64,000 nt of DNA from Candidatus Latescibacterota bacterium (GTDB taxonomy: Bacteria; Latescibacterota; UBA2968; GCA-2709665). This document shows positions 1 through 64,000 of this stretch, piece after piece (the stretch's first letter is position 1; the number at the start of each line of letters is the position of its first letter). The position numbers and the translations under genes were made by a program. The notes under the pieces were generated by a model that saw only the letters and a program-made list of their open reading frames with translations, searched no databases and was not told where the DNA came from. The DNA is taken from the NCBI GenBank assembly GCA_965222075.1, contig OZ244937.1, positions 1,056,001-1,120,000 of the forward strand. The letters run 5' to 3'.

Positions 1-774
1 TTTATCAAAAATGGCAATTTCGTCTATCTTGCCAGTGTACTTGTAGTGGTTTAACCGGACAACCTGATCCGCCATATCCCAGGTTATGTCCTGGCGGAGG
101 CCTGACTTGCGGCCCTTTTCAACGCCGTTGATGAAGAAGGCCCATTCGGCATTGGCCGCGCTGCTGTTGAAATTTTTCCACGTAATGACGATGTGGTGCC
201 ACTCGTCTGATTTCCAGTTAAGATTTTCCACGCGGATGACCCGCTGGTTGACCATCTCATCGGAAACTTCCCGGGTCTTGTTTGGATAGCACCCGAATCG
301 GAGCGCGCGCGGGGGTCTGGTAAAATCGACAAAGATAACAGCATCGTCCCAGGGGTAGGCGTTGTCTTGCTTTTTTCCGATGTGGAAGGGTTCGGGATAG
401 TTGGCCTCCAGATCGCGGGAAGGATCAACGCTCAACCAGAAGGAGACGGCGCCGGACCAGGCTTTGCTGTTGTTGTAGGGAAAGTTGCCTTTGGCCCCGT
501 AACTGAGGGTGCTGGCACCTCCTTCAAAGGACAGGCAGCCGTCGATTTTGCCGCCGCTGGCCTCACGCTGGGGAGGGTTGGCCGTTTCAAGCACGGCGAG
601 GTCGGGGCCTGCGCAGGAGAGCGCATCAAACCCTTTTTCAAAATTCGAAAAGAAAAGGACATGGTCCAGCAGGCTTGCTTCAATCTTTCTCTCCTGTCCA
701 CCGCAGCCCAGCATCAGGGTGAGAAGGACCAGGGCGGTGGAACCGATGACCGTGGGGGAGAAACGCCATTTCAT
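1..774 (-). CDS. LamG/concanavalin A-like domain lipoprotein (3'-truncated by window edge; absent from ORF track)
   Basis: Manual translation from ATG at 774 (RBS AAGGAG upstream) stays open to position 1. It reads MKWRFSPTVIGSTALVLLTLMLGC (lipobox) ... WHHIVITWKNF ... WAFFINGVE ... YTGKIDEIAIFDK, typical LamG-like jellyroll motifs. Confidence 0.85.
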   Translation of the reverse strand, partial: MKWRFSPTVIGSTALVLLTLMLGCGGQERKIEASLLDHVLFFSNFEKGFDALSCAGPDLAVLETANPPQREASGGKIDGCLSFEGGASTLSYGAKGNFPYNNSKAWSGAVSFWLSVDPSRDLEANYPEPFHIGKKQDNAYPWDDAVIFVDFTRPPRALRFGCYPNKTREVSDEMVNQRVIRVENLNWKSDEWHHIVITWKNFNSSAANAEWAFFINGVEKGRKSGLRQDITWDMADQVVRLNHYKYTGKIDEIAIFDK

Positions 775-1170
775 GATCGATACTCCTTTCAGAGGCTTTC
801 AAAGTCTCCAACATTGGGCAGTTCGTACAGGCCTACCAATATATACAAAGCAGACGCCTGCGCAAGGGTTTTATCATGGTGTAGACCTCGGCGTTGCGGG
901 TTTCAGGGTACGCGTTGGGCAGAGGCAAAAGGCAAAAGACAAAAAGCGGATGGCTATCTGTTTTGAAAGAGATTCTGTAAAGATCAAAAAAATCATAGCA
1001 TTAGGCAAGGGATTGGAAAGGGAGGAAATCCCTTGACAACCCCGATTTATTTATTCTTATTAAGACATTAGTGAGATTTTGACCGTCGGATTCCTTTAGA
1101 ACCGCCACAGGATGATTGTCGGGGGCTGAGAAGCCTGGAAGTCCCCAATTTTTCTACTTAGGAGCCTGCG

Positions 1171-4100
1171 ATGCTGCGTAGAATCGGCAGTGTGGTTCTC
1201 TGGTTAATTGTCCTTTTTATGCTCGCTTCGGTCACCATCTGGAATCCCGGAGAGGTTACGGACAAGTTTGTTGAGTGGTTTAATATTAAGCCCAGTGTGC
1301 CCGAAGAGAGGCCGGTGATTATCTCGGAGCGTGACCGGGAGATTCGGGAGGCTGCAGAGTCGATCTCTGCGTCGGACCTTCGGGAGACGGTGGCAGCGCT
1401 TTCGGGTATGGGATCCCGGGTGCCGGGCTATCCGGGCCACAAAGAGGCCTTTGAATACGTCAAGGCACAGTTTGAGCAGATCGGCCTGGAGGACATTCAG
1501 GTAGAGGAATTCCAGGTCACGGTCCCCGTCGATAAGGGCGCCTCTCTAAAGATTACCGAAACCGGGAAAGAGATCGGGATTTATTGCCTGTGGCCCAATC
1601 ACGTTCGGCCGCCGTCCCTGCCCAGGGGGGGGATTAAGGGGAAGCTCATTTACGGGGGGAAGGGGTCGTTCAAAGAGCTGAATTGGAAGCCGGTTGACAA
1701 AAGCGTTGTCCTGATGGAGTTTGACTGCGATCAGAACTACCTCAACCCGCGGATGCTGGGTGCGAAGGCAATTCTCTTTTACGACAACGGACGGGTCAGC
1801 CGGGGGCAGGCGATGGATAAATTCCTGCAGGTGCCGGTGGATGTGCCAAGGTTCTGGGTGGAAAAAGCGGAGGTTGGGCGCTTGATGGCGTTGGCCAGGT
1901 CGGGCAAACAAGAGGTGATGCTGAAGGCCAGGATGGACTGGGAGAAGGTACCTGCCTGGAATATCTACGGCACCCTGCCCGGCGTGGATGCGTATATTAC
2001 CAAGCGTCAGGAGCGGAAGTGGAAGGACGAGATCGTTCTGCTTTCCGGTTTCTACGACGCCGTCTCGGTGGTTCCCGCGCTGGCGCCGGGGGCAGAAAAC
2101 GCCACGGGGATGGCGGCGCTGCTGGAAACGGCCAAGGCGCTGAAGCGCAATCCGCCCAAGTATACGGTGATGGTTATGGCCAATGGAGCGCATTTTCAGG
2201 GCCTGGCAGGCGTCAACGACTTTCTGTACCGGCACTCCCGCGAGAGCGAGCATTTCCGAGAACTTATCCCGGAGGACCAGAAGATCGATTTTCGGCTCTT
2301 TATCGGGTTCGACCTGTCCAGCGAATTCGACCAGGTCGCCAGTTTTTCACATGCGACTTTCTACAATTCGACATGGAGGACCAACAACTACGAGAACAAC
2401 CTCTTGGCGCCCTATGCGGACAAGTTTGACGGTTACCTGCCCAAGATCTTTCCCAACGAGGAACGCCACATAGACGCGATTGCGCCGCCCAAGCGGACCT
2501 GGAAGAATTTTATGCCCATCCGCCTGGGGTTTGACAGCGAGGCGGTCAAATTTGTTGGGAAGGAGGGCATCACGCTGGCCACGCCTTCCACCGTCCGGCA
2601 GCGGGTGGATACGCCTGTGGACCGGCTGGAATATGTCAATTTCTCGAATCTGACCCGACAGGTTCAAACGTCGGTCGGCATACTCTTGAAGGCCGTAGAA
2701 GACCCCGAATTTTTCCGCGTATCCAAGCTCAAGTTGCAGGATCTGGGGCACTCCTTGGAAGGGCGCATCCTCTGGTGGGAGCGGGATGTGGACTTTGCCA
2801 TTCCCCGGGTGCCCGTGCCGGGAGCCGTGGTGACCTACCAGCAGCCGGGTCCGGTGCCCAGCTGCGCTGGGGTGCGCACGCTGATTGTCGATAAGACCAC
2901 AGCAGGGCCTTCTTATAAGGGCAACCCGTCTCAAGGCTCGGCATATGGCTCCAAGGATGTGGTGGCAAAGACCGGCCGTTTCAAGTTTGATATTATGCGG
3001 AATCGTTTTTCCAACCAGATCCTGGCTTATCAGTTAGACGACGAGGGGCGGATCGTTTCGGCGCCCGATCTGGGCAACGAAGGCGATAAGAAATTCCCCA
3101 CCACCCAGGGCTACGGCTGGTGGGAGAATGAGACGATGGAGGTGCTGTTTAAATGCCGGTCAATCAGTGTGTTTGAAATTATCGATTCGAGCTACCTCTC
3201 GGCGCTCGACTATATGACGGTATTTAACGAGGGCGATACCCAGCCCTTAGAGTTCGGCCACTACTACATCAAGGATCAAAGCATCAAAGAGGGGGATGTG
3301 ACCCGGGCGGCGGTGGCTTTTGCTGCGCTGGATCCGACGACGGGCAAATCGGAGCATTTGAAGATTTTGATGAGTACCGGCCTGTTCGGGGTGAAGTATC
3401 TGTTGATCAACGCTTCTGAAGAATACTTAGATCATCCTGTTAACAAGCAGGATGTGGACGTGAAGCTCTTAGAGCAGTCGCGCGGGATTGGATATCCGTC
3501 GGGGGTGATTTTCAACCCTTCCTACAAGGCGGCCAAAGATATGTGGGTCATCGACGATATCCGCATGAAGCAGCTGGCCCAGTACGGGATCAAAAATACC
3601 CGGCTGTCAATGCTGCACAAGGCGGCCCGCGAGGCCCTGCTGGAGGCGAAGGAGCACCATGCCAACCGCAACTACGAAGCCTATATGGCGGCATCTCGGC
3701 AGGCCTGGGGGCTGGAGGCGAGGGGGTATCCGGAGGTGATGGCCACGGCCAACGACACGGTTCGAGGCATTATCTTTTACTTTATGCTGTTGCTGCCCTT
3801 TTCTTTCTTCTGTGAACGCCTGATTTTCGGCTTCCCCGACATCACGCGACGGCTGGTCGGATTTGCAGGGATCTTTGTTTTGTTCTTCATCATCCTCCGG
3901 TATGTACATCCGGCGTTTAAGCTGAGCAGTTCGCCTTATATCATCTTCCTGGCGTTCGTGATTCTGGCCTTAGGCGCGATTGCCATGTTTATTGTGGTCT
4001 CCAAATTCGGGGAAGAGGTCCGGAAGATGAAGCAGGCGTCGGCAGGCACGTACGAAGCGGATGTGGGACGGCTTTCCGCCACGTCGGCGGCGATTGTCCT

Positions 4101-5922
4101 GGGGATTTCCAATTTGCGCAAGCGCCCGCTGCGCACCGGTCTGACGGCGGTGACCCTGACCCTGCTTACGTTTACCGCGCTTTCGTTTACGTCGGTGCAA
4201 ACGTCGATCAAGTTCTACCGGCTGCCGCGAGACAACAAACCGACTTATCAGGGGGGGCTGGTGCGAGATCGGGCCTGGCGGGGCCTGCAGGAGTCTGTAC
4301 TGGAGTACCTGACGAGCGCGTTTGAGGGCCGGGCTTCGATTGTGCCCCGCGCCTGGTACCTCTCCCAGGTTCGGGGCGAGCGGGCCTATGTGAACTTTAC
4401 GCGCATCACCGAGCAGAAGGCCAACCTGGGATCTCGGGATACCTACATCGATTTCGATGTGGGCCTGACCTCGGGGAAGGACAGCTTTGTCAATGGCCTG
4501 CTGGGCCTGACGTCTGATGAGCCGGCCATTACCGGGGTGGACCACTTTTTGATGAGGGGGCGCTGGTTCCAGCCGGGAGAGGAACACGTCTGTATTCTGC
4601 CCAACGACTTGGCAGAGCTGGTGGGGATCTTCCCCGAAGATGTCGGAGAGGCGAAGGTCGAGATGCTGGGGCGCACCTTTACGGTAATCGGTATCTTAGA
4701 CTCGGAGTCTTTTAACAAGTACAAGGATATGGACGACGAGAAGCTGACGCCGGTGGATACGGTGTCGGAGAAGGACGACCTGTCCGATGCGCAGGACCAG
4801 GACCCCCGGGTTGTGGCGGCCGCGCCGATTGAGTCCTTCACCCACCTGGAATCGACGAATGTGATGCTTGTGCCCTACCAGTTCGTGCGCGACATCGGGG
4901 GGGCGCTGAGTTCGATTGCAATTGCCAACTTCACCGATGACCAGGGCGTGCCCAAGGAGAACTTCGTCCCCGATATCGAGGATTTTATGACCCGGGTTTC
5001 GCTGACCATGTTTGTGGGATACGGCGAGGATGTGACGGTCTACAGTTCGATCGGGTCCACAGCGCTGTCGGGGCTGGGCGCCCTCTTTATCCCGATCCTG
5101 ATCGCGGCCCTGATCGTGCTGAATACGATGATGGGGGCGGTGTACGAGCGTTTCCAGGAGATCGGGATCTACTCCGCCGTCGGGCTGGCGCCCAACCACA
5201 TTGCAGCGCTGTTTTTGGCGGAGGCGGCTGTGTTTGCCACGGTGGGGGCCGTGTTTGGGTACCTCATCGGGCAGGTGCTGGTTCTGGGGCTGTACGAACA
5301 GGGGGTGCTGGGCGGTCTGGAGTTGAACTATTCCTCGCTTTCGGCCATTTCCGCCACCCTTATCGTGATGGCTACGGTGTTCCTCTCAACGCTTTATCCG
5401 GCAAAAAAGGCGGCCGATATGGCCGTGCCCGACGTGACCCGAAAGTGGGAGTTCCCCGAACCGGAGGGCGACCGGTGGGTCTTCGACTTTCCGTTTACCG
5501 TGGGCGGCGCCGAGGTGCTGGGAATGTACACCTATCTCACCCGGGTGTTCGAGTCTTACGGGGAGGGGTCCGTGGGGGACTTTGTGGCCGACAACGTCCG
5601 GTTTACCTCTCAAGACCTGCACGGCGAACCGCAATATGAGATTTACCTGACGACCTGGCTGGCGCCCTACGACCTGGGCATCAGTCAGAACGTAGAGTTG
5701 AAGGCCATTCCGACCGGGGAGCACAACATCTACAAGATCGAGGTGGTGATCAACCGGCTGAGCGGCGATGTGGCTTCCTGGAAACGGATCAACCGTGGCT
5801 TTTTGAACGTGCTCCGAAAACGGTTCCTGGTCTGGCGCACCATTCCGCCTGAAATCAAACACCAGTATGCCGGGGAAGGACAGCAGATCCTCCAGGGAGA
5901 AGTCCAGGAGACGACGACGTAG
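1171..5922 (+). CDS. Large membrane protein: M28/PA peptidase-fold extracytoplasmic domain fused to MacB/FtsX-type ABC permease
   Basis: N-terminal TM. M28-like motifs GSRVPGYPGH, VLLSGFYD, APGAENATGMAALLE. Three-TM block near aa 870-945. MacB TM1 SNLRKRPLRTGLT, periplasmic RGRWF...FTVIGIL, FtsX VLNTMMGAVYERFQEIGIYSAVG. Confidence 0.85.
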   Translation: MLRRIGSVVLWLIVLFMLASVTIWNPGEVTDKFVEWFNIKPSVPEERPVIISERDREIREAAESISASDLRETVAALSGMGSRVPGYPGHKEAFEYVKAQFEQIGLEDIQVEEFQVTVPVDKGASLKITETGKEIGIYCLWPNHVRPPSLPRGGIKGKLIYGGKGSFKELNWKPVDKSVVLMEFDCDQNYLNPRMLGAKAILFYDNGRVSRGQAMDKFLQVPVDVPRFWVEKAEVGRLMALARSGKQEVMLKARMDWEKVPAWNIYGTLPGVDAYITKRQERKWKDEIVLLSGFYDAVSVVPALAPGAENATGMAALLETAKALKRNPPKYTVMVMANGAHFQGLAGVNDFLYRHSRESEHFRELIPEDQKIDFRLFIGFDLSSEFDQVASFSHATFYNSTWRTNNYENNLLAPYADKFDGYLPKIFPNEERHIDAIAPPKRTWKNFMPIRLGFDSEAVKFVGKEGITLATPSTVRQRVDTPVDRLEYVNFSNLTRQVQTSVGILLKAVEDPEFFRVSKLKLQDLGHSLEGRILWWERDVDFAIPRVPVPGAVVTYQQPGPVPSCAGVRTLIVDKTTAGPSYKGNPSQGSAYGSKDVVAKTGRFKFDIMRNRFSNQILAYQLDDEGRIVSAPDLGNEGDKKFPTTQGYGWWENETMEVLFKCRSISVFEIIDSSYLSALDYMTVFNEGDTQPLEFGHYYIKDQSIKEGDVTRAAVAFAALDPTTGKSEHLKILMSTGLFGVKYLLINASEEYLDHPVNKQDVDVKLLEQSRGIGYPSGVIFNPSYKAAKDMWVIDDIRMKQLAQYGIKNTRLSMLHKAAREALLEAKEHHANRNYEAYMAASRQAWGLEARGYPEVMATANDTVRGIIFYFMLLLPFSFFCERLIFGFPDITRRLVGFAGIFVLFFIILRYVHPAFKLSSSPYIIFLAFVILALGAIAMFIVVSKFGEEVRKMKQASAGTYEADVGRLSATSAAIVLGISNLRKRPLRTGLTAVTLTLLTFTALSFTSVQTSIKFYRLPRDNKPTYQGGLVRDRAWRGLQESVLEYLTSAFEGRASIVPRAWYLSQVRGERAYVNFTRITEQKANLGSRDTYIDFDVGLTSGKDSFVNGLLGLTSDEPAITGVDHFLMRGRWFQPGEEHVCILPNDLAELVGIFPEDVGEAKVEMLGRTFTVIGILDSESFNKYKDMDDEKLTPVDTVSEKDDLSDAQDQDPRVVAAAPIESFTHLESTNVMLVPYQFVRDIGGALSSIAIANFTDDQGVPKENFVPDIEDFMTRVSLTMFVGYGEDVTVYSSIGSTALSGLGALFIPILIAALIVLNTMMGAVYERFQEIGIYSAVGLAPNHIAALFLAEAAVFATVGAVFGYLIGQVLVLGLYEQGVLGGLELNYSSLSAISATLIVMATVFLSTLYPAKKAADMAVPDVTRKWEFPEPEGDRWVFDFPFTVGGAEVLGMYTYLTRVFESYGEGSVGDFVADNVRFTSQDLHGEPQYEIYLTTWLAPYDLGISQNVELKAIPTGEHNIYKIEVVINRLSGDVASWKRINRGFLNVLRKRFLVWRTIPPEIKHQYAGEGQQILQGEVQETTT

Positions 5923-5950
5923 AAGAGATTTCGGAATAAGGAGGGGAGAA

Positions 5951-7999
5951 TTGGCGACCGAACCGAAAGATGGTGAACAAGAAGATATAGCGCAATACGA
6001 ATCCATTATGCCGGAGGACGCGCCCTTCGAAGATGGGTTTAACGTGAAGACCATCTGGGCGACCCTGTTTGTGGGGATCGTGATGCTGCCCGGGGCGATC
6101 TACCTGGGGCTGGTCACCGGGCAGAGCATGGCGGGCGCATCGGAGTGGGTGACCATTATCCTCTTTTTGGAGATCGCCAAGCGGTCTTTTGTGCGGCTTA
6201 AGACCCAGGAGCTGATTGTCATCTACTGGGTGGCCGGTGGTCTTTTGGGGTTGGGAGCCCGGCTGGGGAGTGGGGCGCATATGTACGGGGGCCCCTTTGG
6301 GGGGCTGATCTGGGACCAGTATTTGATCCAGTCTCCGGCGGCCAAGGGTCTGGCCAAGTATATTCCAGACTGGGTGGTTCCGCCGCTGGATACGCCGGTT
6401 TACGTTGAGCGGACGTTTGTCCACAGCGCGTGGATCAAGCCGGTCCTGATCCTTTTCACGGTGATGGTGATCCTCAGAACCGCCCACCTCGCGTTCGGCT
6501 ATATCATGTTCCGGGTGACGAACGACATCGAAAAGCTGCCCTTTCCGCTGGCGCCGGTACAGGCGAGGGGCGCCACGGCACTGGCCGAGAGCTCGGCCAA
6601 GCAGGAGGGGTGGCGCTGGCGGGTGTTCAGCACGGGGACCTGCATCGGTCTGATCTGGGGGCTTTTGTATGTGGTGGTGCCAACGATGTCGAGCATCTTC
6701 CTGACGGACACGGTACAGATCCTGCCGATCCCGTTCATCGACTTTACCGCGGAGATCAAGACGATCCTGCCCACGGCGATCTTCGGGCTGGGGACCGACC
6801 TTGCGCACCTGCTCATCGGATTCGTGCTGCCGTTCTACGTTGTCATCGGGTCGTTTGCCGGGGCCATCATCAGCAACCTGGTGATCAATCCCTTGCTGCT
6901 CTACAAGATCGGCGTCCTGCAGCGCTGGTCGCCGGGCATGACGGCCATCCCGGCCAGCATCTCCAACCGGTTCGACTTCTGGCTGAGCTTCGGAATCGGG
7001 ACGGCGCTGGTGATCGCACTTACCGGGTTCTACATCGTGGGCAAGGCCCTCTTGGAGCAGCGCCGGAAGGTGCGGGAGACGGGACACCAGACGATGGGGG
7101 TAGGCCTGGAAGATCTGCCCGAGGGGCGGGGCGATCTGAAGATGCTCTATCCGATTTTGCTGTGGGCGGTGGCGACGGTAGGATTCATCGCCATGTGCCG
7201 GGTGCTGGTGCCGGAGTTCCACTGGGGGTGGCTGATTTTCTTCGGGTTTATCTACTCGCCGCTCACCTCCTATATCGGGGCGCGCATGATCGGGCTGACG
7301 GGCAATCCTTATGGTGCGGGCATCCCCTACATCCGGGAGGCGGCCATCTTCCTGTCGGGGTACAAAGGCGCGGATATCTGGTTTGCGCCGCTGCCTCTGC
7401 ACAACTACGGGACGGCGGTGCCGGCCTTCAAGCAGCTGGAACTGACAAAGACGAAGTTTGTAAGCTACGTAAAGCTGACGATTCTGACTACGTTCGTCAT
7501 CTTTATCTGCAGCTTTGTCTTCTGGGAGTTCATCTGGAGGCTGGGGCCGATCCCGTCGTCCACCTATCCCTACGTGCAGATGTTCTGGCCGTTTGAGGCG
7601 ACGATGCAGACGATGTGGATCAAGTCGACACTGCCGCCAGAAGAGGTTCAGGGGGCTGTCGGGTTGGAGCTGCTGCTGGATATCGTGAAGTTCGATTACG
7701 TTGCTGCCGGATTTGTCGCAGGGCTGGCGATCTATATTATTCTGTCTGCGCTGAAGGCGCCGATATTGATTTTCTTCGGATTTGTTCAGGGGTTGAACTG
7801 GTGGCCGCACTTCGTGATCCTCCAATTTGCGGGAGCGTTGCTGGGCCGTTACTATTTTGCCAGGCGTTTTGGGGAGTCAAAGTGGCAGGCTTACGCGCCG
7901 ATCCTGCTGGCTGGATATTCCTGCGGAATGGGGCTGATCGCGATGACCTCGATTGCCGTGGCCCTGATATCCAAGGCCGTTTCGCAGGTGGTTTTCTAA
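5951..7999 (+). CDS. OPT (oligopeptide transporter)-like multi-pass membrane protein
   Basis: TTG start after AAGGAGGGGAG. About 15 hydrophobic segments. Motifs PGAIYLGLVTG, LKTQELIVI and EKLPFPLAPV resemble OPT/YSL family signatures. Confidence 0.7.
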   Translation: MATEPKDGEQEDIAQYESIMPEDAPFEDGFNVKTIWATLFVGIVMLPGAIYLGLVTGQSMAGASEWVTIILFLEIAKRSFVRLKTQELIVIYWVAGGLLGLGARLGSGAHMYGGPFGGLIWDQYLIQSPAAKGLAKYIPDWVVPPLDTPVYVERTFVHSAWIKPVLILFTVMVILRTAHLAFGYIMFRVTNDIEKLPFPLAPVQARGATALAESSAKQEGWRWRVFSTGTCIGLIWGLLYVVVPTMSSIFLTDTVQILPIPFIDFTAEIKTILPTAIFGLGTDLAHLLIGFVLPFYVVIGSFAGAIISNLVINPLLLYKIGVLQRWSPGMTAIPASISNRFDFWLSFGIGTALVIALTGFYIVGKALLEQRRKVRETGHQTMGVGLEDLPEGRGDLKMLYPILLWAVATVGFIAMCRVLVPEFHWGWLIFFGFIYSPLTSYIGARMIGLTGNPYGAGIPYIREAAIFLSGYKGADIWFAPLPLHNYGTAVPAFKQLELTKTKFVSYVKLTILTTFVIFICSFVFWEFIWRLGPIPSSTYPYVQMFWPFEATMQTMWIKSTLPPEEVQGAVGLELLLDIVKFDYVAAGFVAGLAIYIILSALKAPILIFFGFVQGLNWWPHFVILQFAGALLGRYYFARRFGESKWQAYAPILLAGYSCGMGLIAMTSIAVALISKAVSQVVF

Positions 8000-8059
8000 G
8001 TCACGAGGACTCGTGACCGGGGTGGGGTGTGGGAAGGGTAGGACGCATAGGGGAACTTT

Positions 8060-8117
8060 TGCCCGGGTGGGGATCGTCTAAGTCATACGACCAACTTACC
8101 CGGGCAGCTTCTTTTTT
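8060..8117 (+). terminator. Probable intrinsic terminator after the M28-FtsX/OPT unit
   Basis: TGCCCGGGTGGG (8060-8071) pairs with CTTACCCGGGCA (8095-8106), with inner TCGT/ACGA, followed by GCTTCTTTTTT. Confidence 0.55.
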
Positions 8118-8164
8118 CCCGGGGGGATTTCGGAGGGAGATACATATTCATAAGGAGGCGCACC

Positions 8165-8623
8165 ATGAGGGGGGCAGCAAGAACAGGATGTTTCGTGGTG
8201 GCAATCGGTTTGATCGCATCGCTGTCGTTAGAGGCACAGCCTCAGGGCGGTGGGCGGGGTGGGTGGGGTGGGCGCGTCGGGATGATGGCTGCGCGTTTTA
8301 TCCCGGTGGAACAGACGCTGGGGTTCCTGGCCTTTGACGAGAAGATCGGGCTGGCCGACGATCAGCTCCTCAAGGTTCGAAAAGAACTGAAAACGGTTCA
8401 CAAGAAACGGGCCGAGCTTATGCAGGAGATGCAGGGAGGGCAAAGGGACCGTCAGGCAATGATGGAGAAGGTCCGGGGGCTTCGCGGAGAGATGCTGGAG
8501 AAGCTCACAGGCATTTTAAATGCCGAGCAGAACAAGGTGCTGGCAGAATACATGGAAAGGATGCAGAATCGGCGGAGACGGGGTGGTGGGCGTCAGGGGG
8601 GTGGAGGGGGTGAGAGGCTGTAG
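8165..8623 (+). CDS. Secreted alpha-helical protein, Spy/CpxP-like
   Basis: RBS TAAGGAGG, signal peptide ending LEA-Q, LTXXQ-like motifs (LADDQ, LNAEQ), Gly/Arg-rich ends. Confidence 0.65.
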   Translation: MRGAARTGCFVVAIGLIASLSLEAQPQGGGRGGWGGRVGMMAARFIPVEQTLGFLAFDEKIGLADDQLLKVRKELKTVHKKRAELMQEMQGGQRDRQAMMEKVRGLRGEMLEKLTGILNAEQNKVLAEYMERMQNRRRRGGGRQGGGGGERL

Positions 8624-8695
8624 GTCCTTTCCCCTGCGAAAGAAACCGCGTCGTCGGGAACACCGGCGCCGCCAGCTTGTATGGGGATTTTCCTG

Positions 8696-8724
8696 TTGAC
8701 AGATGAATTCAGCCGAATTACCTT
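8696..8724 (+). promoter_or_regulatory. Sigma70-type promoter
   Basis: TTGACA-17 nt-TACCTT upstream of the metallophosphoesterase gene. Confidence 0.5.
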
Positions 8725-8776
8725 GGTTCCGGAGGTTTCAAGCGGTTACAAAAGGAGGTGTGCAAGAAGAGGCGGG

Positions 8777-10156
8777 ATGGATTTTCATCACGTTCTGAGC
8801 CAGGTCGAGCGTCCGTTTACGTTTGCGGTGGTGGGGGATACCCACTTTACGCTGCCGGAGTTCTCTCCAGATCCAGACGGGAGGAGGACCGCTCTCAGGC
8901 CACTGGATGTTGACCAATACGTCGAGAATGTGGCCTATGTCCTCTCTCCGATGATGGATGCTCTGAAGGCGGAGGCGCCGGCTTTTGTTGTGATGACGGG
9001 AGACCTGGTGGAGGGGCATGGAGACCCGGGGCGGGCGGAAATACAGGCGGGGCTGGATTTCTTCGATTCTTATGGTCTCCCGCTGTTGCTTGCCCGGGGA
9101 AACCACGACCGGGTAGAGGCGTTCGGTGAGGTCGTCCAGCCTTATCTTTCCCGGGTGCTGGGGAGGGAGCTGGAGGAGGGGCACTATTTCACAGATGTGG
9201 CCGGATGTCAGCTTGTGGTCTTAGATAGCACCACCTGGAAGCATGGAGGGGAACAGCATCGTTGGCTGGAGGATTTGCTGAAACAGAGCCGGAATATCGA
9301 CATTGATCGGACGTTCCTGTTTGGACACCACCCCATCTGGCCGGTGGCCCGGGCATTTTTTACCAATCTCGATTTTTGTCGGGATATGCCCGAACTCCTG
9401 GAACGGTATCCGGTGGATGCTTTTTTCTGCGGCCATACTCACAACCAGAGTATTATTATGCATCGGACCGGAAGGCAACCGGTCCTTCAGTTTATGGGGG
9501 CGCCGATCGGGTTGCCCGAGGAAATCCCAACGCCCTTAGACCGGGTGCAGGCGTTGCTCCCCCCCCCAGACGATTTGTTGACCTGCTGGCCGGGCTACCT
9601 TGAGAATACGGCGCCGGGGTGGTTTACGGTACGGGTGGGCAGGCAGTCGGTGAGGGTTGAGTGGCACCATCTGAATCGGGGAGCCGAAACCACGGTCCGG
9701 TGGCGTCGCCGGGGAGATCTTACCGCTTTTCGTGAGATGACGTACCCACCGGATGCACGGCTGATTTACAGTGACCTGAACCATATCCGAAGGGCCTGTT
9801 TGAGGTTTTGCGCCTGGGATGCCATACAGCCTGGAAAACGCGTTGTTCTAAACGGAAAAGAGATCGGCGTTTTGCCCCCGGGGAACGCGTTCGCCCCCGG
9901 CAGAATGGAACTGCCGGCGTGGGCGCTGGGCGGGCTCCGAATGGAGAACCGGATTGAGATTCAGGCTCCCGAAGATGAGGCGAGCACGGTGGGCAATCTG
10001 GTGCTGGAGGCCGTGCTGCCGGGTGGACGCTTCGTGCGCACACGTCCCACAGGGGAGATTTTTACCTGGTCCGATCGGTGGGATGCCTGGCGGCTGAGAA
10101 CGCTGCAGAAGGTGGCGCCGGGCAGATCGATTGTGACGCTGCTTTCGTTCTGGTAA
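8777..10156 (+). CDS. Calcineurin-like metallophosphoesterase with C-terminal extra domain
   Basis: Motifs GDTH, TGDLV, GNHD, GHHP, GHTH. ATG at 8777 preferred over 8681. Confidence 0.85.
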   Translation: MDFHHVLSQVERPFTFAVVGDTHFTLPEFSPDPDGRRTALRPLDVDQYVENVAYVLSPMMDALKAEAPAFVVMTGDLVEGHGDPGRAEIQAGLDFFDSYGLPLLLARGNHDRVEAFGEVVQPYLSRVLGRELEEGHYFTDVAGCQLVVLDSTTWKHGGEQHRWLEDLLKQSRNIDIDRTFLFGHHPIWPVARAFFTNLDFCRDMPELLERYPVDAFFCGHTHNQSIIMHRTGRQPVLQFMGAPIGLPEEIPTPLDRVQALLPPPDDLLTCWPGYLENTAPGWFTVRVGRQSVRVEWHHLNRGAETTVRWRRRGDLTAFREMTYPPDARLIYSDLNHIRRACLRFCAWDAIQPGKRVVLNGKEIGVLPPGNAFAPGRMELPAWALGGLRMENRIEIQAPEDEASTVGNLVLEAVLPGGRFVRTRPTGEIFTWSDRWDAWRLRTLQKVAPGRSIVTLLSFW

Positions 10157-10207
10157 GGGCAGATGTGAAACGACGAATTGTACTTAGTAAGGGAGACATA
10201 GAACGCG

Positions 10208-12310
10208 ATGCGTAAAGCGCAATTCACCAACCGCCTGACCCACGAGACAAGCCCCTACCTGTTGCAACATGCCCACAATCCGGTGGACTGGTATGCCTGG
10301 GGAGAAGAGGCGCTGGAGGTGGCCCGCAAAGAAGACAAGCCGATCTTTCTGAGCATCGGGTATTCGGCCTGTCACTGGTGCCATGTGATGGAGCACGAAT
10401 CGTTTGAGAGCGAAGCGATTGCGGCAATCATGAACGCGCACTTTGTGAATATCAAGGTCGATCGGGAAGAACGGCCCGACCTGGACGAGATTTACATGAA
10501 CGCCGTGCAGATGATGACGGGGTCGGGCGGCTGGCCGATGAGCGTTTTTTTGACGCCGGAGGGGGTGCCGTTTTACGGCGGGACGTATTTTCCTCCCGAG
10601 AGCCAATACGGCCGTCCGGGGTTTCGTGAGGTCCTGCTGGCCGTATCGCGACACTATCGGGCAAACCGGGAGAAGGTTGGGGAGACGGGCGGCAGGCTGA
10701 TGGAGGGGTTGCAGCGGCTTGCCCGGTTGCAGACCACGGAAGGGGAGTTGGATGCAAACCTGCCATCGGCGGCCTTTTCACGGATTGCCCGGAATTTTGA
10801 CGCGAGGAACGGAGGGTTTGGCTCTCAACCGAAATTTCCGAATACGATGAACCTGTCGGTTTTTCTCCGGGAATTCGCACGAACGGAAACCCCGCAAGCG
10901 CTGGATATGGTGAAACTGACGCTGGAGAAGATGGCACGCGGGGGGATTTACGATCAGCTTGGGGGCGGGTTCCACCGCTATTCGGTCGATGACCGGTGGC
11001 TGGTGCCCCACTTTGAGAAGATGCTCTACGACAACGCTTTGCTCGCGAAGCTCTACCTGGAGGCCTACCAGGCAACCGGCAACCCCTTCCTGCAACGGAT
11101 TGTGCGGGAGACCCTGGCCTATGTGATGCGGGAGATGACCGATCCGGAAGGGGGGTTTTACTCAACGCAGGATGCCGACAGCGAGGGGGAAGAGGGGAAG
11201 TTTTTCGTTTGGGACCCAGAAGAGGTCGAAGCCCTGATGGGAGTGGAGGATGCGCCCCTCTTTTGCCGATACTTCGGCGTCAGCCCGGAAGGAAACTTCG
11301 AACACGGCAAGAGCATCCTGAACGTATCGGTCGACTTAGAGGACCTGGCAAAGTTTCTGAAGGTAGACGAACAGAGGCTGGCCGATGCCGTTGAACGGGG
11401 GCGGAAGGCGCTGTTCGAGGCGCGAGAAAAACGGGTAAAGCCCGGACGGGACGAGAAGATCCAGGTAAACTGGAACGGACTGATGATTTCGGCGTTTGCC
11501 GCGGCCTACCAGACGCTGCGGGAACCGGCCTACCTGCAAACGGCCGAGCAGGCGGCCCGGTTTATCCTGGACCGGATGCGGACCGGGGAGGGGTACCTCC
11601 TGCATACCTATAAGGATGGACGGGCGCGTTTTACGGGGTACCAGGACGATTATGCCTTCCTGATCAACGCCTCAGTCGATCTCTACGGGGCGACGTTTGA
11701 CCTGGCATGGCTGAAGGCGGCGCAGGGGTTGGCCGAGCTTATGGTCGAACAATTCTGGGACGACGCAGAGGGGGGGTTCTTCTTCATTGGCAGGGACCAC
11801 GAGGAATTGATCGTCCGGTCGAAGAACCCTTACGACAACGCCATTCCTTCCGGGAATTCCGTCGGCGCGATGGCGTTGATGCGGTTGGGGACCATTCTGG
11901 GTCGAAAGGATTTCTGTGAGAAGGCCGAGCGGACGCTGAGGCTGTTTCAGCCGTTCATGCGCGAGATGCCGTCGGGATTTGGGCAGATGGTTTGTGCGCT
12001 TGATTTCTTTCTCCAGCGTCCCGTGGAGGTGGTCATTGTAGGGCCGCTGCAGGCTGACGAGACACAGGGCCTTTTGGCGGCGGTGCGGAAGCGGTGGCTG
12101 CCAAACCACGTGGTGACGCTTTGCGACTTGGAAGGGGACGGTGAGGCCCTGGAGATGATTCCCCAACTGCCCGGCAAGAAACAGGTGGATGGAAGGCCCA
12201 CGGCCTATGTGTGCCGGGATTTGACCTGTTCTGCCCCGGTCACGGAGATCAGTGCGCTGGAGGCGCTGTTGGAAGACAGGGGTCGGGGGTCGGGAGTCGG
12301 GGGGCGGTAG
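10208..12310 (+). CDS. yyaL: Thioredoxin-domain protein, YyaL/SSP411 family
   Basis: [53 protein letters not shown]. Confidence 0.92.
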
Positions 12311-12330
12311 GAGCGACCGACCGGTCGCCC
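12307..12330 (+). repeat. GTAG-type REP-like palindrome
   Basis: GTAGGAGCGACCGACCGGTCGCCC has a GTAG foot plus a GCGACC/GGTCGC stem, the same design as the units at 26755-26819. Its TAG is the yyaL stop codon. Confidence 0.55.
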
Positions 12331-12379
12331 GTTGTGATCGCCATTGTTCAATAACCCATTTATAAGACAGGAGGTCAGG

Positions 12380-12928
12380 ATGGCGGATGTCCTTATCGTT
12401 GGCGACGGCCCAGGGGGGTTGAGCGCTGCGTTGTTTTTGGCCAAGAATGCGGTGGATGTTACGGTTTTGGGTCAGGATACCACGCCTGTGCACAAGGCAA
12501 TGTTCTACAACTACCTGGGCATTCCGAAGATGACCGGAAGTGAGTTTCAGAAAATCGGTCGTGAACAGGTCAAAAGTTTCGGAGCCGAGATCCACGATGT
12601 GAAGGTCAGCGCCACGGAAAAGACCGAGGGCGGCTTTGCGGTTACCACCGTGGGGGGAGATCGTCATGAGGGGAAATACCTGATCCTCGCGACGGGGACC
12701 AACGTGCAACTCGCGCAAAGTCTGGGCCTGACAAAGGGAAAAGACGGACTTGAGGTAGACCGGGATGGCCGGACTTCCGTTGAAGGGCTTTATGCGTTGG
12801 GCTGGAGTACGCGGCTAAAAAAAACCCAGGCGATTATCTCGGCCGGTCAGGGAGCTGCCACGGCGCTGGATATTCTCTCTACAGAGACCGGAGAAGAGGG
12901 GTTTCACGATTTCGACGTTGTGGAATAA
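12380..12928 (+). CDS. Short FAD-dependent oxidoreductase (thioredoxin reductase-like, FAD domain only)
   Basis: DVLIVGDGPGGLSAAL, LILATG, TSVEGLYALG, QAIISAGQGA. RBS AGGAGG. Confidence 0.8.
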   Translation: MADVLIVGDGPGGLSAALFLAKNAVDVTVLGQDTTPVHKAMFYNYLGIPKMTGSEFQKIGREQVKSFGAEIHDVKVSATEKTEGGFAVTTVGGDRHEGKYLILATGTNVQLAQSLGLTKGKDGLEVDRDGRTSVEGLYALGWSTRLKKTQAIISAGQGAATALDILSTETGEEGFHDFDVVE

Positions 12929-12950
12929 CGGCAAGAACGCCGGTGAAGCA

Positions 12951-12980
12951 GGCCCCGCCGATTCGGTGCTCGGTGGGGCC
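12951..12980. terminator. Hairpin between convergent genes
   Basis: GGCCCCGCCGA pairs with TCGGTGGGGCC. Confidence 0.45.
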
Positions 12981-13021
12981 ATTCATTTGAACCAGGGTGG
13001 GGGAGACGCCGCCTGAACGAT

Positions 13022-13597
13022 TCATTCGAATTTTAGCGCTCGGCGTTCGATGGTGACGCTTTCTATGACGACTCTTCGGAGGGGGTTGTGATTTTTGTCC
13101 CGTTTGACAAGGGAGATTTTTTTGGTCACGTCCAGGCCGTCCACGACGTACCCGAAGACGGTGTAGCCATGATCGAGGTGAGGCTGAGGGTCCACACAGA
13201 TGTAGAACTGGCTGCCGTTTGACTCCCGCTGCGGGTTGGCTTCGTCCGGCGCTCGGGCCGCAGCGAGCGCCCCCCGGATGTGCCTGTGTTTGAATTCCGG
13301 CGCAAGGGTGTAGCCCGGCCCCCCAGTGCCATCGTTGAAACGGTCTTTGTCCTTGCTGTTGGGGTCGCCTCCCTGGATCATGAAACCGGGAATGACCCTG
13401 TGGAATGTGGCGCCGTTGTAAAAGCCGTCCCGCGCGAGCTTTTTAAAGTTGCTCACGTGTTTGGGGGTATCGTCGTAGAAGGCAACGACAATGGTCCCCA
13501 GGTTGGTCCGGATCACACCGACTTCCTTACCTTTCTCGCCGCAGGCGACCAGGGCGAGAGAAAAAAAAAGGCACCATCCGAAACGCCAGATGTCCAT
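13022..13597 (-). CDS. Cyclophilin-type peptidyl-prolyl isomerase, lipoprotein
   Basis: FHRVIPGFMIQGGDP, NGSQFYI, HLDHGYTVFG. Lipobox LVAC. Confidence 0.93.
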   Translation of the reverse strand: MDIWRFGWCLFFSLALVACGEKGKEVGVIRTNLGTIVVAFYDDTPKHVSNFKKLARDGFYNGATFHRVIPGFMIQGGDPNSKDKDRFNDGTGGPGYTLAPEFKHRHIRGALAAARAPDEANPQRESNGSQFYICVDPQPHLDHGYTVFGYVVDGLDVTKKISLVKRDKNHNPLRRVVIESVTIERRALKFE

Positions 13598-13663
13598 GTT
13601 CCCTCCTGAATAGGTGAAATGTGAAACGGCAGAAAAAAGTTGCGAGTCAAAGTCGAAAACCGG

Positions 13664-14755
13664 TCAATAATACCGCTGGGGCGCGTCTTTTTTTGGAGCA
13701 GGTGGCCTTTGCGGTCCGTCTTTTTCCGGGATGCTGTCTTGATCAAGGATTTTTCGAGAGACGTAGACGGGCAGGTTCATCCGTACGGCTAAGGCCATGG
13801 CGTCGCTGGGACGCGAATCGATCTGGATGGAGGTCCCATCGGCCTTCCGGAGGGTCAGGATGGCGCGGTAAGCGCTGTTTTGGGTCTCATCGGTTAGAAC
13901 GTCCACCAGGATGGAAGTGATCCGGATGCCGGTGTATTCCAGGACAGACTGGAACAGGTCGTGGGTGAGGGGGCGGGGAAAGTCCTGGTTATAGAGCTTG
14001 CGCACAATTGCCATGGCCTCACATTTGCCGATCCAGATGGGAAGAAACCGCGCTTCCATCGGATCGTGGAGAAAGGCAACGTACTGCCGAAGAGAATCGA
14101 GGCCTATGTTGTAGACATCGGTTTTGACTGGTTCCCCTTCGGATGACCGGGGGGACTGGACGGGTGGGGCGGGCAGGTCGCCCAGCGCCTCTTTGAGGGG
14201 GGCGGGCTTTTGAGGCACATGCTTTGTCGTGCTGTTTTGATCGAGGATTTTTCCAGAGACATAGACGGGCAGGTTCATCCGTACGGCTAAGGCCATGGCG
14301 TCGCTGGGACGCGAATCGATCTGGATGGAGGTCCCATCGGCCTTCCGGAGGGTCAGGATGGCGAAATAGGTAAAGGTGTCCGTGTCCTGGGCCAGGGGGC
14401 GCAACTGGTCCACCAGGATGGAGGTGATCCGGATGCCGGTGTATTCCAGGACAGACTGGAACAGGTCGTGGGTGAGGGGGCGGGGAAAGTCCTGGTTATA
14501 GAGCTTGCGTGCAATTGCCATGGCCTCACATTTGCCGATCCAGATGGGGAGAAACCGCTTTTCCACCGGATCGTGGAGAAAGGCAACGTACTGCCGAAGA
14601 GAATCGAGGTCTATGTTGTAGACATCGGTCTTGACAGCATCCGGTACCGTGAGGCCCTGGGCAGATGCTGTGGAAGGGTTGTATCCACCTGCGTAGAGGC
14701 TTACCGTGCAGCCGAGGAGAGCAAGAAGATGCCGGAGCAAACCGATGGTGGCCAT
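13664..14755 (-). CDS. Tandem bifunctional nuclease (DUF151/BFN) domain protein with N-terminal signal peptide
   Basis: Two copies of FLPIWIGKCEAMAI...PRPLTHDL...IDSRPSDAMALAVR. Hydrophobic N-terminus LLRHLLALLGCTVSLYA. Confidence 0.85.
   Translation of the reverse strand: MATIGLLRHLLALLGCTVSLYAGGYNPSTASAQGLTVPDAVKTDVYNIDLDSLRQYVAFLHDPVEKRFLPIWIGKCEAMAIARKLYNQDFPRPLTHDLFQSVLEYTGIRITSILVDQLRPLAQDTDTFTYFAILTLRKADGTSIQIDSRPSDAMALAVRMNLPVYVSGKILDQNSTTKHVPQKPAPLKEALGDLPAPPVQSPRSSEGEPVKTDVYNIGLDSLRQYVAFLHDPMEARFLPIWIGKCEAMAIVRKLYNQDFPRPLTHDLFQSVLEYTGIRITSILVDVLTDETQNSAYRAILTLRKADGTSIQIDSRPSDAMALAVRMNLPVYVSRKILDQDSIPEKDGPQRPPAPKKDAPQRYY
13741..14635. repeat. Intragenic direct repeat, about 390 bp x2 (13741-14128 and 14239-14635)
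   Basis: 13764-13865 is identical to 14262-14363 (102 bp). 13901-14128 vs 14408-14635 differ at about 9 of 228 nt by eye. Confidence 0.95.
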
Positions 14756-14916
14756 CGTGCCCCCTTTCCGGCCAGTGGATCCGATTCTCGGTTGAGATAC
14801 CCCTTACTCGGGTGGTCGTTGATTCCGGGTTGGGGCTCGAATTTTCGCAGGAAAATATAGGGGGGATCTGCGTTTGAAGCAACCCAAAACTTTAGAATGG
14901 TCGGCCGGTTTGCAGG

Positions 14917-14945
14917 TTGACAAGATCTCAGAAATATTCTATCTT
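14917..14945 (+). promoter_or_regulatory. Sigma70-type promoter of yicC operon
   Basis: TTGACA-17 nt-TATCTT. Confidence 0.6.
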
Positions 14946-15013
14946 TACAAGCTACGTAATTTTATAGACTTCGGTTGGGAACAAGAATAGACGTGCAGCC
15001 GTGAGGAGGGACG

Positions 15014-15892
15014 ATGGTTGCCAGTATGACCGGTTTTGGCAGGGGAGAGACCGAGGCAGACGGCTATTGGACATCGGTGGAAGTTCGATCGGTCAACGGG
15101 CGCTATGGGGATGTATCGGTACACCTGCCCCGGACGCTGGCGGAATTGGAGTCCAGAATCAAGGAGGTGGTGCTTTCCACCATTTCCCGAGGGCACGTCA
15201 GCGTCTCCATAACGCTGAAAGGTGAAGCGGTGGGGTGGGGTGTTCCGGTTGTAAACGTGGGGATTCTGGAGGCCTACAAGGAGGGGCTGGAGGTTCTAAA
15301 GGTCCAGATGGGGCTGTCCGGAGAGGTGGACCTGATGCAGGCGGCCATGCTGCCCAATATTTTCGAATTTGAAACCAAAGCACCCGACGTAGAAGCGATC
15401 TGGGCGGTTGTGGAACCCGCCTGCCAGGCGGGCGTGGCCCAGTGCCAGGCTATGCGGCGGATGGAGGGTGAAAAGCTGGCTCAGGACCTTGTGAACCGTA
15501 TTGGGAGGTTAGAGACCCTGGTTTGCAAAGTCGAAGAACTGGCCCCTGCGCGTGTGGAGACGGTTCGGCAGAAGTTAGAGAAGAAGCTCCAGGAATTCCT
15601 CGCCCCGGAACAGGTCGACGAGAACCGACTGCTCATGGAGGTCGCTCTGCTTGCCGAGCGCAGCGATATTACGGAAGAGTACGTCCGGTTCCGCAGCCAC
15701 AACGCGCAATTTCTCCAGACGCTCACATGGGATGAGGCAGTGGGACGGCGGCTGAATTTTCTCCTCCAGGAGATGCTCCGGGAAGCCAATACCATCGGAT
15801 CGAAGGCCGGCGATGTGGAAATTGCCCATCTGGTGGTGGAGATGAAAGAGGAGATTGAGAAGCTCAAAGAGCAGGTGCAGAATATCGAGTAG
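15014..15892 (+). CDS. yicC: YicC/YloC family endoribonuclease
   Basis: SMTGFGR, EVRSVNGRY, GRRLNFLLQEMLREANTIGSK, KEQVQNIE. Confidence 0.95.
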   Translation: MVASMTGFGRGETEADGYWTSVEVRSVNGRYGDVSVHLPRTLAELESRIKEVVLSTISRGHVSVSITLKGEAVGWGVPVVNVGILEAYKEGLEVLKVQMGLSGEVDLMQAAMLPNIFEFETKAPDVEAIWAVVEPACQAGVAQCQAMRRMEGEKLAQDLVNRIGRLETLVCKVEELAPARVETVRQKLEKKLQEFLAPEQVDENRLLMEVALLAERSDITEEYVRFRSHNAQFLQTLTWDEAVGRRLNFLLQEMLREANTIGSKAGDVEIAHLVVEMKEEIEKLKEQVQNIE

Positions 15893-15938
15893 CCGGTTTT
15901 TCCTTGCGCCGGGGAGGATGTCCTTGGGGCCCTGTTTT

Positions 15939-16634
15939 ATGGATAAACAGCTTTCTGCTGAGCATGCCGGCGTTTTAATCGAGCTGAACGAACGGCTTAA
16001 CCTGAATCCCAGGGCGTTTGCCCTTGTGGTGTCGGGGCCTTCGGGGGTCGGCAAGTCGTCGATCTGTAAAGGCGTTTTGGAGCAAGACCCGGGCGTACAG
16101 CCCTGTGTGACAACCACCACCCGTATCAAAAGGCCCGGAGAAGTAGAGGGTGTAGACCACCATTTTATCTCGGAAGCGGTCTTTGGCGAGAAGGTGGCCC
16201 GGGGAGAATTTATCGAGCGGGCGGAAGTTTATGGGTTCTATTATGGCGCAACAATTGACGCCGTTTCAACGGCGCTGGCCAATGGGCAGGTGGTGTTGCT
16301 GGATGTGGATGTGCAGGGCGCGGCGACCTGGAAGGAGGTATTCAAGGACCGATGTGTGACCGTCTTTGTCCTTCCGCCTTCCATAGCGGTGCTTAAAAGG
16401 CGCCTGGAGGGACGAAAGACGGAAGCAAAAACAGCCTTCCGAAGGAGGATGGAAAGTGTTTGGAAGGAAATCGGGCAGGCGGAGTCGTACGATTATCTGA
16501 TTATCAATCACAGCCTGGAGCAGGCGATTCCGGATCTTCAAGCGATTATTCGGGCAGAGAAACGCCGGCCCTGGCGGATGCAGGACGTTCTCTCTGGATT
16601 CGGCGTTTCGCAAGGAGCGGACGATTCAACTTAA
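15939..16634 (+). CDS. gmk: Guanylate kinase
   Basis: VVSGPSGVGKS, TTR..RPGEVEG, LDVDVQGA. Start uncertain (15918 or 15939). Confidence 0.93.
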   Translation: MDKQLSAEHAGVLIELNERLNLNPRAFALVVSGPSGVGKSSICKGVLEQDPGVQPCVTTTTRIKRPGEVEGVDHHFISEAVFGEKVARGEFIERAEVYGFYYGATIDAVSTALANGQVVLLDVDVQGAATWKEVFKDRCVTVFVLPPSIAVLKRRLEGRKTEAKTAFRRRMESVWKEIGQAESYDYLIINHSLEQAIPDLQAIIRAEKRRPWRMQDVLSGFGVSQGADDST

Positions 16635-16654
16635 CCTGGGGAAGGGTGCACCCA

Positions 16655-16921
16655 ATGCCGGAGCTTTTCTTTTTAGAAGAAATCAGCGGAAGCGAGATTA
16701 ACCCTTATGAAGCGGTTACCCTTGCTTCACGAGAGGCCCGTCGAATCAACCAGACGCGTCAGATGGTCGAGATATCCGAAGGTCAGGAGAAGCCGACGAC
16801 GCTTGCGCTGAAACGGCTGGTCGAAAAAAAGGTCCGTCTTGTCGGTGAGGGGGAGGCTGAGGAGATCGAAGAGGGAGGCCATGGCACCTCTAAACCAGAA
16901 GCGGATACTGCTGGGCGTTAG
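16655..16921 (+). CDS. rpoZ: RNA polymerase omega subunit
   Basis: NPYEAVTLASREARRIN...KPTTLAL. Canonical gmk-rpoZ-coaBC position. Confidence 0.8.
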   Translation: MPELFFLEEISGSEINPYEAVTLASREARRINQTRQMVEISEGQEKPTTLALKRLVEKKVRLVGEGEAEEIEEGGHGTSKPEADTAGR

Positions 16922-18080
16922 CGGCGGGATCGCAGCGTATAAGGCAGTGGAGGTCCTTCGAGGGCTGCAGCAGATGGGGGCCGAGGTGCGGGTGGTCATG
17001 ACGGCTGCTGCGACGAAGTTTATTCAGCCGCTCACCTTTGAGGCGCTGTCGCATCACCGGGTCTATGCCGACCTGTTCCCGGAAGAGGGGGACCCGGACG
17101 TCATCCATGTCAGGCTGGGCGGGTGGGCCGACCTGGTGCTGATTGCGCCGGCCACGGCCAATCTGATCGGCAAGATGGCCAACGGCCTGGCAGACGATCT
17201 GCTGACCTGTGTGCTGCTGGCGACCCGGGCGCCTGTTATGCTGGCCCCGGCCATGGAGACCCGGATGTACGAACATCCAGCGGTTCAGCGCAACCTCGGC
17301 CGCCTGCGGGAAGCGGGATACCGGGTCGTGGATCCGGAAGTGGGTGAGTTGGCCTCCGGAGCGCATGGGGTGGGACGGCTGGCTGCGCCGGAGCGGATTG
17401 TGGAGGCGGTTGTGGGTGACCTGGGGCGGTCAGACGCGTTTTGCGGCCGACGGATTGTGGTCACGGCGGGCCGGACCGAAGAGGATATCGATCCGGTCCG
17501 GTTTTTGACCAACCGGTCGACGGGGAAGATGGGCTATGCGGTTGCACGCCAGGCCCGTCTGAGGGGGGGGGATGTGGTCTTGATCAGCGGGCCGGCCAGC
17601 CTGGATGTCCCGCCGGGGGTGGAGGTGGTGCGGGTGCGGACGGTCGCGGAGATGCGCGAGGCCACAACAAAGGTGTTCCAGGGGGCCGATGCCCTGATTA
17701 TGACCGCAGCGGTTCTGGATTTCAGGCCGAAACAGGTGGCTGCATCGAAGATTAAGAAGGCGGAAGAAGGGCTGAGACTGGACCTGATTCCCACTGAAGA
17801 TTTCCTGGTCGAGCTGGGGGCGTGCAAAGGGGAACGGGTGGTGGTCGGGTTTGCGATGGAGACCGAAGATGGGGTGGCCAACGCCCGGAAAAAGCTGAAG
17901 GCCAAACAGTTAGACCTGATTGTGCTGAACGATCTGACCGTGCAGGGCGCCGGGTTCGGAGTGGACACCAATGTGGTGAGCCTGATCGACCAAAGGGGCA
18001 AAACCGAAGCCCTGCCCCGAATGTCGAAGATAGAGGTGGCCGACCGGATCCTGGATTGGGTTGCCAGGCGGTGGCAGTGA
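16881..18080 (+). CDS. coaBC: Phosphopantothenoylcysteine decarboxylase/synthase
   Basis: ILLGVSGGIAAYK, APATAN, APAM, IDPVRFLTNRSTGKMG, VGFAMET. Confidence 0.96.
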   Translation: MAPLNQKRILLGVSGGIAAYKAVEVLRGLQQMGAEVRVVMTAAATKFIQPLTFEALSHHRVYADLFPEEGDPDVIHVRLGGWADLVLIAPATANLIGKMANGLADDLLTCVLLATRAPVMLAPAMETRMYEHPAVQRNLGRLREAGYRVVDPEVGELASGAHGVGRLAAPERIVEAVVGDLGRSDAFCGRRIVVTAGRTEEDIDPVRFLTNRSTGKMGYAVARQARLRGGDVVLISGPASLDVPPGVEVVRVRTVAEMREATTKVFQGADALIMTAAVLDFRPKQVAASKIKKAEEGLRLDLIPTEDFLVELGACKGERVVVGFAMETEDGVANARKKLKAKQLDLIVLNDLTVQGAGFGVDTNVVSLIDQRGKTEALPRMSKIEVADRILDWVARRWQ

Positions 18081-18111
18081 CGCAATCGCGGAATGGGAGG
18101 GAGGTCTGATT

Positions 18112-18804
18112 GTGGAAGAGGCCAATGTCGACCGGGAGATTCTGGATACGATCGAGGAGGCCCGGGAATTTTTGAGACAGCAGGCCGACTTGGGAATCAC
18201 CGATCTCCCAAAGGTAGAGGTCTCATCCTCGTCTTTGGCGTCCAAGGCGAGCCAGCTTGGGGCGTTTCACGATTCCATCCGGGATTGCCAGGGGTGTCGG
18301 CTGTTTGAAGGCCGCCGCGCCGTTGTCTTTGGAAGTGGAACTCCAGACGCGGACGTGATGTTTATCGGTGAGGCCCCAGGACGGGAGGAGGACCGGCAGG
18401 GGCTGCCCTTTGTAGGGGCGGCTGGGGAGTTGCTGACGCGGATGATCGAATCGACCGGGCTGCGCCGGGAGGAGGTCTACATTGCCAACGTCATCAAGTG
18501 TCGTCCACCCAGCAACCGGGATCCGGAACCGGACGAGGTGGCCAGCTGCGAGCCTTATCTGGTGCGACAGATTGAGATCGTCAAGCCGCTGGTGATCTGT
18601 ACCCTGGGCCGGTTTGCCGCTCAGGCTCTGTTGAAGACGACCGAATCGATGGGGAGGTTGCGCGGGCGGGTCTTTGTCTATGAGGGGATCAAGTTGATTC
18701 CGACCTACCACCCGGCGGCGTTGCTGCGCAATCCTCAGTGGAAGCGCCCGGCCTGGGAGGATTTGAAGCTGGTCCGAAGGGAGTACGACGGGCTGGAACT
18801 CTGA
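18112..18804 (+). CDS. Uracil-DNA glycosylase, family 4 (Fe-S)
   Basis: [35 protein letters not shown]. Confidence 0.93.
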
Positions 18805-18881
18805 AAAATCTCCCACAAACGGTTCCAAATGGCTTAATATACCACAAATATTATCCACGCTCCGATGGACATGTTCACCTT

Positions 18882-20270
18882 ATGTCTACAGAATACTTGA
18901 AAACTCAGGTTGCAGGGGTGCCCGCAGACCGGGCGCAGCCCCAGGTCGTGGAGGTCGAAAAGGCGGTGCTGGGCGCTATGTTGATCGACAATGGGGCCAT
19001 CAACCGGGTTGTTGAGGTGTTGGGGGATGAAACGGCGTTTTACCACACCGGCCACCGAAAGATCTATGCGGCGATTCTGGCGCTCTACGATAAGGGCATG
19101 CCGGCGGATCAGGTGACCGTTACCGAGGAACTCTCCCGGCGGGGACACTCCGAAGGGGCGGGGGGGCCTGTTTATGTCGCCGGTCTGGCCGGGGAGATGG
19201 CCACGGCGGCCAATGCGGAATACCATGCCCGGATTGTGCTGGAAAAGGCGCAGCGGCGCAGGCTGATCGATGCGGCAACACAGACCATCACCGAAAGTTA
19301 TGAAGACACGGAGGACATCCGGGAGGTCATCGACCGGGCCGAACAGCGGGTGTTTCGGATTGCCGAAGGCGAACTGGGCAAGGGCGTGATCTCCTTGGAG
19401 TCCAAGCTCCACGAGGCGCTCGCGCTGATCGAACAGGCGCACGACCGGGCGGGCGCCCTGACGGGTGTGACCAGCGGGTATACCGACTTAGACGAGATTA
19501 TGGCGGGACTGCAGCCGTCGGACCTGATTATCGTGGCGTCCAGGCCCTCTATGGGGAAGACGGCGTTGACCCTTTGTATGGCCCGCAATGCGGCCGTTAA
19601 GGGAAACACGCCGGTACTCTACTTCTCGCTGGAGATGTCGGTACAACAACTGGTGCAGCGGATGCTGTGCGCCGAGGCCCGGGTGAATTCGCACCTGCTT
19701 CGAACGGGGCGGCTTTCCGAGGAGGAGTGGCAGCGGCTGGCGGCATGGACCGGCAAGCTGGCAGAGGCGCCGTTTTATATTGACGATACGCCGAGCATTT
19801 CTGTCCTGGAGATGCGCGCAAAAGCACGCCGGGCCAAGTCCGAGCACGATATCGGATTGATTGTTGTGGATTACATCCAGCTGATGACCACCACAGAGCG
19901 GGCCGACAACCGGGAGCAGGAGATCGCCCGGATCTCCCGGTCGCTGAAGGCGCTGGCCAAGGAGCTGGACGTGCCGGTCGTCGCATGCGCCCAGCTTTCC
20001 CGAGCGGTGGAAGCACGGACGGATAAGCGGCCGCAGCTTTCGGACCTGAGGGAAAGCGGAAGCCTCGAGCAAGACTCGGACGTGGTGATGTTTCTCTACC
20101 GGCCGGAGGTCTACGGCATTCCGGATGAGGAGGGGAACAACCAGGAAGGGGTGGCCGAGATTATTATCGGGAAACAGCGAAACGGCCCTATCGGAAGTGT
20201 TTTTCTTACCTTTCTGGGCACCTACCTGCGCTTTGAGGAGCCTGACATCTACCGGGAGGAGCCGTTCTGA
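18882..20270 (+). CDS. dnaB: Replicative DNA helicase
   Basis: ASRPSMGKT, FSLEMS, VVDYIQL, DLRESGSLEQDSD, KQRNGP. Confidence 0.97.
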   Translation: MSTEYLKTQVAGVPADRAQPQVVEVEKAVLGAMLIDNGAINRVVEVLGDETAFYHTGHRKIYAAILALYDKGMPADQVTVTEELSRRGHSEGAGGPVYVAGLAGEMATAANAEYHARIVLEKAQRRRLIDAATQTITESYEDTEDIREVIDRAEQRVFRIAEGELGKGVISLESKLHEALALIEQAHDRAGALTGVTSGYTDLDEIMAGLQPSDLIIVASRPSMGKTALTLCMARNAAVKGNTPVLYFSLEMSVQQLVQRMLCAEARVNSHLLRTGRLSEEEWQRLAAWTGKLAEAPFYIDDTPSISVLEMRAKARRAKSEHDIGLIVVDYIQLMTTTERADNREQEIARISRSLKALAKELDVPVVACAQLSRAVEARTDKRPQLSDLRESGSLEQDSDVVMFLYRPEVYGIPDEEGNNQEGVAEIIIGKQRNGPIGSVFLTFLGTYLRFEEPDIYREEPF

Positions 20271-20280
20271 TCCTAAGGAT

Positions 20281-21660
20281 ATGGCGATGGCCAAGCTGCG
20301 CATCCGATATGTGTGCCAGGGTTGTGGTGCGGAAGCGTCCAGGTGGTTTGGGCGCTGTACGGGCTGTGGGGAGTGGAATACCTGTGTAGAAGAGCCCATC
20401 TCGCCTGCCCCTGCAAAACAAAGCAGCACAGCGGTGTCGGTGCCTCCCGCACCGATCACGGAGGTGGATGGCCATCTGGAAGATCGGATGGTCACAAGGA
20501 TGCAGGAGTTCGACCGGACGCTGGGGGGAGGGATTGTGTGTGGGGCGGCCGTGCTGGTGGGCGGGGATCCGGGGATCGGAAAATCGACGCTGCTGCTGCA
20601 AGGCGCCGCGGCCTTAGCGCTGGGGGGGCTGAGGGTGCTTTATGTGTCGGCCGAGGAGTCGCTGCCGCAGACCCGGATGCGGGCGCAGCGGGTCGGGGCG
20701 CTGTCGGACCAGCTTTACCTGGTTGCCGAGTCCAACCTGGATTTGATTTGCGGGTATATTGAAGATCTGAAACCGATCGCCGTGGTGGTCGATTCGGTCC
20801 AGACAATTTACCGCCCGAATCTGCAGAGTGCTCCAGGCAGCGTGAGCCAGGTTCGAGCGTGCGCGGCCTGCCTGGTTTCCCTGGCCAAGACCAGCGGCAC
20901 AGCCGTTTTTCTGGTGGGGCATGTGACCAAGGAGGGGACGGTGGCCGGGCCCCGGGTGGTGGAGCACCTGGTGGATACGGTGCTCTATCTGGAGGGAGAA
21001 CGGCACGGGGCATACCGCATTCTTCGGGCAGCCAAGAACCGATTTGGGTCTACCAACGAGATCGGAATTTTTGAAATGTGCGACCGGGGGATGGTGGAGG
21101 TTGCCAATCCGTCCCGGGTCTTTCTCTCAAAGCGGGAGACGGCGTGCAGGGGTACGGCGGTGGTTTGTAGCGTGGAGGGCACCCGGCCGCTCCTGGTAGA
21201 GGTTCAGGCCTTAGTGGCCAGCAGCACCTTCGGCTATCCCCAGCGGGTGGCCACCGGCTTCGATGCCCGCCGAATGGCGATCCTGGTCGCCGTTTTAGAG
21301 AAGCGTTCGGGATTGGCGTTAGGATCGCAGGATATTTTTCTAAACGTGGCCGGTGGGCTCCGCATCGACGAGCCGGCGGTGGATCTGGGCGTTGCGCTGG
21401 CAATGGTTTCGAGTTTTCGGGACTGCGCCTTAGACCACATGACCGTGGCCGTGGGGGAGGTGGGATTGGGGGGAGAAATTCGGCCGGTCAGTCAGGTCGA
21501 CCGGCGTGTGGCCGAGGCCCACAAACTGGGATTCACGCGCTGTATTGTTGCCAAGGCCAACATGGCGGGCCTGAAGGCCCCCGGTGGGATGGAAGTGGTG
21601 GGGGTGTCGGAAATTGACGCTGCTCAGGAGGTGGTGTTGGGCAGGTCATTTAACAGGTAG
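20281..21660 (+). CDS. radA: DNA repair protein RadA/Sms
   Basis: C4 zinc finger, GDPGIGKSTLLLQ, KNRFG. Confidence 0.97.
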   Translation: MAMAKLRIRYVCQGCGAEASRWFGRCTGCGEWNTCVEEPISPAPAKQSSTAVSVPPAPITEVDGHLEDRMVTRMQEFDRTLGGGIVCGAAVLVGGDPGIGKSTLLLQGAAALALGGLRVLYVSAEESLPQTRMRAQRVGALSDQLYLVAESNLDLICGYIEDLKPIAVVVDSVQTIYRPNLQSAPGSVSQVRACAACLVSLAKTSGTAVFLVGHVTKEGTVAGPRVVEHLVDTVLYLEGERHGAYRILRAAKNRFGSTNEIGIFEMCDRGMVEVANPSRVFLSKRETACRGTAVVCSVEGTRPLLVEVQALVASSTFGYPQRVATGFDARRMAILVAVLEKRSGLALGSQDIFLNVAGGLRIDEPAVDLGVALAMVSSFRDCALDHMTVAVGEVGLGGEIRPVSQVDRRVAEAHKLGFTRCIVAKANMAGLKAPGGMEVVGVSEIDAAQEVVLGRSFNR

Positions 21661-21683
21661 CAGGAAAGGGGGAATCGGCGCTT

Positions 21684-22358
21684 GTGTCAAGAGAATTTAC
21701 CAGGGTCGGGAAGAGATCGCCTGTGTACGTTTCCAAACTGCTGTCGCTGATGTTGAGGCATCGGCCGGAGGAATTCGGCGTTGCCGTAGACCGTTATGGA
21801 TTTGCCGATCTGGAGGCGGTGGTGTGCGCACTTCAGGAGCGGGATGCACATCTGCGGTTGAACGATATCGAATCGGTGGTTTACGATTCCGAAAAACAGC
21901 GGTTCGAGATTGTAGAGGGACGCATCCGGGCACGCTATGGACACAGCTTTGAGATCGACCTGGGCATCGATCCGGTCGAACCGCCGGAATATCTCTACAA
22001 GGGGGTGCACCTCAGGGAGGCGGACGGGGTGCTGGCGGAGGGGCTAAAGCCGGTCGATCGGCAGTACGTGCACCTCTCTTTCCAGGCCGATGTGGCCGCA
22101 CGGTTGGCTGGGAAGGGAAGGGGGCGCGGCGCCGTGGTTCGGGTGGACGCCCAGCGCGCCCACCGGGCGGGTGTTCCCTTTTACGACTGTGGACCGACTA
22201 TCCTCACACCGGAGGTGCCGTCCGATTTTCTCATTCTGGAGCAACTTCCGGAGGCTTCGGAGATGTCCCCCACTCGGCCCACGACGCAACGCGATGTGGC
22301 CGCACCCCAGGGTGAGCCTATGTATGGACGGAAACGGAGGTTTGGGCAGAAGAGGTAG
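21684..22358 (+). CDS. kptA: RNA 2'-phosphotransferase (KptA/Tpt1)
   Basis: SKLLSLMLRHRP, KQRFE, IRARYGHS, RQYVHLS. Confidence 0.87.
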   Translation: MSREFTRVGKRSPVYVSKLLSLMLRHRPEEFGVAVDRYGFADLEAVVCALQERDAHLRLNDIESVVYDSEKQRFEIVEGRIRARYGHSFEIDLGIDPVEPPEYLYKGVHLREADGVLAEGLKPVDRQYVHLSFQADVAARLAGKGRGRGAVVRVDAQRAHRAGVPFYDCGPTILTPEVPSDFLILEQLPEASEMSPTRPTTQRDVAAPQGEPMYGRKRRFGQKR

Positions 22359-22488
22359 CCGGGAGATGGGCGTGGAGACCGGTCCGGTTTTGGCGGTCTT
22401 TCAGGCAGACCATCCGGAATGTCTGGATGGTTTTTTTAAATTTCTCCATTCCCCTGTCCTCTGAATTGAGACGAAAAACGAGATACCG

Positions 22489-23385
22489 ATGTCAAAGAAA
22501 AAGTGGCCGAATTCGCAGGCAATGCTGAAAGTGGCTGGGGATCTGGCAGAAGAGGTACGGGCCGACCTGATCCTGCTGGTTACGGATTCCGGCGTCAGCC
22601 GGGCTGCGGTGCAGGCCTTAAACGAGGTCTGCCAGACCTTTGTGGTAACCCGGAGCAACAGGTTTTTGAAGGGGATCGAGGCGGTGGGGGTGCAGCGGGT
22701 GCATTTTGATTTTGATGTGGACGATTTGGCGCATTTCGAACGGGTGCGACAGGGGATCAGCCTGGGGATGGAGGGGGGGTACATCCCCAGGGGAAGCCGT
22801 CTGGTCTGTCTGAGCAGCCTGGTGGAACGTCGCGGCGTCGACACGCTGGTGGTAGTGGATACGCCCCGGGGGGGTGAGGATTTCCATCCGGAAAGCGTCG
22901 CCGCCCTGGCCGGCGATCTGCCGATTGAGGTGGTCAGGGCCGTGTTTGACCTGAGTGTGGACATCGGCCAGGAGGGCAGGGAGGGGGAGTCGGTGGGCAC
23001 GCTGTTTGTGATCGGAGACTCCGAGCGGGTGATGGCCAACTCCCGGCCGATGACCTTCGATCCGTTTCGGGGGTATTCCGAGCGTGAGAAGAATATCTGC
23101 AACGCCGATATCCGGGAAGCAGTGAAGGAGGTCGCCTTGATGGATGGGGCGTTTATCGTTCAGGAGGATGGGGTTATTCTGTCGGGTGGACGGTATATTA
23201 CCGCCGATGTCAAAGGCCTCATTTTGCCCAAGGGACTGGGGGCGCGGCATGTGGCTGCTGCGGCCATTACAAACCATACGGTGGCGGTTGCCGTGGCGGT
23301 ATCGGAGTCGACCGGCATCGTGCGGGCGTTCAGGGGGGGAGAGATCGTCCTTACAAGGGCGCCTCACAGACGGCGCCTGCGGTAA
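22489..23385 (+). CDS. Diadenylate cyclase, DacZ/CdaZ-like (N-terminal regulatory domain + DisA_N)
   Basis: EGREGESVGTLFVIGD, MDGAFIV, GLGARHVAAAAIT, VSESTG. Confidence 0.85.
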   Translation: MSKKKWPNSQAMLKVAGDLAEEVRADLILLVTDSGVSRAAVQALNEVCQTFVVTRSNRFLKGIEAVGVQRVHFDFDVDDLAHFERVRQGISLGMEGGYIPRGSRLVCLSSLVERRGVDTLVVVDTPRGGEDFHPESVAALAGDLPIEVVRAVFDLSVDIGQEGREGESVGTLFVIGDSERVMANSRPMTFDPFRGYSEREKNICNADIREAVKEVALMDGAFIVQEDGVILSGGRYITADVKGLILPKGLGARHVAAAAITNHTVAVAVAVSESTGIVRAFRGGEIVLTRAPHRRRLR

Positions 23386-23457
23386 AGGAGGTAGGGTGCA
23401 TTCCTCACTCAAATTACGCGTTCGTCATCCCCGGCCCGAAGTCCGGGATCTGTTCTT

Positions 23458-24009
23458 ATGAACTTGGATCCTGCCAAAATCCGGCTGGTTCGGACAGACA
23501 GTGGAGTACAGGTCGCCATCGACGGTGTCGCTCGGCGGGTGGAGCGGGTGGTCAGGGCCTTTCCCAGGACCGATCCGGAACGCTATGTGGGACTGCTGGA
23601 CCCGGATGGGCGCGAGATCGGGATGATCGAGGCTCCCTCCAGGCTGGACGGGGCGTCCCGGGTGCTGATGGAGGAAGCATTGAAGGCCGACTATTTTGTG
23701 CCCACAATTCTGGAGATCCGCTCTGTGACGCCCAGGGGTAGGGGTACGGGCAGCCTCTGGGAGGTGCTTACCGACGATGGGAAGCGGAGGTTCCGGATCC
23801 AGGATCGGGAGGCGCTGGACGGTTCGGAGGCCCCTGCGATTGCGGTTACGGACGAGGACGGAAAGCGCTATCGCATCGAAGACTACTGGGCGCTGGACCG
23901 GGAGAGCCGGAAGGCCATCCAGGATCTGCTGCCCGACAAGGTGCTCAAAGCGCGATGGGGGGAGAAGCGGTCGTCCAGGGGCAGAGGGCTTGGGATGAGA
24001 TTCAGGTGA
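23458..24009 (+). CDS. DUF1854-like protein
   Basis: VRAFP...YVGLLDPDGREIGMI...YFVPTI...WEVLTDDG...DGKRYRI...LDRESRK pattern. Confidence 0.7.
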   Translation: MNLDPAKIRLVRTDSGVQVAIDGVARRVERVVRAFPRTDPERYVGLLDPDGREIGMIEAPSRLDGASRVLMEEALKADYFVPTILEIRSVTPRGRGTGSLWEVLTDDGKRRFRIQDREALDGSEAPAIAVTDEDGKRYRIEDYWALDRESRKAIQDLLPDKVLKARWGEKRSSRGRGLGMRFR

Positions 24010-24070
24010 AGCTTATGGGCGTATCGGGTCGATTTTCCATGTCTACGCTGGTGCTTAAGGGGGTATAGGG

Positions 24071-25387
24071 ATGGGGCGTGCGGGCGCCCTGTTGTGGGCG
24101 GCAGGAGGGGTAATCGAAATCTGCCTGATCGGCATTCTGGCCCTGGGAGACCTGAGGGGGCAGGTGCCGATTTTTTTGGCCCTGTTTGGCACTGCGACGG
24201 CCGTCTATCTGATGGTGGTGTGGCGGAGCGAAACGGCGTCGCTGCGGACGGTGGTGCTGTTCGGGCTGCTCTTTCGGGCGACTCTCCTGCCTTCGCTGCC
24301 GACGCTTTCGGACGATCTCTACCGGTATGTGTGGGACGGTCGGGTGCAAACCGCAGGAATCAATCCCTACCGGTATGCGCCGGCGTCGGAGGCGCTGGCG
24401 TATCTGAGAGACGACGAGATCTACCCCAGGATAAACCACCCGGAGGTTTCCACCATCTACCCTCCCCTGGCAGAGGCCCTCTTCCTGGGGTGCTATGCTC
24501 TCCATCCGGGCCTGTGGACGGTGAAGATCGCCTTAGTCGGGATAGACCTGCTTGCGGCCTGGTTCCTGCTGGGCCTCATCCGGGTGTACGACCAGCATCC
24601 GGGCCAGCTCCTGATCTACCTGTGGAACCCCCTGCTGGTGGTGGAAGTGGCCGGCAACGGACACGTCGATATTATGGGGGTGGCCACCGTGGTGATGGCC
24701 CTGCTTTATTTGCAGATTGGAGGCTACGGACGGGCAGCAGGAGCCCTGGGGCTCTCATTTCTGAGCAAGTTTTTTGCCATCTGCCTGATCCCGGTGTTCT
24801 GGCGCTGGATGTGCGCACGGAGAGGCGAAGCGGGCGGCTGGCGTGTCCGTTTGCAGGCGATGGTAAGACCCGGCAAGGCCTGGCCGGTCCTGGTCTTCCC
24901 CGGTGTGGTCCTGTTGGGCTATCTGCCCTACGCCGGGGCAGGGGCGGGGCTTTTTAAAGGGCTTTTGACCTATGCGGAGCACTGGGAATTCAACGCGCCG
25001 GTTTTTGGCCTTTTGAAAACACTCCTGGGCAGCGGGGCCGCAGCCAGAACCGCGGTCGGCGTCCTTTTCGGGAGTGCTGTGCTGGCGCTTACGCTGGGGT
25101 GGAGGCCTCCGATCCAGGCGGGCTACCTGCTGACGGGGCTTTTTCTATGGTTGACCCCAACGCTGCATCCCTGGTACTGTATCTGGATGCTGCCTTTTCT
25201 GGTGTTCTATCGGAGTCCGGCCTGGTTGACGTTTACCGGTCTGGTCGTTCTGTCCTACCACGTGTTGATCCGCTACCAGGCTGAAGGCGTCTGGGAGGAG
25301 GCCGCGTGGGTGAAAGGGGTTGAATACGGGGGATTTGTGGCCGTATGGGTCGGTACCCGCATATGGCGGAGGATCAGGGCAGGGTAA
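24071..25387 (+). CDS. GT-C membrane glycosyltransferase (GT87/DUF2029-like)
   Basis: SDDLYRYVWDG, GINPY, TIYPP, LWNPL, NGHVD, LHPWY. Multiple TMs. Confidence 0.82.
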   Translation: MGRAGALLWAAGGVIEICLIGILALGDLRGQVPIFLALFGTATAVYLMVVWRSETASLRTVVLFGLLFRATLLPSLPTLSDDLYRYVWDGRVQTAGINPYRYAPASEALAYLRDDEIYPRINHPEVSTIYPPLAEALFLGCYALHPGLWTVKIALVGIDLLAAWFLLGLIRVYDQHPGQLLIYLWNPLLVVEVAGNGHVDIMGVATVVMALLYLQIGGYGRAAGALGLSFLSKFFAICLIPVFWRWMCARRGEAGGWRVRLQAMVRPGKAWPVLVFPGVVLLGYLPYAGAGAGLFKGLLTYAEHWEFNAPVFGLLKTLLGSGAAARTAVGVLFGSAVLALTLGWRPPIQAGYLLTGLFLWLTPTLHPWYCIWMLPFLVFYRSPAWLTFTGLVVLSYHVLIRYQAEGVWEEAAWVKGVEYGGFVAVWVGTRIWRRIRAG

Positions 25388-25628
25388 GGGCGAGGCCCCT
25401 GTCGCACCCATAGAGAGCCGGAGCCGCACCCCAGTTCGAGTATTTTGCCCCGTTTGTGGTTGTCTCCAGCCGTCATCGCACGACCCATCTTGACTTGGAT
25501 ATTGGGATAATACCCAAGATAGGAAATTCTGTGTCCTCTGCTACTTCATTTTGGCCAAAGTCCAGTTTAAATAAGTTAGTGTTTTTGTAACATGTTGATA
25601 AAATTGATCCTAAGCATTTGGAGGGGAT

Positions 25629-25865
25629 ATGAGCAAGACCCTGGTTATTTCAGATGACCTCTATGAGCGTCTTGAATATGTGGCGCATCAAAAGGGTCTG
25701 AAGAGTATTGAGAAGTTACTTGAATCCTGGCAAGCGGCCGAAAATGATCTCAGCAAGCGTCGAGAGATCGTAGACAGAATAGACGTCTTGCGCAGTAGGT
25801 TATTCCGGACGTATGGCCAGATGCCTGATAGTGTAGATTTGATTCGAGAAGATCGAGCCCGGTAA
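25629..25865 (+). CDS. Putative antitoxin (VapB-like)
   Basis: RHH-like N-terminus KTLVISDDLYERL and C-terminal DSVDLIREDR. Stop overlaps the toxin start (TAATG). Confidence 0.75.
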   Translation: MSKTLVISDDLYERLEYVAHQKGLKSIEKLLESWQAAENDLSKRREIVDRIDVLRSRLFRTYGQMPDSVDLIREDRAR

Positions 25866-26323
25866 TGGAAAATGTTGTCGTAGATAGCAGTGTGGCGATC
25901 AAGTGGTTTGTGGTGGAACCCCATTCGGATGAAGCCCGAAAGATTCTGGATGGATACAAGGCCGGTAACATTAATCTTCTCGCTCCGGACCTGATCAATG
26001 CAGAAGTCGGCAATATCGTGTGGAAAAAACACCGACTTCAGGATTTGAGTACTACGGATGCTCAAGAAATCATCGATACATTCCGAACCATCATCTTCAC
26101 CCTCACGCCGAGTGCTGTTTTACTGGGTGAGGCCTATCATTTGGCCGTCACACACGAACGCACGGTTTATGATATGATGTACGTTGCCCTGAGTAAGCGA
26201 GAAAGCTGTCGATTTGTGACTGCCGATGAACGGATGGTCAATGCGATAGGCAAGAGCTTTTCAGATATGCTATGGGTGGCCGACTGGTCTGGAAGTATTG
26301 ACCCTGCTGGAAGCTCTGAATGA
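25865..26323 (+). CDS. vapC: PIN-domain toxin (VapC)
   Basis: VVVDSSVAIKW, APDLINAEV, TVYDMMYVAL, FVTAD. Confidence 0.9.
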   Translation: MENVVVDSSVAIKWFVVEPHSDEARKILDGYKAGNINLLAPDLINAEVGNIVWKKHRLQDLSTTDAQEIIDTFRTIIFTLTPSAVLLGEAYHLAVTHERTVYDMMYVALSKRESCRFVTADERMVNAIGKSFSDMLWVADWSGSIDPAGSSE

Positions 26324-26328
26324 TGTAG

Positions 26329-26427
26329 CTACGGGGAAACCGGCTTAAAAGGGTAATATTCGCACCCCAGGCAGGATAGCCCCATCAGGACCGTCAACGA
26401 GACAAAGACCGAGATTTTCCTCTGCAT
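26329..26427 (-). CDS. 32-aa lipoprotein-signal ORF (mini-lipoprotein or truncated gene)
   Basis: MQRKISVFVSLTVLMGLSCLGCEYYPFKPVSP with strong RBS (GAGGAGAAGGGAG) and lipobox-like CLGC. Confidence 0.45.
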   Translation of the reverse strand: MQRKISVFVSLTVLMGLSCLGCEYYPFKPVSP

Positions 26428-26502
26428 GACAGATGCTCCCTTCTCCTCTCTCTCCTGAACACCCGCATCATCCAAACGGTCCAACATAGGTTTTAAGACA
26501 GT

Positions 26503-26715
26503 TGTCATGCGCCCTTTGGGGCACCCATGATGATGAAAATCGTTGCCACGTCTCGCCTCTGCGATCCCCCCACCGGCGCGCCTGCCTGTCTGCGTGCGAC
26601 GCACAGGCAGGCGGGCTGGCGCCCTTGGCTTGCCGACTCCCCCTCAAGGGGGGAGTAATGGGGGCTGCTTTGGCATGGGCAGGCGCACAGGCAGGCGCGT
26701 TCCGTGCAGGCAGGT
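26503..26715. repeat. Cluster of short palindromic MITE-like elements
   Basis: CGCCTGCCTGT...ACAGGCAGGCG (26578-26613), ACTCCCCCTCAAGGGGGGAGT (26636-26656), and repeated GCACAGGCAGGCG / GCAGGCAGG. Confidence 0.55.
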
Positions 26716-26754
26716 GGTCGTTGATTCATCCGGATCAGGGCAGGGTAAGGGCGG

Positions 26755-26819
26755 GTAGGGGCAACCCTTGTGGTTGCCCTGTCGGGCGTGGATTGGGCGT
26801 CCACAAGGGACGCCCCTAC
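26755..26819. repeat. Inverted pair of GTAG-type REP units (REPIN/BIME-like)
   Basis: GTAGGGGCAACCCTTGTGGTTGCCC on +, and GTAGGGGCGTCCCTTGTGGACGCCC on -, with compensatory stem changes. Confidence 0.75.
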
Positions 26820-26995
26820 GGCTGTCGGTGGCCTCCTCGACGCCGGTTCCGATAACGGTGACCATGCCGGATCTCGTAAGGGCGGGGAGGGGTTGCGGGT
26901 GTGTGTGCAGGTGCGCGTCCGGTGTGAAAACAGCGAATACAGGCTATTTGATCGCTAACCGATCACGTAAGGTCGCGTCTGTGAAGTTCGATCAC

Positions 26996-27310
26996 TCACG
27001 ATTGCTTGAGACGTTTCGCTCGCTCATCTAACCATCGTTGAAAGGACCGCTGGCTTTCACCAGATGGCCTGCCAAGAAGTAGACCTTCTACACTGAGATC
27101 CTCGTCTAAATCGGGCCAATGAAACCCTTCACCATCTCCTATGAATCTCCAATTATTTCGCTCTTCTGGCGTGCTGTGAACAAGCCGGGGATACCAGGCT
27201 AAAGGTACCGAAATACTACGCCCGTCAGCGAAATCGACAGTCAAAGTATCATCTGTAACAACAATATCTTCAGCTTTAGCAACTATCTTTTCAGTCTGAA
27301 AAGTATTCAT
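26996..27310 (-). CDS. DUF2442 family protein
   Basis: LTVDFADGRSISVPLAWYPRL...GFHWPDLDEDLSVEGLL. Confidence 0.85.
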   Translation of the reverse strand: MNTFQTEKIVAKAEDIVVTDDTLTVDFADGRSISVPLAWYPRLVHSTPEERNNWRFIGDGEGFHWPDLDEDLSVEGLLLGRPSGESQRSFQRWLDERAKRLKQS

Positions 27311-27370
27311 CCCACCCTCGCAGTAAAATTTCCTGATTGTCCGTTACCGCTCTCTGAATACGATTGATGG
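27291..27370 (-). pseudogene. C-terminal remnant of DUF4160 partner gene
   Basis: INRIQRAVTDNQEILLRGWDEYFSD* overlaps the DUF2442 start. The N-terminal EPPH-type part is missing. Confidence 0.6.
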
Positions 27371-27507
27371 CCACGAAATTAGGTATAGGCTCCGGGTGTG
27401 TCAAGATGAATCCGGATGTGTTGCGAGGCCGGCGGCGTTGCCGGACTGCCGCCAGGCAGGGAAACAGGGCCATCAGGCGCGCGGAGTGGGTAAGGGACAA
27501 AAAAATC

Positions 27508-27536
27508 TTGACTCTCCGGAAACAATCATATAAATT
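27508..27536 (+). promoter_or_regulatory. Sigma70-type promoter
   Basis: TTGACT-17 nt-TAAATT. Confidence 0.5.
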
Positions 27537-27587
27537 CCAAGTTTGCTTTGATATCCGATTATCCTCAATAAAATAGGGAAGATATTT

Positions 27588-27896
27588 ATGCCAACATACG
27601 AGTACGAATGCAGGAATTGCGGACATACGTTCGAGCGGTTTCAATCGATGACGGCCCGACCAGTCAGGACCTGTCCCACGTGTCGCAAGCGGTCGGTGAA
27701 ACGGCTGATCGGGATCGGAGCGGGACTGATTTTTAAGGGGTCCGGGTTTTACAGTACAGACTATCGGAGTGAAAGCTATAAGAAGGCGGCCAAGAAGGAG
27801 GGTGAAGGGGCACCCAGCGGCAAAAAATCGTCTGATGACAAGGCGTCGGGTGAATCCAAAGGCTCCGGTTCCCAAAGCGGTGCGGATTCGGCTTGA
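27588..27896 (+). CDS. FmdB family zinc-ribbon protein
   Basis: MPTYEYECRNCG...CPTC...FKGSGFYSTDY. Confidence 0.9.
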   Translation: MPTYEYECRNCGHTFERFQSMTARPVRTCPTCRKRSVKRLIGIGAGLIFKGSGFYSTDYRSESYKKAAKKEGEGAPSGKKSSDDKASGESKGSGSQSGADSA

Positions 27897-27972
27897 AGAA
27901 ATCTGGAACTCAAACGGTTTTGAAGAGTCTATTTTTCGATTATTCTCTCTGAAAAGGAGTCATTACAGCGGT

Positions 27973-28464
27973 ATGGACAGGTGGTTTATCGTTTTTGCGT
28001 GTGCTTTGACTCTGGGCTGCGGCCAGGAGTCGGCGGATGAGCTTTTTACAAAGGGAGAGGCTGCAACGCATCAGGACGCAACCTACCCGGAAGCCAAAAT
28101 TTACCTGAATGAATTCCTGGAACGCTTTCCGGACGACCCAAGGGCCGACCTGGCCCTGCAGGCCCTGGCCCGTGTCCTCCTGAACCGGGGGGAAAACGAG
28201 GCGTCGATTGCCCGGTACGAGGAGCTCATCCGGCGTTTTCCCACCAGCCGGTATGCCGATCAGGCCCAGTTTATGATCGGTTATATCTACGATTTAGACG
28301 GCAAATACGAACAGGCCCGAACAGCCTATCAAGAGGTGGTCAACGGGTATCCCGGTTCGGAACTGATTGACGATGCGCAGGCCTGCATTGCCAATCTGGG
28401 AAAGCCTCCCGCTGCGTGGTTCCCCCCAGATTCGACCACCGCAGGCAGCGCAAAACGTCGTTGA
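27973..28464 (+). CDS. TPR lipoprotein (BamD/CpoB-like repeats)
   Basis: Lipobox LTLGC. Repeats RFPDDPRADLA, RFPTSRYADQA, GYPGSELIDDA. Confidence 0.8.
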   Translation: MDRWFIVFACALTLGCGQESADELFTKGEAATHQDATYPEAKIYLNEFLERFPDDPRADLALQALARVLLNRGENEASIARYEELIRRFPTSRYADQAQFMIGYIYDLDGKYEQARTAYQEVVNGYPGSELIDDAQACIANLGKPPAAWFPPDSTTAGSAKRR

Positions 28465-28732
28465 GAAGGCCTGCTACCCAAAGGACGGTGTGTGCGCCTT
28501 CCCGATTCCCTGCACTTTGTAGATCAAATGTCGACGATTGAAGGAATATGTTATCTGTTCAGCCCTGCATTGCGGTCCGGTTTCTCAATTCACATTCCTG
28601 CCTGTTTTTCCTACCCTTCCGGGGAGCGGACGAGCCAATCCCCACTCTTCCATACGGTTTCAGATTTTTCAAAGGCTTCGCCACAGTTGCAGGAAGACGC
28701 GCCCATTGACCCTTTCCGAATAGGGACAGTCT

Positions 28733-29728
28733 ATGCTGATGACAGAGGATATTCAGGCCATTAACGAGCAGGTTTCCCAGGAGAGCGTATTTGCCCAACG
28801 GGTGGTGGGGGAGGTGGGTAAGGTGATTGTGGGTCAGCAGGCGATGATAGAACGGCTTCTGATCGGGCTGCTGTGCAACGGGCATGTCCTCCTGGAGGGC
28901 GTGCCTGGCCTGGCCAAGACCCTTGCGGTGAATACCCTGGCGCAGACGCTGCAGGCCTCATTCCGCCGTATTCAGTTTACGCCTGATCTGCTGCCCGCCG
29001 ATCTGATCGGGACCATGATCTACCATCAGCCTACGGGAGAATTCATCCCCAAGATGGGGCCGCTGTTTGCCCAGCTGGTGCTGGCCGATGAGGTGAACCG
29101 GGCGCCGGCCAAGGTGCAAAGCGCCATGCTGGAGGCCATGCAGGAGCGGCAGGTCACCATAGGCGACCAGACCTTCCAGATGGAAGACCCCTTTCTGGTT
29201 CTGGCCACGCAAAACCCGATCGAACAGGAGGGGACCTACCCCCTTCCGGAGGCCCAGGTAGACCGTTTTATGGTTAAGGTCAAAGTGACCTACCCCAGCC
29301 GGGAGGAGGAACGGATGATTGTGGACCGGATGGGAGGGGACGCCGTGCCGACCGCACAGCCGGTTGTCACCCCGGCCGATATTGTGCGGGCCCGGTCGGT
29401 GGTGGATCGAGTCTATGTGGACACCAAGATCAAAGACTATATTGTGGATCTGGTGCTGGCCACCCGGGAGCCTGCGGGCTATGGTCTGCCGGATCTGGGG
29501 CCGTTGATCGAATACGGATGCTCGCCCCGGGGCTCCATCTTCCTGACCAGGGCGGCCAGGGCCCACGCCTTTTTGAGGCGGAGGGGCTATGTGACGCCGG
29601 AAGACGTCAAGGCGGTGGGGATGGATATTCTGCGGCACCGGGTGATTGTGACCTACGAGGCGGAGGCGGAGGAGGTTACCCCGGAGGATGTGATCCAGCA
29701 AGTGTTTGACCATGTTGAGGTGCCCTGA
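28733..29728 (+). CDS. moxR: MoxR family AAA+ ATPase
   Basis: LLEGVPGLAKT, RIQFTPDLLP, DEVNRAPAKVQSA, ATQNPIEQEGTYPLPEAQ. Confidence 0.96.
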   Translation: MLMTEDIQAINEQVSQESVFAQRVVGEVGKVIVGQQAMIERLLIGLLCNGHVLLEGVPGLAKTLAVNTLAQTLQASFRRIQFTPDLLPADLIGTMIYHQPTGEFIPKMGPLFAQLVLADEVNRAPAKVQSAMLEAMQERQVTIGDQTFQMEDPFLVLATQNPIEQEGTYPLPEAQVDRFMVKVKVTYPSREEERMIVDRMGGDAVPTAQPVVTPADIVRARSVVDRVYVDTKIKDYIVDLVLATREPAGYGLPDLGPLIEYGCSPRGSIFLTRAARAHAFLRRRGYVTPEDVKAVGMDILRHRVIVTYEAEAEEVTPEDVIQQVFDHVEVP

Positions 29729-29731
29729 ACT

Positions 29732-30613
29732 GTGGTCCCTGCAGAGATCTTAAAAAAGGTGAGGCGAATCGAGATCCGCACGCGTCACCTGGTGAACACG
29801 GTTTTTTCCGGGGAGTATCACTCGGTGTTTAAAGGCCAGGGGGTGGTATTTGCCGAGGTCCGGGACTATCAGATGGGAGACGATATCAGGACCATCGACT
29901 GGAATGTGACGGCGCGAATGGGACACCCCTTTGTCAAGGTGTTCGACGAGGAGCGGGAACTTACGGTGATGCTGATGGTGGACGCCAGCGCGTCGGCAGA
30001 CTTTGGTACGGTAGACCAGATGAAGGGGGAGATCGGGGTTGAGATTTGCGCCCTGCTGGCGTTTTCGGCGATTCAGAATAACGACCGGGTCGGGCTGATT
30101 ATCTTTACAGACGACGTGGAGGCGTTTATCCCTCCCAAGAAAGGGAAGAAGCATGTGTTGCGCGTCATCCGGGAGTTGCTCTATTTCCGGCCGAGCAGGC
30201 GAGGGACGGATATCGGCGCTGCGCTGGACTATTTGGGCCGGGTGACGACGCGGAGGAGTGTGGTTTTCCTGATTTCGGACTTTATGGATTCGGGGTACGA
30301 GGCCGCGCTTCGGGTGGCCAACCGGCGGCACGACCTGGTGACGATTGCCCTGAAGGACCCTCGGGAGGCGGTCCTGCCCGATGTGGGGATTGTGGAGCTG
30401 GAGGATGCAGAGACCGGCGAAGAGATCCTGGTGGATACCTCGGATTCGGAGCTCAGGACATCTTTTGCCCGGTTTTCCCGGGGGGCGGTCGAAGCGCGCG
30501 ATCGGTTGTTTCGCACGATCGGCATTGACACGATTGACGTGAACACCAACGCATCCTACGTAGAACCGCTGATGCGGTTTTTCAAGATGCGGGCGCGCAA
30601 GATCAGAATATAA
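29732..30613 (+). CDS. DUF58 (VWA-like) protein
   Basis: GEYHSVFKGQG, GDDIRTIDWNVTAR, VDASAS, ISDF. Confidence 0.92.
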   Translation: MVPAEILKKVRRIEIRTRHLVNTVFSGEYHSVFKGQGVVFAEVRDYQMGDDIRTIDWNVTARMGHPFVKVFDEERELTVMLMVDASASADFGTVDQMKGEIGVEICALLAFSAIQNNDRVGLIIFTDDVEAFIPPKKGKKHVLRVIRELLYFRPSRRGTDIGAALDYLGRVTTRRSVVFLISDFMDSGYEAALRVANRRHDLVTIALKDPREAVLPDVGIVELEDAETGEEILVDTSDSELRTSFARFSRGAVEARDRLFRTIGIDTIDVNTNASYVEPLMRFFKMRARKIRI

Positions 30614-30631
30614 ACTTAAGAGGAGGTAGAC

Positions 30632-31582
30632 GTGATCGAAGTTGACCACTTAACCAAGCGCTACGGGCCGCTTCTTGCGGTAGACGATCTTTCGTTCCGG
30701 GTTGAGAAGGGCGAGGTCGTGGGATTCTTAGGACCCAACGGGGCCGGGAAGACCACCACGATGCGCATCCTCACCGGCTTCCTGCCCGCGACCGAAGGGT
30801 CGGCGCGGGTGGCGGGGTTCGATGTCTTTGAGAAGCCGTTGGAGGTGAAGCGACGCATCGGCTATCTGCCGGAGCACCCCCCGCTGTACCGGGATATGCG
30901 GGTGCGGTCCTACTTAGATTTTGTGGCAAAAATCAAAGGGCTGTCCACGCAGGACCGGAGGGACCGCATTGCGGAGGTGATGGAACGTTGCGGAATTGCG
31001 GACCGGGCGGAGCAGCTGATTGGCCAGCTCTCCAAAGGGTATCAGCAGCGCGTGGGCGTGGCCCAGGCGCTTGTGCACAATCCCGAGGTGATCATCCTGG
31101 ACGAACCGACCATCGGGCTGGATCCAAACCAGATCCGGCAGATCCGGCAGCTGATCAAGGGGTTGGGCCGGGAGCATACGGTCATCCTGAGTACGCATAT
31201 TCTGCCCGAGGTCGATATGACGTGTGATCGGGTGATTATTATCAACAAGGGGCGGATCGTTGCGGTGGACACGCCGGAGAACCTGACAGCTACGATGCAG
31301 GGGAACGAACGGTTTTACGTTGAAGTGGCCGGGGCTGCCGATGCTGCGGTTGAAGCGATCCGGGAAGTTCCCGAGGTGGTGGATGTGTCGAGGGCCGATG
31401 GGCGCACGGAAGGAGAGGCCGTGGGGTTGCACGTGGATGCGCCCGTTGAAAGCGACATCCGCGCGGCAGTGGCGGCCAGGGTCGTAGAACGGGGGCTGGG
31501 GCTGCTGGAGCTGCGGCGGATCGAGATGAGCCTTGAGGATATCTTCCACGAGTTGACAACGAGTGAGGAGGTGAGCGAGTAA
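30632..31582 (+). CDS. ABC transporter ATP-binding protein, GldA-like
   Basis: GPNGAGKTT, LSKGYQQRVG, ILDEPTIGLDPNQI, STHILPEV. Confidence 0.92.
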   Translation: MIEVDHLTKRYGPLLAVDDLSFRVEKGEVVGFLGPNGAGKTTTMRILTGFLPATEGSARVAGFDVFEKPLEVKRRIGYLPEHPPLYRDMRVRSYLDFVAKIKGLSTQDRRDRIAEVMERCGIADRAEQLIGQLSKGYQQRVGVAQALVHNPEVIILDEPTIGLDPNQIRQIRQLIKGLGREHTVILSTHILPEVDMTCDRVIIINKGRIVAVDTPENLTATMQGNERFYVEVAGAADAAVEAIREVPEVVDVSRADGRTEGEAVGLHVDAPVESDIRAAVAARVVERGLGLLELRRIEMSLEDIFHELTTSEEVSE

Positions 31583-32355
31583 TGAGCAATGTGCTTGCGA
31601 TTTTCTGGAAGGAGATGCGGTCCTATTTCGGGTCCCCCATCGCCTACGTGATTGCGGGGGGGTTCCTCGTTCTTACGGGGTATTTTTTCCAAAATATCGT
31701 GCTGAGTTTCCACGAGATGAGCCGCTATTACGCACAGCAGCAGTTTGCAAGCAGGCCCCGGATCAACGTGAACGAGTTGGTGGTGACGCGCTTTTTCGGA
31801 ATCCAGTTCTTTACCTGGCTGATCGTAACGCCCATGCTGACCATGCGGCTTTATGCGGAGGAAAAGCGGAGCGGCACGATCGAGCTGTTGATGACGTCGC
31901 CGGTGACCATCTGGCAGACGCTACTGGGGAAGTTTTTTGCCTGCTTCGGGCTGTATGTGCTCATCGAAATCGCGGCCTTCGCCCTCATCGGCCTTCTGTC
32001 GGTCTATGCCGACCTCGACTGGGGACCGATCCTTTCGGCCTGTCTGGCCGTTTTGCTGTTGGGGGCCACCTTTATCAGTGCGGGCATTCTGGCCTCTTCG
32101 CTTACCGAGAACCAGATCGTGGCGGTGGTCATTTCGTTCTTTCTGCTGCTGCTGCTCTGGATGATCGACTGGTCGGCGCAGTTTGCCGATCCTGTGCTGG
32201 GAGAGATTCTGCGCCAGCTTTCGATCCTGGAGCACATGCGGGACATGAACCGGGGAGTGATCGATACCAGCGATGTGGTTTTTTTTCTGAGCGCGACGGT
32301 TTTCTTTCTTTTTCTGACCCATACTGTCGTCGAATCCCGCAGATGGAGGCAATAG
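31582..32355 (+). CDS. ABC-2 permease, GldF-like
   Basis: KEMRSYFGSPIAY, PMLTMRLYAEEKRSGTIELLMTSP, SSLTENQIVA. Confidence 0.9.
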   Translation: MSNVLAIFWKEMRSYFGSPIAYVIAGGFLVLTGYFFQNIVLSFHEMSRYYAQQQFASRPRINVNELVVTRFFGIQFFTWLIVTPMLTMRLYAEEKRSGTIELLMTSPVTIWQTLLGKFFACFGLYVLIEIAAFALIGLLSVYADLDWGPILSACLAVLLLGATFISAGILASSLTENQIVAVVISFFLLLLLWMIDWSAQFADPVLGEILRQLSILEHMRDMNRGVIDTSDVVFFLSATVFFLFLTHTVVESRRWRQ

Positions 32356-32358
32356 GTT

Positions 32359-33738
32359 ATGGCGAGTTTTCTGAAGAGCCGAACGCTTAAATACGGCTCC
32401 AATGCGTTTGTTGCGGTGCTGATCATGCTCGGCATCCTGGTGGTGGTCAACTTTCTGTCCGACCGCTATCACCGGCGTTTCGATACCACGGAGGGGGGGA
32501 TTTTCAGCCTGTCTGACCAGACGGTGACGCTGCTGGATTCTTTGAAAAAGGATGTGCATGTGATCGCGTTTTTCCGGGAGCAGGAGAAGTCCCGGTACGA
32601 GAATCTGCTGAAGGAATACGCCTACCACTCCAAACGCTTCTCCTACCATTTTGTAGATCCGGACAGGCAACCGGCGGAGGCCAATCGGTATGAAATCAAG
32701 GCTTACCAGACCTCGGTGATCGAGGTGGGGGACAGAGAGGAACGGATTACCAGTTCTGAAGAGAAGGCTTTGACCAATGCCATTGCCAAGGCGGTCCGGG
32801 GCAGGGTGAAGCGCGTCTATTTTCTGGTGGGGCACGGTGAAGCGTCTATAGAGAGTCTGGCGCGGGATGGCTACAACAGGGTAAAACAGGCCCTTTTAGA
32901 GGCCAACTACGCTTTGCGCGATTCCCTGCTGCTTGCGCGGTCCAGGCAGGTGCCCCGGGACTGTGATCTGCTGATTGTGGCGGGCCCCAAGACCGGATTT
33001 TTTCAGGCGGAGGTCGATTCTATCCGGGTTTATCTGGAGGCAGGAGGCGCCGCGTTGTTTTTGCTGGACCCGGGGGTGCAGACCGGCCTGGAACCGATGC
33101 TGAAGGACTGGGCGATTGCCGTAAACAACGATTATATCGTGGACGGCAGCGGGGTTGGCAGGCTCTTCGGGCTGGACTACTCGATGCCGGTGGCCGCTCA
33201 GTACGGAGCGCACCCGATCACGTCGAAACACAAGGGTCTGATGACCTTTTACATGATGGCGCGTTCGGTAACCCGGGAGGGGCCGAAGCCGGGGGTGGAG
33301 GGGGCCCTGGAACTGGTGCTGACCTCTCCGAGAAGCTGGAGCGAATCGGACCTGTCGAGCAAGAAACCGAAGTTCGATCCCAAGTCCGATGTGCGGGGTC
33401 CGATCTCCCTGGCTATGGCGGTTTTGGCCAGCCCCAAACGCAGTCAGCACAGGCCGGGAGAAGATGCACAGCGTAAAACCCTGATCGTAGTTTTCGGAGA
33501 TTCCGACTTTGCCAACAACCAGTTCTTTGGGGCTCAGGGAAACGGCGACCTCTTCCTCAATTCGGTGAGCTGGCTCCTGGAAGAGGGGGAGATGATTTCC
33601 ATCCGGCCCAGGGAGCCGGGGCACCGTCCCGTCAGCCTGACCCAGAGAGACGCCCGGTGGATCCGCTGGCTGTCGCTGGTGGTGCTGCCTGCTATTCCGG
33701 TGATTGCCGGGGTTCTGGTGTGGTGGAGAAGACGGTAA
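32359..33738 (+). CDS. GldG-like ABC auxiliary component
   Basis: FDTTEGGIFSLSDQT, VYFLVGHGE, VFGDSDF, NGDLFLNSVSWL. N- and C-terminal TMs. Confidence 0.88.
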   Translation: MASFLKSRTLKYGSNAFVAVLIMLGILVVVNFLSDRYHRRFDTTEGGIFSLSDQTVTLLDSLKKDVHVIAFFREQEKSRYENLLKEYAYHSKRFSYHFVDPDRQPAEANRYEIKAYQTSVIEVGDREERITSSEEKALTNAIAKAVRGRVKRVYFLVGHGEASIESLARDGYNRVKQALLEANYALRDSLLLARSRQVPRDCDLLIVAGPKTGFFQAEVDSIRVYLEAGGAALFLLDPGVQTGLEPMLKDWAIAVNNDYIVDGSGVGRLFGLDYSMPVAAQYGAHPITSKHKGLMTFYMMARSVTREGPKPGVEGALELVLTSPRSWSESDLSSKKPKFDPKSDVRGPISLAMAVLASPKRSQHRPGEDAQRKTLIVVFGDSDFANNQFFGAQGNGDLFLNSVSWLLEEGEMISIRPREPGHRPVSLTQRDARWIRWLSLVVLPAIPVIAGVLVWWRRR

Positions 33739-33795
33739 GTGGTGAGCGACGCGTGCTCCAACCCTCACGACTTGCCACTGTCATGAGAGGGGTAA

Positions 33796-35187
33796 GTGAT
33801 GAGCTTTAAGACAACAGGCCTTCTGGCCGCGCTGTTTATCGCCCTGCTGGGGTTTCTCTACTTTTACGAGATCAAGGGCGGGGAGGGACGGAAGCGAGAG
33901 GAAGTGGAGGCCAAGAAGGTTCTCCGGATTGACGATACGGAGGTGGTCCGTCTGACGGTTCAGCGGGAGGATACCACGGTGGTGGCTGTGAGGGAGGGAG
34001 ACGGCTGGCGGATTCTGGAGCCTCTCAAAACCGGGGGAGATCGGGCGAATATCGAGTCCCTGCTTCGCACTGGAAACAACCTGGAGAAGGTCCAGGTTGT
34101 GGCGGATGAGGCTTCGGTGACCAGTGGAGAGGTGGACCCTGCAGATTTTGGGCTTGGTAAGCCCGATATTACCGTGGTGTTTGAACGGGAAGCTGAGAAA
34201 CGGGATAGCCTCTTTTTTGGCGATAAGAGCCCCACGGGGAGCTACGTCTACTTGAGGGTGTCGGGGAGCCCGGAGATCCTGGCCGTCGGGTCCTGGCGAA
34301 AGTCGAATTTTGCAAAGGGGCTTTACGACCTGCGGGACAAACGGGTTGTTCTGTTTGACAGGGATGAAGTCCGAAAATTTGAGATCGCCCACGACGGCCG
34401 GGTTCTTGTGGCCTCGAAACAGGGGGGGGGCTGGCGTCTTGAAAAGCCGGTGGCCGACCGGGGGGACAGTCTGGCCATTCGACGCCTCCTGAGCCGGCTG
34501 TGGACGGCCCAGGCAAAACGCTTTGTGACAGAGGAAGCGACAGATCTGGCACCCTACGGGCTGGATGACCCCTGGATGCGGATCTCGATCTACGAGGGAG
34601 AGGGGCTGGCGCTGAAGGAGGTGATCCTGGGAGACGGGGTAAGGGCCGGCAGGATCAAAAGGTATTATGGGAAATATATGGCCAGGTCCCCGGTCTTTAC
34701 GGTCGATTCGACTTTTGTCAAGGAGGTGGCGAAGACCCCCTCGGAACTGCGATATAAAAAGATCTTCGCCTTTGACTCCGAAGGCATCGACCGGGTGGTG
34801 CTGGTGTATCCGGACAGCACGGTGGACTGCAGAAAAGATGCGAGCAGCCAGGCGTGGACGGCGCTGGAGCCCCGCTTCCACGCGGCTTCCGGCAAGAGCG
34901 TGGAAGATCTGATCGAACGGGTAAAGGAGCTTGAGGCCGTCCGTTTTGCGGCCGAGGCGCTGGTGTTGCCGGAAGCATACGGATTGGATGCCCCTGTATT
35001 GCAGGTTAAGCTGTGGAAGGCCGGACAACTGGCGCGGGAGGTGGCGCTGGGGAGGAAAGGAGAACAGGTTTACGCCAGGGGCGATGCCCGCCCGCAGGTG
35101 GTGGAGGTGGGAAGCAGCGCCTTGAAGAAGCTGACGCTGGAACTGAGTCCTTTTATTCCAGATAGCGTGCAGGTCCAGGTCCCGTAG
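33796..35187 (+). CDS. DUF4340 domain protein
   Basis: N-terminal TM and three repeats (DFGLGKP, PYGLDDP, AYGLDAP). Usual neighbour of gldG-like genes. Confidence 0.8.
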   Translation: MMSFKTTGLLAALFIALLGFLYFYEIKGGEGRKREEVEAKKVLRIDDTEVVRLTVQREDTTVVAVREGDGWRILEPLKTGGDRANIESLLRTGNNLEKVQVVADEASVTSGEVDPADFGLGKPDITVVFEREAEKRDSLFFGDKSPTGSYVYLRVSGSPEILAVGSWRKSNFAKGLYDLRDKRVVLFDRDEVRKFEIAHDGRVLVASKQGGGWRLEKPVADRGDSLAIRRLLSRLWTAQAKRFVTEEATDLAPYGLDDPWMRISIYEGEGLALKEVILGDGVRAGRIKRYYGKYMARSPVFTVDSTFVKEVAKTPSELRYKKIFAFDSEGIDRVVLVYPDSTVDCRKDASSQAWTALEPRFHAASGKSVEDLIERVKELEAVRFAAEALVLPEAYGLDAPVLQVKLWKAGQLAREVALGRKGEQVYARGDARPQVVEVGSSALKKLTLELSPFIPDSVQVQVP

Positions 35188-35229
35188 TCTGGTTCTGCAG
35201 AGGCGTTGAAACAACAGGATTGATTGCTC

Positions 35230-36186
35230 ATGCGCCTACGTGTCTGCTGTGTTTTTGCCGCTGCACTCTGTCTCCTGCTGGATGCCCACCCCTGCCCTGC
35301 CGGGGTCTCTTTTCAGGCAGAGGTTAACCGGGATACGATTACGGTAGGGGACCCTGTTGCGTTTCGGTTGCGGGTGAGGCGCCAGATAGGGGATCGGGTA
35401 GAGATCCTGCCAGAGGGTGGGTTTCCGGGGCCGTTCGAGGTTCGAGAGCAGCGGCCTCCGGCCGTCCGGCAGATGGACGACGGACGGGTCGAGGAGACAA
35501 GGGATTATGTGATTGTGGTCTATCGAACCGGGGAGTTTGAAATTCCGCCGTTGACGCTGCGTTTCCAGACGGCGTCCGGAGATACGGGCCGTATTGCCTC
35601 TGGTTCTGTTCCGATTGTGGTTCAAAGCGTGGTGTCTGAAGATTCGGATATCCGGGATATCAAGCCGCCCGTGGAGATGCCGGCGCGGATTCCCATCTGG
35701 GTATGGATTGCAGGGGCTGCGCTGGTTCTGGCCGTTGTCGGTACGATCTGGTACATCATACGCCGGCGCCGCAGGCCCGTCGAAGCGCTGCCACCTGCGC
35801 CCGTAGACTGGCGGGCCGAGGTGGAGAAGATCACCCGGATGGGGCTCCTGGAGAAGGGGAACTACAAGCGGTATTACACGCTGCTCTCAGAAGTGACACG
35901 CCGTTATCTGGAAGCGCGTACAGGCGTTGAAGCGATGGAGCGCACGACCTTTGAAATTGCATCGGGGCTGCATGAGAGATCGATCGGAGAGGCCCACGTG
36001 GCCGAGGTGGAGGGGTTCCTGTCGGAGGCGGATCTGGTGAAGTTCGCCAAGGTCAGGCTGCCTCAAGAGACCGCTGCGCATGCGGTACAGCGGGTGCACG
36101 ACCTGATGATCCACCTGGACGCGGAACCCCTGGCCCGGCCAGGGGAGATCGATCGGGAACCGACCTCGGCAGGAAGTGCTCGATGA
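35230..36186 (+). CDS. Bat-operon membrane protein (BatD-like N-terminus, one TM)
   Basis: Signal peptide, DTITVGDP, IRDIKPP, RRYLE...AMERTTFE, ADLVKFAK. Confidence 0.75.
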   Translation: MRLRVCCVFAAALCLLLDAHPCPAGVSFQAEVNRDTITVGDPVAFRLRVRRQIGDRVEILPEGGFPGPFEVREQRPPAVRQMDDGRVEETRDYVIVVYRTGEFEIPPLTLRFQTASGDTGRIASGSVPIVVQSVVSEDSDIRDIKPPVEMPARIPIWVWIAGAALVLAVVGTIWYIIRRRRRPVEALPPAPVDWRAEVEKITRMGLLEKGNYKRYYTLLSEVTRRYLEARTGVEAMERTTFEIASGLHERSIGEAHVAEVEGFLSEADLVKFAKVRLPQETAAHAVQRVHDLMIHLDAEPLARPGEIDREPTSAGSAR

Positions 36187-37178
36187 TTCGATTCCACAAC
36201 CCGGAATGGCTCCTGCTGCTCTTGATCGTTCCGATCCTGATTTATCGGTATGTATACCGGGAGCGCCAGAAGCAGGGGAGCATCCGGTTTTCAGACATCG
36301 GGACGTTCAAACAGATCCAGCCGTCCTTCATTCTGAAACTCCGCCACAGTCTGATTGTCTTGCGGTGTCTGGCGCTTGTCCTCCTGGTGCTGGCCCTGGC
36401 TCGCCCCCTGTCGGGGCGGGAGAGCCGGGAGATTCTGACCCAGGGGATCGATATTGTGCTGGCCATCGACGTTTCCACCAGTATGGAGCTCAAGGACCTG
36501 GACCAACAGCGCAAGACGAGGCTGGAGGTGTCTAAGGAGGTGGTGGCCCAGTTCGTTCAGGGGCGGACGAATGACCGGTTGGGTCTGGTGGTGTTTGCAG
36601 GGGAGAGCTACACGCAGTGCCCGCTTACCTTGGATTACGGCATCTTTCTTAATTTCTTGGATACGGTCCAGCTTGCAGACGAGGCGTGGGACGGTACGGC
36701 GATCGGTACAGGTATTGCCACGGCGGTCAACCGCCTCCGGAAGTCCGACGCTCGGAGCAGGGTTGTTATTCTGCTGACGGACGGGAAGAACAACCGGGGA
36801 GAGATCGATCCGATCACAGCGGCAAAGGCGGCAAAGGCTATGGGCATCCGGATCTATACGATCGGGGCAGGGAGTAAGGGCCCGATTAAGGTGGACGGAT
36901 TCTTTGGCCCCCGGTATGTGCGGGACCCGAGGTTGGAGGTTGACGAGGAGACGTTGAAGAAGATTGCGGATATCACCCGCGGACGTTATTACCGGGCCAC
37001 CAGCGAGAAGAAGCTTGAGGAGATCTACCGGGAGATCGGGGAGATGGAGCAGACGCAGATCAAGACGAGGGCGTTTGTGGATTACACGGAGCTGTTTCCC
37101 AGGTTCCTCTGGCCCGGGCTGGTCCTGCTGGGTGTGGAGGTGGTATTTGCCAATACGCGGTTTCGGAGGATCCCATAG
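36183..37178 (+). CDS. batA: VWA domain protein BatA
   Basis: IRFHNPEWL, MIDAS DVSTSM, PLTLDY, LLTDG, RFRRIP end. Confidence 0.9.
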   Translation: MIRFHNPEWLLLLLIVPILIYRYVYRERQKQGSIRFSDIGTFKQIQPSFILKLRHSLIVLRCLALVLLVLALARPLSGRESREILTQGIDIVLAIDVSTSMELKDLDQQRKTRLEVSKEVVAQFVQGRTNDRLGLVVFAGESYTQCPLTLDYGIFLNFLDTVQLADEAWDGTAIGTGIATAVNRLRKSDARSRVVILLTDGKNNRGEIDPITAAKAAKAMGIRIYTIGAGSKGPIKVDGFFGPRYVRDPRLEVDEETLKKIADITRGRYYRATSEKKLEEIYREIGEMEQTQIKTRAFVDYTELFPRFLWPGLVLLGVEVVFANTRFRRIP

Positions 37179-38201
37179 ATGCGGTTTGGTGATCCCCAGG
37201 CGTTCTGGTTGCTGCTGCTGGCGCCTGTGTGCGTCGTCTTTTACGTCTGGGCGTTCCGCAGGCGCCGCCGGGCGCTGGCAGATTTTGGAAGCCCTGCGCT
37301 GATGGAGAAGCTGACCTCGGCGACGAGCCGGGTGCGGCAGGGGGTGAAAGCGGCCCTGGCGGTGGTGGGGTTTATCTTTCTGGCCCTGGCGTTGGTTCAG
37401 CCGCAACTCGGAACCAGGCTGGAGCTGCTCCACCGCAGAGGGGTGGACATTATGGTTGCCCTGGATACCTCGTTGAGTATGCTGGCGGAGGACATTAAGC
37501 CGAACAGGCTGCAGCGGGCGTGTTACGAGATTGAAGCATTTATTGATCGGCTGGAGGGAGACCGGGTGGGGCTGATGGCCTTTGCGGGACGGAGTTTTGT
37601 CCTGTGCCCGCTCACGCTCGATTACGGGGCGGCCAAGCTGTTCCTGGACACAATTGATACGGAGATGATCCCCGTTAAGGGAACGGCGATTGCCGAGGCC
37701 ATTCAGACGGGTACGCGGGCGTTGGGGGCAAAGGAGCGGAAGTACAAGGTGCTGGTCCTGATTACCGATGGGGAGGACCACGCCGGCGATCCCGTGGCCG
37801 TGGCCGAGGAGGCCGCCGAAGCGGGCGTTCGGATCTTTTCCGTGGGGGTAGGCACCCCGGAGGGGGAGCTGATTCCGATTCGGGAGAGCGGCCGGGTGGA
37901 CTACATGAAGGATCGACGAGGGAATATCGTGAAGACTCGTCTGGACGAGGCCACGCTTGAACAGATCGCCAGAATTACGGACGGCGTTTACCTTCGTGCG
38001 TCGGCAGGCGGTGTTGGGCTGGATGCGGTTTACGACCAGATTGCAGAGATGGAGAAGAAGGAGCTGGAATCGCGCAAGTATACGCAGTATAAACATCGAT
38101 TTCAGTGGCCCCTGGCCCTTGCTCTGGTCTGTTTTGTGAGCGAGGCATTGCTTTCGGACAGGCGGAGGGGACGGAGGGAGTGGCGGGGACGGTTTCAGTA
38201 G
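37179..38201 (+). CDS. batB: VWA domain protein BatB
   Basis: DTSLSMLAEDIKPNRL, ITDGEDH, VGTPEG, VKTRLDE. Confidence 0.9.
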   Translation: MRFGDPQAFWLLLLAPVCVVFYVWAFRRRRRALADFGSPALMEKLTSATSRVRQGVKAALAVVGFIFLALALVQPQLGTRLELLHRRGVDIMVALDTSLSMLAEDIKPNRLQRACYEIEAFIDRLEGDRVGLMAFAGRSFVLCPLTLDYGAAKLFLDTIDTEMIPVKGTAIAEAIQTGTRALGAKERKYKVLVLITDGEDHAGDPVAVAEEAAEAGVRIFSVGVGTPEGELIPIRESGRVDYMKDRRGNIVKTRLDEATLEQIARITDGVYLRASAGGVGLDAVYDQIAEMEKKELESRKYTQYKHRFQWPLALALVCFVSEALLSDRRRGRREWRGRFQ

Positions 38202-38223
38202 CATTGGTATTTCAATCCGCAAT

Positions 38224-38990
38224 ATGAGGGTAGGTATGTATGGAAATATGATCTTTCTGCTGGTTCTCCCCTTGATGGGCGCTACCTTCCTGGATGAGGT
38301 GGCCAAGAAGAATGAAGAGGGCAACCGGCTGTTTGCGGAGGGGAAGTTCGAAGAGGCGCTCAAGCGCTATCGGGATGCCCAGCTTCAGAATCCGGAGGCG
38401 CCCCAACTCCATTTTAACGCAGGCGATGCGCTTTATAAGCAGGATACGTATGACGGGGCGATCCAGGAATTCGGCCGTGTGTTAAACAGCGGCGATCCGA
38501 CCCTGTTGGCCGAGGCCTATTACAACATCGGAAATGCCCACTTCCGGCAGAACCGCCCGCAGGAGGCGATTGGGGCCTACAAGAAGGCGCTGGAGCTCAA
38601 ACCGGACGACTTAGACGCAAAGATCAATCTGGAGTTGGCCCAGAAGCTGCTGGACGAACAGCAGCAACAGCAGCAGAATCAGCAGGAAGACCAGGAAGAT
38701 CAGCAAGACCAGCAAGATCAACAGGATCAGGATCAACAGCAGGGAGAAGACCAAAAACAGGGGAGCAGGACCAGCAGCAGGACCAGCAGCAGGACCAGCA
38801 GCAGGACCAGCAGCAGGACCAGCAGCAGGGAGAAGATCAACCGGAGGATCAGGCGCCCCCCCGGGAGGGTGAGATGACCCAGGAGGAGGCCGAGCGGCTC
38901 TTGGAGGCGCTGAAGGATCGGGAGCGTGAGGCGCAAAAGCGCCGGCGGCTTCGGCTCCTGGGCAGGCGGTATACCGGAAATGAATGGTAG
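38224..38990 (+). CDS. batC: TPR protein BatC (frameshifted at ~38760)
   Basis: TPR motifs, then a Q/D-rich linker. Adding one G to the G4 run at 38760-38763 restores QQD repeats and the C-terminus MTQEEAERLLEAL...NEW* (stop at 38990). Confidence 0.82.
38764..38829 (+). repeat. 12-bp tandem repeat AGCAGGACCAGC x5.5
   Basis: Five perfect units plus a partial unit. Encodes QDQQ in the restored frame. Confidence 0.95.
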
Positions 38991-39012
38991 CGTCCAAAGT
39001 CCAACGTCCCCT

Positions 39013-40908
39013 ATGCGATATGCGCATTTAAAAGCGTCTGGTCTGCCGAGAAGGGCCGCGTTTGCCATCCTGGTCCTGTGCATCGGGATTCTGGCGTTCG
39101 GTTCGGCGCTCTGGGCAGAAGATCCGAAGCTCCAGGTGTCGGTAGATCGGACGCGTGTGGGGGTTGGAGAGCGCGTGACCCTGACCGTATCGGTATCATT
39201 GGAAGGGCAGGAGGCTGTCTCAGAGCCCGAACTGGCGGTTCCGGATGGGTTCGATGTGCTGGGAAGGAGCTCATCCACCAACTGGTCGATCAGTATCGCA
39301 AACGGGGTTGTGACCCATATTCAGACGATTTCCTTTATCTATACACTGCGAGCACAGCGGGAAGGATCGTATCTGGTCGGCCCGGTGAAGGTGACGCATC
39401 AGGGGAAGACCCACACCGCCTCACCGGTCCGGGTGGAGGTGGTCAAAGGGCGTAAACGACGGCAGGTCCGGCCGGCTCCCGGCCCCGGGCAGTCCTTGGG
39501 CGCACAGGACCTGGGGGAGATTGGAGAGAGCCTCTTTATCCAGGCCAAGCCGGACAGGCGGACCGTTTACGTGGGAGAGCAAGTGACGCTCTCCTACACA
39601 TTGTATAACCGAATCCCTCGGCTTCGCATTCACAACTATGATCACCTGCCGACCTATACCGGATTCTGGGCGAAGAAGCTGTTCGACGCGTTTGACGTTC
39701 AACGGGTGAGCTGGAATACGGAGGTGGTCGATGGCCGCAAGTTTGAGGCAGGACTTTTGAAGGTGGTGGCGCTGTTTCCGACCACGGCCGGCAAACAGGC
39801 GCTGGAGGAGCTTGAGCTGCTCTGCTCTTTTCCGGTCAGATCGAAGCGCCGCGGCCTGCTCGGCTTTGACAGTTTCTTTGACATGGATGCCTTCGGCGAG
39901 ACGAAGCAGATCACGGTGCGATCGAACGGCCTGGAGCTTGAGGCGATGCCGTTGCCTGCGGGGGCTCCCGCCGGGTTTGCCGGCGCGGTCGGCCGGCTGC
40001 AGATTTCCGCGGAGGCAACGCCTACGACGGTTGCGGAAGGGGATCCGATTGTATTGAAGGTGAAGGTGTCGGGCACGGGCAACCTCAATGCCGTACCTGA
40101 ACCGACCCGACCCGCCGGCGAGACGTTTCGGTTTTATGATCCCAAGGCCTCTGTGGAGATTGAAAAGAGGGAAAACCGCCTCGGAGGACGGAAGACCTTC
40201 GAGTATGTGGTGATTCCCCAAAAGGCCGGTGAGCGACAGATTCCGCCGTTTCGCCTGGCCTACTTCGATCCGGATCAGAAGCGTTATGCCACCGTGCGGA
40301 CCGCGCCGATCGCTCTGGTGATCAACCCGGGCGCAGAGCCCTTCCGGCCTGCGCCGGCCCCGATGCTGAGCCGCGATGAGATCAAGGTGCTGGGCGAAGA
40401 TATCCGTTATATCAAGCCGGATATGCCCGTTCTGGAAGTACAGGGCCGGGCGCTCTACCGGAACTGGGGATTCCTGGCGCTGCAGGCAGTGCCTGTGCTG
40501 GGGTTTCTGGGGGTGTTTGCTTACAGGCGCCACCGGGAACGGCTGATGGGGGACGTGGCCTATGCCCGCCGCCGCCGCTCCCGCTCTGAGGCGAGGCGCC
40601 GTTTGGCCTATGCCCGCCGGCTGATGGCGTCGGGGGAGAACAGGGCCTTCCATTCCGAGATTTACCGGGCGCTGGCGCAGTTCCTGGCGGACCGGTTAAA
40701 TTGTCCGGTTGCAGGGATGGCAGCGGACTCGGCGGCCGAGGCGCTTGCCGGACGAGGGGTCTCTGAAGAGGTGATTGCGCAGGTGAGAAAGGTGTTCCAG
40801 CGGTGCGACTTCGCCCGGTTCGCGCCTTCTGAAGTATCGAATGGGGAGATGGAGAAGCTTTACAAGGCGGCGGAGGGGCTGGTCGATGAGCTGGGGAGGA
40901 AGGTATGA
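39013..40908 (+). CDS. batD: BatD family protein
   Basis: Signal peptide, VYVGEQV, FAGAVG, VSGTGNL, DIRYIK, CDFARFAP. Start uncertain (38980 or 39013). Confidence 0.87.
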   Translation: MRYAHLKASGLPRRAAFAILVLCIGILAFGSALWAEDPKLQVSVDRTRVGVGERVTLTVSVSLEGQEAVSEPELAVPDGFDVLGRSSSTNWSISIANGVVTHIQTISFIYTLRAQREGSYLVGPVKVTHQGKTHTASPVRVEVVKGRKRRQVRPAPGPGQSLGAQDLGEIGESLFIQAKPDRRTVYVGEQVTLSYTLYNRIPRLRIHNYDHLPTYTGFWAKKLFDAFDVQRVSWNTEVVDGRKFEAGLLKVVALFPTTAGKQALEELELLCSFPVRSKRRGLLGFDSFFDMDAFGETKQITVRSNGLELEAMPLPAGAPAGFAGAVGRLQISAEATPTTVAEGDPIVLKVKVSGTGNLNAVPEPTRPAGETFRFYDPKASVEIEKRENRLGGRKTFEYVVIPQKAGERQIPPFRLAYFDPDQKRYATVRTAPIALVINPGAEPFRPAPAPMLSRDEIKVLGEDIRYIKPDMPVLEVQGRALYRNWGFLALQAVPVLGFLGVFAYRRHRERLMGDVAYARRRRSRSEARRRLAYARRLMASGENRAFHSEIYRALAQFLADRLNCPVAGMAADSAAEALAGRGVSEEVIAQVRKVFQRCDFARFAPSEVSNGEMEKLYKAAEGLVDELGRKV

Positions 40909-40930
40909 AAAGGCAATTTCGGAATGCGGA

Positions 40931-41686
40931 ATGATGCGCTGTGTGCTGAGTGTTTTGCTGGTCGTTTTTCTGGGGGGGGGCGCGTCGGCGGAGATGGCCG
41001 GGGCGGCGCTGTACAACGAGGCGAATGCCTTTTACAGGACGGGGAAGTACGCCGAAGCTGCGGAGCGGTATGAGGCGGTTTTGCGGCAGGGCGTGCGGAA
41101 CGGTCACGTCTACTATAACCTGGGGAACGCGTATTTCAAGGCCGGGCAGATCGGGCGAGCGATTCTGGCTTACGAACGGGCTTTGAGACTGATGCCCGGA
41201 GACGAGGATGTTGCGGCGAACCTGCGGTTCGTGAATGCGATGAAGGTAGACAGGGAGCCGGAGGATGAGGAGAATGTGGTGGTCCGCTTTTTGCAGGGGA
41301 TCTACCGTGCGTTGAGCGCCAATGGATTGGCTGTTTTTTGCAGCATCTGTCTGTTCTGTCTGGCGGGCGTGGGCACCGGCTGGCTCTTTTCGCCCCGGCG
41401 CCGGCTGCTGTGGGTCAGCCTGCTGGTGCTGCTGGGGCTTGGATGCTTTGGAGCAGGGGCGCTTATGACCTTTAAGATCCACGACCGGGAGAGGGTTGAA
41501 CGGGCCGTGATTCTGTCAGACGAGGTTGTGGGACGCAGCGGTCCGGGAAAGGACTACCTCCAGGTCTTTACCCTGCACGAAGGGACCAGGGTGACGATTG
41601 AACGGGAGGAAGGAGGCTGGCTGCTGGTACGGCTGTCCAACGGGATTGGGGGATGGGTGCCGGTAGCGGGGATGGAACAGATCTGA
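40931..41686 (+). CDS. batE: BatE (TPR + TMs + SH3-like)
   Basis: YYNLGNAYFK...AILAYERAL, LHEGT, GIGGWV. Confidence 0.87.
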   Translation: MMRCVLSVLLVVFLGGGASAEMAGAALYNEANAFYRTGKYAEAAERYEAVLRQGVRNGHVYYNLGNAYFKAGQIGRAILAYERALRLMPGDEDVAANLRFVNAMKVDREPEDEENVVVRFLQGIYRALSANGLAVFCSICLFCLAGVGTGWLFSPRRRLLWVSLLVLLGLGCFGAGALMTFKIHDRERVERAVILSDEVVGRSGPGKDYLQVFTLHEGTRVTIEREEGGWLLVRLSNGIGGWVPVAGMEQI

Positions 41687-41725
41687 GAGGGAATTATGGG
41701 GAGTTCATAGCCTGTTCCGGCGTTG

Positions 41726-41758
41726 AGGCTCGTCTTCGGGTTGGGCCTTTTTCCTTTT
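41726..41758 (+). terminator. Possible intrinsic terminator of Bat operon
   Basis: AGGCTCG/TGGGCCT stem around TTCG, followed by a T-rich tract. Confidence 0.4.
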
Positions 41759-41790
41759 GAGATATAGGCCGGGAGGCGTATATTTTCGAT

Positions 41791-43134
41791 ATGTCCTATA
41801 ACGCCTGGTTTCAATGTTTTCGAGGGTGCGAAGGCCGCTATCCCCTCACGCAGATTATCTACGAGTGCCCTGCCTGCGGCGGTCTCCTGGAGGTGCGGCA
41901 CGATTTGGATGCGCTGCGTACCAAGCCTCCTGTGTACTGGCGGGCGTTGTTCGACCGGCGCTACATGCGCACGGAGTGGCCCTACGGGAGTTCGGTGTGG
42001 GGGAAGAAGGAGATGGTCTGCCCGGAGGTGGACGACGACAACGTGGTCTCGATGTTCGAAGGAGGCAGCAACCTGTTCTGGGCGGAGCGGTTGGCAAAGG
42101 AGGTCGGGGTCGAAGGCCTCTGGGTGAAGCAGTGCGGCAACAGCCACACCGGCTCGTTCAAAGACCTGGGGATGACGGTGCTGGTGTCAATGGTCAATCA
42201 TATGATCGCGAACGGGCAGGAGATCCCGGCGGTGGGGTGCGCGTCTTCGGGAGACACGTCGGCGGCCCTGGCGGCTTACTGTGCGGCGGCGGGCATTCAG
42301 GCCGTGGTCTTTTTGCCCCGGGACAAGGTCTCAACGGCGCAGCTGGTACAGCCGATGGCCAACGGGGCGCTGGTGTTGAGCTTAGACACCGATTTTGACG
42401 GGTGTATGAAGCTGATGCAGGAGGTCTGCCATCGTGAGAATATCTACTTAGCCAATTCGATGAATTCCCTCCGGGTGGAGGGGCAGAAGACGATCAGTGT
42501 GGAATTGCTCCAGCAGTTCGATTGGAATCTGCCCGACTGGATCGTGATTCCGGGAGGCAACCTGGGCAATATAAGCGCCCTGGGCAAGGGGTTCCTGGAG
42601 TTGCTGGAGATGGGGTTGATCGACCGGCTGCCCAGGATTGCCGTGGCGCAAAGCGCCCGGGCCAATCCGCTTTATTTGAGTTACCAGAAGGGGTTCGACA
42701 GTTTCGAACCGGTCGAAGCCCAAACGACCTTAGCCAGCGCCATTCAGATTGGCGACCCGGTGAGCGCGGAGAAGGCGGTTTGGACGCTGAAGGCGTTTAA
42801 CGGGGTGGTGGAGCAGGCGACGGAACAGGAGCTGGCCGATGCGGCGATGCGGGCCGACCGCACGGGGCTATTCTGCTGCCCGCATACGGGGGTGGCGTTC
42901 GCCGCGCTGTTCAAGCTGGTGAACCGGGGGGTGATTCAGAAGGGGCAGCAGGTGGTGGTGATTTCAACGGCGCACGGGTTGAAATTTATCGATTTCAAGC
43001 TAAAGTATCACCGGGGCCAGCTCCGGGATATGGGGGTGGACCTCCATTATGCCAACATGCCGCTTGAGTTGCCGGCCGAGTACGGGGCGGTGCGCGATGC
43101 GCTTTATCGGGCGCTGGAGGCGAGGAGAGGTTGA
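41791..43134 (+). CDS. thrC: Threonine synthase (plant-like clade)
   Basis: [52 protein letters not shown]. Confidence 0.95.
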
Positions 43135-43159
43135 CAGATCAGGGGATTTTGGTTACATT
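43131..43159 (+). promoter_or_regulatory. Sigma70-type promoter overlapping thrC stop
   Basis: TTGACA-17 nt-TACATT. Confidence 0.65.
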
Positions 43160-43191
43160 ACATCATAGGCAGATGGTCCAACGACCAGGTG

Positions 43192-43246
43192 TATAGTGGT
43201 GATTTGAAGCATATTGCAGCCACTATAAACAAGTCGCTAAAAAGCT
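43192..43246 (+). ncRNA. SAM-II riboswitch aptamer
   Basis: TATAGTGG-TGATTTG-AAGCATA-TTGCAG-CCACTATA-AACAAGTC-GCTAAAAAGCT. It has an 8-bp P1 and the conserved GTGATTT, TTGCA and AAGTCGCTAAA blocks of SAM-II, and lies upstream of a methionine-pathway gene. Confidence 0.85.
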
Positions 43247-43263
43247 ACCCGATACACGGTGCA

Positions 43264-43326
43264 GCCCGGGCTTTTTAGCCCGGGTTTCTGATTTTCCCGG
43301 GGCTTTTTGGTGCCGGGGATTTTTTG
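43264..43326 (+). terminator. Tandem intrinsic terminator hairpins in metB leader
   Basis: GCCCGGGCT-TTTT-AGCCCGGGT followed by TTCTGATTTT, then TTCCCGG...CCGGGGA followed by TTTTTT. Confidence 0.7.
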
Positions 43327-43347
43327 TGTAAGGGGTTCGAAGACGCT

Positions 43348-44541
43348 ATGAAAAAAGAGAGTGAAACAGAGGGGATCTGTTCGTCCACAGAGGCCGTGCA
43401 CGCGGGGGAAAACCGTGCATACTGGGGGCATTCGCTTACGGTGCCCATTGCACAGACTTCGACATATGTTTTTGAAAACACGCAGGCGGTAGACGATTTT
43501 GTGTCGGGCCGGGAAGCGCGGCTGGATTACGGGCGCTACGGCAACCCGACGCAGCATATTGCCGAGGATAAGCTGGCGGAGTTGGAAGGGGCGGAGGCCG
43601 CGCTTCTGTTTTCGTCGGGGATGAGCGCGGTGACCACGACGCTGCTGGGGATGCTCTCAATGGGGCAGCACGCCCTGATTATGGACGACTGCTACCGGAA
43701 GACGGCGCAGTTCTGCCAGATGGTGCTGCGGAAGTTCGGCGTGGAGACAACTTTTATTCCGGCCGGGGATTACGAGGGGCTGAAAGGGGAGATACGCGAG
43801 AATACCCGGGTTATCATCGCGGAGTCACCCACCAATCCTCATCTGAATGTGATGGACCTGGAGCGGCTGGTAGAGGTTGCCAGGGCGCACCGAATAAAGG
43901 TGGTCATCGACAGTACTTTTGCCACGCCATATAACCAGCGGCCCCTGGAGTTCGGGGTGGATCTGGTGATCCAGAGCGCAACGAAGTATCTGGGGGGACA
44001 CAACGATTTGATTGCGGGTGCGGTGCTGGGAAAAGCGCCCCTGGTCTCTGCGATCAAGGACTACCGGGGAATCCTGGGCGGGGTGGTGGGTCCGCATTGC
44101 GCATATCTGCTGATCCGGGGGCTCAAGACGTTTCCGCTGAGGATGGTCCGGCAGAACGCAACGGCGCTGGCGCTGGCCCGTTTTCTGGAGGGGCATCCGA
44201 AGGTCCGGAGGGTTTATTATCCGGGCCTGGAGAGTCACCCGGACTACGATGTGGCCCGGGCACAGATGCGGGGGTATGGGGGTGTGGTGAGTTTTGATCT
44301 GGACACCGATCTGGAGCGGACCATGGCCTTTCTGGATCGTCTGGAAATCCCCTGTATCGGCGCCAGCCTGGGCGGAGTTGAGAGTATTGTGTCGCACCCT
44401 TCCTCCATCTCCTACTATGAACTGTCGCGGGAGGACCGGCTGGAGATCGGGATCGCCGACGAACTGGTTCGCTATGCGGTGGGTGTGGAGGAGGCGGAGG
44501 ACCTGATTGCGGATGTGGCGCAGGCGCTGGAGGCGATTTAA
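43348..44541 (+). CDS. metB: Cystathionine gamma-synthase (Cys/Met PLP family, plant-like)
   Basis: YGRYGNPT, DCYRKT, ESPTNP, DSTFATP, SATKYLGGHND, SLGGVES. Confidence 0.8.
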   Translation: MKKESETEGICSSTEAVHAGENRAYWGHSLTVPIAQTSTYVFENTQAVDDFVSGREARLDYGRYGNPTQHIAEDKLAELEGAEAALLFSSGMSAVTTTLLGMLSMGQHALIMDDCYRKTAQFCQMVLRKFGVETTFIPAGDYEGLKGEIRENTRVIIAESPTNPHLNVMDLERLVEVARAHRIKVVIDSTFATPYNQRPLEFGVDLVIQSATKYLGGHNDLIAGAVLGKAPLVSAIKDYRGILGGVVGPHCAYLLIRGLKTFPLRMVRQNATALALARFLEGHPKVRRVYYPGLESHPDYDVARAQMRGYGGVVSFDLDTDLERTMAFLDRLEIPCIGASLGGVESIVSHPSSISYYELSREDRLEIGIADELVRYAVGVEEAEDLIADVAQALEAI

Positions 44542-44559
44542 GCGTCGACTGGGGAAATC

Positions 44560-45297
44560 ATGTTTGGTGTGGTTTTTATAGAGGCCCTGCGGGCCCCCTT
44601 CCAGGATTCCGACTGGCTGCGCAAGTTTGTGCTGGGTGGGCTGCTGAGTCTGGTGCCGAACCTGGCGGTGTCGCTTTTGATTACAGAGCAGGTGCTGTGG
44701 GTTTTGGCGCCCGTGCTGTTCAGCCTGGTTCTGAGTTTGGTGGTGTGGGGTTATCTTTACCGGATTTTTGTCGATGCCCTCAACGGACAGGCATGGCACA
44801 CCCTGCCCGAATGGGGCAACTGGAAGGCCTATTTCGTCGCCGGGTTCCAGGTGTTTTTAATTGTGCTGGGATATGTTCTCCTCATGGGTGTGGGGTTAAC
44901 GGGATTGCTATCGATTCTGGGAATGTTTCCATCCGGCAAAAACCCGGAGCAATTGTCTGCCGTCGTGTTGCTGGTGATGCTGACGATCGTGCTGCTCTAT
45001 GGGTTTTTACCCATTGCGTTCGCCCGGTTTGCCGCAGAAGGCCGGATCTGGGCGGCCTTTGATCCGTGGGCGCTTTGGGCCGATATCCGGGCGCTGGTGA
45101 AAGGAGATTACGTTCAGACCTGTTTGGCTTTTTACGGACTTTGGCTGATGGGGAATTTGGTGTTGGGATGGCTGCCTTACGTTGGACTGCCCCTGGTTTC
45201 CACCTATTCGTTTTACGTGATGGTGGTATTTGCCCGTCTCTTCGGCAAAATGATCGGCGTGGAAGGGCAGAAGGCCCTGTCTTCAGAAGACCATTAG
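44560..45297 (+). CDS. DUF4013-like membrane protein
   Basis: PFQDSDWLRKFVLG, LPEWGNW, multiple TMs. Confidence 0.7.
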   Translation: MFGVVFIEALRAPFQDSDWLRKFVLGGLLSLVPNLAVSLLITEQVLWVLAPVLFSLVLSLVVWGYLYRIFVDALNGQAWHTLPEWGNWKAYFVAGFQVFLIVLGYVLLMGVGLTGLLSILGMFPSGKNPEQLSAVVLLVMLTIVLLYGFLPIAFARFAAEGRIWAAFDPWALWADIRALVKGDYVQTCLAFYGLWLMGNLVLGWLPYVGLPLVSTYSFYVMVVFARLFGKMIGVEGQKALSSEDH

Positions 45298-47090
45298 AGG
45301 AGGAGTGGCGCCTGACCAGCGTGCGAATGCGTCGGGTCTTGGGGAGATTTGGTCCGGGGGCCGTTTTGGGGCAGGCGAATGGTGAAAGTGGTTCCGGAGC
45401 CGGGGGTGCTTTTGATCCGAATTTCTCCTCCATGCGCGTCTATGATGCCTTTGACGATGGCCAATCCCAGTCCGGTTCCCCGCTCCTGCCGTGCGGCGGG
45501 TTGATCTGTCCGGTAGAACTTTTCAAAAACGTGGGGCAGGTCTTTTTCGGGGATGCCGATGCCGGTGTCTTTCACGTCTATTTCCACCCAGCCCTCCCCT
45601 GACCGGCTGGAGAGGTGAACCTCGCCCCCCCGAGAGGTGTATTTGATGGCATTGTCCAGGATGTTCACGAAGATCTGATTGAGCTGTTCGGGGTCGGCCT
45701 TGAGCTTGAGGCTTTTGAGAGAATCGTGGGGGGAGAGGGTTATCCCCCTTTTCTGAGCAATAGGGGCCATTTCTTTTAAGGCCTGCTGGAGGAAGTGAGC
45801 GAGGTCGACCGTTTGAAAATTGGGTTTGAGCTTTCCCGCATCGAACCGTGAGAAGCTGAGAAGCTGTTCGATAAGGGCCGAAAGACGCTGGTTGTCGTCC
45901 CGAATGATTCCGAGCAATTTTTGGACATTTTCATCGTCCTGTACTTTAACCAGCGTTGCCAACGACTCTGTAGACCACTTGATGGAGGTAAGGGGGGTGC
46001 GGAGTTCGTGGGAGACTGTGTTGAGAAAATCGGTTTTGAGTTGATCCAGTTCGCGCAGCCGGCGGTTGGCCTCCAGGATCTCCTCCCGGGCGCGGCGGCT
46101 TTCGGTGACGTCCCGGAGTAAGAGGTAGATCGCATACCGATCTCCGTAGTTGATCCGGCAGGCCCGGAGGTCTACCGGCACGGTCTGGCCCGAGGAGGTG
46201 AGCATGTCCAGGTCGTTCCTTTCCAAGGCATCGGTCGGGCCTACCGCACGGAATAGGTCTTCAAGCTGGTCGTGGTTATCGGGCAGCCAGAGGTCTTTCA
46301 GGTTTTTTTGTAGAAGCGCCTCCCTGGGTGCGCCCAGGAGGGTTTCGGCCTGGGGGTTGGCGTCTAAGAGGGCACCGGAGGTGTCCACCACCAGGATGGG
46401 GGCGCTGTTTTGCACCAGGACGCGGTTTCGCGCCTCGGAGTGCTCCAGGTGGCTTTCATAGCGGTCCACCAGCTTTCCAACAAAAAACCAGGATCCAGCG
46501 GCCGCAACCACAACAAATCCAATGCCAATGAGGGCCAGGAGACGGCCGAGTTGCTCGACTCGATCGTTGAGGGGCTCCACCGACTGATGGACGCAGAGAT
46601 AGGTCATCATTTGAGGTAGCCAGTGTATGGCAATAATATCAGAAGGCGTTTTATAAATACTCGCTTCACCGGGATTTTGTAAGACGGCCAGACTGTCTAC
46701 AGACGGTGCGAGTGAGCCGAGGAGAGCGGTGGGTTCATAGGTATTCAACGGGGCCTGCATCCCAACCAGTTCTGGCCTGGGATGCGCCAGGACCCGGCCG
46801 TTTTTGTCCAGTACGCAGGCGAACCCGATCCACTTTTTCTTTTTCAAGATCTCGAGAATCCTCTGGATTTGGGCCAGCGCCATGTCCTGATCGGTGTATT
46901 CCTGTGTCACCTGCTTGATGAAGATCCGCAGGTTTTCCCCGATAATTTCGCTGTCTTGAGCCATTTTTCGTTCAAGCATGGACTTGAGCCGGTCTATGGC
47001 ATAGGAGGCCGAGAGAAGCCCCAGGCACAGCACGAGCGCCGAGAGGGCGAGGGCGGTGTAGAGCTGAAGCCTGCGTTTGTCCTGGATCAT
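45294..47090 (-). CDS. Membrane sensor histidine kinase (Cache-like + PAS + HisKA + HATPase)
   Basis: Two TMs, VLDKNGRVLAHP, PAS region, SHELRTPL, NILDNAIKY, DTGIGI, GTGLGL. Confidence 0.92.
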   Translation of the reverse strand: MIQDKRRLQLYTALALSALVLCLGLLSASYAIDRLKSMLERKMAQDSEIIGENLRIFIKQVTQEYTDQDMALAQIQRILEILKKKKWIGFACVLDKNGRVLAHPRPELVGMQAPLNTYEPTALLGSLAPSVDSLAVLQNPGEASIYKTPSDIIAIHWLPQMMTYLCVHQSVEPLNDRVEQLGRLLALIGIGFVVVAAAGSWFFVGKLVDRYESHLEHSEARNRVLVQNSAPILVVDTSGALLDANPQAETLLGAPREALLQKNLKDLWLPDNHDQLEDLFRAVGPTDALERNDLDMLTSSGQTVPVDLRACRINYGDRYAIYLLLRDVTESRRAREEILEANRRLRELDQLKTDFLNTVSHELRTPLTSIKWSTESLATLVKVQDDENVQKLLGIIRDDNQRLSALIEQLLSFSRFDAGKLKPNFQTVDLAHFLQQALKEMAPIAQKRGITLSPHDSLKSLKLKADPEQLNQIFVNILDNAIKYTSRGGEVHLSSRSGEGWVEIDVKDTGIGIPEKDLPHVFEKFYRTDQPAARQERGTGLGLAIVKGIIDAHGGEIRIKSTPGSGTTFTIRLPQNGPRTKSPQDPTHSHAGQAPLLL

Positions 47091-47175
47091 AATAAAAGTC
47101 CCGGGTCCTGGGGCTATGAAAGAAGCCGGAATCCCCCCAGGAGATCCCGGCTTGCCGGATTGTTGCCCGCTCCAA

Positions 47176-48090
47176 TCAGACCATTGCCCAGGCTGCATCG
47201 AGGACGCGCTTGGCGTTGGCGATGACAAGCTCAGGCGATTCGCCTTCTATTGGGGCGACTTCAAAACTGAGGATGGGGCGTTTTTCAGGATCGAGGTACC
47301 CGATGTTGAGGAGCTCCCGGAGGAATTCAACCGTCTCGGGGATGTCATTCTCTCCGTCTTCACATCCGAAGCGGGGATGGTTGTCGCCATAGGCCGGGTG
47401 TTCGGGGTTGCGCATCACGCAGTTTCCAATGTGGGCATGTACGAGGTGGTCGCGGGCGGTATTCAGGGCATAGGCGGAGGTTTCCCCCTGAAGCGGGAGA
47501 TGGCTCAGATCGAGCATGAGACCAAAGTTGGCGTGTTCCCGGCGCACCCGGGCAGAGACCTCAACGGCCAAGGCGTTGGGGCCGACCAGGCAATTTTTGC
47601 CATAAGAGACCCTGTCGAAGGTCTCCAGCACAATGTTCATCCCTTTGGCGGCGGCATAGTCGCAGAGGCGGTTCAGAGAGTCTACCAGCAGGTCCACGGC
47701 CTGATCCCGGTTTTCCGGGCCCGGGTCGGGGCCGGAGAGGATGCCCACGCCAGGCGCGCCGAGTTCATCGGCCTGATCGATGCCGCCCTGGACGGCGCCA
47801 ACGGCTTTGAGGCGATGGGCTTCGTCGGCGGAGTTGATATCGAGTTGATTCAACAGGAGGATGGGTTGTGCGCCAAAGGCGACATCCATATGGGCCGAAT
47901 TGAGCAGATCGCGGGCCTGAGCGCGGATATCCGCATCGTTCACCTGGGTGACTTCAACGATCTGAAAGTAGGGATCCAGAGCGATTTTTTCCAGGGTTTC
48001 CAGGATGGGGCCGTCTCCGCCGATGCAGGTTTTGTAGGCCATAAAGTGGACGAGTCCGACGCGGGCGTAATTCTGGATGGATTCTGTCAT
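47176..48090 (-). CDS. Sugar phosphate isomerase/epimerase family TIM-barrel protein
   Basis: IVLETFDR, LMLDLSHLP, HAHIGN, SFEV. Confidence 0.8.
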   Translation of the reverse strand: MTESIQNYARVGLVHFMAYKTCIGGDGPILETLEKIALDPYFQIVEVTQVNDADIRAQARDLLNSAHMDVAFGAQPILLLNQLDINSADEAHRLKAVGAVQGGIDQADELGAPGVGILSGPDPGPENRDQAVDLLVDSLNRLCDYAAAKGMNIVLETFDRVSYGKNCLVGPNALAVEVSARVRREHANFGLMLDLSHLPLQGETSAYALNTARDHLVHAHIGNCVMRNPEHPAYGDNHPRFGCEDGENDIPETVEFLRELLNIGYLDPEKRPILSFEVAPIEGESPELVIANAKRVLDAAWAMV

Positions 48091-48236
48091 TTGTAAGCGC
48101 TCCTTTCAAGATAGAGAAATTCAACCTTCAATTCTCTGTGTCTGTGCGGTTCAAAATACGCATTCGTCCCGCGTTTGTCAATTGACAAATGGGCGCCTGA
48201 GGTGGGGGGTGAAGAAGGCATAAGGTATTTTTCCAC

Positions 48237-48265
48237 TTGACTTTCCGCAGGTCTTCTTGTAATAT
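48237..48265 (+). promoter_or_regulatory. Sigma70-type promoter for tRNA-Tyr
   Basis: TTGACT-17 nt-TAATAT. Confidence 0.6.
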
Positions 48266-48287
48266 CTCTTTCTCAAATTTGGTGTGG

Positions 48288-48373
48288 GGGGAGGTACCAA
48301 AGCGGCCAAATGGGGCAGACTGTAAATCTGTTGGCTTATGCCTTCGGTGGTTCGAATCCGCCCCTCCCCACCA
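48288..48373 (+). tRNA. tRNA-Tyr(GTA)
   Basis: GGGGAGG/CCTCCCC acceptor stem, anticodon loop CTGTAAA, long variable arm, GTTCGAATCC, CCA end. Confidence 0.97.
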
Positions 48374-48492
48374 TCATTAACTATATCCGAACGCTTTTTC
48401 TGAACGTTTTTCGACCCCTTTCCTTTAGATATAGAGGGGTTTTGTATTTTGAGGGTTTCCTCTCTGAAAAGCGTTGATTTTTATAAAAAATC

Positions 48493-48521
48493 TTGACTTT
48501 ATCTGATATTTTGCATATCTT
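48493..48521 (+). promoter_or_regulatory. Sigma70-type promoter for tRNA-Gly/Thr cluster
   Basis: TTGACT-17 nt-TATCTT with A-rich upstream sequence. Confidence 0.6.
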
Positions 48522-48596
48522 CTTAAGTCTCGAAAGTTTCCCAACTCGAAAAACACCGTTTTTCGAAATAAGATGCTGTTTTTTTGTATAGTTAAT

Positions 48597-48673
48597 GCGG
48601 GAATAGCTCAGTTGGCCAGAGCGTCAGCCTTCCAAGCTGAGGGTCGCGGGTTCGAGTCCCGTTTCCCGCTCCA
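48597..48673 (+). tRNA. tRNA-Gly(TCC)
   Basis: GCGGGAA/TTCCCGC acceptor stem, loop CTTCCAA, CCA end. Confidence 0.97.
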
Positions 48674-48709
48674 ATTTTCTCCAGGAAAGGGCAAAACGCG
48701 TTATCTAAA

Positions 48710-48785
48710 GCCCATGTAGCTCAGTCGGTAGAGCACCTCCTTGGTAAGGAGGAGGTCACCGGTTCGAGTCCGGTCGTGGGCTCCA
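48710..48785 (+). tRNA. tRNA-Thr(GGT)
   Basis: GCCCATG/CGTGGGC acceptor stem, loop TTGGTAA, CCA end. Confidence 0.97.
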
Positions 48786-48827
48786 GTCCTCTATACCTGA
48801 CGCTGAGGCTATTGATAAGGGATCGGC

Positions 48828-48980
48828 ATGCCAAGGGAGCTTATTACGCTGGCCTGTAGCGAGTGCGCGCGTCGAAACTATACGACAGATAAGAATCGAC
48901 GGCTTCATCCAGACCGGGTCGAATTCAAGAAATTTTGCCGATTTTGTCGGACGCATACGATACATCGGGAGACGCGTTAG
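48828..48980 (+). CDS. rpmG: 50S ribosomal protein L33 (Zn-binding type; below ORF-track cutoff)
   Basis: [23 protein letters not shown]...[17 protein letters not shown]. Confidence 0.96.
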
Positions 48981-49016
48981 GGTTATTTCTGCGCCCCGTG
49001 TCGCTTGCGATGGGGT

Positions 49017-49092
49017 AGGCCAGTAGCTCAATTGGCAGAGCACCGGTCTCCAAAACCGGCGGTTGCGGGTTCGATTCCTGCCTGGCCTGCCA
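49017..49092 (+). tRNA. tRNA-Trp(CCA)
   Basis: AGGCCAG/CTGGCCT acceptor stem, loop CTCCAAA, CCA end. Confidence 0.97.
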
Positions 49093-49264
49093 TTTTACTC
49101 CTCAAAGATATTCCTCAGGCCCCTTTTTTGAGTCCCCAGGTGAGGGGCCGGGTTTCCAGCACTGCAATTTTCCCCAGATCCAACGCTTCTCATCCTTTTG
49201 CTCCTCTGTTTTGCAAGTCGTTTTTGCCGATTTTGAGGTGCGTTACCTGCGGGCTGTCGCTCCT

Positions 49265-49453
49265 ATGTTTCGGAAACTTTCTCAGCTTTTAAAAGATGTA
49301 CAAGTCGAAATGGGAAAGGTGACCTGGCCCACGCGCGATGAACTGACCTCATCTACAGTGATTGTGCTTGTGGTCTCGCTGGCCCTGGCCCTTTTTATTT
49401 TTATTGCCGATTTATTCCTGACGTATGTTATGAAGAACCTGGTCCTGATTTAG
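49265..49453 (+). CDS. secE: Preprotein translocase subunit SecE
   Basis: EMGKVTWPTRDEL plus one TM. Confidence 0.93.
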   Translation: MFRKLSQLLKDVQVEMGKVTWPTRDELTSSTVIVLVVSLALALFIFIADLFLTYVMKNLVLI

Positions 49454-49517
49454 AGCCCATCCGCAAATCGTCAATTCTGCCCTGTTGGCTTGTCTATTCG
49501 GGAGAAGGTGAAGGCAC

Positions 49518-50051
49518 ATGAAGTGGTACGCAGTGCATACCTATTCTGGCCACGAGAATAAGGTGCGGTCCTACATCGAGAATGCCAAAGGAGGCGCAGG
49601 CATTGAGGATCGGATTGAGAACGTGGTGGTACCTACAGAGGAAGTCGTGGAGATGAGGGACGGTCGCAAGACGACTTCACTGAAGAAGTTTTTACCCAGC
49701 TACGTTCTGGTTGAAATGGAAATGGACAAGGAGACGCTCCATTTTGTAACCAACGTTCCGGGGGTCACCAGTTTTGTGGGGCCCGGAAAGCGACCTCAGC
49801 CCCTCAGGGATGAGGAGGTGCAACGTGTTCTGGGCCAGATTGATCGACGTCAGGTCCAAGATGAGCAGGAGATCCCTTACCATGTGGGGGATCGGGTGAA
49901 GGTGGTTGACGGGCCGTTCAGCGATTTCGTCGGGTTGGTCGACGATGTCAATCCCGAAAAGAGTAAGATTAAGGTGATGGTCAGCATTTTCGGGCGAAAT
50001 ACGCCGGTCGAACTGGACGTGCTGCAAGTAGAAATGGCAACAGAGGCGTGA
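49518..50051 (+). CDS. nusG: Transcription termination/antitermination factor NusG
   Basis: [31 protein letters not shown]. Confidence 0.97.
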
Positions 50052-50109
50052 AGACCGACAGAGGGTAAGGGTTTCCCTGCATCTTCAAGGACTGTAAAGG
50101 AAGACAACA

Positions 50110-50535
50110 ATGGCCAGGAAGGTTTATACCACCATCAAATTGCAGATTCCCGCAGGACAGGCGACGCCTACCCCTCCGGTGGGGCCTGCGCTGGGCCAGC
50201 ATGGCGTGAATATCATGGAGTTCTGCAAGGCCTTCAATGCGCAGACCCAGGATAAACAGGGGCTGATCATCCCGGCGGTGATCACGGTTTATGTGGACAG
50301 GAGTTTTTCCTTTGTTCTTAAAAGTCCGCCTGCGTCCGTTTTGCTTAAAAAGGCCGCGGGACTGGAAAAGGGGTCTCCGGAATCGAACCGGACGAAGGTA
50401 GGGTCGGTCACGCGGGAGCAGGTCCGAGAGATCGCGGAGATGAAGGCCGTCGATTTGAACGCCAGCGACATCGAGTCGGCGATGCGTATGATCGAAGGAA
50501 CAGCGCGCAGCGCGGGGATTACTTTAAAAGACTAA
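50110..50535 (+). CDS. rplK: 50S ribosomal protein L11
   Basis: [22 protein letters not shown]. Confidence 0.98.
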
Positions 50536-50559
50536 TTTTGCACAGGCTGGAGGGCAGGT

Positions 50560-51255
50560 ATGGCGAAAAAGAGTAAGATTTATCAAGAGGCGTCAGGTCT
50601 CTTTGATCGGCGGACGCATTATCTTGTGGAAGAGGCGGTCGATCTGCTCAAGCGGATGCCCCATCGCAAGTTCGATGAAACCGTGGAACTGGCCATGCGG
50701 CTGGGTGTGGATGCCCGCCACGCCGATCAGCAGGTCAGGGGCACGGTTGTGTTGCCCCACGGCCTTGGAAAGGAGGTTTGCATCGCGGTTTTTGCGAAGG
50801 GTGAGCAGGCGGTCGACGCAGAAACGGCCAATGCCGATTTTGTAGGGGCAGAGGACCTGGTTGAAAAGGTTGCCGGGGGGTGGACCGATTTCGATGTGGC
50901 CATTGCTGCTCCGGATATGATGAGGGAGGTGGGGCGGCTGGGGCGCATCTTAGGGCCCAGGGGGCTTATGCCCAATCCGAAGAGCGGTACCGTCACCCAG
51001 GATGTGGGCCGTGCGGTTCGAGAGGCCAAGGCGGGGCGTGTAGAATTTCGCGTTGACCGGCAGGGGATTGTTCACGTACTGGTCGGGAAAGTGTCGTTTG
51101 AAGGGGATCGGCTGCTGGAAAACGCCCGGGTGTTGCTCGACACCATCATGCGGGCGCGGCCTGCAGCGGTAAAGGGGCAGTACGTCCGTTCGGCAACCCT
51201 GTCGACCACAATGGGCCCCGGAATCCGGCTGGATCGATCGAGCCTGACCAATTGA
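50560..51255 (+). CDS. rplA: 50S ribosomal protein L1
   Basis: [30 protein letters not shown]. Confidence 0.98.
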
Positions 51256-51293
51256 TTGTTCGCGCGCTGCGCGTTTTGCAGGAAAGGAGAGAG

Positions 51294-51848
51294 ATGCCAA
51301 CCGCAGAAAAGGCAGCTGTTGTTCAGGATTTGGCTGACATCTTGAAGCGGTCTAAGGGGATCTACCTGACGGATTTTACCGGGTTGGACGTGCCTGCCTT
51401 TACCCGGTTACGCAGACGTCTGAGCGAAGGTGCGGTTTCCTACAGGGTGGTCAAGAATCGCCTGGCTTTCCTGGCGGCGAAGGAGGCCGGTGTTGAGGGT
51501 CTAAACGAGATGTTTCGAGGGCCTACCGGTCTGGTTTTTACCGAAAACGATCCTATTGCGCCTGCCAGGCTGCTTTCGGAGTTTGCCAGAGAGACCCAAG
51601 GGCGTCCCAAGCTCAAGGTCGGCCTGGTTGAGGGAAGGACCTACGTGGAAGATGAACTGGAGGCGCTGGCCCTGCTGCCCTCCCGGGAAGTGCTGCTTGG
51701 GCAGGTGGTTACCGGCATTCAGGGCCCACTGAGCGGTTTGGTTTTCTGCCTGCAAGGGGTGCTCCAAAATTTCGTGATCGTCCTGCAGGCGATTGCTGAA
51801 AAGAAGAAAGAGGCGGGCGGCGGAGAGGCTGCCTCCGACGCACCTTGA
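51294..51848 (+). CDS. rplJ: 50S ribosomal protein L10
   Basis: [16 protein letters not shown], and position in the operon. Confidence 0.95.
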
Positions 51849-51892
51849 GAGAGATATTAAACCCTTCACGTGAGTTTGACGGAGGACAAATT

Positions 51893-52273
51893 ATGGCAGT
51901 TGAGACGATTATCAGCGAGATTGAGAAGCTTTCCGTGCTTGAGTTGGCCGAACTGGTCAAAGCATTGGAGGAAAAGTTCGGTGTGACCGCACAGGCGGCT
52001 GTGGTGGCTGCACCTGCCGGAGGCGTAGCCGGTGCTCCTGAGGCTGCCGCTGAGGAGGAGCAGTCAGAGTTCGATGTGGTCCTCTCCTCTATTGGTGACA
52101 AGAAGATCCAGGTGATCAAGGTGGTCCGCAGCGTCACCAGCTTGGGGCTGAAGGAGGCCAAAGCACTCGTAGACGGCGCCCCCAATCCCGTCAAGGAAGG
52201 CATTGCAAAAGAGGAGGCCGAGCAGATCAAGGCGGAACTGGAAGAGGTTGGGGCGGTGGTCGAAATCAAGTAG
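51893..52273 (+). CDS. rplL: 50S ribosomal protein L7/L12
   Basis: [23 protein letters not shown]. Confidence 0.97.
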
Positions 52274-52293
52274 GGCCCTGTTCTGATCAGCAG

Positions 52294-52315
52294 ACCCAGG
52301 GATGCCCTGGGTTTT
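52294..52315 (+). terminator. Attenuator-like hairpin between rplL and rpoB
   Basis: ACCCAGGG-ATG-CCCTGGGT-TTT. Confidence 0.5.
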
Positions 52316-52383
52316 AGCACAGCTACACAAACCAATCCCGTTTTCGACTTTTGGCCCGATTTCACCACAGGAGCGTGATCGCC

Positions 52384-55300
52384 TTGGCAGATAGAGGATT
52401 TATCGAGAGGAAATCCTACGGAAAGATCGTTTCGGCTATCGAGATGCCGGACCTGCTGGATATCCAGATCGATTCTTACAACTGGTTCCTGCAGAAGGAT
52501 GTGCCGCCTGAGGAACGCGAGAAACAGGGCCTCCAGGCGGTCTTTCATAGTATTTTCCCAATTACCGATGTCCATAGCCTCTATTCCTTAGAGTTTGTCG
52601 ACTATTCCATTGGCACCCCCAAATATGATGTCGAGGAATGTCTGGAACGCGGGACCACCTATGCTGCTCCCCTCCGGTCCACGTTGCGATTGATCTCGCG
52701 GGAGAAACAGGACAACGACGAGTACCGCATCAAGGGCATTGTGGAGCAGACGGTGTTCCTGGGGGAACTGCCGCTGATGACCAAGGAGGGAACCTTTATC
52801 ATCAATGGCTCGGAACGGGTCATTGTCAGCCAACTCCATCGGTCGCCGGGGGTCTTTTTCGACGAGATCATTCATCCCAACGGAAAGCGGCTCCATTCGG
52901 CCCGAATTATCCCTTATAAAGGGGCCTGGCTCGAGTTCAGCTTAGACATCAACGACATTATGTATGTGCACATCGACCGGAAGCGGAAGTTGCCCGTTAC
53001 CACGTTTCTACGTGCACTGGGCTACAGCCGGGACGAGGAAATTCTGAGCGTCTTTCATGACGACCAAACCGCACGGGTCGGTGAGGATCTGGTCGGGGAA
53101 ATCGCCGTGGAAGATGTGGTGTGCAAAGAAACGGGCGAAGTTATTGTTGAGGCCTATGGGACCATCACGGAAGAGCACGTAGCGGTCCTGAAAGACAACC
53201 GGATCTGTCAGGTTACGGTGCTGGATATGAATCCCGAAGACGATGGCGGGATTATTTCCAATACGCTTCAACGGGACCCCTGTGATAACGAAGAAGAGGC
53301 GCTGTCGAGGATCTACAATCTGCTGCGTCCGGGAGACCCGCCCAATATTGAGACCGCACGGGGGCTTTTAGAGCGGCATTTCTTCAGCCCCAAGCGGTAT
53401 AACCTGGGTGAGGTCGGGCGCTACCGGCTCAACCAGCGTCTGGATATGAATATCCCGCTGGAGTTTACGACTCTCTGCATTGAAGACTTCCTCAGGGTGA
53501 TTCAGTACCTCCTGGTGCTTTTCAAGGGGGAAGGGTTCACCGACGATATCGACCATTTGGGCAACCGGCGGATTCGGTCGGTGGGTGAGCTTCTGTCCAA
53601 TCAATTTTCCATTGGTCTGGCGCGCATGGCCCGGACCATTCGGGAGCGGATGAGCCTGAGGGATTCGGGGAATCTTACGCCTCACGACCTGGTCAATGCC
53701 CGAACGGTATCGACTGTGGTGCAGGCCTTTTTTGGGAGCAGCCAGCTCTCGCAGTTTCTCCAGCAGACCAACCCGCTGGATGAATTGACCCACAAGCGGC
53801 GGTTATCGGCGCTGGGTCCAGGCGGGCTGACGCGGGATCGGGCCGGGTTCGAGGTGCGCGATGTACACCACACCCACTATGGGCGGATCTGTCCTATTGA
53901 GACGCCCGAAGGCCCCAATATCGGTTTGATTGCATCGCTTTCCACGTATGCCAAGGTGAATCCCTTCGGTTTTCTGGAAACGCCCTATCGGGTTGTTGAA
54001 AAGGGGAAGGTGGGCAACCAAATCAAATATCTGGCCGCAAATCATGAAGACAGATATTCGATTGCTCAGGCAAATGCCGAGCTGGACCGAAGTGGGCGCT
54101 TTGTGGAGAATGTGGTTCAGGCCCGTCGCCGGGGGGATTTCCCCGTGATCGAGCCAGAAGAGATCGACTATATGGATGTCTCTCCCTGCCAGCTGGTGAG
54201 CGCGGCCGCGGCTCTGATTCCCTTTTTAGAGCACGACGATGCGAACCGGGCGCTTATGGGGTCCAACATGCAGCGCCAGGCGGTGCCCCTGTTAAAGACC
54301 GAGGCGCCTCTGGTGGGCACGGGGATGGAACGCAAGGTGGCCATCGATTCAAAGGCGGTGGTTACGGTCCGGCACCCCGGTGTTGTGACCTATGTCAGCG
54401 CAGAACGGATTGTGGTTAAGCGGCGCAAGAGCAGGGGGGGGGAGGTGACCGACCTTTTCGATGAAGATGTGTACAATCTGGTTAAGTTCAAGCTTTCCAA
54501 TCAGAATGTGTGCATCAACCAGAAGCCGTTGGTGCACGTTGGCGATAAGGTCAAAAAGGGGGAAATCCTGGCCGACGGATGTGCAACCGAGCGAGGGGAT
54601 CTGGCCCTGGGCGCCAATGTGCTTTGTGCTTTTATGTCCTGGAGCGGTTACAATTTTGAGGACGCCATCATCGTTTCCGAACGGCTTATCAAGAAGGATA
54701 TTTTCACCTCGATCCACATCGAGGAGTACGAGCTTCAGGTTCGGGATACCAAGCGGGGGGCCGAAGAGATCACCCGCGAGATCCCCAATGTGAGCGAGCA
54801 GGCCGTACGTAACTTAGACGAATACGGGATCATTCGGATCGGTGCGGAGGTTCGATCCGGCGATATCCTGGTTGGGAAGGTAACGCCAAAGGGAGAGACG
54901 GAACTCTCGCCCGAGGAGCGCCTCCTGCGCGCCATTTTTGGCGAGAAGGCGGGCGATGTTCGGGATGCTTCACTGAAGGCCTCGCCGGGGCTGGATGGGG
55001 TGTTGATGGATCGGAAGGTGTTCTCCCGGAAGGAGCGGGATGAGAAGACCCGTAAAACCGACAAAGAAAAGGCGACCGCTGTCAAGAAGCAGATCGCCGA
55101 AAAGATCAAGGCCATTAAGACCAGCCGGGACGAGCAGATTTTCGACCTCCTGGAGGGAAAGAAGGTCGGTCTGCTGCGCAATACCCAGGATGAGTCCGTA
55201 GCGGTCCAGATGGGTAAGGTGTTTGACCAGAAGCTGGCCGAGCAGATCGACTTAGACGCCGTACGACCGGACGAGACCTGGGTGGAGAACCCTGCTGTGA

Positions 55301-56154
55301 ACCGAAAGGTGGACCGGATCTTAGAGCTGGCGGAGCAGTTGATTCGGTTGGCGGAGGAGGAACTGGAGCTGGAATTGGAAAAGATCGCACGGGGAGATGA
55401 ACTCCCTCCGGGCATCGTCCAGCTGGTCAAGGTCTACATCGCTCGCAAGCGGAAGCTGATGGTGGGCGACAAGATGGCCGGGCGGCACGGGAACAAGGGC
55501 GTGGTGTCCATCATCGTCCCCGAAGAGGATATGCCCTATCTGCCGGATGGCACGCCGATGGATATCATCCTCAATCCCCTGGGGGTGCCTTCCCGGATGA
55601 ACCTGGGACAGATCCTGGAGACCCATCTGGGCTGGGCCTCTCACAAGCTGGGCATCTTCTCGGCTTCGCCGGTCTTCGACGGGGCGTCTCAGGAGGACAT
55701 CAAGGTCTTGCTGCGGGAGGCGGGCCTGCCCGAATCGGGCAAGTCCGTGCTTTACGACGGGAAGACCGGGGAACCGTTCGACAAAGAGGTGATGGTCGGT
55801 CACATCTATATGCTGAAGCTCTTGCACCTGGTCAGCGATAAGATTCACGCCCGCTCGATCGGGCCTTATTCCCTGGTGACGCAGCAACCGTTGGGAGGTA
55901 AGGCGCAGTTTGGCGGCCAACGGTTCGGAGAGATGGAGGTGTGGGCGCTGGAGGCTTACGGTGCTGCCTATATGCTCCAGGAGATGCTCACCGTCAAGTC
56001 CGACGACGTTGCCGGACGGTCGAAGATCTATGAGGCGATCGTGAAGGGGGAGAACCCACCAGAACCCGGGGTGCCCGAATCGTTCAACGTTCTGGTCAAG
56101 GAGTTGCAAAGCCTTTGTTTAGATGTGGTATTGGAAAACGGCGAGGTGGGCTAA
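52384..56154 (+). CDS. rpoB: RNA polymerase beta subunit
   Basis: [30 protein letters not shown] start inferred from RBS spacing. Confidence 0.98.
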
Positions 56155-56215
56155 TACCGTTTCGGGGTGTTGGTTTCCGAACCTGGACGCCGATTGCGAA
56201 AAGGGGGTAAGACAC

Positions 56216-59200
56216 GTGGCTGATATCAATCTTTCCAAGCAGCCCATGGATTTCAATTCGATTCGCATCCAGCTGGCCTCCCACGAGACCATCCGGGGAT
56301 GGTCTCGTGGGGAGGTGACCAAACCTGAAACCATCAACTACCGGTCGTTTAGACCGGAACGGGACGGGCTGTTCTGTGAACGGATTTTTGGCCCTGTTAA
56401 AGATTGGGAGTGCAATTGTGGCAAGTACAAGCGTATCCGCTATCGGGGCGTGGTATGTGATCGGTGCGGTGTGGAGGTAACCCAGTCGAAGGTGCGGCGG
56501 GAGCGGTTGGGGCACATTGAGTTGGCCGTGCCGGTTGCGCACATCTGGTTTTTCAGGTCGCTCCCATCCCGGATGGGCTATCTTTTGGATATGTCGGTTC
56601 GAAACCTGGAACGGGTGATCTATTATGAGTCCTGCGTGGTCTTAGATCCAGGCGACGCCCCCGATCTGAAGTACAAGGATCTGCTCTCCGAAGACGAGGT
56701 CTTCGAGCTTCAGGAGAAGGGGTATAACTTCGAGGTGGACATGGGGGCCACCGCGCTTGAACGGCTCTTGTCCGAGATCGATATAGAGGAACTTTCCGCC
56801 GAATTGAGGACCCGGGCGCGGATGGAGACCTCGGTCCAGCGCAAGCAGGAGGCTCTCAAGCGGTTGAAGGTGGTGGAGGCCTTTCGTCAGTCGGACAACC
56901 ATCCAGCGTGGATGATCTTAGACGTGATCCCGGTTATCCCGCCAGACCTCAGGCCCCTGGTTCCCTTAGAGGGGGGGCGGTTTGCCACCTCGGACTTGAA
57001 CGATCTGTACCGGCGTGTGATCAACCGGAACAACCGGCTCAAGAAGCTGATCGAGATCAAGGCTCCGGAGGTTATTCTGCGCAACGAAAAACGGATGCTG
57101 CAGGAGGCCGTGGATGCCCTGTTCGACAACGGGCGGCGTTCCCGGGCGGTTCGGGGCGACGGCAACCGATCGCTCAAGTCCCTGTCGGACCTTTTGAAGG
57201 GAAAACAGGGGCGGTTCCGCCAGAACCTTCTGGGCAAACGGGTGGACTATTCGGGCCGTTCGGTGATTGTGGTCGATCCCTACCTCAAGTTGCATCAGTG
57301 CGGGCTACCCAAGCATATGGCCCTTGAGCTGTTCAAGCCGTTCATCATCAAGAAGCTGGAAGAGAGGGGGCTTGTGCAGACGGTGAAAAGCGCCAAGAAG
57401 CTGGTGGAACGAGAACGGGTGGAGGTCTGGGACATCCTGGAAGAGATTATTCAGAACCACTACGTTCTGCTCAACCGGGCGCCAACGCTGCACCGTCTGG
57501 GCATTCAGGCCTTCCAGCCTGTGCTTGTGGAGGGGAAGGCCATTCGCATTCATCCCTGGTCTGCGCGGCGTTTAACGCCGATTTCGATGGGGATCAGATG
57601 GCCGTGCACGTGCCCCTCTCCTTTGAGGCGCAAATTGAGGCCCGGGTGCTGATGCTGTCGGCCAACAACCTGCTCAAGCCTGCAGATGGGTCCCCCATTG
57701 TGGTCCACGACCCCAGGGATATTTCCATGGGGTGTTATTATCTGACCAAAAGTCACAAGCCGGAAGAACCCCTCAAGACCTTCAGCAGTTCCTCCGAGGC
57801 GCTTATGGCGCACGATTATGGACAGGTCGGGCTGCATGAGGCCATCCGGGTCAGGATCGATGGGGAGCTGCTGACCACCACGGTGGGGCGGGTGATCTTC
57901 AACGAGATCCTGCCAGAAGGGGTGCCTTTTGTCAACATGATCGTGGATCGAAAGATGATCCATAAAGTGACGTCAGACGTCCACCGGATGTTCGGCAGCC
58001 GGGCGACCGCCGAATTTGTGGACGGCGTCAAACGGCTGGGATTTGACTACGCTACGAAGTCGGGCGTTACGGTTGCAATCGACGATGTGGTGGTGCCCCC
58101 GCAAAAACAGATGCTAATCGACAAGGCCCAAGCAGAGGTGGAGAAGGTGCTGCAGCAATATGCGCATGGCGTGATCACGGAGGGGGAGCGCTACAACAAG
58201 GTGATCGACGTGTGGCAGCATGCGACCAACAACATCGCTGAGATGATGAATAAGGCATTGGAGGAGGCCGACGACGGGTTCAACTCGATTGAGCTGATGA
58301 AGGCATCCGGCGCTCGGGGGAACGATGACCAGGTGAAGCAGCTGGGCGGGATGCGGGGGTTGATGAACAAACCCCAGAAGAAGCTGACCGGGGCCATCGG
58401 CGAGATTATTGAAACCCCAATCAAGGCGTCCTTTAAGGAAGGGCTTTCCGTTCTGGAGTACTTTATCTCCACTCACGGGGCGCGAAAGGGGCTTGCAGAT
58501 ACGGCACTGAAAACCGCGGAAGCCGGCTATCTGACGCGGAAGATGGTGGATGTGGCGCAGGACGTGGTGGTGACCGAAGAGGACTGCGGGACCATTTTAG
58601 GCATCGAGATGGAGGCTTTAAAAGAGGGCGAGGAGGTCGTGGAACCGTTGGCCGACCGGATTGTGGGACGCACGGTTTTAGACGATGTGTACGATCTCAT
58701 CACCGGGGAGGTGATTGTCGAAGGGGGCACCCTCTTAGACGAGGACCTGGCCGCAAAAATCGCCGATGCCGGTTTAGAGCGCGTACACGTGCGATCGGTG
58801 TTGACCTGCGAGACCCGCCGGGGGACGTGCAGCATGTGTTATGGGCGGAATCTGGCCAGCGGACGCCTGGTGAATATCGGCGAGGCCGTCGGGGTCATCG
58901 CCGCTCAAAGTGTGGGTGAACCGGGCACCCAGCTTACGCTGCGAACCTTCCACATCGGCGGGACCTCCAGCCGCATTGCAGAACAGGCCGAGATAGCGGC
59001 AAAGCGGGGAGGCGTTGTGCGCTTCACCAACCTGGATTATGTGACCCGCAGCGATGGCCGGTCCATTGTTGTTGGGCGAAACGGCGAACTTGAAGTCCAG
59101 GATGACCAGGGGAGGCCCCGCGGCGGGCATTATTATGTGCCCTATGGCGCGATCCTTAAGGTTGAGGACGGGCAGACGGTGGAGGAGGGAGACGCCATTT

Positions 59201-60303
59201 ACGAGTGGGATCCTTACAACAACATCATTGTGACCAACAAGGTGGGCACGGTCCAGTTTGTGGATCTGGTGGAGAACGTGACCTACCGGGAAGAGGCCGA
59301 CGAGACCACCGGACTGGCGGCACAGGTGGTGACCGAGCACCGGGACCGAACCCTTTCGCCGCGCATCCAGATCATCGGCAAGTCCGGAAAGGAAGTGGGG
59401 CACTATATCATTCCGGTCGGCGCTCGGCTTGTGGTGCACGACGGCGACAAAGTCGAGGCCGGGGACGGGCTGGTCAAGCTTCCCCGGGAGCGGAGCAAGA
59501 CCCGGGATATCACGGGCGGGTTGCCCCGAGTGGCCGAGCTGTTTGAAGCGCGTCGGCCCAAGAATCCGGCGGTTGTGACCGAGATCGACGGTGTGGTGAG
59601 TTTTGGCGGCCTTGTGCGCGGTTCTCGAACCGTGATTGTCACCTCAGAGGATGGCGAAGAGCGAAAATACACCATTCCTTACGGGAAGCACCTCCGCGTG
59701 CAGGAGGGAGATCGGGTCATGGCCGGCGGTCGGCTGTCTGAAGGATCGGTGGACCCCCACGACATCCTGCAGATCCAGGGTATTCAGGAGGTTCAAGAGT
59801 ACCTGGTCAACGAGATTCAGGCGGTCTATCGGCTGCAGGGGGTTGGGATCAACGACAAGCATATTGAGTGCATCGTCCGTCAGATGCTGCAGAAGGTTCA
59901 GGTCACCGATCCTGGCGATACCAACTTCCTGGAAGGGGAAGTTGTCGACCGCTTCCGTTTTCAGGATGAGAACGAGAAGGTGATTGCCGAAGGCGGAGAT
60001 CCTGCGACGTTCCAGCCTGTACTCTTGGGGATTACCAGGGCATCGCTGACGACCGACAGTTTTATCTCGGCGGCCTCCTTCCAGGAGACAACGCGCGTTT
60101 TGACCGAGGCGGCTGTGCAGGGCAAGGTGGACAGGCTGTTGGGGCTGAAGGAGAACGTGATTATTGGTCACTTGGTTCCGGCCGGCACGGGCGCAGAGAG
60201 GTACCGCCGTATTCGCTCTGTCGCTTTGGAAGCGGAAGAGAAGGTGGAAAAGGAGGCCGAGAAGGGGCTGGAGGGCGTTGGCCTGCCGTCGATAAATGCT
60301 TGA
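56216..60303 (+). CDS. rpoC: RNA polymerase beta' subunit (single-base frameshift at ~57555)
   Basis: Two ORFs join if one C is added to CAT-CCC-TG (57554-57556), restoring [23 protein letters not shown]. Confidence 0.96.
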
Positions 60304-60328
60304 CAAACTTTCTTTAATTTGTTATCAT
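60300..60328 (+). promoter_or_regulatory. str operon promoter overlapping rpoC stop
   Basis: TTGACA-17 nt-TATCAT with TGn extended -10. Confidence 0.65.
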
Positions 60329-60467
60329 TGATGTTCTAAGCAGTTTTTCTGCGTATGGGTTCAAATCAATCAGGAGGTTATAACCACTGCCTTCAAAAAG
60401 GCTTGTATTTTAACGACTTATCATTATTGATCATAAAGGTCTGTTGCAAAAATGAAGGAGGCTGTAT

Positions 60468-60839
60468 TTGCCCACCATCAACCAGCTGGTAAGAAAAGGC
60501 CGGAAGGTCAAGCCGATGCGGTCATCCTCCCCGGCGTTGCGGGGTTGTCCGCAAAAGCGGGGGGTGTGCACGCGGGTTTATACCACCACGCCCAAAAAGC
60601 CGAATTCGGCGCTTCGAAAGGTTACCCGTGTGCGTCTGACCAATGGGATGGAGGTTACGGCTTATATCCCGGGGGAAGGGCACAACCTCCAGGAGCACTC
60701 AGTGGTGTTGATTCGAGGTGGTCGGGTAAAGGACCTGCCGTCGGTGCGCTACCACATTATCCGCGGTGTTTTAGATACGATCGGCGTGGCCGATCGGAAG
60801 CAGGGGCGATCCAAATACGGCACAAAGGCGCCCGGTTAG
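60468..60839 (+). CDS. rpsL: 30S ribosomal protein S12
   Basis: [30 protein letters not shown] start. Confidence 0.98.
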
Positions 60840-60938
60840 GGGCAGATTTCGGTTTCTGCTCCAATGGGCATTGACAGTCAAATCGTTTGGGGGGTCGCAT
60901 CGTCGCGCCCCTTATTCTAAGAGGTTCAAAGGATATCC

Positions 60939-61406
60939 ATGCGAAAAGGACGGGCAGGAAAACGGGACACTGCTTTGGACCCGAAGTACGGCAGCACACT
61001 TGTAACTCAGTTTATCAGCTGCCTCTTCCGCAGCGGCAAAAGGAGTGTTGGAGAAACGATCTTTTACGATGCGTTGGACCTGGTTAAAGGGCGCACCGAA
61101 AAGGAAGGGAAGGAAGTCTTTGAACAGGCCGTGGAAAATGTCAAGCCCATCATCCAGGTCCGATCCCGGCGGGTTGGGGGACAAACCTATCAGGTGCCCA
61201 TCGAAGTTCGACAGGACGAGCGCCTTTCGCTTTCCTTCCGGTGGCTGATTACCTATTCCAAGGCGCGGGGTGAAAAGACGATGGCACAGCGGCTGGCCGG
61301 CGAGTTGGTTGACGCCTCAAACGGACAGGGGGGGGCCGTGCAGCGACGTGAGGAAACCCATCGAATGGCCGAGGCCAATCGGGCATTCGCACACTACCGG
61401 TGGTAG
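60939..61406 (+). CDS. rpsG: 30S ribosomal protein S7
   Basis: [26 protein letters not shown]. Confidence 0.98.
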
Positions 61407-61414
61407 ATTTCGCC

Positions 61415-63502
61415 ATGGCACGAGAAGACCAATTGGAGCACATCCGGAACATCGGGATTATGGCCCATATCGATGCGGGCAAGACCACGACCACCGAGCG
61501 CATCCTCTACTATACGGGGCGGCTGCATCGGATGGGCGAGGTACACGACGGTGCGGCTGCGATGGACTGGATGGAGCAGGAGCGGGAGCGGGGGATTACC
61601 ATTACCTCTGCGGCAACCACCTGCTTTTGGGATGACCACCGGATCAACATCATCGATACGCCCGGGCATGTGGACTTTACGGCTGAGGTTGAGCGTTCGC
61701 TGCGGGTACTGGACGGGGCGGTCGGCATCTTCTGTGCAGTGGGTGGGGTAGAACCTCAGTCCGAGACCGTCTGGCGCCAGGCCGACAAATACGGCGTACC
61801 CCGTATTGCCTTTGTCAATAAGATGGACCGAACGGGGGCCGATTTCTTCCGCGTTTTGGGGATGATGGGGGAGCGATTGGCCTCCAACTTTGTACCGGTC
61901 CAGCTCCCGGTTGGGTCGGGTGAGCTGTTCAACGGCCTGCTGGATCTCGTCAAGATGAAGATGGTGGTCTATCAGGAGGACACGCTGGGGGTGGTCTTCA
62001 CCGAAAGCGAAATTCCCCAGGATCTGCAAGCGCAGGCGCTCACCTACCGAGAACAGCTTTTAGAAGCGGTGTCCGACTTTGACGATTCCTTAATGGAGAA
62101 ATTCCTGGAGGACAAGGAGATCGCGGAGGAGGAGATCAAAGCGGCGTTGCGGAAAGCGACCGTTCACGTGCGTGCGGTGCCCGTATTCTGCGGGGCGTCC
62201 TTTAAGAACAAGGGTGTTCAGCGCCTTTTAGACGGCGTTATCGATTACCTGCCCTCGCCTTTGGATGTCCCCGAAGTGGTCGGTGCCCATCCCTCTACCG
62301 AGAAGCAGGAGGCACGTCCCCCTTCGGGTGATGCGCCCTTTGCTGCGCTGGCGTTCAAGGTGATAACCGACCCTTACGTGGGACGGCTGACTTATTTTCG
62401 CGTCTATTCGGGCCGCCTCAAAACCGGTTCGTATGTCCTGAATGCAAACAAGGGCAAACGGGAGCGGGTCGGACGTGTGCTTCGAATGCACGCCAACAAG
62501 CGAGAAGAGATCCGGGAGGTGTTTACAGGGGATATTGCAGCTGTGGTCGGGCTGAAGGATACGGCGACCGGGGAAACGCTGTGTGTAGAAAACCACCCCA
62601 TCCTCCTGGAGTCGATGGAGTTTTCCAAACCGGTCATCTCCGTCGCCATCGAGCCAAGAACCAAGGCCGACCAGGACCATCTGGGCACCGCTCTGGCCAA
62701 GCTTTCCGAGGAAGATCCCACCTTTTACGTGTCTGTGGATACCCAGACCGGACAGACCATTATTTCGGGTATGGGCGAATTGCATTTAGAGATTATCGTG
62801 GACCGGTTGATGCGTGAGTTTCGGGTGGCCGCCAATGTGGGCAAGCCTCAGGTGGCCTACAAAGAGGCTATCCGGAAAGCGGCCAAGAGCGAGGGGCGGT
62901 TCGTCCGGCAGACGGGCGGCCGGGGGCAGTATGGCCACGTCCGGCTGGAGATCGAACCCGGAGAACCGGGGAGCGGGCTGGTCTTTGAGAACAAGATTGT
63001 CGGCGGCTCGATTCCGGGTGAGTATATCCCGTCTGTGCGCCAGGGGGTTGTCGAGGCGATGGCGAGTGGCGTGCTGGCCGGATACCCCATTGAGGCCTTG
63101 AAAGTCACGCTTTACGATGGGTCTTACCATGAGGTCGACTCTTCAGAAATCGCCTTTAAAGTGGCCGGTTCAATGGCCTTCCGAGACGGCGCCAGGAGGG
63201 CCGACCCCTGTCTCTTAGAGCCTGTGATGGACGTAGAAGTGGTGATGCCTGGAGAGTATATGGGAGATGTAATCGCCGATCTGAACTCGCGGAGGGGCCA
63301 TATTGTCGGGATTGTGAACCGGACCGATGCCCAGGTCGTAACGGCAATGGTCCCTTTAAGCGAGATGTTCGGGTATGCCACGCGGTTGCGGTCTCTTTCT
63401 CAGGGGCGGGCTATCTACTCGATGGAATTTTCAAGGTATCAGGAACTCCCCGAGAGCATTGCTGCGGAGATCGTGACCAGGGTGAGGGGCGCGTTACCCT
63501 GA
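61415..63502 (+). CDS. fusA: Elongation factor G
   Basis: [34 protein letters not shown]. Confidence 0.98.
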
Positions 63503-63580
63503 GGAAGCCGATGTAGGTGGTGTGTAAGACCCCTGTTGGATGAGGTTTGGGGGGCGTTATTTTACAGGAGGAAGGAGCTC

Positions 63581-64000
63581 ATGGCGAAAGAGAGGTTTGA
63601 CAGGTCGAAGCCGCATGTCAACATTGGAACCATCGGTCATATTGACCACGGAAAGACAACCCTGACGGCTGCGATTACCAAGGGACTGGCCGCCAGGGAT
63701 CTGGCGGATTATACCCCCTTTGACGATATCGACAAGGCGCCCGAGGAAAAGGAGCGCGGAATCACGATCAATACTGCGCACGTGGAGTACTCAACGGAGA
63801 ACCGTCACTATGCCCACGTGGACTGTCCGGGGCATGCCGACTATATTAAGAACATGATCACCGGTGCGGCGCAGATGGACGGCGCTATCCTGGTGGTAAG
63901 CGCAGCGGACGGCCCGATGATTCAGACACGGGAGCACATCCTGCTTTCCAAGCAGGTGAACGTGCCTTCTATTGTGGTGTATATGAACAAGGTGGATATG
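63581..64000 (+). CDS. tuf: Elongation factor Tu (5' part, runs off window)
   Basis: [35 protein letters not shown]. Confidence 0.98.

Follow-up and report, generated by a model that had tools for sequence, protein, structure and literature searches.

Two adjacent genes in the 64-kb stretch of DNA analyzed here (the window) encode a giant type VII ABC permease subunit of 1583 aa with 8 predicted membrane helices (1171..5922, + strand) and a 682-aa carrier predicted to adopt the OPT/YSL fold, termed P2 (5951..7999, +). These genes are part of a kit that is larger than the pair and to which a LolD/MacB-type ATPase, a small FtsX, a PqqD-like protein, a 300-aa protein, and the DUF6785/6784 family of OPT-like carriers also belong. 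We favor, with moderate confidence, a model in which a shared ATP motor drives exchangeable OPT-fold elevator carriers by an ECF-like logic. The wider proposal is that the kit represents a new primary-active importer class, with a type VII ABC motor, OPT-fold carriers freed of proton coupling, and up to ~46 substrate-specific subunits per motor, which would be the principal way across the inner membrane for what TonB-dependent receptors deliver in Latescibacterota and further poorly cultured groups; this proposal is tentative and could well prove wrong.

Both open reading frames were verified. The P2 frame starts with TTG at 5951, 28 nt past the stop codon of the giant, and is preceded by a ribosome-binding-site-like AAGGAGG (5938..5944, +); an identical 682-aa protein was already present in the sequence records (P0003). 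The open reading frames, Pfam, and hydropathy agree with the original prediction as regards the gene coordinates, the 28-nt gap, and the order of anchor, M28 and PA fold, three extra helices, MacB/FtsX module, and tail of ~160 aa. The terminator that it had placed after P2 is plausible from the sequence, as a 13-pair hairpin (8059-8107) is followed by a U run (8109-8117; whole feature 8059..8117, +) and would likely end the giant-P2 unit. The folding score of this hairpin varies with the stretch folded, from z -3.7 on a 63-nt stretch chosen around it to z -0.23 on 111 nt, and the terminator scan of the window missed it. Patches of both genes were covered at low depth by RNA contigs from four runs of one sponge study, and none of the 32 pieces listed of 76 spanned the giant-P2 junction by 31 letters on each side. 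The closest relatives of the locus are found in records titled Latescibacterota. The locus contains neither DUF6785 nor telling neighbors and is read as a core module.

Hydropathy of the giant revealed eight segments: one at the N-terminus (the membrane anchor, ~aa 4-22; 1180..1236, +), three at ~863-946, one at ~991-1009, and three at 1293-1411. In Pfam, the matches to Peptidase_M28 (282-416) and FtsX (1305-1416) were over the cut-off and that to MacB_PCD (1105-1199) was under it; PA domain matches were obtained for five of seven paralogs. The anchor is followed by a head of the M28/PA aminopeptidase fold (~aa 50-520; 1318..2730, +), whose sequence profile matches 2EK8 (E 2e-17), indicating an M28 fold with a PA insert. 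In an alignment with the Vibrio aminopeptidase, F294, H341, and F342 of the head stand at the places of H97, E151, and E152, and D117 is opposite a gap; these four Vibrio residues belong to its zinc ligands and catalytic Glu. The last zinc His of the M28 set was located in the giant by motif only. Among 47 giant-family sequences, the first zinc His is kept in one and the Glu-Glu pair in none, and the sequence therefore indicates a pseudo-peptidase without normal zinc ligands. The same 47 sequences nevertheless share a conserved polar site, with H341, D296, R476, and D484 invariant and only slight variation at D381 and D480, so that the site is remodeled rather than eroded. The subsequent outer region (~aa 521-862; 2731..3756, +) is the most variable part among the paralogs and matched no family in Pfam, NCBIfam, or the profile search, and the conserved helices at its end lead into the membrane. 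The three extra membrane helices (aa 863-946; 3757..4008, +) are conserved and bear no detectable likeness to the C-terminal helices of FtsX. The reading that the giant arose by duplication of a permease whose first FtsX repeat then decayed was unsupported (hhalign 0.2% and 0.6%).

The MacB/FtsX module (4135..5418, +) comprises one helix, an outer core domain, and then three further helices, with the coupling helix intact. This is the four-helix FtsX core of a type VII permease, in which helices 1 and 2 flank an outer domain. The coupling helix, located after helix 2, aligns with those of YtrF and MacB, and the stretch that contains it (aa 1301-1350) is 76-90% identical across the paralogs, the best-conserved stretch of the giant. 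The C-terminal tail (~160 aa; 5428..5919, +) has 16 invariant residues among 47 sequences and a charge bias consistent with a location on the cytoplasmic side; it matched no known family, and the atlas search returned no usable match.

For P2, no match was found in Pfam or NCBIfam, including at the cut-off of PF03169 (OPT), nor in a sequence search of solved structures with either the P2 sequence or the P2 alignment. Among its relatives, one of the seven scanned matched PF03169 (P0215, E 9e-12) and 8 of 120 close ones carry a precomputed OPT mark. A model built from an alignment of 140 sequences reached a pLDDT of 90.6 and a pTM of 0.91, whereas the single-sequence fold reached a pLDDT of only 40. 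Barley YS1 was the only structure that this model matched (Foldseek E 2e-11; Z 21.7 over 548 residues, rmsd 3.9, 14% identity; next best Z 4.9), and the YS1 core-plus-scaffold fold extends along the whole chain. In addition, the P2 profile aligned with that of 13 ordinary bacterial OPTs (hhalign 97.4%, E 1e-11). These results indicate, on the basis of the predicted model and the profiles, that P2 has the OPT/YSL fold, as had been anticipated for the second protein.

YS1 works as a dimeric elevator carrier driven by protons, and the D490N and D494N mutations of HvYS1 impair transport (PMC9691689). The residues of P2 that align with this proton site are T488 and A492 (7412..7426, +), neither of which is an aspartate. 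Asp occupies these two positions in 13 of 13 ordinary OPTs, which are related sequences from one phylum, versus 0/140 and 1/140 rows of the P2 family; the mapping is a remote profile alignment at 17-18% identity, anchored through 7WSR and by neighboring Lys/Arg (135/140). D446 of YS1 is uninformative, being Gly in ordinary bacterial OPTs also. A complex prediction of P2 (24-676) with the pieces 862-946 and 1300-1560 of the giant scored 0.01, a value taken neither for nor against a complex.

The sole ABC ATPase match in the window lies ~22 kb from the two genes and shares 33% identity with the cognate ATPase, in accord with the earlier statement that no ATPase is local. The ortholog search located the cognate LolD/MacB-type ATPase at C1:3202888-3203613 of this genome (G000), with all six motifs intact and 76% identity to the operon ATPase of relatives. 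It adjoins the small FtsX, an ortholog of the operon gene (C1:3202102-3202794), and the pair lies 2.1 Mb from the two genes of the window. A second ATPase (62%; C1:2641580-2642443) is located near another giant-P2 locus and may serve one sub-clade, its presence only imperfectly tracking the P2 clade with an inserted domain. The PqqD-like and 300-aa genes were found at C1:738182-741582.

In three relatives these parts are operon-mates. The whole kit stands in one gene run in two of them (L079 and L080), as DUF6785, TPR, giant, P2, a 293-aa protein, PqqD-like, small FtsX, and ATPase, and in the third (L077) the run is the same kit without DUF6785. Across the three runs the 300-aa protein measures 293-323 aa and the small FtsX ~230 aa. 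Thus, the cognate LolD/MacB-type ATPase and second permease subunit of a type VII system are supplied in trans here and from one operon in the three relatives, and both would pair with this particular giant. The original prediction had allowed for an ATPase encoded elsewhere, and this option is borne out.

The occurrence of six parts (giant, DUF6785, small FtsX, P2, the ATPase clade, and the 300-aa protein) was profiled in 27 genomes, namely this one and 26 relatives picked from 60 such that all 8 negatives were taken. All six were present in the same 19 genomes and all six were undetected in the other 8, which are 90-97% complete and belong to one family (f9), so that the negatives probably reflect one loss. 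In a wider sample the giant was present in 53 of 61 genomes, and DUF6785 was absent from all 14 control genomes. Records titled Armatimonadia and Planctomycetes contain parts of the kit as well.

The copy numbers of the parts differ widely. This genome contains one small FtsX, one 300-aa protein, two ATPases, three P2 paralogs, at least eight giants, and 46 DUF6785/6784 genes. Every one of the 19 kit genomes has exactly one small FtsX and one 300-aa protein, together with one or two members of the ATPase clade, the best of which adjoins the small FtsX in all 19. P2 ranges from 1 to 5 genes after merging of split matches, and DUF6785 from 1 to 47 matches; the giant counts are lower bounds (at most 8 candidates were scored), as are the DUF6785 counts in three genomes. 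A 99%-complete genome has one giant, one P2, and one ATPase with 21 DUF6785 matches.

The giant and P2 are tightly linked. The giant is present in 59 of the 67 loci found with P2, and none was seen in the remaining 8, several of which are short; it lies upstream in 38 of the 39 closest P2 loci (70-89%), and the remaining one lacks upstream DNA. One of the eight giants (locus L073) has no adjoining carrier. Divergence of the giant correlated with that of the adjacent P2 (r 0.91 for 23 pairs, versus 0.41 for the best of 2000 label shuffles), a value inflated by kinship, as pairs taken from related genomes cannot count as independent. In both the giant tree and the P2 tree, the deepest split separates paralogs of a single genome. 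This in-step divergence and the position of the paralogs indicate that the giant and P2 were duplicated as a unit. The two genes therefore travel together across genomes, as originally predicted, but they are not the whole of the system, as is evident from the additional parts of the kit.

Fusions of the giant with DUF6785/6784 were identified in three genomes of one family (2094-2215 aa, 49-56% mutual identity), all without stops or Ns, and probably represent one event. In these proteins the tail of the giant continues through a short linker into the N-terminus of the OPT-like carrier, and a different N-terminus replaces the membrane anchor. An apparent fourth fusion (a 2213-aa frame) proved to consist of two genes that share a reading frame and are separated by a stop.

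The 46 full DUF6785/6784 genes of this genome are diverse (median identity 33%), and 39 of them lie >10 kb from any giant. The family is a remote homolog of P2 (hhalign 97.6%, E 4e-12, 560 columns) and matches ordinary OPTs directly only weakly (16% identity, E 0.002). At the mapped D490 and D494 places, Asp or Glu occurs in none of the 46 proteins, and His takes the D494 place in 26 of them, as judged from a two-step profile alignment that is weaker than that used for P2. This His and the other acidic columns that the family keeps make a proton path possible. Conservation among the 46 copies is 0.24-0.34 in the segments of the presumed substrate site versus 0.43-0.49 in several scaffold or loop segments, a weak hint of diversified pockets. 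Their tree resolves into clades, one with carriers that adjoin three giants, and yields no assignment of one carrier to one giant.

To characterize the surroundings of DUF6785, 147 same-strand neighboring ORFs were scanned with Pfam; this set leaves out two DUF genes, and the giant-linked loci had a scan of their own. Matches were obtained for 79 ORFs and not for 68. The families comprised Gfo/Idh/MocA oxidoreductases (7), homocysteine-S-methyltransferase family proteins (7), PhyH (6), DegT (4), xylose-isomerase-like proteins (3), TonB-receptor-like proteins (3), sulfatases (2), gamma-glutamyltranspeptidases (2), and S15 hydrolases (2), with single matches to a lyase, a glycosidase, a dehydratase, and an amidase. 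For four families picked after the neighbors had been seen, positions were compared with shifted ones. TonB-receptor-like genes lay within 10 kb of DUF6785 in 14 of 32 cases (4.7 expected; 7.9 with local shifts, p 0.001), and the homocysteine-S-methyltransferase family in 14 of 23 (3.5 expected; 7.7 with local shifts, p 0.001); DegT (9/25) and Gfo/Idh/MocA (20/89) showed no enrichment relative to local shifts. These gene contexts point to the uptake of varied small solutes rather than peptides, and the lean of the original prediction toward peptide substrates is accordingly unsupported.

In the favored model, the motor would consist of the giant and the single small FtsX, arranged as a LolCDE-like heterodimer, together with a dimer of the LolD/MacB-type ATPase that is encoded next to the small FtsX. 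The carrier would be an OPT/YSL-fold elevator with a constant subunit, P2, which co-evolves with the giant, and a variable subunit, DUF6785/6784, one of which is provided per catabolic cassette. As a single P2 and a single DUF6785 are present in each one-copy operon, the two may form a YS1-like mixed dimer, which, within the shared-motor model, we regard as somewhat probable. ATP-driven motion of the FtsX helices, relayed by either the extra helices or the cytoplasmic tail, would take over from proton binding in triggering the elevator stroke, and the dead-peptidase head may act as a periplasmic capture or gating domain. The substrates would be a wide range of small organic solutes, such as sugars, sugar acids, amino sugars, sulfated or methylated compounds, and amides, often arriving via TonB-dependent receptors, and the direction would be import. 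To our knowledge, the type VII ABC systems described so far work by extrusion, extraction, or signaling and none imports, which counts against this model.

The strongest rival, which we consider unlikely, holds that the ABC part gates, senses, or assembles OPT-like carriers that are run by an ion gradient or by facilitated diffusion, as a BceAB-like sensor or an assembly helper like the nicalin complex would. This explanation accounts equally for the co-occurrence, the fusions, and the one-to-many copy numbers, the conserved His of DUF6785 could accept a proton, and the head profile matches nicalin (E 2e-6) and the transferrin receptor (E 7e-5), nicastrin falling below significance (E 1.6). 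In contrast, the aspartate pair of ordinary OPTs is missing from both carrier families, and eight giant paralogs exceed what a general assembly helper would need. Furthermore, ordinary OPTs occur in just 15 of 81 genomes of the phylum, whereas the kit occurs in most, and none was over threshold in the genome or the order of the window.

Less probable is a Lol- or FtsEX-like export or envelope machine for a lipid-linked or peptide product, whose leader peptide would be read by the PqqD-like protein. Two unlike FtsX subunits with a LolD-type ATPase do resemble LolCDE, a PqqD-family protein is found within the operon, and the type VII systems we are aware of act outwards. However, the carriers are located among catabolic enzymes and near TonB-receptor-like genes rather than among biosynthetic or precursor genes, and the range of 1 to 47 DUF6785 matches per genome also counts against this reading. 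In addition, the OPT family is described as one of uptake transporters (PMC3061005).

The head might alternatively be a remodeled hydrolase that is switched on by ATP (cf. FtsEX) and trims periplasmic oligomers for the adjacent carrier, which appears quite improbable. The conserved polar site around H341 would suit a hydrolase. Against this reading stand the near-complete loss of the first zinc His and the absence of the Glu-Glu pair from all 47 sequences, and one conserved site is ill-suited to the many substrates that the neighbors of the carriers imply.

That the giant and P2 of the window form an ATPase-free pair, an option left open by the original prediction, is hardly credible: no cognate ATPase is found in the window or in the 67 P2 loci (two held only an unrelated ABC ATPase, 35%), but no part of the giant is better conserved than the coupling helix, and all 19 kit genomes encode a dedicated ATPase and the small FtsX, which are operon-mates of the system in three.

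If the favored model is correct, import by a MacB-type ABC system would be a first, and a secondary-carrier fold would have become ATP-driven; the model would also supply a role for DUF6785/6784, which is present in dozens of copies per genome, and would explain how the many substrates of these bacteria enter across the inner membrane. The small operons of L079 and L080 hold every part once, and the idea is therefore testable by expression of one operon. The parts are known folds. No description of their union in a giant/OPT-carrier system was found in the literature searched, which comprised paper listings and the available text of PMC9691689, PMC3061005, and PMC4702804; an earlier mention in TCDB, subscription journals, or supplements is possible. 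Likewise, no mention of DUF6785 was found in the literature searched. A genome paper on Thermofilum pendens may mention permeases of this kind.

Among known systems, the type VII ABC family (LolCDE, MacB, YtrEF, and FtsEX) shares with the kit the FtsX helices, the outer core domain, the coupling helix, and the LolD/MacB-type ATPase, and the best solved matches of the giant module are YtrF (E 4e-10), MacB (2e-8), and LolC (1e-4). LolCDE also has two unlike permease subunits, as do the giant and small FtsX. What sets the giant apart from these systems is a pseudo-peptidase head of 840 aa, its three additional helices, and the cytoplasmic tail; its small partner has almost no outer domain and occurs once for up to eight giants; and the kit is constantly linked, and in some cases fused, to OPT-fold carriers, with import as the probable direction. 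The OPT/YSL family (TC 2.A.67; HvYS1, PDB 7WSR/7WST) shares the whole fold of P2 and its profile match to bacterial OPTs, and in the available text of the survey of that family (PMC3061005) ABC is mentioned once, only to separate the families. P2 differs from the family in falling below the Pfam OPT threshold, in lacking the D490/D494 pair, and in always co-occurring with an ABC motor.

The head resembles nicalin, nicastrin, and the transferrin receptor in being an M28-fold outer domain without the catalytic set; those proteins are eukaryotic and single-pass or nearly so, whereas the head of the giant is fused to an ABC permease. In KdpFABC, a carrier/channel fold of the potassium-transporter type has been captured by an ATPase of another superfamily, a P-type ATPase, for a single substrate and with no modular expansion. 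The kit would likewise be a carrier fold taken over by an unrelated ATPase, although it is modularly expanded and has no P-type ATPase. Group II ECF transporters have one common ATPase module and many scattered substrate-specific membrane subunits. The kit resembles them in genome organization only, with one energizing module and many unlinked substrate-specific subunits, whereas its motor is of type VII rather than EcfAA'T, its variable subunit is a 650-700-aa OPT-fold protein rather than a 6-helix S-component, and no homology is expected between the two.

The pair formed by the giant permease (the 1583-aa protein with the M28/PA head and the MacB/FtsX module) and P2, the 682-aa OPT/YSL-fold carrier, is bordered upstream by a divergent gene for a Laminin_G_3 protein (window 1-774, minus strand), and downstream by plus-strand genes (window 8165-12928) that encode a small helical protein together with a metallophosphoesterase and a protein containing a thioredoxin domain. 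The flanking genes of the pair in several close relatives are similar to those in the window. At window 1033-1038, ~130 nt 5' of the giant gene, the hexamer TTGACA occurs without mismatch and leads into A/T-rich sequence. The promoter scan did not call this hexamer, and a second hexamer that fits is absent.

At locus L137 (G065:C155) of another genome, a single TGA separates the giant from P2 in the identical reading frame, an arrangement that, as read from the sequence, would be one step short of fusion. In many relatives of P2, residue 564 is followed by an inserted segment of ~130-370 aa (e.g., L077:4838-7717, P0147, and L072:4369-6789); the insert in the L077 protein is a Reg_prop propeller, and PDZ domains are present in P0147. 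For one group of loci (L039-L058 and L067), P2 lies directly behind a cluster with ExbB/ExbD- and TPR-like ORFs, as judged by eye; a stretch of ~4 kb comes next, and after it DUF6785 and the giant.

The PqqD-like gene adjoins the 300-aa gene in relatives, whereas in the window's genome the two are split by ~2 kb with an opposite-strand ORF (G000:C1:738182-741582).

Both the homocysteine S-methyltransferase and Gfo/Idh/MocA families are greatly expanded in the window's genome (23 and 89 strong matches genome-wide, respectively), and it is the homocysteine S-methyltransferase genes that are clustered around the genes of DUF6785, the second OPT-like carrier family. Three partial DUF6785/6784 copies in this genome (G000:C1:1590525-1590923, 3376191-3376523, and 4427399-4428055) are probably duplication remnants. 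At L117:9182-15668, two DUF6785 genes flank an ordinary oligopeptide-type ABC importer, with two SBP_bac_5 proteins and two permeases.
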